Positions 1 to 64,000 of a DNA stretch of 64,000 nt are shown in pieces. The DNA comes from Catajapyx aquilonaris (Eukaryota), in the NCBI GenBank assembly GCA_000934665.2, contig JYFJ02001506.1, forward strand, positions 1 through 64,000. Direction: 5' to 3'. Numbering within the stretch: position 1 is the stretch's first letter; each line of letters opens with the position of its first letter. The notes under the pieces are model-generated. The model made no database searches, had not been told where the DNA came from, and was given only the letters and a program-made list of their open reading frames with translations. A program made the position numbers and the translations under genes.

Positions 1-1777
1 CATGTAGCGCTTCCCTTTTGTACCTATAAAGGTCAGCGTAGTCCGGTAGGGTCGCCACATACCAGTGCTCTGAAATGTCTCATGGCGCTCTCAGGTGAGC
101 ACCTCCTGCAAAACGCCCCGGCAGGCGATAAGATCAGAATGTAGTATAAATGTCCGGGGGCTGATCCTGGTAAGCATAGGGACTGGAGAGGTGGGGAGAT
201 GGGGAGATGGGCTGAAAAGTTGGAAAACCCCACCTAATCCCCGCAGTCGTTTCTTGGTTCCCCTTTACCGTATACGCCACGTGATTCCCTTGCATTGGTG
301 TGTGATGTTGGTTAATCTGGGGAAGGGTCAGGTAATTTGTAAAACCAGTTTCAAACTATCAGGAAGTTTCTCCATAGCATGCATCATATCCTGCTAATGT
401 CAAGTTCTTGGTCCGATTTTTAGAGATTTTACAGAGATTTTAAATGCGAATAATATCAAAATAATAGTGAAATTAACTTTGTGCAAATATACCGAACTGA
501 AAATCCGTCGTATTAAAATAAGAATATAAGAGAGGGGAGTATTGGGATTTTTTTTTTCTTTTCTTTTTGTTTTTGTTTTTGTGTTTTTGTGTTTTTTTTT
601 GCCTATGTGCCCATTTTCGAATAATTATTGATATTTCGGGTTGTTACTAAAGAGTTTGTGAACTGCATGATGTAACTCTTTCTGAACTATTATTATTATC
701 AACGGTGGCACAAGATAAAGAAAACGCGAGTGTCCGAGACAAAGCAGATTACCCACCCACGGCCACATGTTTATTAATCAGTTTTGTACTACTTATAATA
801 ATCAGTAATTTTGGCATAAGAAGATCCAAACGAAATCCCTCCGACCCCCTTGACACCACAGGTCGGGTATCGACAATAGCGATCTTAATGTTGTTAATTA
901 AATAATATTACACCTGCGCCATTAGGAGAATAAAGTGGCTTCGGCTAGGAATTTTCGATATCCGGTTTCACGAGGTTATAATTCTGGTTTTGTTTTAATT
1001 AGCGTATGTGAGTCAATATTTTGAGACTATTATCCTCACATACGCAATGTACGTGTACAGTACAAGCCTGACTTTATTAATTACGAGTATTATTGTATTC
1101 TCCAATAATATTTCTGTCAGAGAGCTGAAACTTGGTTTTCTTTCAATAATTTCCGAGACCCAGCCCTCAGAAAGTAATAATGTTATCAGCATGTGCAATA
1201 ATATATGAAGGCTGCATTTATTATATGAGAACGCTACGTACAACCGGACTTGATCGAAGTGTTTTACAGCCGCGGAAAAACACGGACATGACAAAATCGA
1301 ATTAGGCTGTAACCAGTGCTGTTCAATGAAAATCTGGCAATATTTTTGCGAAGCTGAGGCAGGCGTCATTATAAATGGCGCTGGTTATCGACCATCTGTG
1401 GGCGGGTACTGCTGTCCGTACGTGTGCCGTACATAACTCAGGTTTTATTGATGATAAATCGCCTGGGTGTTTCTGCGACCTTGGCCCAATGGCCATTCAG
1501 ATTATGATGGTGTAGGGGGGGTCCTCTTCCTTCATGCTCGCATGCTGGGCTCCAATAAACTCCTTTTCGGAATCATTCTTGCCGAATTGCGCAGGAGGAA
1601 ATCCATTAGCCAGATTGGAAGAACAGGCATTAATTGCTCAATATTGTTAATCAGAAAGGAGGGAACTGGGGAAGGTGGGCAGGGGGGTAGGAAGTCAGGT
1701 GATTTCGGGTGGATCCCCTCACTGCGCTGCAAGAATACAATAGGTCGATCTTGTGCCATCAGAAACAACAATAATAA

Positions 1778-1840
1778 CAAAAGGTCGATGGTAAGAAGAC
1801 ATTCTTAGCCTAAGAATGTCTTCTTACCATCGACCTTTTG
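1778..1840. repeat. Perfect inverted repeat, 31-bp arms, 1-nt spacer
   Basis: caaaaggtcgatggtaagaagacattcttag-c-ctaagaatgtcttcttaccatcgaccttttg. Confidence 0.95.
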
Positions 1841-2915
1841 GATGATGCTTCTCTACATGCTTATCGATTTAAGGCCCAGAAATCTCGTTGACATGGTGAC
1901 CACCAGCATAGGGTTGCAGCAGGTGCTATTGAATAATTCCCTTTGATTCCAGCTCATCATATTTGAGTTGTACAAACCGCAGAGAAAAATCCACTTCTCG
2001 GAAGTGCCTCTCCTTGGAAAGACGGAGCTCTCTGAGAGCTCCTCCTTCCCCAATATTCAAGACTTATTGCTGAAAACCTTATGAAGAAGTGTTGGTGGGA
2101 AGAAGACGGGAGAAGACCCATGGATTGCGCTTCGTTATTTTTAAGAGAAACACCTTGCATTAGTTGTGACGATGCTCAATTTTCTACCTGAGTAAATGTT
2201 GTGAAAGATGTATTTGTATTATCACTTCTGTGATTAAATTAAATCTAGGATTCGTTGAGCAGGGAGTCCTATGTAAGCGAAAACATGAATATTTATTACT
2301 TAGTATACATTCTGAAGCACCAGTGGGAGCAGTCATTTATATTAGTAGTCTATATAAACTACTATACTTGCATTCAGTAGTTATAGATCAAGTTTTTCTC
2401 TTTCCCAAGAGAGGTTGCTTTCTACTTGCTGCACTTTTTCCATACCAGATTACCATCCTTTACTTTTAGTACTGAATGATTAATGTTACATCCCAATCGT
2501 GATACTGTAATGATCGCATGAAGACAGGTAGTACCGTACTTGCTATTTTCTTAAAATTTGAGCATGTGTGCAAACAGTCCTTTTCATGAATCTTGTTCAA
2601 GTGATAATAATTGCATCAGATTACACGGTAATTATACCAGTTATGTTAAGCGTTGTTAAGTACCTAGGTATTTATGATGTACAGTAATCATGTGTAAAAT
2701 AAAGAGCTATTATGGACTGATTCTTGATTGAAATTACAGTAGAGCATATGGGTTATACTGTAATACTTAATAAAAACTGCACTGTTCATGACAGTTTATG
2801 GCGCATTACAGATGGTATAAGCGCCAAGCGCATTAAATTTACATGGCAGAGAACAATTAATAATGGATACCCCGTGATAGGCCCCTTGGGCCTCTTAGGG
2901 GATCATCTTTTGAAT

Positions 2916-3022
2916 ACCCGACTTTAATCATATGCCTGTAATGTGATGGATTTTGATAGTGGGAGGAAACGGGAGAACCCCGAGAAAACCCACGCGAACA
3001 CGGAGAGAACCCATCGAAACTC
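2916..3022 (-). mobile_element. Fragment of the same SINE family (V-domain-like core)
   Basis: acccgactttaat...atggattttgatagtgggaggaaacgggagaaccccgagaaaacccacgcgaacacggagagaacccatc aligns in reverse complement with ~62660-62764. Confidence 0.65.
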
Positions 3023-4161
3023 TATCCAGGCAGAGAACAATTTGAACTTTCCTTGAGGCGGAATTGCGGAATTGGAAGAGGATTCGTGAGTTTAGTAAGT
3101 GGAAGCTAATGTAGAGTAAGTACAGCCTGGTGAGACAGGACTAAATGATTAGTCATCTGCATCGCATATGAAACTGTTCAACACGAATCCAACAGTGTAA
3201 ATAAAGATTTATAGCTCCACCTTTTCCAGTGGGAGATCTCCCTGTCAGCACAAAGAGAATGTTGGATGATACGTGAACACGTGCCACGTAATAGAGGTTT
3301 TTCAGGCAAATATTGGAAGTATTGTTCACCTTCCCCAAGGGCACGATTCAGAAAGCACCAATATGGGAATGTTCCCTAGCATGATGTATAAGTCTAATAC
3401 ACCCAATGTGCATTGACAATTCCAGCCCGACTCGTCGATTTGCATTTATCTGATGTCACATATCCCGGGATAAACCGGGGTGGGGGTGTGTGTTTAACGA
3501 ACACCATATATAGCCTACCTTAGAAACTACAGAACTGCATTTCTGAATAAAACTGCAATGGTATGTACACCTTAAAAGTTAAACTCCCCTATAGTGATGA
3601 ATGTAGCTATATGAAGATATACAATAGCCTACGGTATATACTGTATATTTAACTTCCCTATGATGGATCACCCTCATCCCAGTGTCAAGAGAGATTTTTT
3701 TTTTTTCATTTTTGTTTCAGTATAGCCTATACTGTATACTGTGGCCTAAAGGGCGCTACAGATACTACTACGCTACAGATAGCCAATTTGCTGTACATGC
3801 AAAAAAGTGACCACTATGATAACACAGTTACCACTATACTGTGCCTGTCATAAAAATGTGCAGGTACGCAAATCACGAGGCAAATCATCATTGGCAACAC
3901 CATGTAATTAAAGACCTCGGATGGTGAATTTTTGGTAAACACTAACATGTTGGGTGCATAAAACGTTTTCGCCTCGTCATGCAAATACCACTATACCTAT
4001 ATCCCCTTTCACATTAGTACAATGAGCGCACTTTAAAAAATCGCTACTCTGTATGGATGCTGACGCTTTTTTATATGCAGAGTAACTTTTGTTTTTCCCA
4101 AATTTAGAATGTAGGTCAAAGTATGACAAGAAAGATCAGTTCTCCAGCAATTATACAGTAG

Positions 4162-5138
4162 TATACTGACAAGTCACATTTCCTGGGTGATAATGACGGA
4201 TCTTGATGAAACGTAACATGCTAATAGAGAACAATATATGATAACCAAAAATGAAATATTTCGAGCTGAGGCCCATATTTGCAAAAGTTATGACGTTATT
4301 ACATTAGCGACCACATGTAATGACATTGAAGTGTGTCAACATGTTTTAGATTTTTTTCCGGCTCATCGGAAAAAAGTCTTATAGAACGGCTCCGTCCGTC
4401 CGTCCGTCTGTGGACAGGTATCAAGGCCCAAACCGTAAGAGATAGAGACAAACGGTTTTCATATTCGGATCAGCTAAGCGTGGCCAAAATAGGTTTCATG
4501 GTCAACTCCCGGTGACTCACCATTTCCGATTTTCTAAACCGCCCGTAAAGTAGACTTGCGCGGATATAGTGAACCCGGAAAACCGGAAGTGGCGGGTCAC
4601 CGGAAGTTGACCATGAAACCTATTTTGGTCACGCTTAATCCGAATATGAAAACCGTTTGTCGAGCTATCTCTTACGTACGGTTTAGGCCTTGATACCTGT
4701 TCACAGACGGACAGACGGACGGACAGAGCCGTTCTCTAAGACTTTTTTTCCGAGGAGAAAAAATCTAAAACCTGTTTACACACTTCAATGTCATTATATT
4801 GTACGGAAAATGAGAGAACGATCTGACGTCATCAATGTTTCCATGGAAATACCCTCACAGAACAATATATATGAGTAAACAGTGTCAACAAAAAGCATCA
4901 ATGGAAGAAACGATGACGTCAGATAGTTCTCCCGTTTTCCGTACATTATGTGGTCACTAATGTAATCTCATTGTATATGTAAATGTACCATATTATTTTT
5001 GGTACTTTAAGACGTCATAACTTGGCAAATATGGGCCTCATATTTCATTTTTTGTTATCATATATTGTCCTCTATTAGAATGTTAAAGTTTCATCAAGAT
5101 CCATCATTATCACCCGGGAAATGTCCCTTGTGAGTATA
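4162..5138. mobile_element. ~1 kb fold-back / MITE-like non-autonomous element with nested inverted repeats
   Basis: Outer arms ~4162-4317 and ~4948-5138 are reverse-complementary. Inner arms ~4319-4535 and ~4577-4796 carry (GTCC)n/(GGAC)n. A third inverted pair spans ~4800-4945. No coding capacity. Confidence 0.8.
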
Positions 5139-8100
5139 TATCCTTGGGCTAACCATTACCTGACCAAAATGCATTTGTTACTGCATTTTTTCCCCATTTA
5201 TCCAAGCATATTACATTACAAGACAGCTGGCTGAAAAAGTCGGAATACGTGAAATGCTGGGTCCCGCAATATTGCCCATAATCAGCAATTTCATACAAAA
5301 TGACCAGTTTTACATGTCATTACTGACTTAGCGGTATACGTTAGCTCGTATATGCATATTTTTGTCCACAAAAGGGCAGAGAGGGTACATTTCCATTGAT
5401 ACTGATATGGGCCGAAATTTGATTCACGCTGAATACAGTACTGAAGTGTCATCGTGTACGTTTGAAGCGCAACTCTATGGTATATGGCCTGACAAAAATC
5501 AATTCTGAAACGATTCCCGATTTTGAAGGGGTTTTAAGTCATATCACATAGAATTAAAGCTAAATACTACATTATTGATGTCAAACTTGCATGGTTTCAC
5601 ACTACCATCAATTTTGAATTGAATATTTAAACAATAACGCCTCTCGGCACCATAATCACGGCAAAAACTAATCTAATGGCCGTTATACTGTAGAGCCAAT
5701 AACAAAATCTGGGTCACATCGAAAAGCATATGGGCACGACTACTCCCTTATTTTACGAGAAAACCCTTTTTAGTAAGCAAGTTACTCTAGTAGTCTAGTG
5801 CGTCTATGCCGAAAGCTATGAAATCCTGGTAACTCCGGTTAACCGCCTCTATAGCTTTCAAATGAATATGCATCAATCAATCATCCGACAGTATATGTCA
5901 CAGTACTCGAGAATGAACATCAGTAATTAAGATCTCGACCTATCCACCATCCCCTTCATTAAATCCAGATCTCCTTGACTGCGGGTAATAGAACACATAC
6001 AGTATACAGTATACGCAAGAACTGACAAGTCAATTATTTCACTCGGTGGGTGGAAACCCATTTTCGACCGCCTTCCGTGCCCAAGAGCACTGCAGCTGAA
6101 GAACTCCCTGTTTTTAGTGCCATTTTAGTGTTTAAGTACCATTAAGTGATTTTTCCCACTGAATACCCCTGTCCGTAGATATTAAATGTAGTTTTTTTTA
6201 ACTTATGCCCTTGTCATGACGAAAAATGTCCGGTCTGCTACAAAATCACGCATGAAAGCAAGTTAGCACTCCACCATTGACAACATGTGCAATTTTTCCG
6301 AATTGCAATGTACAGTACTATACACTCCATTAGAAATATTACAGACAACTCTACTTTCTTCTCAACACCGCACTGTACTGTACGGAAAAACGTGACCAGA
6401 AAGGCCTGCTCCCACTGTATCCTGACAGGCACGCAAACCTCTTGACAAGCTCCGTGAGAAATGTGCACCCAGCTATACAGCATAATTCCTATCCCAGCAG
6501 CTGCTAATTTTCGCCGCAATTCCGCCTTATTAGTCCTTATAAATAATCTATTTCGTGCCAAAAAGCATTATCAGGTATCAACGAAAGCACCTTGGCATTA
6601 TTACAAGTACCGGTATGATTGCAATTTTTTGTGACCAAAGAAACAATGTAGACTGCATCATGATGAGATAAAGTTGTTTCGCGGGGATGGGGTGGGGGTG
6701 GTGGATGGATAATGTCGGTGTTTTTGGTGCTGAGCCCGTGCATTCACCCGTCATCCACCAAAGACGAAGGTCAGATCACTTTGGAAACCAGAAAAGACTT
6801 TGTGGCTGTGCATTGAGGGCAGCAAGTGATGAAGTAAGCCAGTTTCAGAAGCCTGCTGTTGCATGGACTAAAAATAACGCTGTTACACACTTGCCTTATC
6901 CCCCGAATGCGCCAACCACTGGTTTAGGGCACTTCAAATGTATGACATGCGCTGATAAAAGGTCAAAAAAAAAAGTGCTGCCCACACCCTTTGTGGGTTT
7001 AAAGTTATATTTATCTGGTATTCTGGCTTGTAGGTGCTAAGTAGTGATTAATAGTGGATTACAAAAATCCAGCAATACACAACAATGCAAAATTAGAGAA
7101 TTCTACTCCAATCGGAGAACATAGAGAAAGTTGTAATATATTTTTGCAGAAAGTCGTTCTTATAATTATGCAGTGCGTATGCTACAGGCTGGTAGTATAC
7201 AGTAGAATTCATAACGGCATTGCTGGATATATGCTTCACATGTTGTTGTACACAATGTCTGGTCAGAATCAGGACAGGCAGGTTTCACTGCGGTGAAGGT
7301 GGCAGATAACCTCTAAACGGCTCTAATATGAATAATTTAATATACGTGTTCCTTATATTGGTTAGCGGAAGTGACATGAAGGGAAACAAGATTGGGCAGT
7401 GCTTATTGACACGACCGGTAACAATAACTGCATGGCCTATCAGCAGACAGTTCCGGTTTCTCACATGACATCACAGTTGTTGTCATTACTAATAAAATCA
7501 CAATAACAATACCAACAAAGGTGTGAGGATGCTTTATATATTTGAGCATACGCTTTCCTAGGCAAGACTCTTGCGAGTAACTAAAATATTCGTTGCTTCA
7601 TACTGCTGTCATTCACATACGCTATTATTGTGCAAAACCGATCAATATCATGACTCTGGCTTTCAAGGGTCATCAGAAACACGCCTTATTAGTTCCAATT
7701 TACAACTGGTGACATACGTTAACCCCAGATATTGAAATCCGGGGTACTCCCAAGGGCAGCAATTCCGGTCACCCCTAAAGGTCACCACCATGACATTGAA
7801 CCACACACATTAGGAATTCCAGAATGCAGTCTTCCCCCTCCGAAGACCTAGTCGGCCCACAACACCCATTGTTGACACAATGATGGCATAATTCACGTTT
7901 CCACCCCTGACGTCATCCTCCAACTGTGGGTGATGAATGGGAACCACCGCCACCAGAAAGTGGTTTAGGTTGGCGTCGGGGGTGACACCCACCCCCATAC
8001 CCCCCAGATTCCCCCATCCGGGAGGGACGGGAGTAGGTGGCGGGTTTTGGGAGGAGTGGGGAGAGGAGGCAGACGGAGTGCAGTCAGCGGCCGATCCCGA

Positions 8101-9649
8101 AGGAAGGCACATCCTACGGGGGGTTTTTCCCTTCCCCTCTTGCTATTGGTCTCCTTTGGACTCGCGCGGGGAACTTGACGCATTTTGTCCCTCCAGCTGC
8201 TTCAACCAGGTAGGTATCATTTCCAGTTTTACAACTTTAAGCCCTAATGTGTTGTGTGTTTTGCATTTCGAGTAATTAGCAAACTTTGTGCGGGCGTATA
8301 ACTTTTCGGGAGCTTCCAGATGTAGTTTCATTTGCTGTACCGGTGACTGATCTATTATGCAATTTGCCGAGTGGCTGAAATTATAAACAGTCCGTCATGC
8401 ATAAGAAAATAAACTGGGGAAACTGATTACTGTGGTGTGCATAAGCCAGGGAGGAAGATAAAAAAACTGGGTGTATTTACATACTGGAAGAAAATTCTGG
8501 GCGAGTTATGGAAGTATGTATTCGCTAGCATTAGGGACACACACAGGGACGTACCAAGATGCGGGGATCCCACCGATGAGTGACATTTATGGCCTTTCCA
8601 GGCCCCATAAAATTTTCGGACTGAGGGCATTAACCAAATGAATCCCGCTGCACAGCGTTACCACCTGATGCCCTCTGGCCAAATATGCAAGAAGCATAAC
8701 TTTGACCGCAATTATCGCATCGACATCGCATGTACTCGTCAACGATTGTTAGCCGTCGCGCTCATTAATACCACTTTTGGCCCCTAATGGACACGATTTT
8801 TTTTTTTTGCAACCCACCATGAACCAGTTTGCCATAAACCATAAAAGTGGGTTAGTAACGTGGCCATACCGGAATGAAATCTTCAATCTAAGTCTGGTTG
8901 CAACGTGAGAACCGAAAGTGATGGGAGTCGCAAGTGGCTTCTAACACCCCGTAACTATTGTTCCCAATGACTTTTTTTTTCCGGACTCCAGGTTGAGGGT
9001 GTGGAGTCTTTTACCTATCCATGCGTGACCGTGACGGAACAGAAAAGGTGCCAAGCGGTGCGGCAGAGGTACTGAGGAGCCATAAAGACTCGCACTTAAC
9101 AAGCGCGCTTTTTTTTCTAATCCGCTCTCCAAGAATCCGCTGTTTGAATAGGTGGCGACAGGGTCATATGAAACATACGTGGGAGTTATGTGAGGGCCAA
9201 ATGTTTCCTCCGCCTTTTGGGGTGTCCTTGCTGAAGTGTTGATGCAGATGGGAGGGGAATCAAATCTCCTTTGGGTACCCCCTTTTTTTTACGGGGCGTG
9301 GCCGCGGATATCGCGGCAATAAATGGGGGCGGGGCTGCACGCAGCCTTTTTCACCTATCTGACAGGTGTCATTAATATTTATTGGGACATTCCACCGCGT
9401 TGGGGATCTACTGTCTTCTCTGCGGGGGTTGTGCTCTCTGGTGCCGTTACTTGAAAATCAGGAAAGGTCACTCCAACTAGTGACTTATTTCTGTGAAGAC
9501 CGCCGCTGGTTTTTGAGGACATACAGGTAAAGCCGTTATGTGGGGGTAGCTGCAGACGTGTTATGTGTGGAAAAACAAACGCTCCCGGTAGTCTAGATGG
9601 ATCCTGTTCTGACATGAAGGTGCAGCCCACACTCTTAATTCACGTCCGG

Positions 9650-9703
9650 TGACATTCTCCGAAATCTCAAATTATGCATAATTAGAGATTTCGGAGAATG
9701 TCA
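9650..9703. repeat. 54-bp near-perfect palindrome
   Basis: tgacattctccgaaatctc-a-aattatgcataatt-a-gagatttcggagaatgtca; one mismatched pair. Confidence 0.92.
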
Positions 9704-12644
9704 TGAATATTCATAATGTAATATTATATCGTGAATATTCATAAAATTATTTTTTCTCAATAATTGTTATTGTCACGTGCTATTTCTTCGGCTGCTTGAC
9801 CCCCGTGTCATCAGTTAGTAAAGGGTTGGCCCAAGTAGAGGCATGCCGGCTAGGCCCATCTGTCATAGGCTCCTCACAGCCCAGCCTTGTTTGTTTTGTC
9901 GCGGCAGCACGGATAAACGCGTGTTTCAAGAAACGGGGGAGTTCGAGGCTGGCTCGGCCTGTCAACGATCTGTCAACCCGGAGGATTCGGCCCGAGCCAC
10001 TCTTCATCTGGTTGGGTCCCACCTCTTTCTCTCGGCAACTCCATTATAGTCATCCATTGCAGCAAGGAGATAGGAGACGGCGGTAAAAGTGTCTCGCACC
10101 AGTTTTGCATTTGGAGGAGAGCTAGCCTCTTTTGTTGTCCCCTGTTGCCTCTTTTGCTCGATTCCAGTTGCAGATAGTCCATTACCTTCGGCTCTTGTCA
10201 GCATGTAAACGAGCCAGAGTTTTGCCAGGAGGCTTCGTGCTTGTCGTATTTTTCTCGCCGACGAGACCGCCAGCATCCATCTACCCGCGACTGGTTTTCC
10301 AGGCTCTGATACAATTTTACAGCCTGTTGAAACGCTTAGTTTCCATAGGGAACGGTAATCGGTGAGAGCCATCATCATTCATGGTGGCATTGCTCGCCTG
10401 TACCTGACTCGATATTAAGGACGGGCTCGTCCACGTCTAGTAATTATTATTTTACTCTTTTCTCATCGGGCTCATAAAACTCGATTTCTCAATGCCACTA
10501 CCTGTCACATAACTCTATTTTTTGTAGCACCTATTTACAATAGTAAAGTCGAGTTTTACTGCTTCCGATATGGCAAAAGGGGGACCGTTTTGAATCCCAA
10601 ATCGATCACGAATTCAAAATATAGTTCCCACCCGCTCACCCTCAATTCCTATTTTTTTTCTGAACCAATCCCAGCTGCACAGCTGTAGGAAACGACGTTA
10701 CATCCAATGCACTGTGCCAACAGTTCAAATGGCCTTAGAAGGAGTTGATTCGAAGACGAGTCGACATAGTGCGCTACAAATAACGAAATAATGGTCAGGT
10801 CATGAAAGGCCTGATATTGGAAGACGTAGCCGTCTGATTGCGAAGAAAAGTGACGCCAATTTGTGAGGTTGAAATTTTTCGTCGAGCAAGACGGAACATA
10901 CGATGTGTTACTGTATATTAAGTTTTGGGAGCCAGAAAAGAGAGCGCAGATGTCCACCAATATCCCCCACCAGCAACAGCTTTTGTCACGGGCAAAAGGG
11001 TTCAAGGGGAACTACACCCGTCGGGCTTCTGGAGCCCACCAAAGAATGGAAAACCCACACACTAGAGCCCGCATCTACAGATTATACAGCCGAGTCAGGA
11101 GGAAATTTTCATTTACGACTTTGGGCCATTAACGTGCTCCAAATGACAGGTCGTAGTTTTCAGTGCACCTGAGTGAATCGCCAAATTTCGAACTGAGTCA
11201 TCAAAGTTGCCGTCAAAACTTGAATAGTGTTTTTCTGAGAATAATGTGGATTCTGAAAATCGGCAATTATTGGGAGGTCCGGTTGTGTCAAGAGGCAAAT
11301 CTCATTAAATATTACGAATATTTTTTATATATAAACGGAGATATTCTTTAATTAATGCGTTCATACAACCTGATCTTTAAAAAGTATCTGGTTAAGTATT
11401 GCGAATACCTGCACTTATCGCAGATTCATCTTAATTTCATTCAATGCCTTGCTGTCGAAATTCAATACGAATATTTTGTGCATCTGTCCCCTGGCATAGT
11501 AAATATTGGAAATTAATATCCACTCACTTGTTCCTAACCACCTCGGAGGAGGCGTCTCATCAAGTTCATCCTCCTCGTCTGGAAGTGATAGTGCTCTACC
11601 AAAAGGAGGAGTGAATGGCGCTATAGTTGCTGAAAAGAAGAGAGTTAACAGTTATTATCGTGGCTGATTTTTATATTTCATATTTGTAAACCATACGGAT
11701 ATCCCCCCCCCCCCCCCCNCCCCGCTACACCCTTTTGGCCTTTTGTTACAGTAGTTGTATGTGACTACCTCCCTGGGTGATGTGATATGTAAAAAAAAGA
11801 GGGGGAGGGGGGAGGTATAGTAGGGCGGGGAGGACACGGTTTGTCCTGCGTGCAGCACATCTCAAAACCGACTAATGAAGCAGGAACCGCCTGCTGCTTG
11901 CTATCCCCTTGATCATATGTAACATGACTTTAAAATACCACCGTTAAAACACATGAGTTGCAGAGTCCGCCCAAAGGTTCTTTATACAGTACTAAAATAT
12001 CGCACACTAATAATACCGGTATCGATTTTTTTTTCCTTTTTCAAAAACCAGGACTCATGTGTATATGTAACGCAGAATAAAGCTGAGGTTAGTAAATTAT
12101 TCATTGCGACTTTTTGAGAGTGATGTGCCAAATTCATGTTTGGTGTGGTATTTCCATCGCCTACCGTAATTATTTTTCGTTCATCCCAGGCTTCGAATTA
12201 TAATAATTAGTGAGCGCATTCTTTCACATGGGCCACTCACAAGTGATGTTTACTTTTCGTCTAGTCCCCCCCCCTTTTTTTATTTTCAAAAACCCTAATA
12301 AAAACTTGCACCCACCACCACCACCACCACCACCAACCACCTTCATTCCCACCAACTGTAACTGACAGGGAGTTTTTTTTTCCCTGACCAACTCTTTCAG
12401 AGTGTCATCTTTCCCGACATGATTTCCTAATTAATACTCTCAAGTGTAAAGACCGCCCCGGCGGCACACATGTTGCCTATTATTACGTGCAAATCATATA
12501 CTATATGCCAACACATTTACCTGGCCTTCTTTTTATCTAGGTTTCTTTTTAGAGCCAGAGACTTAGCGTCAGGTGGCGAGGTCACTGAAACCGAAAAACA
12601 CGTCACCTATTGTAATCAGTTCCAAGGACAAGTAACTCCAGGGC

Positions 12645-12678
<34 letters not shown>

Positions 12679-15600
12679 GCCAGTAACCATTTTTTTGGAG
12701 GGTGCCCCATCTCCTTATCCGTTTTCCGTGAGGAGAATACTGCGAGTCGTGTGTGTTAGTTAATATTTGTGACGTGTGGTTAGAATGGACGAGACGGGGT
12801 CTGCTTTAGACGTGCCAAGTTCAAGGAACGGTTCGTTTACGTTTCGTAAAGGGAGTTCCCACTTTGCCAGGAAATATGATGATTTTCCAACCCTCTTGGT
12901 TTAGAGAGATAGGGTGTCTCTTGGGGGGGAAGGCTTCAACTATGCCTGTTATTCACGTTGTTTACTCTGGTGTTATTAAATCCGACGGCGATTTTGGAGA
13001 GAACAGGCCAGGAGTAAATATAACGGATTGTGGAATTGACGTGGGTCTGAAGTGCGTGCAGGCCTAAAATGACTGGTATGCATTCATGTACTGAAAATAG
13101 GTCCGATGGTGCGTAATCTAATTTAATTTCACGCCGATGGTTTTTTCCCGGTTTAAAAAGTGCATGCCAGGCAACTAATAACACAGCTACAGTAATAACT
13201 GGCTAGCAAAAATTTGACATCCGGTTTAAAAAAAAAAGTTTCATGCTCTGACTTTGACATCCACAAAATCATGGACTGACATGCATGCAAACTGCAGCTT
13301 ATCCAGGCACACACACCTACCGCACAATCTATAGGATATAAGTCTATATTGCATGGCTAGCGTTTAATTGGATTAAATGTAGTTTTTGTACTACATGACT
13401 CGATGTGAACTGAATTGTCGCGTGGGTGTACAGTTAATGTCATGTCGACAAGATTTCGTGCATGCGAACGGAAGCCAAGCCAACTATTTATACCAACCAC
13501 CTATCATTTGGCGTCCTAATAAGGGCTAGAGCGTAGGAAGAAGATTTAAATTCACTGGCTCTGGATGGTCTTTTTTATCTCCCACTTCCTTCATGCCCAT
13601 TCTAGAACTGTTAAATGGAATTGAAGCCTGCTGGAATGATGGGTGAAGAAAGGCCTTAACTCGGCCTTTCGTCTGCTTATGCAAATATAGAGCATGGGGT
13701 CTACCTTACCAGGATAAAGGTGCTTTTTTACTCCGTTTCTTCATTTCATTTTTTTTTCCTCCTCTGCCCAAGGAACTCACACGCGTCGAGATATCCTTGA
13801 CCCTAGACTTGCCACCCACACTTCCAAGCCTTCCCCTCACAAAAAAGGTAGACTATTCCCCTTCAAACTTCCACCTTATTGATATGCAGACATCTCTACA
13901 AAAGAAACTGGAGATTACTCTATTACACTCATTTACCACGAACACATTGGAAAAAATCGTTCCCTATATGCCCTCGGACACTCGATCCTCCTAGATATGA
14001 GAATCCCATTTGTCAACCCCCCCTTTGGCAGCATATATGCATTTTTTTTTTTTTCCTTGGAAGAGTTTCACATGACTTGGGATCCGCACAAAGTAAGCGA
14101 TCGTTTTTCATTGGAACCTCCCCTCTAGCCGAAGAAGTGTAGCAATCGAGAGAGGGGGGGGGGGCCACCTAAGTGGCTAGGAAGATGGAGTGCTTTGCAG
14201 GGGGTTCATGTGGAGACTCCCTTCATTTCCAAGATATCTCCCTCTCTTTCTCCACCCATTCCTTTCCAGAGAGAGCCACGTTTTCAAGGGGGTATGCTCT
14301 GGGGACACTTGGCTGACGGATGCTGATTCCCTCAGCGGTTTTGCCTTATAAAACTATTTACGCTTCCATTTCCACACTTTGCGACTTCCCTGTCGACCCA
14401 CATTATTTTGCGGTTGTCTCCGAAATGGGAGGGGGNCCCCCATCCCAGGCTTTTCCCCCCCTGACATTTCCGCGTGTCCATCCGCAGCCACAACATAGGG
14501 GCTTCCAATGGTACCTTGTTCATCATGCCAGGTTTGCTTGGCAAACTTCCCTAGAGCACTTGATACCAAGGATATCAAGAGCTCACACAATTTCACGGCC
14601 GGATAGGTCAGGGTATTCGAAGAACTCTGTTTGTTCATACCCGGTATTCTTGCGACATATACATGCTGGACACACAGGGAACCAATATTCGTGGTCTATA
14701 ACTTGGATTTGGGCAAAAACCACCGCCAAATGTTTGAAAATTCTATTTGAAACACTTTCGTCGCATTGCCCCCTCCGTAGGCGGATACTTATAAAGGTTC
14801 GAAGTTGAGATGATTAGATAAGTTGGTTATAGCCGACGTTGTCACACGTGCCACATCCAAATTGCGGCTCTTAAACCCCCTCACAAAAATTTTGATCATA
14901 TGTCAGGGACGCTGGTAAAAAATTCAACCGAGATGACGTATGCGACGCATGCCAAGTTGCGAAAGGACGGACCACCTGCATTGGAGTGTTGCTCACGTGC
15001 GAATGCGAAGGAAAATCCTAGTCAACTGTCTCGAATGCGCATAATATCCGGATATATTGCGCTGGGTTTATTCATCAGGCGTCTGGAGGCAACGGGCATT
15101 CGTTTCGGGACAAGGTCCGCGGTATTCACCACATCGCAACTCACCATCTTTGGGTCCAGGAGCTTGCATTATTCCTCATGGCAGTTATCTGAATGATTTT
15201 GGCAATAACTCGCACCTTGACGTGCACGCTTGTAATCTCACGTTTGATATGTTAAGAAAAGGGAGGTAACGGCACCTGGTGTTTCAAAATGCATTTTCTG
15301 TGACAGACTCTTGCCCTTGACATTCTCGGCAAGAACATATACACACCAGCAGTAAATCCGGCAGACTGGACCCAAAGGCCCTTTTGTTAATGAGGTGTGT
15401 CCTGGGGGACGTCTTGAAGCGGTTTTATTAGCAGGCTACCTCATTAGAGCCGCGCTTCATGCCATTAGGGGAAGCCATTCCAATGAATGGACCATTTTCG
15501 ATCCTCGAATTTCTTATTACAGCCCGTCCAGACAGACAAGTCAATGGATACTGCACGTGTTGAATGCCTCTCACACAATGTCCGGCAATACGGTACAAAT

Positions 15601-18600
15601 GGCTCCCCATTTTTGTGGTGGCTGTGGGGGGATTCATATGCGGAAAAATGCCAGTCATTATTACATTCAGATCGATGGCACGACTCAAATGCTCGTGTAG
15701 AAGCACCGTACCGTACAACAACCGCATGGAAATGCAGGGAAACTAAGCAGAAAGTATTTCGTTTTTCCCCCGATTACACTGCTTCCAAATCAGTCAGTTT
15801 ATTCTGTCAATATTTTTTAGCCCTCTCTAATGCACAGCACCTTCGGAACAAAACGAATTCGACACCTTCATCCAGTGAACACTGGGGGACTCACAGTTGA
15901 GCAATCGAATTCCATCCACCCCAAGCCATCTCTAAAAGCTACGTGCTCTATTAGCCCGCAGTGAATGCTTCATAGTTTAGAGCTGTTGTGCTATATGCTT
16001 ATTAAGCATAGTAGTCAAACTGCTACATAAATCATGAGGATGTCACTCTAAAGTGATGAATTGTGGAGCCAATCTGCGCTAACGCATAAGAAAGGAGTGG
16101 AGGCGGAGCTGAAGAAACGTAGGCAAGAAAAGAGTGCGAGAAAACAAATCGTATTCTTCCACTCCCCCTGAACTTGTCTTGGTATACCTTTCGGTCTAAG
16201 TGACAGTACATTCCCTTTCTGGGCGAGCTCAACAAGCACACCAACTGGCGCCCTCAGCACAACAGATGGATGGGAACGGGGTGTATATACCCTATAGCAG
16301 AAGGAACACGCTTTCCATTTCACATCCATCCACATTACATTCATGCTGCCTTTTTTGTGTGTTTTCCTACCCTTCTTCTACTCTCTGAATCATTTTTTTT
16401 TAAGAGGAGGTAGACCCACGGAAAAAAATTCAATCTGCAAGATACAAGTAAATGGACGCACCAAATATGGCTAATCAGAGTTTAATTTAGCCTAATGAGG
16501 GGGAAAATATTTGATGAGACGTTATCACGAGGCACGTCCAGAAGACTTAAAATTAATTAGGCATAACGAAAGCTTACATTGCATTGTCATGGCCACCAAG
16601 CGAGAGAGGGGGAAACACATGGCGATGAAGTGAAGCTATAACGTATAACAAAATGATCCGATCGCAGTTGGTGCCAATCGATTTTGGTCCCCATTTAAAC
16701 TAATGCATTATGATATTATTCATGCATCACATCGAGCACATGCATGAACACCGGCGAAATTGTGGTTTACGGTGAAACACGTTCCGTTCTCAACAAGCAA
16801 AAAAAAAGGGGGGGGGGGGGTGAAATAAAAGGGATAGACTAGCTAGGCCGCATGATCATGCAAGTTGGCTCATGCAAGTCACGTACTAAAGCTACATTGA
16901 AAAATGAACCAATTCTACTCATAAGGGAAGAGAGAAAAGTACAGTCCATAGCATTTGGGATAGAAGCCATTACTCTCTTGGATACACAATGTTGCTTCTA
17001 ATATAGATGGCAATGACATTCAACCAGTACGTTGAGTGATACTGACAACTGTGTACAACATGAATTGCATTTATTAAGTATAACATTAAAGTAAAATTGG
17101 TTTCAAAAATATTTGAGAGCACTACAGAGTTTGGGGACTTTGGGCAATAACAGCAGAATTTTAAAGCTTGCTTCATTTGTGTAATCTCGTATAATTTCAG
17201 GCGCAGGTTACATTCATTAGCGTTGCTCAGCCATGGGAATTAATTTTCAATATTCTTTCGGGCAATAATAATTGAAATGTCAATGAATCAAGGACTCGAA
17301 AAGTTACAAGAGCAACAGCGCAGAAATTATAAAAAACTGAGCTCGTTGTATCGAAAATGAGATATTTTCATGACGCAACTTGAATTCGCGTTAAATTCTG
17401 GTAGCTAGTATAGATTATTCGCCATATATGAACATACTTAAATTCCCATATTGAGAATATTCTGGCGTGGTTATAATTTTTTGGGGAAAAAAATCCTCAA
17501 GGAAATTGCTCATCTTCCTAACTAAAGATCCCGCAAAATAGAGCAACAAACAATAGAACGAACCTTTCCCAATCCTTATACTGTAATATGTTACATCAGC
17601 AACAAAAAATTAACAAATTCCGGAAATACCAGCTTTACAAAATTACGGGAGCATCCTATGCCGTCACAATTTTTAAAGGCTTTAAATTACATTTATAATC
17701 CTTACTTTTGATGTAACTTTATATGACACATGCTCAAATTATTACCTCATTATGGCATTCATATAGCTCAGTCTTAGGCTGTTATTTTGCGTTAAAGAGA
17801 ACCTTTTAGAAAGTTTTCCTCTTCTGATAATAAAACGATGAAAGGATCTGCTTATGATGCTTTTGTAAAAATAATCGTTACTGGTGCCCCATATATAGGG
17901 AGAAAGGCTGACGAATATGCTTTATTAGATTCTTGGAAGTGCACCAGATAAAAATACATTACTGACGTAAAGAAGCCGGTACATGATAAAGTATACACTA
18001 AGCGCAACCAATTCTTGTCTTATGCAAAAATAATGACCACATCATTTCCTGGAAATTACGGGCCCCGTAAGTTTTATGCCTCTTATCACAATGATATGTA
18101 AATTCTGTCCGACCGTGGGCGTCGTCATCTCTAGACTTATGGAGCACGAAAGTCCGGTTGCGTCATACAAATTGTCATCACCTCTGACACTACTGAAGGT
18201 GTAAACAACCTTGACATGGACAAAAACAAAACATATGAATGTAATGCATCCTGGGTGCGGTAAATCGCAAAGGTGGGGCATGATGAGGTCATACAATAGT
18301 GACACATAGTTCTCTATTGTTAATCATTTAGGCACATCTTCATTTTGAAAACCCACACGCTATAGGTATGGCTATTTTAGGACCTGTTGTATGATCAACT
18401 GACCACTTATTCTGGATTTACCATCAGTAGCACAACCGTCCCTAATTGTTGGCGTATCAGCCTGCCCTATACACGTGCGCATCCTAGAAAATGTGTGCAT
18501 AAGATGCCACCGAATTTATTGTGGGCACTATATTTTCCCTACCTGTCTACTGCTTCTTCCGCCTCATCTACCCAAACAGGTTGGACCCTCCCCCAATTTC

Positions 18601-19642
18601 TGCCCTCCTTTTTTGGGTATCGCATTACGATGGGGGAAAAGAGAAACGGTAAACCAGAAAGGGGGATTTTTATTCCCCTCAATGTTTTTTTATGTCATTT
18701 TTTGGGGAAAGAAGAAGGTTGCAGAAGGCTTTGGTACTAGACCAGATCAGAAGGGGTGGGCAAGCTTAATTAGGCCCATGTATATACATCATCTGGAGCA
18801 ATTGTGGCCAGATCACGCCCCTTTCATTGGAGATCGTTTTGGAAACACGACACGTTTCTCTCCGAAACCCTGCCTGTATTATGTCTACAGGTCTACCTAG
18901 CATTTTCTGGCCCAGTGATTATCCAAACCCGCGGTTCAAGACGATTGACTTCAGAACTATCTTTAACCGCTTCCTATTACATGACTTTTTTTTCCTATCT
19001 GAACTGAGGACCATAATTGGACCGAATGAACCTACAAAGCAGCATCCTTAATTATCCAAATGTTCAAACCGCTGGAGACTGACAGTGGAGAGATCAGAAA
19101 TGAATTATTGGATGGACTGATCTAGACCCTGTGATAAAAATGCAAGATTGAATTAACAACGTATTGTATGTCTTTGTATGGCAGTCTCGGAGGCACAGGC
19201 GTAATTAGTGGCACAAATGAGATGCGATGGAGACGGGGAACTCCGAATAGATCGATACAGCTTAGTAAACATGACCTGCAGAAATTTGTGTGGAGTTTCC
19301 GTCTGGTAACGGCTTTCGTAAAAACATCAGGGCTTCTGATGAGAGATACGACACAATGTGGAAAACCCCCGGTTTTCCCTGGTGACAAGGGGTGGGGGTG
19401 GGGGTGTGTTTTTTTTTTTTTTTCAGCAACGGAAATATCAGGTCGTGGCATTTCGGAAGAGGGCATTGCGTTTCATGTCGCTTCCTTCTTTGAAAGCGCA
19501 AGTCCCTAGAGTAACGGCCTTCCGGATGAAAGGTTCCGGGCAATCTCACTCACTCACTATCAGTGAAGTTTCTGGGAATGTTATGTACAAGTTTCATTCA
19601 AGTAGATGGTGACTTTGCCAGGTGCCCTTCATGTACAAGTGT

Positions 19643-19889
19643 TGGACATTAATCGCGTCATACTGCTTGCGACATTTTCTGATGCGGCAGAAGTGCAAAT
19701 CGAAGTAATAGAGTGTGAGCCGTGCGAGTAAGAAGAGGTAGGCCTTGAGTGACGTCACCAAAAGGCTTGTCCCCAGCCAGTGACATCATCCAAGGGCTAC
19801 CATTTCTTACTCGCACGGCTCGCACACTTCGATTTGCACGTCTGCCGCATCGAAAAATGTCGCTAACAATATGACGGAATTAATGTCCA
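19643..19889. mobile_element. MITE-like palindromic element (~250 bp)
   Basis: Imperfect ~110-bp inverted arms (tggacattaat...gatgcggcaga.gtgcaaatcgaagt...gagccgtgcgagtaagaa and its reverse complement) around a ~20-nt spacer. Confidence 0.75.
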
Positions 19890-22828
19890 GCATGTACGCA
19901 AATAATAAGGCAAAAACTCAATCTTGTAACAAGCTGAAACCGCCCCATAATTATAGTAATACTGCTGATAAAATGAGAGTGAATAGTTTTTAAATTGATA
20001 GTCTACTACCAAATTATTTGTGCAGTGTTAATTTGGCCTACCGTGTTGGTCACCGACAATCTCTTTTTTATTATTCAAAAAAACCGGTAGGCAGTGAGCG
20101 TGTCTTCCCGCCATTAAACTAATCGACATTATTTACTGAAGGTAAGCAATAATTACAGTGTTTTGGTCCTTCTGTATAAGAAAAGAGCAATCGGAAGAGC
20201 AGACAAGTGGGGACGACTCCTTCTCTCCACCCATTTAAATTACGACCATGTTAGATCGACATGCTGGTATAGGTACAAAAAAATCAGAGTCTCGGAAGGA
20301 GCAAAAAAATCGGGTCACAAGAAGTACCTGTAGGCTTCTAGCCCCACCTGAGGGTGACAGGCGTATCGTCTCTAAGCCTTAAAAAGTTCACTGTCTGTTT
20401 AGCCAATGAAATATTGGCATCCTGTGGCCTGACCGATTTTTACAGCCATTTTATAATCTGGCGCCTCTTAATTTCACCGGATCAGTCATTTTTTGCCTCA
20501 ATTTGTTGTATTTGGGTAGGGGGTTGGAGGAGGAGGAGGAGGCCTTTGTCCAGTTTGCTTTTTTAAGGACGCCTACAAATTTTAGACGACATCCTACTAT
20601 GGGTCTTATTTTTTCTACTTCATTACTGTAACTGGAAATTATTGCTTCATTGAATGCGACAGTCACGTAAGACCAGATCATTAAATTTTACATCCGTGTA
20701 AAGTGAGAAACGGTTGCCGTTTGTGTCATCAAAATTTGTTGCATTTTTCTACTGTCTTTCCCCCCACCCCACGCAACTTGTTCTTAGACTACCAATTTCC
20801 ACCAGACTTGTCAAAGCGTCGGCCCCTTTGTAAGCTTAACTATCTTTACCCAGCTTGCACAAGATGCTTCTAAAAAATATTTCCCCAAAGTTTCCGAACA
20901 CGGTGTTAGAATATTCAGCACATTAATTTGTTACTACCACTTGAACTACAGCGCTAAAGTAATAAAGTGCCTCCACCCATGTCGCCCTATAGACCCTATG
21001 TCAATTTAATGAAATAATGCAAGTCCTTTTTCACTTGTGTGCATAACTTGCAGGCTAGTGTCAACGAGAGCCTATTGTACGTGCCAGTACATCCCGTTAA
21101 CAATATACTGCATCGGCTATAGGACCTGGTGTGAAACAGAGTGCATATAGCAACATGACTGAGATTTTGAAGCCGGAGAAAATTTTTCGAGTTGCTACTG
21201 GTGAAGCGCTGTTTGACTATACATGAAGCAGAGTACTGTATATTTCCAGCCTGGCTCACAATAACTTTCCAACTGTAAAGTTCCCAAGAGTACCACGCTC
21301 CTGAAAGAGCGGAAGATGTGCAGGAACTACTGCATGAATTTCCTAGAGCTATTTTGCCTGGGCCGAATTGGAATACACGAATACAAGATCATGTAGACAT
21401 TCTGGCGGCAGGTGAGAATCCGACACAGGGAAAACATGCGGGCTCACAGCATATAGCAGCTAGTCAGCCTATGGACGATGTGCAAACAGCAGACCACTGA
21501 GGCTGCATGAATATTCCTGTTTAAATTACGCTGGTGATCACAAAGTATCTCCTTAACACCACTTATGCTCTATTTGCTTTCGCCACGGTGTATTTATACC
21601 GGCTGACTCACACGTTATGGAGGTAAAAAGCCTCGTTAAATTAACATGATCACTATGACGGATGAGTATGGCTACAAAGTGCTTAAGTGCTAATTCATGC
21701 CATGCACGATCCATAATTCCAAATCACATGAAAAATTCAGAAACGTTAAGTGTAGCTTACAAGTAGTCCGAAGCAATAATGAAGGTAAATAGGTCGTATT
21801 ATTTTTCAAAAAGTAGTGATCGTGTGTAATCGTGTGTTGTTATTTGTGTCTATTTTCACCTGAAGAGCTTATTACATTGATGATTATACCGCAACTCTCA
21901 TCTTGCCACATTAAAATATGCTTTTATAATAGTCACTGTTATGTTTGGCGCCACTCCATATATCCATCGAGTGTGCTGATTTTAGCAGCCACTGGCTGGG
22001 CTGTTGGCTGCAAATACACCACAATTAACTACTTTGCACTAGACGTTTATTTTGTTATTAATTAACCAAATGACCTTTTTTTTTTATCTATAGCAGTGTA
22101 CCACCAATATTGCTTTACTCTGGGTACTATAATACATGATAATGAATTGCCTCACCGAAAATTGCAGGACTAGTTTGCTTATACGGTTCGGTAGCAATAA
22201 TGAGTTTTCAAAAATGTTCAAATTTTTGTTATGGGCCATACAATGCCTGTGAGCCACAATCTTATCGCAATGTCACGCTCCTCGCATAACTCATTATGGT
22301 ATAGCCCAGTCAATTTTCATACTGGGTAGACTCCAGCGCTGTCACTCACTCTCAAAGTGACGTTTTTTTCCCACATCTATGACAAAGCTATAGGCTAAAT
22401 AGTCATGACATAATCAGGCGGCTTTTAGCCCAGCTTACAAACCCGTTAAGCCGTTATGTCCCATAGCAATTTGTAAGCTTCGAACGCAACCTCTGTAATA
22501 CCACTATCCCAGAAAAAAAAAAATCCAAACTTGATGGATAGGTAGTGATTGTTCATGTGGTGGAAGTGGATGTGAGTGGCATGGGGGTCAAGGAAGGTCA
22601 GCAGTCGACAAGGTGGACCACCCAATCCCAGGCCCTCAATCCGTCAAAGTAGTTATCATTAATGATCGTAGTGGGCCGCAATCTTTTTTATTTCATGCAA
22701 GGCATTGATGGGATGGAACATGTGCTCTAAGGAGAGTACAAGCTCGCAGGGTTCTTATTATAATTTCATATTCATTTCTGCTAGGCCCTGAAGCTAGGGA
22801 GGATGCACAATGTGACTCACAGTCAGTA

Positions 22829-22850
22829 TGTGTGTGTGTGTGTGTGTGTG
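22829..22850. repeat. (TG)11 microsatellite
   Basis: Directly visible. Confidence 0.95.
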
Positions 22851-25800
22851 TAGCCTATCACTCGTGATATACGGCAGAGAAACTACTCACAAGTGTCACC
22901 ATTATTCACTCTGAAATATGGCGTACGCATTCATGGTGGTACACTAGGAAACACAAAGGACGGAACAATTCTCTTTGTCAATAATTATGTCAGGTATGAT
23001 TTACATGGCCATTTTTTCTTGGAGGAAGGAATTAATTTTGAGGATGTATAGTTGAAAGGTGACTGCTTGCAACCAAATTACTTTCATATCGGGGGGTACG
23101 GCAGTTTGTGCATAGGTCTAAACTGTATATATATCACGGCGTTTCCCTATAAGGAATGGTTTGTATGATACACAAGTTAAACACAATAATTATGAGTTGA
23201 AAGTGAAACATTCAATTAAATAATAAGAAAGCACCAATAATCACATTTAAGCATAACATAACCTACCACCAGAATGGTATAGTTTCGGTATATATCAGTA
23301 AATCGTTACATCTATTGAATAACAATCAGAACATATGACTGACATTCACATTTGCGACAAAAAAATTATAGCTTTACTATACAGAATAACTGCCCCCGTA
23401 TTGCAAAAGGCAAAAGGCAAAAAACAAAACAAAAAATCCAATGGAATGTAAAGGCGTGTCCTGCTGTGCAGTACTTCTCCTGCAGTTTTGTAAATGCAAA
23501 ACAAACTTTTCCAAAGCTGTTCCGCAAAATAACAATTTGCAGGCGAATGCCTGCGAACTAAAATTACAGCCCATATTTTAGACGCCCTAATTTACACTGC
23601 TGCACTCGACTCGTTTTATACCCACAATGTGAACACTGTTAGTATGGCTGCCCAACTAACTGCATTTGGTCCTCATTCTACTATACTAGCTACAATATTA
23701 TCCCAATTTAAACTTTTCATCTGCAAAATCAATACAGTACTTTTCTGATATTACGCCGTTATCATAGTATGAAAAATGATTTCATTGTATGTAATTATAC
23801 AAATGATATTCATTGCTAATTATTATTGGTTCAGACTGTAATTACAATATTACAAGAGCAGTCATATGAATATTGTCATGTTAATAAATTATTTCAACGC
23901 ACAATTTGGATAGGTTGTTTGACCCTAAAACCAACCGTGTATTTCTCAGCAGAGAAATTCTCCCATCCCTATCATGTTATATTGGAACTTCACGCTACTT
24001 TGCATAACAGAATTTCAACTGCGGCCTACAGGAATGATATATTTGTGTGTGGTAATAAGGCAGCTGTGGAACTGAGGAAACACTTGAGCTCCTTTTTTTT
24101 TACACCAATGAGGGTGAGCTCGGATGAAAAACAGGGTCAGTTTTGAACAATTTAGGCATGAAGCCGTTCTATTTTTAGAGCTGCACCATTGCATATCCAT
24201 GTATAAGTTCCACATTGAATGCGTGAGCGTCTAGGTGTGGCTCCAACGTGACGTAACGATATAGGAAGCGATGTTTGCCTTATCCATCACTCATAATGAT
24301 TTCAATGCCACGCTCTGATTTCTCCATTTGGGGGGGTACATCCAGAAATAATATTTTTCCAGTGCTAAACTTACAAGTAGAAAAATCTCCAGTTCCGTAT
24401 CGATCACGTTATCTCTAGGCTATGCTATCATCACGAGTTGACACAAAAATCCGGAGAGAGGGGGTGGAACTATTAACGACGAACATGTGATCAGTTAGAA
24501 TTACGGCCAATTTGCTATGCTGGACTGTACTCCGATGCGTTAAATTAAACGCCCAATAAAGTGCAGTGTTTGCTAACAAAAGGCGGACCTGATTGGGACC
24601 TGGGTGATTTGTGGGCCATGTGCTTATGCAGGAAACGGCTGCATTACATTGATTCGAACACCCCCCCCCCCCTTTTCCCTAAAATTAATGAAATAGCAAC
24701 GGTAGGTAATAAGTTTATATCTGATTTTCCGCCTAAATACAGCTATTTAATATTTCTTTAGCCTCATTTTCGTTGGCACACTGTTTCAATGTGCCCCTCG
24801 AACTGATTCTACCTATACTCTGAAATTACCTTCATTTCACGAAGTCTATAAGGCGACCGGGTTAGAGACGAGGGGGGAGGGGGGGGGGGGAGTCCCTTGA
24901 TTTAACAACGTTCTCGTTGCTCCAGTTTTTGATTAAATCTGTTAAACAGCGAGGGAGATTCAGCGGAAGAGGGGTTAATTTGGCTAGCAGCCAGCAAGAC
25001 TTTGGAGCCGGTTATTTGGTGACAATTCGCTTAGGCCCAGGCCGTAAATGCTGGCCTAGAGGACAATCGGCTGACAGGTAGGGGTAAAATGGGTCTGGCT
25101 GCCGGCCTTTATTCTCCCCTTTGTAAAAAGAGCCAACCGGAAGTGTGTACTAATGGCCCCCTCCTATTCCATCCATCAACCAAACCGAAAACTTTTATGC
25201 CCAAATTATCCAAGTTCTCTCCACCCCAACCATTCTTCCTGTTTTGTGCCATTACGTGAGTGGATCAAGGACCAAAACCGATTCGACAATGACTCACTCC
25301 AAACAGGTGAAGTAGTGTCATTAAAAAAAATGATAAAAGAAGCACTTTTATTTTTTTATTTTAAAGTAGGTGTATGTGATGAGGACTTTTTACCGCCAAA
25401 TGCTGATGGCTCTCAGTCTATGCAATTCCAACTCACTCGACAAGCCTCGGTTCATAATGTACTTGTACGTGTACAGTCCGAGTCTGAGTCCCAAATTGAC
25501 TGCCAGGGGTATTTTTGCTTTCGATTTGCATATATAATTTATTAGGGTGGGATGTGTGCTAGTACCCACTAGGAATTTTTACATCAAAGCTAAGTGTCAC
25601 TTTGGACCAAACGCTATCGAGTGGATCGTGTGTTGCTGTGTAATTAACACAACTGACAACCTGGTAATGGTAGACTACTAAACTTTGAATTAACATCCTT
25701 CCCCTACCTCATACTGTCAACAGTGTAACACCCAATTGTACACAAGTTTGCATCGGTTTGATACAATTTACAGTAGTTGCTTTCCAACTTCGCTTGTGAT

Positions 25801-28800
25801 CAATGTTAATGTTGACTCCTGGGATGTTGCAGGCACGTGAAGGCCTGCTAATATGTGTACAATCTCAATGCAAAAATGGGCAGGTTCGATATGATGCATC
25901 AGCATTTTACCAGGAGCGACTACATGACCACGCAGTAGGCAAGTTGGCAACGATAACATATGAAGTATGTATGATACCACTTATTGCAATTTCGTGCAGT
26001 CATCCCACGACTGACATAGCCGGTCTGGAAACCAATTACTATGTGTCTTCGGGGGATGAGTGTAGTATCTATTTGCTCTCATGCCAATGATTCAGCAACG
26101 TAGTTTACCCACGCGCCTTGCTCCACCCTTGGCTCCCTTGCAATCACTATCACGACGTACAGTACAACTATGTTAAACATCTTGGCTACGGTAAAGTTAA
26201 GTTGTGCACTCACAAGTTAGCAAGTCTAGCTCCAACATGCGCAAGTTTTCGTTGCCAAACCGAAGCCCATGGGTGGGCCTGATGGAAAGTTCTCACTTTG
26301 AACACTTTGAAGCCACTCAGCCTGGCTCATGCTGTGTTATGCGTGTTTCATTATGAACTTGCGAGAAGAAGCCAACGTACCCTTGGCTTTATATGGAAGG
26401 CCGGTCGCTATGTCCCAAAGTCACAAATTACTCTGCCTGTTGAGAGGAAGAGTTAGCTCTGAATATCAATTAATACCTCCGGGTAATATATAGGTACACC
26501 GTTCCGCATGTAAAAACCACGTGATATCTTTCAACCAAATGTTGAAAAAATTAGTTGACGGTCGTACGCCATCCGCTGTTTACCGTCCCCAATCCACTGA
26601 ATTTATCGCAACAATTAGCAACCCTATTATGAATCATTCTCATGACAGACACCACTTTTCCTCCCTCCCCAAACCAAATAAGAAAACAATGACGTGCAGC
26701 TGCATATTTGAATCCCTTTCAGGAAGGGAATTGAGGGCTAAAGTGGATCAGGATCGAATTGATGCCCCATATAATAGGAAGGGAGAAAAGGTTTGGTTAG
26801 TGCAGTCTAATCAAGCAAGCACCACCAAAACCAAGAGCTTATGCGGACCGAGGAAGAGGAATTGGGCCAGGATATTACTTGATTGCGTGGGAGCTCGACG
26901 TGTAAGAGAGTTCCCCCCCCCCCCCCCTCTCCCTGGAAGATAGAGCAAACATTGGAGGGAAAGAGCCGAAGAAAAATTGCACTCGTCCAACGACCAGTCA
27001 GCTGCTGGCTGGACCCCCAGTCTGTGTCTGCCAAACGGATTGATAGAATCAATTCTAGTATCTCGAGCGAAAGTCACGGAAAATAGGGAGCCATGGAGCT
27101 CATGCATGATATTGTTGGTGGCATTATTGCTGATTAATCTGCTGTCAAAGTTTTCCAGGGGGGGGAGGGAAGGGGGTGGGGCTTTGATTGAAAAGTCTTC
27201 CTGCTGCATTGATTATTGCTTTTGGCTTGCATAATGTCACCGTTCTTATGATGTATTATGGCCAGACCTGGCCTATTAATTATTAAATCAATATTCTAGC
27301 CTGTTTGTGAAACATCTAAGATATTATCATTATACTATCAGATAATCGATTCCGTCTGCCCGTGGGGGCACCACTAAAAAAAAAAGTTGTTTGAAAATGT
27401 CGGATAGTCGGGAAATGCAAAACCACCAGACCACTCGTGGGGTTCAGGGTTAAGGTACAAAACTCCTGTAATGGTAGCAACTCCGCCTTTCCAGAGAGTC
27501 ACGACTTGTCTAATGAAATTGAGGCGTCTGTCGACATAATTATACGCGCCTTAAGGAAGACTTTTAATGTATGCATAACCGACTCCTCCCTCATTCTTGG
27601 GTTTATGGCTATAACGAAAAGGCCAAGCTAAGTGATTTTGTGGCCAGAAAATTGGATCCCTTCCGGAACCGTAAAAAGCAACCATTATAAACAATTTGCT
27701 GCATAAGCAAAGCAAACAGGCGAACCCTATTTCATCGATCTTCAAGTTACACAAGCTGCTACCCAAACTGGCAAATCTGAGGCCGAAATCTGAACCTCTA
27801 ATGCTTCTATTTACCTTCTAGTCTGGTGAATAATTATTGTAAGTTGTACTTATTTGTACAACATTATTTTGCCTGACGTGTGAGGCGATATTGCATCTTT
27901 TTATTTCTGAAACGTGCGGACGGCAATGTTTGAACAGCCCCCTGCTGCGAGTTCAAAAAAGTTGAAATTTGTTCGTGACGCTGTCCCGTTTTGGGTGGTC
28001 ATTTCTTCACGCCTCATAGCCAAATATGGCAGCTGTGGGGCCAAGAACCCCCAACCAAAGTCTGGCTTGAAAACAAGCTTACGGAAATGAATGCCACCGG
28101 AAGCACCACTGCGCTTTCCAGTTTACCAAGTGGAACCGCAAAATATAAATCCAAGCTGACTTTTAGAAACTAAAAAAAAAAAGAAGTTCAAAATGAGTCA
28201 TGGTATTCTTTAGAAAGGGAAGGTCGTAGGTTAATGACAGCGTTGTATCTCCCCTGCTATTTTTAATTACCCAAAAAACTGAGGCGGGCACATCCAAAAC
28301 TTCAAGTGGGAAAGTTCACGCTCTGTAATGTTCCCCTAGTACCCAATTTAACCCCACGAGATGGCTTGTGAAATGCTTGAGTATATTCTCAACTGTAGCT
28401 TAGCATCGCAGCTGCAACTTTGTACAAATATTGGCCTTTCCTCAGCTGTTTCTAGCACTGGGGAAGTACTTGAACGCCCTGTTGTAATCCTGTGCTGGCA
28501 GGATCCACCCAAAGTAACCCCAAGTAATGATCAACATTCACCCTAGAATTACAACGAGGCGGGTATTTTTCCTTTGACCACACAGGTATTGTGTAAGGCA
28601 CGTACAAAAAAGGGCATTCTATCAACCGGGTGTAAAATTGATCTGTCAATTAGACCCAGTTTGTTCGCCATGACAAAGTGATAACTGCACAGGGATTCCC
28701 ACTGCGACAGAGGCGCTAGAATCAATTTAGTTAAGAGTCTACCTACAGTTATAACGTCGGGGATCAAATTGATCCACGGCTATTCGTCACCGATTCAATA

Positions 28801-31800
28801 GAAGCCTGCTGAGGGAGAACATTATAAATAGGCCTAAGCTTCATTTTCGAACAAAAAATACTCTTCCCAACCCTGATGGGCCGCTTTATCAGCCCTGAAC
28901 AACAGTAGGCCTCACCATTTTGTATCCTATCACAAAAAAGGGAGTGATTCTTGACTCTCCATCAATCAGGGTGAATCTTGTACATTTAGGATACATAATA
29001 GCGAATTTAGTGAATCGCATGTTAGATATGATAATGGGTGACGCTAAGTGTTGATCGATGGCAGATTCACACATTTTTTTTCTTTTTTTTGACATCTCCA
29101 GCTGACCAACGACGTCCCCCAAGAGTACACTCAGCAGCTACACTATTTCCATCACGGATGACTAACCTCTCTCGGTAGTTGCATAACCCCCGAGGCCAAG
29201 GAAGCAATCTGAAGAATTCAAATCGAGTAATTTGTAGTGGTCTTAGGAGGACCCCAAAAAATCTAGCCAAAGAGTTGGCTGTTTCCAGCAGGTTTCCTTG
29301 ATGGAAGATCCAAGCTTGACATTGCATGCAGAGAGTGCCTTTTGGGCAGCGCTCATTTCCCCAAGCAGCAATGGAAACCGAGCAGCAGGATACAAACTCC
29401 TACGCGGGCCATTTTTCTTTCCATTTCAGCCTCCGGATATTTTATTCCTGTCGACATGCAGCAGTCAGCCGGAGAATCTCTAGGTTCTCTTGGGGTCCGG
29501 CTCCAATATCCGCTTCAAATCCATTCAAAACGCTGAGCTAGAAGATTTTTTTGCCAGTTACCTGCACCCCATTTTAGTGATCGTCTTTCCGGATCCTGTA
29601 AGTGCATTTCCTTGAGGCGGTGGGTATTTATAAAGCCTCTAGATTATTGGCCTAAATGTGGATGTAGGGGGATGGGTGCCAAATATTTGCACTGCAAGTC
29701 CGTTCCACTGCAAGTACCTTGAGAGGGACTAATGAGTGTATGTGACACTGTTCCATTTTGAGCGTCAGTGGACAGGTTGTTGTCGGCACGTGGATGGTGT
29801 GCACACAGGGTTAGTTGATGGAATGGTTGCCAAATGCATTTCAAGTGGTGTACCCTTTCAATATTGGGTAGGCGGTATCGTTCCCATGGCTTGTTCTGCG
29901 ATATGTCATTCATTCGTGTACTTAGCTTAAGATTTGCAGCCGGGAAATTGTGTTGCCTGCAGCTTGGGTGGAGCACTCGCGGTTCAAGATGGCAGAATGA
30001 TCATTAATGTGATTAATATGGTTTCATAAATCCAGATTTAAGCAGAAGCAATGACGTTCGCTTTTATTAACACAATTGCCTGTTAGACTAATGAGATCTC
30101 GGACACGGTGGAACTTCCCTATATATTACTTCCCGTCCGAAATGCAGTTATTAGCAGCGAAATGGGTTGTACAGTGACATATTATTTTGGAACCAACATT
30201 ACTCAAACGCGATAATTCAGAGCCATAAGAGGCTGGCAAAGACGCCAGAACAAACACGTGAATCAGTACATTTTCTTGTGGGAATGTCTGACCCCTCGTT
30301 GCACATGACTTTAGGCTGGAAAGTGAAGTACGCCATATTTTTGTCGCACATTTCATAAAAGTTGACGTGAATCGCCTATACGAGTCCAAATATTTTGACT
30401 GCACATAGTGACCTTTGGTATAGCATCACACGACAATTGCCCAGTCAGCAGGATGCCTTCCCCCATCAAAGTCTACTTCACCCGGCGCCACATTTTCCGG
30501 TGAGGTCAATTTAGAAGTGAGCCCGCGCATTTTGGAGGAATGAAACGGCCAGTCGGGTAGGGCCAGGATATAGTTGCGATGTGAAATATGGAGAGGATAA
30601 ATCAGGCGAGAAGGAAAATATTTAAGTGGGGCCGGGACTTGGTGACAAAGGCTCACGAGGTGAGCCGGGCCATTCGTTAGCAAGGGCTGAATGGAGCGGA
30701 ATCATTTGTGACAAGCGCTTCTTCTCCCTTCATGGCAGCCGCTGGCAGCATAGCACGGGGATGGACTGATCATCATCAGATTCTGGACTGGCTTGGGGGA
30801 AAAGGAAGGTGGCTCTTTTATGAGCCAACTTGGCTGCTGGAAGGACCCGGTATCACGGGCGCCATCTCATTTTCCATGTTTCCCTTCACTCCGTCTGGTC
30901 CGTAGGAAACCCACCGTAAATTAATTCCTAATTGTTATCTGGAGTCGTAATCAGCGCATCATCCGTCCCGGACTGTATATACACCTGAACTTCGTTTCTT
31001 AGGTTTCCTGGCAGTAAATGTCTTTTTGGAGAAACCCAAACCACCCTGCCTGCCAGATCTATGAAGTGGGGGAGCTTAGCGGCAGGGGTGTTGCCATCGT
31101 GCTCATCTCAAGTTTGTCGAGTGACGAGCTCCCGGAGACATGCTTCAGACATCAAACAGCTCCGTAGACCTTGCTCCTATAGAGACGCCCTACTAATGAG
31201 CGCGTGTCTCAATTTTCTTCATCATCATTACCATGCACCCAGGGTTACAACGTGCGAACTCTAGGATAGTAACTAGATCGCAGACAAACAAGCACAAGGG
31301 TGACATTCCCATGTGTATCACGTCTGGGGAGCAGTACAGTCAGCCCTATTTTCCCTCGTCCAATCTAAACGATTCTCTTGTGCCAAGAAAAAAAAAAGAA
31401 AAAGTTCGAGTCCGTACAGGTGCATCCGTCGTCCCTTTTGCAACTTGCAACCATCCTTTTCTTCTGTTCCTAACAAGCACACTTCTGCATTCGGGCGGAG
31501 TTCCCACTATTGACCCGTGCTGTGAGTCACCATTTGTTTCTTACTCCTCCGTCGACCCACGTACAAAATTGCTTAGAGTTTCTAGGTGCTTTGTGCTGCT
31601 CACGTCATCCTCGGAATGTAACCTCCAGCTGTCCAATGCCAGCCTCGAGGAAAGCCACTTCCAGCTGTATTTCTGGACCAATTATGCGCCGGATCAAATG
31701 TATGCAGACATTAATGACCGCAAGTCCTCCACTATATCCTGCCTGCTAGACTTGTTTAAAGGGTCCTTAGTAACACACACTAATACTCTGTACGCGTAAT

Positions 31801-34800
31801 TTCGGCACAACTCACTCCGGTTGGCATTAACATTGAAGCTCCTGGAGACGGTATTTGTTACGTGTTGAAAGCGAAGCTGTTACTGGCACGGAACACGAAA
31901 ACTGCTTAATTATATTAATTTCAGCCCGTCAATCATCATTTATATTTAGTCCTCTCAGTATATCACGTCTAAGTAAGGTCAGGTGCGACGTTGCTTTTAA
32001 TCATACCGCTTGAAACATCAAGGCACTCTGTACGGACAGCGATACTGTTAAAAATACATGTCCGGAGTAGCGACCTGCATAAAGGCAAAACCAAAGTTGC
32101 AGAGAAACCAACCTACACAACTGTCACGTAACCCGCTCCTGGGAAAAGCACCCAGTAATGAAATATTCACAAGATGACAAACACAACGCAGGAAGCCTTT
32201 CTCAAGTCTAGCCAAACTTGAAATTGCACATCCGTGTCATATAAAATGAAGTTACAAACGGGTCGTATTACAAAATTTTTGTGCAGGGCCCAGTCCATCT
32301 AAGCTGATCTTGCTGAATCCCCATTGACCAAACCCCAATTCGCGACTGGGAAACTCGAGATAGGTAACGAGGCGAGAATAGGCGAAAGTGTCTTTGGGAA
32401 TGCGAAGTAGTAACAGCATGAGTGCAAAAAAAAAAAAAAAGTTTATCGTGGAACTGATGGAAGTCAGCCAAAACGACACTAAAACTGTAAATTTTTTTTT
32501 CGACTAGCATAAAGAGGCTTAAAATTTTGGCACACCTTTTCCACACCTTCAAAAAAAAAAATATGTATCCACCTGTGGCGATATCGCTTCCGCAGGAGGG
32601 CTATCCATTCATTCACACCCGTCAGCACATTGCGTGTGCGTGTAAATATAGACGTACTAAGTACAACTGGTGAGGTAATGTCCTCCTACAGTTAGAAAAG
32701 AACGTATGGGAACGCATCCAAACTACTCTGCATGATTGGAAACACTCGAGAATGCTTGAATACTTGCAGCGAGTGATCAATCAATTGAGCGTCCAATTTG
32801 CAATTAGATAATTTTTTTCCGGTTGTATAAGATTGCATCAGTAGTTTTATCACGGGCTCTCTCGTGAAAAGAATGCTGAGCGCGAGTTTGAAGCTGACGT
32901 TGACAAAATTGGGAAAGTTTGGAAAAAAAATGAGGATAAGCATTACCGACGGCCAAGAATTAAAAGGATAATCAGCACCTCCAGCTAGAGAAGCAATATA
33001 AAAGACATAAGTGGCACGAAAAAGTACAGTGCTTAAAGATTCGCTCCAAGAATAATTAAGTACGCGGTACTTGTGTGCGCTAAAAATATATGTCGCTTCA
33101 AAAGTTTGATTGCTTTATAATGACTCGAGGCTGCCATTTTTTGTTAAATAATAAATAAAATAAATAAACAAATTAGATGCATAACGAAGCCTACATATTA
33201 TTGTCATAATAATGTCACCGGACGTAAATTAGTGCAAAATAATTCAGTGATTTCGAATTTGATTTGATTTCAAACATTATGATTATGTAATTTATCTGCT
33301 AAATTACTCGAGTATCAAAAAATTTACACAATGATAAACTAAATTTCGACCAAAATGTCATTCTAAATTCTAGGTCGAGCATGTATTCTCTTGTAATGGC
33401 GGTTTTAGGCACTATGCCTCGTAGAATGCAAAGTAGTCTTTAATAACTTTATTGAAAAAAATGGCAGTAAAAGTCCATGTGTTGCTCAGTATCAAGTTTC
33501 ATAAATTTAGTAACATCGACCCTCATAAATTCTGTATGGTACTACACTTTTATAGATCGCAAAAAAAACGTAATGGACCATTTTGCTTCGAGTGAACGCA
33601 AAACATGGAGATTTCAAGCCTTTCAAACCGCATAAAACCCCTCATATTGGCAACTAATCATGAGTAAATTGGTAAGGCACGACACATGCGTAGATAAGTC
33701 GACCGATGTATCCCGCCTTATTATGAATCCTGAGATGAAAAACGAAGGAGCGTGTCCAGCAGGCGTGATATGGAGGCAGTACAGGTGACCACCCAGCGAG
33801 CAAGAACGTGACAATGTAACCCACGCGAAACATTTTTTCCAAAACCTGATCAAGGTGAAGGTAAGCAAGTACATTTATGTTACTCCACCGTACTGGAAGT
33901 CAGGTGCCGGTGAGACCTTCCTTTTTATTTACTGCCAAAGGGGGGGTGCTACCCTCTAAAAAAGTGGATCGTGGTCTGCACAAATCAGCGGCCCTTTGGA
34001 ATGCAATATCCCGCAACGGGACTTGTAACCTTATGGGAGTGTCTTTGCCACGGCTCAAACACGAAACACACCCATTTAAGCTTTGATAAGGATGTAGTTA
34101 GAAGAAGTGAATGGAAAGATGACTTGTCGAGAGGGGGGGGGGGGATGTTGCAACAGCATCAATATTGCTTTCTAAGTCCTTCGAGTCGAGTTGTTAGGAG
34201 TCAAACTCATTGTCATATGCACGTGCATTTTGCACTTGCGTCGGTTACATCCTCATGTAAGGGGTGCCTGGGTTAGTGTCAAGAACCTGTACTATAAGGG
34301 CCCTTTATTATGTAACTGACGTGAGCATGAAGCTATTTTACGTTTACGTCTCCCTGCATTATGTAACGGAGTGCGGGCGGTGTGTCACTTGGCGGCTGTT
34401 CCAACAAAAACAAGGAAGTGTATAAGAAATATGTTAGCGCGCCTTTTTCGACTGAATACATAAATGCAGGATGTTACGTAGCTATTTAAACAAGCTTCTA
34501 GGATGACTCTTTGGCTGATAGACTAGTTACTGAAATAATGATAATTAATCAAAGAGTGCATTATACCATCTAATATGTCAGACAGCCTACCGGAGACTAC
34601 CCGCTGCACCTATTCAATTGAAATTAAAATGGCATAACACTCATATTTAATATTTAAAAAGTCAGGTGGCTTTGACTCTCATTATTTCAGTAACAAGGCT
34701 GTGGAGACCAGCACTTCTTCAGAAGTGATCCTCAGAAGTTTACCATAGAAGTTAGCCTGATTCATTATGAAACACTCCCCTAAGAATGTTAATAAAAAAT

Positions 34801-37800
34801 GCAACCAAGTTCAAAAATAACTTTTGCGGTCAGGATTGTGGTAATAACCTGCTCACTAGAAAATTGTCGTGAAACGGTGAAGGCTTTTGATGCCGAGCGT
34901 TAGTTACGTAAAATCATATAACTTACTGAGCTGCCAACATATAGGAGGAATAGCCTGGACTCACCTGGAGGTGCGTGACATGTGGCGACATGGGGGGTTG
35001 GCAATAAACAAAAATCCGTGTGAATATCTCCTATCTTATGTCACACATGCAATGTATGAGATCGCTATTGATAATCGCTTACACGCCAAGGTCGCTCAAA
35101 ATTGTGAATGTGAGTCAAACGTGTGTGCACCTCATTATTTTGAGACATTGCGTACCTTTACGAGACACACGAGAAGGTCAAATCCTGTGCTTACAGTGCG
35201 TGAAAGATGAGTCTGCATCGTCGTTGAGTCATTGCCAGAAAGGTTTTTGGGCTAGCAGGGTGCTAGCCTTGCTCGTGTTTTGGAAACACCTCGGAGAACA
35301 TGCGACTGGCGGCAATTAACCACAAAAAAAAACGTCTAGAGAGGACGATGCCAAAGTCTGTGTGTGACTCGGCACGTGTTGCGACCAAGATATCATTCGC
35401 ACCATTTTTTTTTTTGTCGCGTCACGGAGTTGAGACCGATTAAAAAGGACTGCGAACGCTTTGTTGCTGTCAGGCTTAAAGAAAAAAATGTGGTAGTAGT
35501 TCTATAACCTCAACTTTTGGCTGAATGTCATGAGTTCCATGTTTTTTTTTCACCATCTAACGAAATAACATCTCCTTGCGTTGCATTCCCTCTGGGTGCT
35601 TAAGTTTGTGACTATATATAGTGCACTGTAGTTAGTATATATAGGCTTATGTTATAACGAGGCCCAGAGTCGTGTATCATATAATGCATTGCGAATTAAT
35701 ATCTATAGCTGCTGCCTAGGCCAACAATAAGCTGCAGTTGAGTGGCTTCAGGCACCATACGGAGTGAAAACCACACAACGTTATTAGAGAGAGAAAATAT
35801 ATATTTGGAAATGTGCTTTGCTATAATGGGCCTGACTGCAGGGTATAGGATGAAAATTCGTTCTTGTAACTGCGCAATTTACAGCAAAAATTTTGATTGC
35901 GTGGCGCTGAACAAATTCGCCCTTTGGCTACGTTGTTCCGAAAAAGGATGCTTAAAATTATTCAAATATTTTTACAGAGAGATGCTAGGAAGTGAGATCG
36001 TGGGGGAAGGGTAGGGACCCAATTTACAGGGAACCGGTTTGGTGGCAGGTCCTCTTGGCGGTAGAAAGAAAATCGTCCGTCAAATATATGCATAAGGTCA
36101 AAAAGATCGGTTCTCATCAGTCAGTGGCATTGCGTTACCGTGCAAACGTCTGTATAACAGAGCCAAAGTGAGCTTAGCGGTAAAATACGTGATTTTAATA
36201 TTTGCTTGAATATGTGTCAATACTTTTAAAAGCCCACTACGGCCTTGATGGAGAGGTAACAATATAAGTGCTGAGAATAACCAAGTGTGCTAATGTTGAA
36301 TTTTTTAAAAACACAACCAAACAACTCAGTCTGAATGAATAAAAACAAGCAGGCATTATCATGCATCAATATTCAACGTAGTGGGACAAAGGGAACAAAA
36401 GGATCTGGTCATCGCATCGGTTCAGTAACCAGGAAGAGAGGGTGTATTCAGATAAGTAAGGCAGTACAGGCAATACTGCTGGCGAGCGAATCATTGCTAT
36501 AGGAAATGTTAGGCATCCTTTAGCGATTATTGCGACATATGACAGTTTGATATTTTTAATGTGCATTTTCTCTTATGCCTTAATGACCTTCTTTCCTTAT
36601 GGGACTGTAATAACTCGAGTGAAAAACTGACTTGATCACCGCACATGTAATGTATACGCGTAAGGAAATATATAATGTACCGGTATAGTTCAGTTTCGAC
36701 CAAAATGTGACCCTGATCGCTCTGACTCTGAATATCAGGTCTTCCCCATGTGCTCGTACACCTGCCTGTACTTTTAAATGTAATATTTCACACTCGATGT
36801 GTGTATCAAAGGTGGAGAACGAATAGCGTTATATAAAACTTGCGTAACAGTCTCAACCACAATAATGGCACCGTGCACAATCGATGTCTGTTTAGGTGTA
36901 TACACTGTAACTAATAAAGAAGTCCCAGGCAGACAAGCAGAACAAGAGTTGACGTGAAGCATTCGCCATTATACGCCTCGCAAACGTATGGTAATTTATG
37001 ACATAAACATCACGTTCTCGGAAGGAATGTGCCGAATGAAATCATAACTGCAGCAGCTGCACAAACCAACCAGGCACATCTGACAAACAAACCTCAAGTC
37101 AACAAGCCTGTATCCATTCATAAAATTGGCAGATGATCTCATACGTTACAACGATTAGCGTAACAGTACCGTAGTATGCAAAGGTTGCCACATGTATATT
37201 GAGGTAATACTCTCTCAGAAATTGGTCACCTTTTCATACGTAACTAGGCATCATGCATGTATTACATTTCTAAAAGTTGACCTGTCACACGCAGCAATTG
37301 GGAAAGAGAAAGAACCGGAATGGAGATTGATGGATGAGATGTGAATAAGTGGCGAAAGAGAGCGGGAGCCGCCTTGGGTGCTTGGAAGCAAGTTATCTGT
37401 CAGTGAGTTTCATCAAGAACTCCTCTCATCCGACTTTGATGAGAAACCCAGGACGTTGACGAATTGCACAGCTTGTTGAAGGAGGCCTCCAGATGTTTGG
37501 TCACTCTTTCGCAAAGGAAGAGAAAAAAAGGGGGAAATACGCGAAAAAGAAAGTTAGCACAGTACTCTGTGAGAAGTGAACTCGACTGATTAGCCTCTGG
37601 CAGAGAAAAATTATGTAATTTATTCTCAAGCATCAACGTTTAATGCCCACTGCCATCATCACAATTGTCCTCCTCACTATACCGTACAAAAAACTGTTTC
37701 CTGTTGATCACGATGGCACAAAAGGTCAATGCAATTCGCTTTGCAAATGAGAAACCATAATTTTTCAGTGAGCCGTTCCATAATACAGTACGTAACAGTA

Positions 37801-38186
37801 TGGTCCTCGGGTTACTGGGTGTGAACACACAAAAAAAATCTCTCTAGCTGGAGGTCAAGTGTGACGAAAGTGTCTTGTTTGCACCGGAGCCAGCAATTTG
37901 TCGTTGGTCGTGAAAATGACGAGTGCGTAAATAGGGGTCCTCGTCAGACGACAAGAGGGACAACCTTGGCCGAAGCTTCTTCACTGTAGTTGATGTCTAT
38001 AGCGTGGAAAGCTGGTCTTAGCCACCCAGACCGCAAGTGTCCCACAAACACGCTAAATTATCCAAGGACAGCTACTGGCTGTAACCAAGAATACAAACTG
38101 TACGCAACACTTGCATTATGCCCGTGCACTGCGAAAACACTCAATAAGTGATGATATTGGAATTCTTAAAACAACTTGTAACGGAT

Positions 38187-38220
38187 ACCTCTGAAGTCCC
38201 TGAGTTCGATTCCGGATCGG
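38187..38220 (+). mobile_element. SINE head fragment (tRNA B-box region)
   Basis: ctctgaagtccctgagttcgattccggatcgg resembles ctctgaggtcccgagttcgatcctcggatcgg at 62604-62635. Confidence 0.4.
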
Positions 38221-38806
38221 TCATTACATTACTGTACTTTTTTAAATAAAATAAAAAAAACATATAGTCTACCGGTACAGTGAGGCTGTGCAGTATGCTA
38301 CTTCAGACTCTGGGCTATACAGCAGACATGTTAATATTCATTTGAACCGGAAATATCGGTTTCCGTGTTGGAATCTACAGAATATTTCATCCAAGCATTT
38401 AATGAATTTCCGCATTTATCCGAACAGTCTCGCACTTGGTTCCGCCACATTTAGAAAGTCAGCTCCCTTTTGCTTTAAATTAATAATAAGTGGACGAATT
38501 TTTAAAAATATAAATCCAACGTCTTTATCTGGCTTTCTAGCCCCGAAGCAGCGAGTGTGCCGAGCGGCTTTTCTGTGTCCATAAAACCCCGCGGGAGGCG
38601 AGAAAAGGCTTTGCTTCTAACAACACTTGGGAATTGGGCTTAAGTGTAATGTGGCACGCACAGGAAGGCCTACATTACATTTCTTCACATTGTTCTGCAG
38701 TAATTAATTGGATTCCGCCGCCAGCTTCTCTAATTCCCCCCCTTTTTTTTTCGTCATCCCGCTGGGTCAAAGAAATCATCTTGGAAACGTGAGGGGGTAA
38801 GAAGCT

Positions 38807-38829
38807 GAAGAAGAAGAAGAAGAAGAAGA
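38807..38829. repeat. (GAA)n microsatellite
   Basis: Directly visible short run. Confidence 0.85.
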
Positions 38830-41800
38830 CGAAAAAAAAAACTTGCGGGCAACTTCACAAAGAAGGCTTGCCTTCCCTTTTTCGTCGCTCTTGGAATAAC
38901 AAGCTTCATCCCTTTCAGGCCATTTATCAAAAAAAGATGTCACCGTCGTGCTAAGGGAGAGCTCAAAACCACGGCCAACTTTGCGCTTTTGCCTTCTAAA
39001 GCTGTCAGTTCTCAAGTCACGAAATAGTTTGGCAACTTTCGGTGCGACATTGGTTACCTGCTTAACTTCGCCCACATCCCAAGTCTGCACAATCATTTAT
39101 TACCTCGTACCGGAATCAAACAAGAGCAGAAATGTGTGCCTCAGTCAAACAATGATTCGGCCAAACTATCAGCTGATTTCTGCTTAAAGTCATATATACT
39201 GTATATGCCACTTGTAGTCATTACGCTAGTTTGAGCATTAAATTTTTTAAAAAAATCAACAAAAAATAATTCAGGCATATCTGGGTTAAACACTACTTTT
39301 TTGACTGGCGAATTATGATATTGGTACATATGTTGTGTATTTTTCTGCCTTTGTCCTTTGTTATCGTACCTGTCGCAGCCCAATAATTTTGCACAAAGTC
39401 ATGTTGGTTGCATGGAAGCCAGGACCTTCCTCTCTCACCCTTTCAACTAATATGCCTGAGTGGAAAACACCAAATGAAACCCGAGGGCATTAGTTGGGCG
39501 CAAATTTTGTGGCCTGAACTAACCATCCTTGAAATTCCTACAGATTAACCCCGGAGTTGCAGTCCAAAAAAAAAAAAGAGGGTGCCATTTATTCCCAGAT
39601 TTCGGGCAAACAACGACCTTCCACGATAATAGCTCAGCATCAGATAGAATGCGTAGCAGCATTAGTCCACTCTGATTTCAAGAGGTGCCTCAGCGAACAA
39701 AAGTTACTGTAAATTCAAAGAACCAGATGCAATTATCACCATCGGGACTTGGTTACACACAAAAAAGTAAAAAGGATATGCTGGTCGGATCTAGTCAAGA
39801 CGACGTGAACACGCACTGGCCATCAAGAAAATTAATGCATTAAGCAAAGGCCTACTTTTGGGAAGATAGCAAGTCGTTAATCCTCATTGAAACCCAGCAT
39901 GGATGGATCAGAAGCTTCTTATCTCGAGCCGCTTCTCCTCCCCCATCATTTCAGCATAATGAACTCAGATGTAACCTGTTCACTTTTCCCACGACTGTAT
40001 GCAACATTTGGGCTCACATCCATCAGTGTCAGCATAACCGCCAGTATTTTTTTTAACGCATTTAAATATGAATAACCCCACGTCAACGCTAAACAAAGGT
40101 CGGTGCATGTACAGTCAAATATTCAGCATAAATTCCCTAAGCAGATTAGTACATAATATCATAATAGAAATTGTGAAATTTGGTATCCACATAATTATAA
40201 ATAATAAACTATTTTGACATGTTTTAATGAAAGCCGAAAGGTTCGAACTTGATTAGGATTCATCATCAGGATATCACATTCTATAATCATGTGTGACATA
40301 TTCAACCTGACATTTTTATGTGAAGCTATACGCAGTGTACCCGGCCTTTGTTCCTATAGCTGCTCAGCCCTTGCATATAGCACACATTGAATCATTAATA
40401 TTTAGTAGAGGGCTTGAAGGAATGCACAGCGAAGTGCATTTCAAGCCATTTCGTATTCTGTTTCGTTGCTGGTCGTAATGATATCCTAAACAATGCTAAT
40501 GTTATGATTATTGTGATGTACATTTTCTGGAAAGCACACAACGCGGAAATGCAGTCATGAGACAAAAACTAGTTTAGCCCAACTTTCTAACTAAGCGCAC
40601 TGTTTGCTTTTCTAAACTTGGTACATAATGCGGTATGGGTATTGTTTTAAACATATACCGTATGCTACTGATGCAGACTTATGCAACTTACTAAAAATTC
40701 ATGTTATACGTAATAAAATCCGTTTTTCGGTACCAAACTCGACCACACGTAATACCAGGTATGCCTGGAATGATCAGTGGTAAAGAACTATAGTGACCGC
40801 GCAAGTAAAACTGTGTCATGCTATTAAACCTGGCCAAACCCTAATATATCTTCGGTAAATGTCTGTGTGCACAATAAACAGTTTCAAGTTCTGCTCTTGC
40901 CTTGAACCCTCCTTTACCCTACTCAATCTCGCTCCCTCCAAGTTTGGGTCACATAAACTAAAGTGTAGCCTTAAAAGCAGCTATTTGCAGCAGGTATTTG
41001 GTTGCAAATACGTATACTCGACTGCAAGCAGGTGCACCTCTGCTACGAAAACTAACGATCTCTCTATGCCAAAATAAACATTTTCGTCGATGTACAGCAA
41101 TATGTCTTGAATGTTGCCTCATACTGTAAGCCTTGCAGAGCTCACAGGCTATATTCCTCTCTTTTTTGTATTTAAGCCAGACTTGCTCAAAGTAATGAAA
41201 CCCGCTCGATGCAAAAGTTTGTCAAGTGTTCAATTAGCTTACAGGGTGACATTGATGCAGGACAGGCTAGACAATAATCGCCTTAAACGATTTCTATTGG
41301 CAATATAGTCAAGCACTTGTCTTTGATCTCTTAGTCAAGTGTTTCATTATAATTAGGCCGGTATCGTTCCTCTTCATAATACAGAAACTCTTACTAAACC
41401 ATCTCAGTAAATATTTTAATCTCCTTGGGACGAACAGTGTATAACTTGGGGCATTAAAAGGGCTCGTAAAGTCTAGCCCCACAGCGAACCTCTCCCTTGT
41501 ATACACTAATGAGATGACAATTTGCTTCCCATGAAAAGAACCTTTAAAAAGACGGCCTATGTTTAATACCCGGCCGAATTTGGATTAAAGGCCTGTCCGT
41601 CATACCATTCAAGACAAGATTGTTGGCTTGTGACCCTCACAAAACATGATTGTTTGGAAACGTGCCTTAGCCTCACACAAAAAAAAAAAAAAGTTTTTAG
41701 AAAGGGGGGAGATCTTGTTCTATCATATCAGGGAGTTTTTAAAAAGTGGATCGCCGAACCATCCATCATGTTGCCCCCCTTCTTCCAGATGGTCATTAAT

Positions 41801-42661
41801 GTCAGGTTATTCTAGTGGTGGAAGATCGGCTTTGGAAACAGAACGTGGAGCCGGCCGCTTCCAAGTCAGAAATGACAAATTTGACCTTTGTGATTTGCAT
41901 AATGAATTGCAATTTACTACAGGTTGCTCTTTAATAATGCTCAAACCCCAAGTATGGGTCGCAGCTGAAGATATCACACGACCCGACTACAAGCTCGGTT
42001 GAAAAGTTGCAGCAACAGGACTAGTGTCACAAGTGGCAATGGTCTTATCTTTGGAGGAGGGCAAAAAAAATAGACCTTCTTCCCATTTAACATAAATTTC
42101 ATCCTGGATTTTTTTCCCCACCTCCCTGTCTCCCCTTCCATCGTTTTTTGCACCGTTCGCAATGGTATTATTGGTTTATCTGCACGGGACCGTGCAGAGA
42201 AAGGGTGTATACATCAGTACAAAAAATATATACGTATGTATATCATATATAAGTAAACAGGTTAGACGGCCTTCAGGGCGGAGGAAGAAACATGACATAG
42301 TGCTTTTTTATGTCTGGCGTTGTTTTAGAGTGCGAGATTTGAATAATTCCAGGTAGTTGCAGCTAACTTCCTTCGTTCAAAGCGCAGTCTGGCTCCTTCC
42401 TAATGAGAAAAGTTGAGAATCCCGTTTTCGAGTTGGTCGCAAGACTTTTCTGTTAGTAGCATTTACGGCTATTTAAGTACCCAGTAGTGGCACTCCTGAC
42501 ACTCGTGCCATGTTGTGAAACCGAGATATGAACCCCCCCTCCCCTCCCCCAATACCTTCGCATCAAACGTATATAAAGTCGTATAAAGTTATATGGCAAA
42601 AAAGTCCACGCAATAATGCTATCCTCTTTAATTCCATTTCATTATATAGGTTCCAGCCAGA

Positions 42662-42877
42662 ATGTCTGGGTCAAGAAGCCTTCTTCTGCACCTGATTGTG
42701 GCGGCGCTGTTTTTGTTGCAACAATCAAGCGCCGAGAAACCAGCCAATTCCAAGGAGCGTCAATTACGGAAGGAGAAGAAACCCATTAGACCTGTGGAAC
42801 TCAAGACGTTGGAAAACATATGTCAAATCCAGACTCCTGTCTCGGTTTATTGCTACTGCAACGCAATGGCGCAGCAG
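42662..42877 (+). CDS. Con: Connectin-like coding exon 1 (signal peptide + start of Cys-rich N-cap)
   Basis: Acceptor AG at 42648-42649, ATG at 42662, MSGSRSLLLHLIVAALFLLQQSSA signal peptide, donor cag|GTTTGT at 42878, 72 codons, phase 0. Confidence 0.88.
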
Positions 42878-45800
42878 GTTTGTGGTTTACACTATTACTT
42901 CCTGATTACACACTAAGGGCTGGTTGTACTTGAAATAAGCCACTGCTTATGACGAAATCATAATTACAAGTTGTTCGCAATAAATTCCGAACGCTCCCAG
43001 TATATCGAATGTCGTTGTGCGCAGGAAGCCACCGACGCCAACTGCTGGATATTCAACGACACCCGGTCCACCGACAGTGTGTGGGACGCCTTTTCCATGC
43101 AACGCGAGCTGACTGAACTCCGTGTGAACCTCCGTCCTGACGGTTCCCTCCGGTTCGTCCCTACCCGTGCCCTACGATACCTCCACAAGCTGATCCTGGT
43201 GGAGGTCCAGTACGCCAGTATCCCCAGCATCGGTCCTTACGCCTTCGCCAACCTGACCAGCCTGGAGGAGATTGTCTTCTCCAGGAACCAAATAGTCCAG
43301 CTGCGATCTCACGCCTTCGCAGCTCTGCCTAACCTCAGTACTTTGACTCTTGGGGAGAATCGCATCGCCGAGCTGCATCGTAATGTCTTCGTGCAGCTGC
43401 CCAGTCTCCGGAAGCTATATATTGACCGGAATAACATCAGCATCGTCCACGACCGCGCCTTTGTCCACCTGCACGCCCTGGAGGAGCTGGAACTCTTCGG
43501 AAACCAGCTGGCTGTTATCACCAAGGATACCTTCGCAGGTATGTTCTCAGCAGGGGGGAGATGCGCTGCTATATTTTTAAATTGTCACTGGACATTTAGG
43601 TTCGACGTACGGTTCTTATTACTGAATCAACATAGAGAGCAGAGGCGAAACGGTCCCGGCGAGTAAACTATTTCATTCAGCCAACACCGCGTGTTTGTTT
43701 TCTTCCCTCGGTTTCCGTCGTTTGCTACATGCATATGGCCCGAGCCCAACTCGCATTATTGCTCTTCTTCCGCATGTCCATCCCAGTGGGGGATCCATCT
43801 GCCCGAAACGACCGCCTATAAACGCATTCCTGTGGGGTCACACAGACATGTGGGTATATGATATACCAGAAGGGAATGGAGAGCATTTTCTGTTCGTTGG
43901 CTTGTGAGATATGCGGAGTTTTAGCCTATTCCCTCTCGACTGCCAAAGCATGCTTTGGCAGTCACACGTACAGGTAATTACTTTTTAAAATATGCATATA
44001 TTAAAAAGTAATTACCGGTACGTGTGAATTTCAAATAAAAATGTGAAGGTCGCAGCTATCAATTTTGCTAGTCTGTACATACCGTACACATCTGGGTACC
44101 CTGAAAAATTCAGTATTCTCGTCGAGTCATGAAACCGGTCGTAAATAGAAGCCCGGTCAAGTGTATTCCAAAACTAGACTTCTGCATGCATCACACCTAA
44201 GTATAGTGCTCAGACAAAAAGCTGCACCGCACATATAGACTATATACGACCGGCTGCCCCGAAACCACATAGACACGGCAAAGTTTCATGCCACAATATC
44301 CAGAGAATTTCATCAAGCAAATCCAGTAGGGGTCCTGATGCATAATGCATCTTCAGAAATGAAAAACGCATTTGTGAGACCCAGGAAATGGAAAATAACG
44401 TTACAATATTTTGGGCGAGTGGCTTCCGCATGTTTTTTTCTCTCTCTCTTACTTCTACCATCTTTCTGTATAGCTTGAGCAACATGGTCCAAGTTGAAGG
44501 AACCGGGTGGGGAAAAAAGGTAGGCAAAGATTTCCATTAATTGCGAGAGCAGCCAGGCGATGAGTGTAGAGAGCCAAGATGAGATTTTTGGCATCTGGGA
44601 AGCTGGCTGAGTGTGTTTGGATTGAAGGCTGCATGTTGCTGGAGGTGAATGATCCTCACTTCCTCATTCTATCTTCTGGGTACAGTACCTATGCATCATA
44701 CACCGCAAGTATAGTCAGGCGTTCGGCCAGCAAAATGTTTATAACAGCTTTGTGCTTCTGTACAGTACCTACATTGAACTGAGCTATAGTTTAGGGTTGA
44801 CGGCCCAACCAGATGGCTACTCAATCCGACCAGTATATCCCTGATTCCGGAACACGACTCGTTCCTGAAAAGTAATGTAATTGTCTTTTTCAGGTCTGCA
44901 CAAGCTGCGTCGACTAGACCTGCGCCAGAACCGCCTGGAAATGCTGGGGGAGGATACTTTCACTGAAATGAAGAGCCTGGAAGAGCTCGACCTAATGGAG
45001 AACAGCATCAAATACATATCTGAGCGAGCTCTAATGGGCCTCCCTAACCTGATGCTGCTCAACCTCAACGACAACAAACTGACTGTTTTGGGCAGAGATG
45101 TCTTCTCAGATCTGGATAAGCTCAACTACCTAGACCTGCGCAACAATGTTCTGGAGACTATCATCCAGCCTACATTCCAGCCCATCATGCACAACCTGCG
45201 CAACGTCTCCATGTCTCTCTATTTGGAAGGTGGGTCACGTGCATATTTTGCAAGCAATTTATGATAATGGTCACGGCAGGTTCACGTTCACAAAAACAAC
45301 GCTTCATTCGCGTCATAAAGCCAACTGGGCAATTCACAGTCGCATTTAGCCATCACATGTAGCTTGTAGCTGTCTCCGTCCCGGTTTATACTTACACATT
45401 AGGTAGCCATTGTACTCCAAAATAGGTTCAGCGATTAGCCCTATCCAGTCCTTTTATCTATGAAGGCATGCTCTGGAGAGTCATTGTGCCTCCCTACTGT
45501 AATGCCGAGATAAGAATGAAATAATTGGATAGCTGAGAGACTCGTTGGTTGTTTCTCCGCGCCACTAGACTGTGACACAGCCCCAAGCAACACTCCTCAT
45601 AAAAACCAAAACCCGCCGTACATTCCGGCCCGCCAGCCATCCCATCGTTGAATTTCTAATGGACACCGGTACCCTACATGTACATAATTGACTGTCCTCC
45701 CGTCTCACTAGACAGTAACAAACCGACCGGATTAACCAATTCCCCCCCCCCCCCNCCCCCCCCCCCCTGGAAAATTTTCAAACTGGAGTGGGTGGAGACG

Positions 45801-48800
45801 ACCATTCTTCACGTGTGATCTTGACACTCGCGCGACTCATATTAATTGGCATATTACAGCACCCCCACATTAGGCCTTCCAGCACACACGCATTGCGGCT
45901 GGATAATTACACGCTCTTTCCTGACGTAACATATTTATTTCCAGAGATTATGCGTGTGCTGGCTCCCTCTAAAAGGCTGCTCACGTGGCCCATTATTTTG
46001 ACACTAGCTTCCTAAATGGAGACGAAGGAAAGGAGAAATAACCTCCACTTGCTGGACCGCTGCCCAACTAGCTTCCTTCCAAGGAAAAGGAGGAGAAGAA
46101 GAAAAAAATTGGATAGGATTGGTCTTGTCATCGGGAGGGAGTCCGTAACCGTGATTTATAGGGATTGAATCTACGGTACCCGGGGTTTCTTGTTGATTTC
46201 TGTGCTAGATCACTTGTGATAAATTGAGTGCAACTCTTTTGCCCGGAACCTAGCTCCGCATTAGGGATGAGCTGCACAAAGGCCGCCTGAGAGTGGTAGC
46301 AAAACTTTTCTTATACTGGGGGGGGGNAGGGGGGGGGGGGGGCGCAGCATACTACTTGACGATCACGTCCGGATCAATGAGAAACAGCCCTTTTTACCTT
46401 CGGATAGGATTTCGGGAACGGGGATTTACTCGCAAATACGCCAATCGCCTACAGAACGTGTTTAAAGAGAAATTGGGCGGTCAATTCCCATCATTTTACC
46501 CTCCTATGCCAATATGGTAAAGAATACCAAAATTCGCCACAATTTGTTCCCTTTTCAAGTGAGAATGTAGCTGCTACTTTGGCTTCTACCAGCTCATTTG
46601 AAAAGGAACAGGAATACCAATTGTGCTCATATTGGCTGACAAATGCAATCCAACATCATTCGGTACACCCTGTATTCACCTTGAAAACAATCCAGCCCAT
46701 ATTTTACACCAAAAAATTGTACCTCACCTGGTCGAACTCCGAACTTCAGAAATGAATAACACAAAGATAACTCTCCCTCCTGAACGTCCACCATCGTTAG
46801 AGCTGCAGCGAATAGATCTAGAGCCCCCCTACATCAACCCAATAACNNCAAAAAAAAAAACGGCAATTTTCCTCCGAAAATGAAGAAATAGTCTCCCCCC
46901 GAGAAAAAGAAAGATGGGAGGGAAAGTGTGAGAAATGAAGCATTTTGGGTGAATTGGCGCGAGATAATGACATGGGAAGACGTAGTAGTGGTGGGCCCAG
47001 TGATGAGGGCCAATAAATCGGCGCCTTCCGGATGAAGGCCTGCTTAATAATGGGAGCCAAGAACAAACGGCGCCGTGCACACTTTACCTTGCCGAATCTC
47101 TTCCTATACCTCTCTCACTGTCTGACTTGCCGTTCCCGCCAAAAGCGAATCGGATCCAGCGAGATTTGCAACTTGGACTCCATTAACTGGGAACGGTTTC
47201 ACTTCCCTTCGCAAGCCGCATCGTAATTTCACGGAAGGTTTATTGGGGATTTATGGGACAGGTTGACAGGCTCAAGTCAGCTATCTCGACTCTAGAACCG
47301 AGCCAAAGTCAGCTCACACATCACCTGGACTAATTAAACTGGGGACCGATATGAACCTTGGCACGAAATCCGTAGCGCTGAGGAAATTCCGATATCTCCC
47401 CCAGATTCTTAAAGAAACTTGCAACTAGGGCGTTCCACAGAACTGTATCTTTAATTAAAGTGCACGCCTTATACCTGTGAGGTCGGGGTATAGACGTCGC
47501 GTCGTGTTATTACACTGCGCCGGATAATCATGGCGCCATAAATCCCAGAAACTGCGAAACAGTTGTGATGTCCCACACTAGATGGCTGGGGTGTCTCGTG
47601 GTTGACCTGGAGGGAGACTTGAACTTGTATAACAGTCGGAGGTAGCCTTGGATGAGGCTAGGTTTAATAGGATTGCTCCCAAACTGTGTATATTATTGGA
47701 CTGAAATGACCTCGCGGGGTCTAGAGTGACGACCTAGAAGTTTGCATAATAAGAGGGCATTCCCTCTGACCTGACGACCTGTAACTGCTACTGGGGAACC
47801 TGGTTTATTCAGTCAAAGCAGCTGTTCCGCTCTTCGGTACACAACTACTCCACAAAGTTACAGCACCTTCTCTTCGATTGCACTTAAATGGTGGCCTGTC
47901 GGAGTTTTCCGTTGAAAGATTTGGGCCACGTGACTTGAACGAGAGACGAAAATCAATTAGGGAATTGTGGAGCAGCATGTGGGGGTGATATATGGAGGGC
48001 ACGTGTGGCTCCTTCCGGCGTCTTAAGCCAGCACTTCCTACGATCGTTAGGTGGAAATGGGACATCCAATGCGATTGAACCAGAAAACGAAGGAAGAAGG
48101 GTTATGGCCTAGTGCACGGAAGAAAAGGTCCAGGCTCTCTCTCACACACACACAAAAAACAGGTGGCCCCGCCCTGCTTCGACATTACTGTTGGAAATGA
48201 CAAGGGTGGGGTTTTACAGAACCTCTGCTCATCCACAAAAAGGTCTGCTTTACATGGGATAGCCGTCAAACTATCGCGTCTGACAGTCAACTCGTTAATG
48301 GTGAAATATCGTTCCAATTTGGCTGCTGAGACAATGACGTGCGTGGAATGTGTTATATGACGCCTCCATGGGATTGATTAAACTGACCCTGGCACTAGGC
48401 GTACCCTGCGCTTGAAAGTGACGTAAGAGCTAAATACATTTACCTGGTAAGTTGTCTTGGACTAGCCTGAGAGCATGCAAGGCCTCGTTGGAAGGACTGG
48501 TTGAAGGGGCAAGAGATGGAAGGATGCGACTGTAAATAAGAAAAATAAAGTTTAAGTAAAACATTTGGTGCAAGTAAGTCAGGAATGAGAAATTAATGCA
48601 CTGCATAATTCAACATGATCTATTGTTTAACCACGTGCTAAATACCGGCCCGAGACAAGCGTTAGGCTTACTAAAGCTCAATCTATTATTTTGCATGGAG
48701 TTAATGTGGACTAACTTGTAAGACGAAATTCTCCACATTACGCTTTCCATAGAACCACATTTGACCAGCTAGCGAATATTCAGAATAGGTTATGCGTTCT

Positions 48801-49606
48801 ATGCCGTGAACTGGTTAAAAGAAAGGAAGAGAGTGTGAGTGGCACTGCGCGGAGATTATCCTGCGCTTGGAGCAACTCTTCTAACACATCGTCTTGCTGG
48901 TTGCTGCCAAATAGGATATCTACTAATCGAATGTTGCTTTAGCACTACATTTCGACGTCACTGCTTGTCTTTAAAAAACATGAGAGTACTTTAATATATA
49001 TTTGCATAACAAATTTGAATTAATATCTATCTTCCTCGAACAGGCAACAGCTTTGTGTGTGACTGCCGACTGGCATGGATGCACTCCCTGTGGAACGAGA
49101 CGCACGAGCGCGTCAAGTCCGTCCTGGAGCAACTGACATGCTTCCTCGACGACGACAAGAGAAACCAGCACCTGAATATGCCCCACCGGGATGCTCCCGA
49201 CACCTCCGACGCCATCGCCCTCCCGATCTCAGAGGACTACCAAGATCTCACTCCAAAATCCATGATGGTCAGCACCAAGTCCAAGGATTCCCCGTCTCCC
49301 AGGGGCCCCAGCAACCCTCCTCAACACCCAGGTCCTGGTACAGTCAAGCACCTATTTGAGATTCCGGTGGAGCAACTCCCATGCCCAGAAAAGTACACTA
49401 GTCGGGAATCCCAGGAGGACGAGAGGCAGCAACAGGACAAGATGGCACCCGAGTTGGACAACAAGATGGCTGATGAGAAGGTGGTTCCTCAGCCGGTCCA
49501 TCCGGACTACAACAACGACGGCACCTACTGGAGTCGTGGCACCGGCAACAAGGAGTGCTGCCTACTTTTGTTTTCTGCGTTCCTGCTACTGCTTCTGAGG
49601 TTGTGA
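42662..49606 (+). CDS. Con: Connectin-like LRR cell-adhesion protein, spliced CDS join(42662..42877,43025..43538,44894..45229,49044..49606), 542 aa
   Basis: All three introns are GT..AG with matching phases (0,1,1); total 1629 nt = 542 aa + TGA. Has a signal peptide, an N-terminal Cys cap (NICQ..VYCYC..ANCW.F), about 10 LRRs, an LRRCT (LEGNSFVCDCRLAWM..LTC..HLFEIPVEQLPC) and a hydrophobic C-terminal tail. Connectin assignment is from recognition of these motifs, not a database search. Confidence 0.9.
43025..43538 (+). CDS. Con: Connectin-like coding exon 2 (N-cap end + about 6 LRRs)
   Basis: gcgcAG|GAA acceptor, EATDANCWIF..., ~24-aa LRR periodicity (LxxLxLxxNxI), donor cag|GTATGT at 43539, phase 1; GC3-rich codons. 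Confidence 0.95.
43938..44026. repeat. Two abutting palindromes (26 bp perfect; 64 bp with two mismatched pairs) in a connectin intron
   Basis: gactgccaaagcatgctttggcagtc (43938-43963) and cacacgtac...atatgcatat...gtacgtgtg (43963-44026). Confidence 0.9.
44894..45229 (+). CDS. Con: Connectin-like coding exon 3 (4 LRRs)
   Basis: ttgtctttttcAG acceptor, LHKLRRLDLRQNRLEML... LRRs, donor aag|GTGGGT at 45230, phase 1 at both ends. Confidence 0.95.
49044..49606 (+). CDS. Con: Connectin-like last coding exon (LRRCT, Pro/acidic linker, GPI-type hydrophobic tail)
   Basis: cttcctcgaacAG acceptor gives G-N-S-F-V-C-D-C; ends SRGTGNKECCLLLFSAFLLLLLRL-TGA with no cytoplasmic tail. Confidence 0.92.
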
Positions 49607-52234
49607 CTTTCGCACTGAGCGATGAAAGAGAGGAAGAAAGGTGTAGTCTTCTCCCTCCGAAGTGAGATCCGCCGAAAGGCCATGGACCACAGAGCACTAA
49701 ACCCAAAAGTCCGAAACTTTTTTTTTTCCCTTCCAAAAGGGCCTATCATCATTCTGGCGACATGGGATTTTCTGCTTCTCCCCAACCTCGCGGGGTACCT
49801 CATTTTCATCATCTCCTCCACCCTCCCATCATCGTCGTTATAACCTGCTGCATATAAGCCCGACCTGCTAGACTCCCAAGAAGGTATGATCTAGATTCAG
49901 TAATATATGTGGGAGCTCCATATACACAACTAAGTGATACGCATCTCACATTAAATTGGGCTGGAAGAATGTTAATAATACATTAAGAGTCCATGTAATA
50001 TAGGTATAATCATGTGGGGTCAGGGTCATGGGCTACGAAGACGTTAAAAATGGAGCCTCTCGCACCATATGTCCAAAAAAAATATTCAGACAATAGTATC
50101 TTTTCCCTAGCTACAACCGTCAGCGCCTGACATATAGGTAGATAAAGCCAGAGGGGGAGAACCCCCTCACTGTGCCCCTCACCTTGGTAAAGTGGTGATG
50201 GTTGTATAACATCAGGATACATTTGCTTGAAACTTTTTTTCTTCTTTGACATATGGTGTAGTAGAGTATGATACATGTATCCCTAAAGCTACAAAGAACT
50301 TCAAATGTGTGGCCGATATGAATGTCCACTGCACTCGGATAGGCGAAGCAGTGTAACAACCAGCAGGAAAAAAGGACACTTATTTCAAGAATGGGATTAG
50401 TCACACTAAAATACTGTGTATGTAGATACCAAAAAATGCACCTTTTCAGCCAGTGTCTCGAGGTGTATACAGAGACTTTTAGCCCCAGTTCCCATTCTCT
50501 GATGATAAATGCTTTTGTGAGGATATTCAAGGAATAAGAGTACCACAGAAAAAATCGCACTCTTTTCCCATTATTGCCAAGCAATGAGTCTGACATCCCA
50601 AGGATTTGATCCCAAAACATTAGCTTGTTAATATAATATAGGGTATATCGATTAATCAATGAATATCTATACCGGCTAAATAATTTAACATCGCACAGTT
50701 CGGATGAAAAAGACACATCGTTTGGTATTTACAGACCAACAGTGCCTCATATTCTATTCCCCCAGAAATGTACAGTACACATAACTTATATCCATATGCG
50801 CACCTTCCACAGTAAGTACTGTATACAAGAGAACTCGTTATATGGGTGGGAATCGCGGTAATAATATGCCTAACGTATCTCTGATCTTGTCGGCATGTCG
50901 GCCCCAGATAACTTGGAGAGCCACAAAAATACTCCGGTCCATAACTCGTCGTAACATCTCACCAAAATATGAACCAGCAGCCATTTCCCACTCTCTCACC
51001 CATCATTAATGCATCTAATCCTATTATTGTTGACATCCACCCCTCCACATTCATATGAAACATTTTCACCTTTCTATTACATTTGACCGGTACTCTTTTA
51101 TACTTCACTTTTTCGGCTTGTATGCAGCAATGGGAGGGCATGCATTGCCAGTATGATGAAAGACCCCCTTGAAAAGGCCCAGTGTTCCGCGACCCATCGC
51201 GTTTCACAATCACTTCGGCGGGGGGAACATTGAATCGGAGAAAATGCCTGTCCGAGTGTAAGTGACTTGGGTGGCTCTCGAGGTTGTTCCGGGGAAGACT
51301 GCCTTTTGCCTCACGCTCCTAGTCGGCTCATGTGATCCACACCGCCATTTATTTCATGTACTGTACAGTTGTGTCTCGCCTAGCATGTCGTTGTGTTCTA
51401 GACCACGTGAATAATGTGATATCTGTGTCATGTTAGCCAAGGTGGCTTTTTTTTCCCCCTAGACTTATGTAGGGAGTAGTTTTGCTTCGGGGCCATGGAT
51501 CTCTAAATGTCATTCCCATTGGCACCCATCATGAGAGCCGGAGCCAGGGAAACATCTAGCTGTCTCTTGTAGATGAGATGATTTAGAGCAAAGGTCCGGC
51601 GCCGCCGGAAGCCAATTGTCAAGCTCCCGGTTGTACCACTAAGCACCAACATATCTCCTATTGTAAACTTATAATGGTAGTTGCAAGGATAGTACGGATG
51701 ATGTCTTTTTTCACACTTTTCTTTTTTAATAGTGACACGCATGTATAGGTCTGTTTGTTTTAAAGTGGAATCGTACTGTGTCATTACTGTATTCCAAGAG
51801 CCACGAGAAAAGTCAGGTGCACTGATAAATAATAATCGTCGGGTATAGGCCTGCATTAACGCGTGCGTTGCTCTTGTCTATATAGCAAGCAAGCTTCGAT
51901 TTCCAAACACGCCTATAAATTAATCAAAGTCTGTGTACCTGTCTGGCTTTTTTCCCTTTTAGAGCAGCCGAGTCGAGTCAAGGTGACACTGCCAATGTGC
52001 TGATAGCATTGATGCTGACTTCCTCCATGAATACTTGACACAAAATGTCAGCGTTCGAAAATTCCGAACAATCGTTCAAGGTCAGTGGTGTTTTCTCATT
52101 AGTTCATCACTCTGACAAGATGAAATTAGAAGACGGATTATGCAACATTCTCGAAGGTTATACTCGACGATTGTACAACTACTGAACACCAAATACACCC
52201 CCTGTGTAAAATACCCACCCAACTACTGCAAGGA

Positions 52235-52240
52235 AATAAA
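52235..52240 (+). terminator. Candidate polyadenylation signal of the connectin-like gene (would imply a ~2.6 kb 3' UTR)
   Basis: First canonical AATAAA I found after the stop codon, followed by a T-rich stretch. An ATTAAA variant occurs earlier at ~49950. Confidence 0.3.
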
Positions 52241-53748
52241 ACGCACTCTTGAACGGCCATCGGAGTCCAATTATTATTTTCGTCTTACCCCCCCAAAAAA
52301 AACATATGTAGGTTAACCCCTCCGGAACGGGTGTGCAATCAAAAGGGTGGGGGTAATCACTACATTCCCGCAGTCATGCGATTCAAACTTGTTCACGTCC
52401 GTGTTTTCCTTTTATTATGCTGTTTTTAAAGCTTTTTTTTGTGTGTGTGTGTGCCCTAGAAGCAAACAGTAGCGACATTCTGCAACTATTTCCTGTTGGC
52501 GTTCATTACGGTCAAAAGTGTACCAGCACGACAACCTGCATTTACCATCGTCATAGTATATGGCTCACAGAATTGGCCTTCCAGCCAAGCGTGGTGGTTT
52601 CCGCGTCTCATTTTTCCAGTGACGCTGGAGAAGACATCATTCCCTTATGAATTTATTCAGGAGCTCCAATAATCGCTTTATACACCTTACATGAGCCGGA
52701 AAAATAACATCATACACACGAAAGAGTGAAAGGTTTCATTCATTTTTTTTTTGGTATAGGTGAAATAACCTTCGGGAAGGTTTTCAGCTGATGTCGCACT
52801 CCAGTGACCACAAAAATTATTTGCACGTTACGAGAGCCCTGTAATAAGACGTATAAATCTTGCAGTCTTTCAGGTGACAAGCAATTTGCACGCAATTTCT
52901 TGTGACGCATGAGCCTGAACAACAGGTGGTTCACTATGAAGTGTCTACATCGATAAGAGGAAGAGAATTTCGCTACATAAAAAATGAAGCATCAAAGCCT
53001 GAACCCTGATCAAGTTATTGCAAAAATTTACCATAATTCGGCAATTAAAGTTCAGATATTTTCGCACGCTTATAATTAGTTATTCGAATGATCGCTCACG
53101 TCTCATTTCAAAAGAATGTCCACACACCTGTACTTTCTATTCAAAGTAGTAAGTACCGTGCATTAGTTTACTGCCCCCATTGTCGTAAAACCTCCCCACG
53201 TTCCCATTTGAAATACCTTTTATAGTACAGTCTGCACCACACACTCTGTTCAACTAAAATGCACCATTTTTTATTATTATTTCATTTGTCCTGTAATGTC
53301 CCTATTAGGGACTTTAAGGGGGGGAAATGCACCATATAATATTACCCAGAAAAACGGCACTTGATATAGCATGCCCTACGAATCCCACGCGAAAAAAAAC
53401 ACCCTAATGAAGAAAACCAGTTACAAAACATTTGCCCTAATCAAGCATATCTTGCAGTACATAAACTACATAAAAAGCAGGTCCGTGCCTTCCGTTCCGT
53501 TTCCGCAGACCAGATTGGCGAGAAATTGCTCGTGCCGTTCCATCCCATACCCCTTCTCCAATGAGCGAGGTCGTCCTTGGTCACCCCCGGCCTTCCCCCA
53601 GGCCTCTACATTATAATACTTCTATACGAAGACTAATTACAGCATTCCTGATTTGACTCTTGGCTACCACCTGGTCACCATCACCAGTGGTTGGTGTGGG
53701 CAACCAACGTGGTAGGCGCCATTGAACCTCTTCTACTTGGACGCTCTT

Positions 53749-53754
53749 TCAGTT
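53749..53754 (+). promoter_or_regulatory. Initiator-like TCAGTT (or a splice acceptor) upstream of Rh exon A
   Basis: Matches the arthropod Inr consensus TCAKTY, ~35 nt before the ATG. The same bases (ctctttcAG) also fit a 3' splice site. Confidence 0.35.
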
Positions 53755-53785
53755 CAGTGCGGATCAGGCATCAGGATACAAGACC

Positions 53786-53960
53786 ATGGCGGTGTTCAAG
53801 ATGCGTTGGCCCGAATCTCTTCATGTGCCGATCATCATAGCGATGCAGATTTTCTTCGTCATTATTTTTGGCGTGGGTGTCGATTATGATGATTCAGCCA
53901 ATTCGCTCAAGAACACTGGGAAGCCACCGGAAGAGAACGCCATTCATTCCTACTATCCAA
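53786..53960 (+). CDS. Rh50: Rh-family ammonium transporter, first coding exon variant A (partial gene)
   Basis: accATGG Kozak context; MAVFK...MQIFFVIIFGVGVDYDDSAN...IHSYYP matches Rh TM1 and loop 1; donor ccaa|GTGAGT, phase 1, at the position where Rh exon 1 normally ends (before FQDVHVM). Confidence 0.82.
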
Positions 53961-55861
53961 GTGAGTGGTTTGTAGATAAGGAATAAAAATGTTTTCTAGG
54001 AGGTCACACATTCGTGTTTAGACAAACAAGGGAAGAAACTAATTTGCATATTATTGTCAATACCGGCCAGTCCTTGTAACGTCCGATTGCGTAACGGAGG
54101 AGTCTCTAGCAAATTAATGTTTCTCTTTTTCCTGGTGTGTTCTGAATATATTGTACTTCCCTGATGTTCAGGTGATCCATTTTGCGTAAGATGTCTGCTG
54201 CTATAGGGTCGGTTCCGTATCTTCGCGATTTAGACAGTGCAGGTCACAGTACTGTACAGGTCCTTAAAATTCGCCATGTCTCGAGTCAATCGATCACCAA
54301 GTCACCGTCCCATGTTACTAATGCAATTGGCTCACACTGTGGGACTTTTTTATAAATAAGCTAAACCCGCGCAGCAAGGTCAACAAGTAGCAGAACACCG
54401 ATACTGGCAATGAATTGTTTAATTATTTACTCCAGAACGTTTACACCATTGGTGCAAGTAAGCAGATTATGCCATCGCAATCTTTGTACGCATCACCGAG
54501 GCAGGTTATGCGTTGTGCACTACCCCTCTGCAGAATCTCAAAGGGTAATTAACCTTCACACTCGATTGTCCCTGCTTCGAGCAATCCACATCTCATCCTA
54601 ATTACGAAACATGATTACTAGGAAACATAGGATATGCAGTAAACATATTATTAATCAAGTGTCAACAATATAGCTTTGTTAATGGTAAGGAAAAAACTGC
54701 ATACGATGCATTTCGCAATGGCCATACCAACAGCTATAAAATGATTGATAGCAACAGGACAATCAACACTTACTATGAAAGAGTTAACTATGCAGAGGGA
54801 GATATTCCGAACAAAAGCATCTAAAAACTATCGAATTACGTATTTCAGTATGTTAATTACACCCCCCTTGCTTCACATCCGTAGTGACACCCTCTAATCA
54901 TTTTGCGCACGCGTAATCTGCAACTATGAATTCACTACCGTATCGCAATTTTCACGATCCGACCTTCGCCTTTTTGGTTCTCGCCCCTCTTCTTTTATCA
55001 TAATTTGTGACAGCTTCGTGATAACTCCATTTACAATATTTTTGCCACTACAAGCCAGGCTTCGGTTTTGTAATACTCGATTATGCAGTGAAAGGGCCAT
55101 GCATTGAAGTGAATATGTAAATATACTATGTATATAATTATTACACGATCTGCCCATTTAAATGGCAGTTGTCCAAATATTGTTCAACTTGTAATTTACC
55201 TTAAACTATTTTTGTCACGATCATTGCTGTTCCCAACTAAACAGGGGCATGAAAAAATGACCCACAAGTGTCCATCACAATAATATGCTAATTATGCTAA
55301 AGTGCGGAAACCCTTAGCGTTAAGAATAATTACAATGCACATAGCAAAAAGGCGCATCATTATCAATTTCCTTCATCAGTCATGAACTTACACTTTCCAA
55401 CTTGGTTACTTTGACCTCTCTCTAGCGACGAATATTCCCACGGCCGGATAGACTCCCTATTGCATAAATTATCTCAATTCTTAGTAATACGTAACCCGGA
55501 CACCAGCCGTGACCCCAAAATCTGCTCCATATTGGCCACTCAAATGAATAGGCCCTCCCATCTAGTCTGTGTCATTCAATAGGTGCCCATTAATATTGCC
55601 TCCCGGGTGTACTCAGTGACATATTTAGGTTTTTGCCGCCCCTAGGCATAGCCTTATCTGCCCCCCCCCCCNNNCCCCTTCCCCCACTCCTGGCTGCTTT
55701 TTAGGTCCGAGATTGGGGAAATTCCGAAATTTGCGGATTTCAAGGCCAAATATCTCGAAAATGGTTATTTCAAATCATTTGAAATTTTGGTCATGGATAC
55801 TCCTACTAGTACTTAGCAAAATCCAATGAATTTCATATTGGGGTTTATACACTTTTATGCC

Positions 55862-56010
55862 GCTCCAAGGTGAATCGGCCGATGCCCAGACAAGTAAGGG
55901 CGAAACTCACCTGTAGATCCTGCACAGATCCCCCCTGTCCTATAGGGGGGAAGGGTGCACGAGACTTTCGCCCTTACTGGTCTCGGGCATTGGGCGATTC
56001 ATCTTGGGGC
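55862..56010. mobile_element. Small MITE-like inverted-repeat element (~150 bp) between Rh exons A and B
   Basis: 55862-55905 is an imperfect reverse complement of 55966-56010 (gtaagggcgaaa / tttcgcccttac), with additional inner tgcac/gtgca and C-run/G-run pairing. Confidence 0.65.
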
Positions 56011-57162
56011 TCAACAGGCCGTGGGAAAACTGTACTGAAATTGGAAAGATGTCATGAGTCCTATATACTGTAGTGTTCCGCATAAAGAATAACCTACCGC
56101 GAACACTATGGGTACAGATACGAATAGGCAGTAGGCCTATACTAAAATCTCCATAGACCACGACCCTTGCAACAGGAGTATGTTATTCATTAGATTTTAA
56201 AGTTATTCAATAAAACACGCCCTCGCGTCATCACCCATCAGCTGCGTCATGCTGTTGTCTTATTGATTACTGTGTGACTATTTTCTGTCAGCCGTTTTCA
56301 GTAAGTACTGTGTATACACGATAAATCAGACAGTAGGCTAATTAGCCTGGAGCCTAATCTAAAGTCAACATGAGCAGGCTCAGATATGATAATAGCATAT
56401 TGCTTGTCGGGTAGGATAATACCCCAGAATATAAACTAACATTAGCAACAGATATTTTTCCCCCATTCCACTGTCATAATGTTGATTCAACAGTGTAGAT
56501 TATTGGCCCATTACTTTTTACACGCGCACTAAAAGAATCCACCTATAGGAAGAGTGTAGAACCCTCTTGACACGACCTTATACAGGCAGAGTGTTGGGAC
56601 AATCGTGCTAAGAGTATAGGAATAGAATTAGCATAGCTCTAAAAGCAGAACAAGGACACCAATACAAATTTTAATTTAGCAAGGAAGAAGGGACAGATAA
56701 CTGATTGTGTGTTCAGATTGATTTTTTTTCGAGTCACTTATGATAAGTATAGGTACTCGTAAGTGAGAATCCAATGCGTAAGCATGTATTTTCACTTCAT
56801 ATTTATAATACTGGGCAAATCTTATATCGATGCTGACTTCGTCGAGGAAAATACCCTGACAATGTTATTCCTTTGATGCAGTGGCTATATACGTTGTTTT
56901 CCATTTATCCCGACGGGCTACATACGCCAGCACATGTATCCGTTTAAAAGAGATTAGATCTTGAAGAAGGCAGTGAATTTTGCATTCATGAGCCGGGTGA
57001 AGTTCAGAAACTGGGGTCGCGATTAAATCACCCAGGTCGCCTGGGAATAGTACCTTTATTTGTGTCTGCATGAAAAGAGCTTGAATACACCTTGAAAAGG
57101 TCAAAGAGGGGGGCGCATTCGACACACTTGGAACATGATTGCAGAAGAGACAAGGGGATATG

Positions 57163-57170
57163 TATATATA
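57163..57170 (+). promoter_or_regulatory. TATA-like box upstream of Rh exon B
   Basis: TATATATA ~90 nt upstream of the ATG. Confidence 0.3.
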
Positions 57171-57256
57171 CGAGAGAGGTTGTCCCTCGCTACCACATTG
57201 TGGCATGTCCTGCTGAAGAAAGGTAATCGTCTGAGATTTGGCGAAGGAGAAGAAGG

Positions 57257-57482
57257 ATGGATTACGGCAGGAGGAGCAGGTATCAGTTCCTCGTGCCCCT
57301 CAGCGATGACCGCCTTCTATTCGGGGGTCTTCTGATGTTTCTGCAAATAGCACTCCTATGCCTATTTGCCGTTAACGTTGCATACGATGTTGAGGCTGAT
57401 GCCAGCATATGGGAGAACACGGCGGACAAGAGTATTGGAGGATACGACCATAGTTGGAATGATATGACCAGAGTGTACCCAA
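57257..57482 (+). CDS. Rh50: Rh-family ammonium transporter, first coding exon variant B (partial gene)
   Basis: aggATGG start with an in-frame stop upstream at 57224; LQIALLCLFAVNVAYDVEADAS...MTRVYP; donor ccaa|GTAAGA, phase 1. Confidence 0.8.
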
Positions 57483-58601
57483 GTAAGAGTATCATACTAC
57501 CATAGAGTACGTACATGCCAGTAATAGGAGAGTGAGGGCCAATATATTTTGCAATTGAATGGAATCACTAACGGATATTCATGTCTTAGCTTCTTGTAGA
57601 GCTAGTTTCACCACTGCAGGTGTATGCTATGTATACAGTATAGAGTGTTGTAGTATGAGTATGTGTTAGTCATTTACTTGTTGTTGAAGGTCCCGCAACC
57701 TATAATTTATGCATATAGGACACAAACAGAGGAGACTAATTTGACTTCAAAATACAGATGCGGTGGCTCTTCAGTTGAAATGTGCTGGAACTGAATGACC
57801 CACACCTATACGTGCGTGATTGACAACACAATAAATAAAGAGACAACGCGGTCACAATGGGCATGCATAAGTCAATTACATTATGCTCAATTAGCTATTA
57901 CTAATCAAGGTTATACTGGCTCTATCTTTCCAGCTTTTTATCACTTCCGTTAAGTAACACCCCACAACTATTACATAATAGTGTTGGTAGTATACTATAC
58001 ATTATTGCATTTGTTTATGGTGTTACTTTGGTTATATACACGACACAAAACGGGTTCGGTGAATATGATCAACAGGTAGAAAGAGTTTAAAAATTGATGT
58101 TCCACTTCAGTGCAACTAACATATTAAGTAAAGAGTAATTCCAAGCAGAATCATACCGTGCAAGTGTAATTTGATTAACGGATCTCTGGTTCGTTGGAAA
58201 GGACTAACAGGCACATCTGAATCCGAATGTGTATGCGGAAGAGTCCTATAATTAAGTGGTGATATATTTGAGGTTTTCATGGCCTACTGCATGAACGCAA
58301 TTTAAGCAGAAAATCTGATTATGTCGGATTATGTATTGTGTGTGAATATGCATAATCGGAGATTTTCCCCTAATTTGCTCCCATACAACTGGCCCTCAGT
58401 CTATATCTTAAAAGAGGGCTATAGAGCTCGTGTTCCCCATCCTGTCAATCCATGCTAAATGGGAATGAAATGTGAATGCCAATACACTATCTCCCAACGT
58501 ACACGTTGAGCCAAAATATTGTCCACATTGATAAAATAAATTGCACCAGTGATGCTGTACAATTTAATTGCGAAACACTAAAAAATGAAGCTTTCACTAG
58601 C

Positions 58602-58676
<75 letters not shown>
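58602..58676. repeat. (TAT)25 microsatellite
   Basis: Uninterrupted trinucleotide run. Confidence 0.97.
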
Positions 58677-58678
<2 letters not shown>

Positions 58679-58807
58679 CCTAAAACTGATTTTGTCTTCT
58701 ATGTGGTACGCTACTCTCAGTTCTGGCCTACTGACTGGCAAAAGAAATAGAGTACGACTTATGATCGCATTTCACGGACCAATCAAAAAAATAACGACCG
58801 AGCAATC

Positions 58808-58893
58808 CAATTGAATCACTTTTTATAAGAAGGGAACAAGTCCAATAACTTTAAGTTGGACTTGTTCCCTTCTTATAAAAAGTGATTCAATTG
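58808..58893. repeat. Perfect inverted repeat, 38-bp arms, 10-nt loop
   Basis: caattgaatcactttttataagaagggaacaagtccaa-taactttaag-ttggacttgttcccttcttataaaaagtgattcaattg. Confidence 0.95.
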
Positions 58894-61474
58894 CAATAGA
58901 TTCGGGTGCATTCAATGTCAATGCCGTCATGGTCTTCGGAAGCGAGTGCGTGATAATGCCTGTCTCTGTGCATGATTGATGCCACGCAAGCAAGAGCAGG
59001 AGCTCGAATCAGGTCAAGAACTGAGGCCACGAATGTTTTTCCAAGCCGCTCTTAGCAGAAGTCGGCATGAGAGCCATAAATAATTCGATTGCCCCACCTC
59101 CCCTCTACATCCTTTCTCGATTAATATTCCTCCGGTACTAAACTCTTCGAGTGCCACCAGGTAGTTTCCTTTGCCAATAGTGCCTCATAGTTGTGCGGAC
59201 TCATTTGATCCAACTATCAGTTATGCTCGTGAATGTGCAGTCACGAGAGGGAAGGTAGCTATTACGTAGCATATGCTTGCTTATTGCTTATTTATTGCAA
59301 ATAACATGTTATTTTTTCTTGTCTCGACGCGACGCTTCCTTCCACATACATGCGATAGCGGTGTGATCAAAGAATTCTTTGACATCTTCCGACTGTCCTT
59401 GTGGAATATCGCGAGGAAGGAAGTGTCGAACCACTCGAAGCATAGGATGCTGTTGGTGTAAAAGATCAAGGTCTTGGACATATTCAGTGGGTCAGGTTCA
59501 TTTGTGTTGGCCTTGACTATAGTGTCAGAAAATCCACAGTATTTACATGACGCGTATTAGGATGTACTGTACGTGGAATACAGTATCACGTATTATCGGC
59601 TCCGCCTTGCTGACTAATCCTGTCTCCTAAGGTCAGCTGGACTGAATCGCGAATTGTATATATTTAAATATATTTCGCATGTAGTTGAAATTCTGCATAA
59701 CGCTTGCAATATTTATGCACCCACCATTATGCCAAAAATTTTGAGTTCTTGGACGCAAAAGTGCATTAACATTTATGCGAAGTGTGTTTACTCGTTATTT
59801 TGAAAATGGAAAGCAAGTACAGGCCTGTGCATGCGAAAATAATAGTAATTAATACATGCTCGTGTTTTTTTTGACACTTCATGCAATATATGTACAATAG
59901 AGAAAATACCAACTTCAACACTAGCCGTTTCCGAAATTCTGTGTTTTTCCCTTTCTGTTGAAATGGTGCTCATTTCCGGTGCGCGTTCCCGAAAACGATG
60001 GTGCAAGAAAAACCGTGAATATTGGGATTTATAATTGAAACAGGTAGTTTCCTGAAAATAAGTGCACACTAAAATCTTGCAGTGAGGCACGGCTAAATGG
60101 TTTTCTCCCCTGCACGGAAACTTATCACATGGTATATTACGAAGTTATCCAGCTTTTTTGTAGCACGAGACACGTCCATTTCCGGTCACTTTTCAAAACC
60201 AAATGTAGCCTAAATATGATATTACACCAGAATAACAATCACTGCTCACGGGTCATTTTTCCGAATCTGTAGCAATTATCTCATGCACTCAGCTTAATTT
60301 TTTATGCCACATTCACAAAATATTAGAGTCTGTCATTATGTACGGCACATAGTCCAGTGTGGCACGTATCGTATAATTCATTATCCCTACTTCATGCATG
60401 CTGAGCGTAAGCTTGCGATTCTTCATTGAAAGTCCTTCCACAGCCGTATATCCCCACGCCTTTATTAATCAACTCGTTTAGGGCCAATTGCGGCCAAATT
60501 CTCTCTCGTTAAGTATTTGACACACGTGGTACTGTTGCCATGGTTGACCTGCTCCCCCCACCAAATAAGTTTTTGTATGTGAAAAATTACACTTTCAAAG
60601 TTGAGCTCTTGAAAATTCTACAACCTGCTTCTGATCATGTAGCCATATCAATTGTCGTTGACCACTCTCCAGGGTCACTGCCCGACACAGTACATATGTT
60701 GCGCCTATTGCGCCTGTGTGGAAGAGTCAACTAAACATAAAAAAGGCATATCTATAATATATTATAGTAATTATTTGCAAAATATTAGGCTTGCAATTGC
60801 GTGTTATCCTGAGGTCGACATAAGTTACGCGCGACGATGGGGTAATAACACATTTCCAAGTGCATGACAATTGCCACTGTATAGGTTCAAAAAAGTGTAT
60901 TATTAACCTGTAATTAACTTGATATCACAGGAAGGAAGCCGTCATAATGACAGAAATGATAAATTGAAACTCTGACGTAGTCAATCTGTTGAACGCAGTC
61001 ATTGAATCAAAATTGTAACGTATAGTCTGGTTGTGTCAGCAAAAAAGTGACATTACTGCGTAGTTTAAGCCGTACTCGGTAGTCCGCCTGTTTTAATGCT
61101 GATAACAGTTATCCCTCTTGTTAGTGACCAGTTTTTTCGCGGAACACAATAGCAAACCAGATACTATTTCCGCAAAAATATAACTCCAATACTTTGAGCC
61201 GCATAACTCTTTGCTAGATTATCACTCCGATATCCAAAATTATATTAGAGACGAGTCATCAACATGGCGACAGTCTGCGTCTGAATTAGCAAAACTTGGC
61301 AGAACATCGTCGCCGTGCATGCGGTCGTGTATCCTTTCCTTACACAATATCAGACCTACGCCCACTACAGGACAACAACAACAAAAAATCGACGCCAAGT
61401 GTTGGTTGATTGGGTATACAACCATCCTCCAGTACAAAAAAAAAAAAAAACACCGGGGGGAGTTTGCCCACGAG

Positions 61475-61480
61475 TCAGTC
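61475..61480 (+). promoter_or_regulatory. Initiator-like TCAGTC upstream of Rh exon C
   Basis: TCAKTY match ~50 nt before the ATG. Confidence 0.3.
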
Positions 61481-61525
61481 ATGGAGTGAGAACCGCTGAA
61501 TAGTGACCAAGACCATTACAGTCGA

Positions 61526-62078
61526 ATGCATTCGACCCAGCCTGCGCCTCAGCAACGAAGCATCAGCATGGTCCTCAGTCGGTCCAGCACTGTGGATGAC
61601 ATCGAAGCAGGAGCAAGAAGAAGGGGACGACGACAACTGGAGATGGACACAGCCCAAAGGATGCAATTCGCCACCGTCATGTTGGTGGGACAACTGGGCT
61701 TGATGGTCCTCTTCGGTTTCTACGTCGACTATGATGTGGAGGCCCAACCATTCCTGCAGGTACCCGGACCCTCCCGGGTGGTGTCGCATGGACATCCTTC
61801 GACACAAATCCCGACTCGTCTCACCACTACCACGCAGCACAACATGCATCTAATGCTGCCCGATTTGCCTCCTGAGGAAGCATACGAGCCAGATCTAAGC
61901 CAGCAGGACATGTCTGACGAAGAACTGCTAAATATGCCTGATGTCATGCAGAAGAGAGCGGTGGACAATCCGCGTTTGTTCGGGTTCACTATTCCGATCG
62001 GATCTACCCATCCACCCGCGATACAGCAAGCGACAGCAGATGATGCTGCGTCAGTACCGTTTGGCATCACCTATGCTA
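61526..62078 (+). CDS. Rh50: Rh-family ammonium transporter, first coding exon variant C with long N-tail and expanded extracellular loop (partial gene)
   Basis: 184 open codons; GQLGLMVLFGFYVDYDVEA matches the Q-x6-F-x3-V-x-Y-D motif of variants A and B; ends GITYA with donor gcta|GTAAGT, phase 1. Confidence 0.75.
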
Positions 62079-62600
62079 GTAAGTCGAACATAGGTTGATT
62101 TTTGTACTGCACTGTTTGCGTTGGCGGACTGTTTGCGCCAACTTATTTACACGCTATGTTTGGTCAGCATGCTAATATGTCACACATTGCATCCACGTGC
62201 TCAAACTATCATGCGACGATGTCGATGGCTGTGTATTCAGAGTGTTTCAGAATTTAGCTCGCATCCGCGTATTGATGAAAATCTCGCCTACGGTCATTTC
62301 AAGTCGCTTCTGCCGGTCCATCTTCAAGTGTGACAGCCCGTTACGTATGCCTTTGGAAAGTTCATTTAATAGGTTTTCCAATGGTATACATAACTCGACG
62401 CCGAAGATGAGGCGGAGAAGGACAGCGATACGGATGAGCTCAGTTATGAAGCACGTATTTACGCCAATATTGTTTGCACATTTTGTTACGCTAGTGTCCA
62501 CCTGAGTCCACTGAATCAATAACACTCGAGTATTGACGTAATTATGTATCATAAATAAACTATATTATTATAAGGAGAGAAGGCTGTAGCCACCCCATAG

Positions 62601-62764
62601 CATCTCTGAGGTCCCGAGTTCGATCCTCGGATCGGAAAGAGAATTTTCTCATGCGGGAAAAGTTTTGATGGGTTCTCACCATGTTCGCGTGGATTTTCTC
62701 AGGCTTCTCTCGTTTCCTACCACTATCAAAATCCATTAGCAGAGCAGTGCTATTAAAGTCGGGT
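62601..62764 (+). mobile_element. tRNA-derived SINE with V-domain-like core
   Basis: B-box-like GAGTTCGATCC at 62616-62626, then gttctcaccatgttcgcgtggattttctcaggcttctctcgtttcctacca, resembling the V-SINE core. Homologous to 2916-3022 in reverse orientation. Confidence 0.65.
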
Positions 62765-63644
62765 CAGTTTATTAAATGGTAAATATTGTAGGGTTAGGCT
62801 AACGGCATACAAATGGACACTCACGTCCGTGGATCTGAACCATTACGGGCAAGTTGTATGATCGATAGTAAACCCAGAACAAGTGGTTGCTAAACCGTAT
62901 ATTATTCACGGAGGGTTAATCACTTATTCTGGATTCACTATCGATCACTCAACCTGCCCGATGTGTCACGTGGGGGGGGGGGGGNACCACATAATAATCG
63001 TTATCCCTAATGGACGAAAGGTCTTCACTGATAAACAACTCATTGAGACGTATTTGTTAGCCTGAGAAATATTGCATATGTCGGAGGCAAAAGTACCATA
63101 AATCATGAACAACAAGCTTATCCACGGTGGAAGGTACACGACCGCCTCCAAGGTGCACAATATACCGGTACTGTATATCCCCACTCCTCAAATAAGATAA
63201 TGGTTATACGTGACGTCACGGTTACGGCGGAATTGAATTATATTGAACACGCACGCTGCCGCATCACTTGGTCGGAAATATCGGCTAAACGGAACATGCT
63301 AGTAATATCGGATGTCCATGAACTAACGACATATTATAGTGGTGTAATAATCTTACATATGAAACTCGCTGAAGCGATTTAATACAGGATTAGCTGCCAG
63401 AAATATCGATAAAAACGCAGTGAATATACTCGGACACCATTCAAGTCCTGAGCGGAATTATGATTTAATATTTAGTCACAGCGATTACATTATTCTATGT
63501 CAGTTAGTGCTTGGGGACATCTGACAAACGTCACATTTTTCAATATTAGAACGCCCAGGGCCCGTTGTACGAACGTAAATGAACCGAAAATTTCCGATTA
63601 CATGTGTAGGCATTGACAATATTATGACTAAAGATTTTCTCTTA

Positions 63645-63715
63645 ATAAATAAATAAATAATAATAATAATAATAATGATGATAATGATAATAATAATAAT
63701 AATAATAATAATAAT
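63645..63715. repeat. (AAT)n microsatellite with AAAT and GAT interruptions
   Basis: Directly visible. Confidence 0.95.
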
Positions 63716-64000
63716 TTGGGTAGTGTGGACCTCCCAACTGAGGAGGTATTGCACGGGCCTTTGTTCTGTTTTAGGCATGTGTACAATGTGTACATACATT
63801 GGAACCTTGTTGCGAATCGGGCTGGGTGACTGCCGGGAGGGGCTGTGCAAGGTGCAAGTGCAATGTATGTAACGGTATATTTTGTGAACTCCCCGGGTGG
63901 ATCAGTATATCGGAGATTCCACCCAAGACGAAGCCAGAGACGACCCAACTCTGCACGATATGAAGGGGGGAGACACCGGGCAGGGATCGAGCCCGGGCGA

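Follow-up and report, generated by a model that had tools for sequence, protein, structure and literature searches.

Genes with alternative first exons are common. At the clustered protocadherin and UGT1A loci, first exons that are homologous to one another stand in tandem on the same strand, each probably under a promoter of its own, and are spliced to shared constant exons. Work on ammonia excretion and sensing has, to our knowledge, treated invertebrate Rh genes as giving one product each. TM0 is an Rh-specific helix at the trimer interface, outside the Pfam Amt/Rh core; the name is given in a review to the twelfth, N-terminal helix of Rh proteins (PMC10794816, section 7). For Anopheles gambiae AgRh50a/b, the available part of one paper reports alternative splicing and isoforms with tissue-specific expression (PMC4216128). 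Among titles and the beginnings of abstracts, with few subscription journals covered, no paper on alternative first exons in an Rh gene was found.

A direct precedent comes from automated annotation. In Ischnura elegans, isoform X4 (P0067) and isoform X1 (P0069) of "ammonium transporter Rh type A" are identical from MFMDVHVM to the C-terminal end and unrelated before it; the part in front of the F-[QM]-D motif has 59 residues in X4 and 131 in X1 and ends in HP and YA, respectively. When 107 full-length Rh proteins were compared in pairs (pairs inside one 90% cluster left out), only four of the 81 pairs listed with body identity of ≥78% had an N-terminal alignment score of <50, namely, Ischnura X1/X4, the firefly pair P0114/P0137 (body, 90%), the pair P0132/P0137 (81%), and the cockroach pair P0053/P0092 (79%); the firefly and cockroach pairs are between species and could reflect differing annotation choices or errors. 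A scan of metagenomes with a 6-sequence alignment gave one locus (L001), rejected as an intronless 2144-nt record with a full-length Rh protein and no genomic array. A sequence-only reading of the DNA described here knew of no earlier description of this organization for Rh genes; its novelty was overstated, since alternative Rh first exons are already in public automated annotation.

Here, we report three Rh first exons (E1 to E3) in tandem within a 64,000-nt window (the whole stretch of DNA that was analyzed) from Catajapyx aquilonaris. We read them, with a probability of about 0.72, as alternative, mutually exclusive first coding exons at the 5′ end of one Rh ammonium-transporter gene. A composite pattern (ATG, open frame of 15 to 200 codons, TAY-[CC/GC]N, and then A/GTRAG, the slash marking the exon end), searched on both strands of the window, ends only at 53960, 57482, and 62078. 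The exons, their donors, and the sequence that follows them are as listed.

53786-53960, + strand: E1, first-exon copy 1; ATG, 58 codons plus 1 nt (last residues HSYYP, followed by A/GTGAGT); short N-tail, helix TM0 (Q21...F28...V32-x-Y34-D35), 21-aa loop, Y-Y-P plus A end
53961..53966, + strand: E1 splice donor GTGAGT, phase 1 (sequence; composite pattern)
57257-57482, + strand: E2, first-exon copy 2; ATG, 75 codons plus 1 nt (last residues TRVYP, followed by A/GTAAGA); TM0 with Q30 and YD at 43-44, 29-aa loop, V-Y-P plus A end
57483..57488, + strand: E2 splice donor GTAAGA, phase 1 (sequence; composite pattern)
61526-62078, + strand: E3, first-exon copy 3; ATG, 184 codons plus 1 nt (last residues GITYA, followed by A/GTAAGT); long basic N-tail, TM0 with Q56 and YD at 69-70, T-Y-A plus A end
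62079..62084, + strand: E3 splice donor GTAAGT, phase 1 (sequence; composite pattern)
62085..64000, + strand: putative first part of the intron leading to a shared exon 2; no Rh exon in 1.9 kb

The gaps between exons are 3296 nt (E1-E2) and 4043 nt (E2-E3). On re-reading, all coordinates and counts that the sequence-only reading had given for the three + strand exons held, including the position of the conserved Gln (residue 21, 30, and 56 in E1, E2, and E3) and the length of the loop from YD to YP/YA (21, 29, and 112 aa); each of the three has its own ATG, a frame free of stops, the helix motif of the Rh N-terminus, and a phase-1 GTRAG donor right after Y-P or Y-A. An in-frame stop lies 20, 10, and 12 codons 5′ of the ATG in E1, E2, and E3, respectively, and each ATG is the first in frame after that stop. 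The first ATG of E3 has a weak Kozak context; two later in-frame ATGs, at codons 15 and 40, lie in a better one, and either could be the real start. The E2 loop is of the canonical "EADAS...GG-x-D" type, and the E3 loop is rich in P/T/Q/D/E. At 184 aa, E3 is longer than the first-exon part of every one of 104 full-length relatives (42 to 171 aa; median, 60.5). No N-glycosylation sequons were seen by eye in the E1-E3 loops.

A 40-column profile of E1-E3, searched against 177,635 PDB sequences, had human RhCG (3hd6; residues 21-46; E 9.7e-5) as its sole significant match, followed by matches at E 1.4 and 2.3. Against 1.84 billion representatives, the same profile gave 13 matches at E≤1e-3, 12 of which were ORFs of 59 to 210 aa matched at the N-terminus; 10 of these 12 read Y-[PA]-S-[KEM], as would a first exon translated through its A/GT donor. 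With a 16-sequence profile, PF00909 was present in 7/7 matches of ≥314 aa. In BLASTP of E1-E3 against the N-termini of full-length Rh proteins collected in this analysis, E1 best matched P0129 (Lingula anatina Rh type B; E 7e-13, residues 16-58; 97 N-termini at E<1e-3), E2 best matched P0072 (Lineus longissimus Rh type B-like; E 1e-11, residues 11-75; 48 at E<1e-3), and the best foreign match of E3 was P0005 (E 6e-7; 34 at E<1e-3, including full-length Rh P0022 at 3e-6). E2 and E3 matched each other at E 8e-6. Searched alone against the PDB, E2 matched RhCG 3hd6 (residues 21-58; E 0.011), and E1 and E3 gave nothing significant; Pfam found no family in E1, E2, or E3 alone. The assignment of E1 and E3 therefore rests on the profile and on BLASTP to N-termini. 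A word-indexed search of longer proteins with E2 alone gave 33 candidates, 0 at E≤10.

The junction with the rest of the protein was compared in relatives. Four pairs of a genomic ORF and a spliced protein (P0008/P0022, P0034/P0025, P0016/P0036, and P0038/P0039) are the same or nearly the same up to Y-P/Y-A, past which the genomic ORF reads SK... or CE... and the spliced protein MFQDVHVM or FFQDVHVM. In 104 full-length relatives, the residues before the junction residue are YP in 78 and YA in 9 (87/104), and the junction residue itself is M in 77. E1-E3 match this phase-1 intron position of the family (Y-[PA] plus A/GTRAG) in 3/3 cases. The phase-1 intron at the end of Rh exon 1, which the sequence-only reading had taken as known, is supported by the four genomic/spliced pairs and by the 87/104 relatives; human RHD exon 1 ends at c.148, in phase 1. 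The profile, the N-terminal BLASTP, and the junction pairs also bear out the earlier identification as Rh first exons, and they support a prediction from sequence that E1-E3 encode the N-tail, first helix (TM0), and outer loop 1 of an Rh protein.

The rest of an Rh gene was sought in the window by motif scan, tblastn, and Pfam. The exon 2 motif [FY]QD[VI][HQ] was absent from the whole 64 kb (motif scan). With the 506-aa Rh protein P0017 as query (PF00909 E 6.7e-74; domain from residue 58), tblastn of the whole window at E≤50 placed E3 and E2 as the best two matches and then E1 (E 38), query residues 1-48 being aligned in each; body matches were scattered noise only. The PF00909 core, which begins with exon 2 (at residue 58 in P0017), is absent from the window. 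In the Pfam scan, which covered the + strand from 53726 (the rest of the window being covered by tblastn and motif scans only), PF00909 was found in 0/109 + strand ORFs of ≥28 aa from 53726 to 64000, and no coding exon of any Pfam family was found between E1, E2, and E3 among + strand ORFs of that size. Rfam gave no match on the window, which stops 1922 nt past E3. The three approaches agree with the earlier statement that no Rh exon 2 onward lies between or after E1-E3 within the window, and the tblastn check of the locus that had been proposed with it counted three first exons and zero bodies. E1-E3 are tandem homologous first exons on one strand without constant exons between them.

Pairwise identity among E1-E3 is 28 to 41% in aligned helix stretches of 29 to 38 residues, and no nucleotide-level repeat was detected among them, so the copies look old. 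A shared exon 2 is the best reading because the ATG, frame, and donor are intact in every copy even at this divergence and because the same organization is annotated in Ischnura elegans. In the proposed gene, an own promoter probably drives each of E1, E2, and E3, and each exon would provide the start codon, its own cytoplasmic tail, its own copy of TM0, and its own first outer loop (21, 29, or 112 aa). Beyond the 3′ end of the window, a shared exon 2 would supply with its first two bases the rest of the codon begun by the final A of each exon; by analogy with relatives, A/TG would give Met, followed by F-Q-D-V-H-V-M. The predicted outcome is three isoforms with one pore body and three N-terminal modules. 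The shared exon 2, the separate promoters, the expression of all three exons, and any functional difference between them are what we infer. It is speculation that isoforms mix within Rh trimers.

Translated in six frames, the whole window has three matches to the motif Q-x6-F-x3-V-x-Y-[DE], one in each of E1-E3, and 300 first-order Markov simulations gave a mean of 0.017 and a maximum of 1 (≥1 match in 5/300). A search of 2199 ORFs of ≥20 aa (hmmsearch) revealed no fourth first exon, with only E1-E3 scoring (80 to 82 bits); the next match (52357-52647; 12.4 bits) was rejected as a hydrophobic chance stretch without Q or YD. If the segments resembled Rh exons by chance, E1 alone and E3 alone would be expected to lack a significant PDB or Pfam match, as they do, but three motif matches stand against 0.017 expected, the three-exon profile matches RhCG at the correct residues, and full-length PF00909 proteins are matched at their N-termini, by which chance resemblance is refuted for practical purposes. 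It is very improbable that the assembly joined different Rh loci or haplotypes or dropped gene bodies: the two short N runs that might hint at this (55672-55674 and 62986) are both inside homopolymer tracts, unlike scaffold gaps, and E1-E3 are far too diverged for haplotypes, while a common strand and similar distances between them are as expected of a real array.

We also consider it quite improbable that a single exon is in use, most likely E3 (which would lie nearest the body) or E1, and that the other two are dead relics of exon duplication. Such relics would suit the loop of E3, unusually long against the 104 relatives, and the weak Kozak context at its first ATG, but the copies look old (by helix identity and the lack of a DNA repeat), and 3/3 of them keep an ATG, a frame of 58 to 184 codons, the helix motif, Y-P/Y-A, and an in-phase GTRAG, which is unexpected if they were unconstrained. 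Separate transcription units, with three downstream Rh bodies, one per exon (interleaved), or with splicing to unrelated exons, are unlikely. Same-chromosome Rh paralogues are found in relatives, e.g., P0025/P0042 (Daphnia pulicaria) and P0072/P0086 (Lineus longissimus); as the two Daphnia pulicaria paralogues are separate, with 76% identity, tandem whole-gene duplication also occurs in the Rh family. Against separate units, however, stand the absence of a coding exon of any Pfam family between E1-E3 among + strand ORFs of ≥28 aa, the rarity of interleaved tandem genes with first introns spanning the first exons of others, and the Ischnura isoforms, which show the shared-body solution in the Rh family.

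In a wider and rather doubtful proposal, a TM0 cassette array would be old and conserved in arthropod (perhaps wider invertebrate) Rh genes, not a local duplication, its types being kept by roles in assembly, targeting, or partner binding. The exon types would be canonical "ADAS...GG-x-D...YYP," short-loop, and long-tail/long-loop "YA," and they would have persisted over hundreds of millions of years; the trimer-interface helix and outer loop 1 would set subunit assembly, targeting, or binding partners. If true, one gene would yield functionally different ammonia channels per tissue, comparable to vertebrate RhAG, RhBG, and RhCG. In a tree of E1-E3 and 104 N-terminal parts, built on 65 columns by a quick method, 56/104 inner branches stayed open, and E1 fell apart from E2 and E3 without support.

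Promoter-like words upstream of E1-E3 are at chance level; the TCAGT words are no promoter evidence, because chance alone would give a word of 5 nt roughly once per kb. They are listed as leads only.

53749..53759, + strand: two overlapping TCAGT initiator-like words, 27-37 nt 5′ of the E1 ATG (lead only)
57163..57170, + strand: TATATATA, possible TATA box, 87-94 nt 5′ of the E2 ATG (lead only)
61475..61479, + strand: TCAGT initiator-like word, 47-51 nt 5′ of the E3 ATG (lead only)
61481-61489, + strand: 2-codon upstream ORF after the E3 TCAGT word

A + strand LRR gene lies upstream, and E1 falls in the space after it, since its last long ORF ends at about 49603.

Work with antibodies, primers, knock-downs, or heterologous expression designed from a single cDNA may miss part of the products if one Rh gene encodes several isoforms that differ at the N-terminus, and the isoforms would be a natural experiment on the role of the Rh-specific helix and first outer loop. 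The practical value is modest: the window adds a three-exon example of an architecture already annotated in at least one insect. It also offers a recognition rule for such exons (motif Q-x6-F-x5-Y-D ... Y-P plus A/GTRAG).

E1-E3 resemble the protocadherin and UGT1A arrays in being tandem homologous first exons on one strand, but those have 9 to >50 copies against three here, and the variable part is an ectodomain or substrate-binding half there and one helix plus a loop here. AgRh50a/b, like the gene proposed here, is an arthropod Rh gene with several isoforms; it differs in that N-terminal variation is not described in the available part of that paper (PMC4216128). Ischnura elegans shares alternative N-terminal parts, each with its own start, tail, TM0, loop, and [HY]-[PA] end, joined to an identical body starting M-F-[QM]-D-V-H-V-M, and its long isoform (131 residues), with a basic tail, long loop, and Y-A end, has an E3-like architecture. 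It is, however, another organism, known here from automated annotation of protein isoforms, whereas the window holds three copies and no body. Human RhCG (3hd6) is alike in that the three-exon profile aligns to its TM0, at residues 21-46. In vertebrates, the TM0 module varies between paralogous genes (RhAG, RhBG, RhCG, and others), whereas here it seemingly varies via alternative exons of one gene.

Translation of the window places three candidate alternative first exons of an Rh ammonium-transporter gene (E1 to E3) in tandem, as follows (slash, splice site):

E1, 53786-53960, + strand: candidate first exon, translation MAVFKMRWPESLHVPIIIAMQIFFVIIFGVGVDYDDSANSLKNTGKPPEENAIHSYYP, then A/GTGAGT
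E2, 57257-57482, + strand: candidate first exon, 75 codons ending ...WNDMTRVYP, then A/GTAAGA
E3, 61526-62078, + strand: candidate first exon, 184 codons ending ...VPFGITYA, then A/GTAAGT

The exons are spaced 3.3 kb (E1-E2) and 4.0 kb (E2-E3) apart and all end in phase 1. The conserved Gln is residue 21, 30, and 56 and the loop 21, 29, and 112 aa long, respectively, so that every figure of the sequence-only reading was reproduced. An in-frame stop lies 10 to 20 codons upstream of each ATG, with no earlier in-frame ATG after it; the exons therefore do not merely continue an upstream frame as internal coding exons. E3 is preceded by a two-codon upstream open reading frame (ATG GAG TGA, + strand order, 61481-61489, 37 nt before the E3 start), and its codons 15 and 40 are in-frame ATGs in better Kozak context than the first. 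It is flanked by (ATT)n (58602-58677) and (AAT)n (63643-63715), ~73 nt each, in opposite orientation and ~5 kb apart. In the E2-E3 intron lies an inverted repeat (58808-58893; hairpin or MITE-like) whose 38-nt arms match perfectly and are separated by 10 nt.

Translated in all six frames, the 64-kb window contains Q-x6-F-x3-V-x-Y-[DE] three times, in E1, E2, and E3 only; 300 simulations with a first-order Markov model gave a mean of 0.017 (maximum, 1; at least one match in 5/300). A composite pattern (ATG, open frame of 15 to 200 codons, TAY-[CC/GC]N, and A/GTRAG) had end points at 53960, 57482, and 62078 only, both strands considered. Pairwise BLASTP among the exons gave E values of 0.001, 8e-6, and 0.001, with 28 to 41% identity in the aligned helix stretches. 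No direct DNA repeat linking the three was found; because they are alike only as protein, the duplications are judged to be old.

By sequence comparison, E1, E2, and E3 are Rh first exons, as the sequence-only reading had proposed. E2 alone matched human RhCG (PDB 3hd6) at residues 21 to 58 (E, 0.011), and a 40-column profile of all three exons (A2) matched RhCG residues 21 to 46 (E, 9.7e-5), its sole significant match among 177,635 PDB sequences. Against full-length Rh N termini, the best matches were Lingula anatina Rh type B for E1 (E, 7e-13; 97 matches at <1e-3), Lineus longissimus for E2 (1e-11; 48 matches), and comparison protein P0005 for E3 (6e-7; 34 matches), with alignments reaching up to the last residue in E1 and E2 and covering the helix region in E3. 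A2 had 13 matches (E ≤ 1e-3) among 1.84 billion representatives. One, a 2,433-aa protein, was set aside (11 profile positions spread over 9 stretches); the other 12 were open reading frames of 59 to 210 aa aligned at the N terminus, and in 10 of these the loop is followed by Y-[PA]-S-[KEM], as expected of a first exon when a gene caller reads through the A/GT donor (AGT AAG, S-K). A metagenome scan yielded an intronless 2,144-nt record encoding a 506-aa protein (P0017; PF00909 E, 6.7e-74), at whose N terminus the same helix motif is followed by ...NYMP-M-FQDVHVM. A 16-sequence profile (A5) had 31 matches in a 5.8-billion library; all 7 of at least 314 aa carried PF00909, including Daphnia pulicaria and Lamellibrachia satsuma proteins named Rh and an unnamed Ridgeia piscesae protein.

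The junction after Y-[P/A] is directly visible in four pairs of genomic open reading frame and spliced protein (P0008/P0022, P0034/P0025, P0016/P0036, and P0038/P0039), which match completely or almost completely up to Y-P/Y-A and then continue with SK... or CE... in the genomic frame and with MFQDVHVM or FFQDVHVM in the protein. Among 104 full-length relatives, the junction residue follows YP in 78 and YA in 9 and is Met in 77, fitting A/TG across the splice.

The Pfam core domain begins at P0017 residue 58, near the start of exon 2, which puts the first exon outside the Amt/Rh core. In RhCG, the twelfth, N-terminal helix is named TM0 in section 7 of a review (PMC10794816). Switching between the three exons would thus give one constant pore a different cytoplasmic tail, TM0, and outer loop 1. 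With 184 residues, E3 is longer than the exon 1 portion in any of the 104 relatives (range, 42 to 171; median, 60.5).

Within the window, the reported lack of Rh exon 2 between or after the exons holds. The motif [FY]QD[VI][HQ] had no occurrence in any frame, and PF00909 matched 0/109 + strand open reading frames of ≥28 aa in 53726-64000. With P0017 as the tblastn query against the whole window (E ≤ 50), the best two matches were E3 and E2, E1 appeared at E 38, and all three fell in query residues 1 to 48; for the Rh body there were only scattered matches crossing stop codons on both strands. An HMM of the three exons found no fourth copy among 2,199 open reading frames. Upstream, a multi-exon leucine-rich-repeat gene occupies about 42953-49603 (+ strand; LRR_8 E, 3.9e-30 at 42953-43663 and 6.4e-26 at 44881-45261), with E1 in the space after it; its last long open reading frame (49019-49603) ends in a hydrophobic tail, and the nearest Atlas clusters are arthropod leucine-rich-repeat proteins (a lead only).

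As the window ends 1,922 nt after E3, a single acceptor for the three donors is something we infer. All three keep the start, frame, helix motif, Y-P/Y-A, strong donor, and the family's phase despite deep divergence, which favors the view that each copy is under selection as a first exon that is spliced, rather than being a dead duplicate. One Rh gene with three alternative first exons is plausible and is the favored reading, and this family itself offers a direct precedent. In Ischnura elegans, isoforms X4 (P0067, 489 aa) and X1 (P0069, 561 aa) of "ammonium transporter Rh type A" are identical from MFMDVHVM to the C terminus and unrelated upstream of it, with 59 (ending VHP) and 131 (ending EYA) residues, respectively, before F-[QM]-D. 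Among 107 full-length Rh proteins, 81 pairs were listed with body identity of ≥78%; the N-terminal alignment score was <50 in only 4 and ≥92 in every other. The four were Ischnura elegans X1/X4, firefly P0114/P0137 (body, 90%), P0132/P0137 (81%), and cockroach P0053/P0092 (79%), of which the cross-species pairs are supporting evidence and not proof, since annotation choices could also explain them.

Insect Rh N termini fall into at least two types, a long one (ADASD...GGFDQ...KYH in mayfly P0058 and firefly P0137; also P0053) and a short-loop one (P0057, P0067, P0092, P0114, P0132, and P0134). That these types cut across body similarity hints at alternative first exons being widespread in insects. 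In another organism, a 210-aa genomic open reading frame (P0011) holds an Rh first exon and then a near-identical copy of its 3' half, 12 residues past the first YYPSK read-through and with its own YYPSK. Such a layout suggests that part of exon 1, donor included, was recently duplicated in tandem, and a first-exon array might begin in this way. Crustacean entries P0061, P0068, and P0075 (e.g., Panulirus ornatus isoform X2) start ~20 residues before MFQDVH, without TM0, and could represent additional 5' ends, either alternative or truncated.

Genes with alternative first exons are common, and the protocadherin and UGT1A loci carry arrays of homologous first exons. As to whether this organization has been described for Rh genes, no paper on alternative Rh first exons was found (title/abstract level; subscription journals mostly outside coverage), but public automated annotation already contains it as Ischnura elegans X1/X4. 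Many further invertebrate Rh entries bear "isoform X" labels. The three Rh first exons are confirmed as an observation, with precedent making their one-gene interpretation plausible. E3 resembles the long Ischnura elegans exon in its long basic tail, long loop, and Y-A end, a likeness of architecture only; because the N-terminal tree (65 columns) was mostly unsupported, orthology is not claimed. The only published arthropod Rh alternative splicing that we found is that of Anopheles AgRh50, at the 3' end of the gene (PMC4216128).
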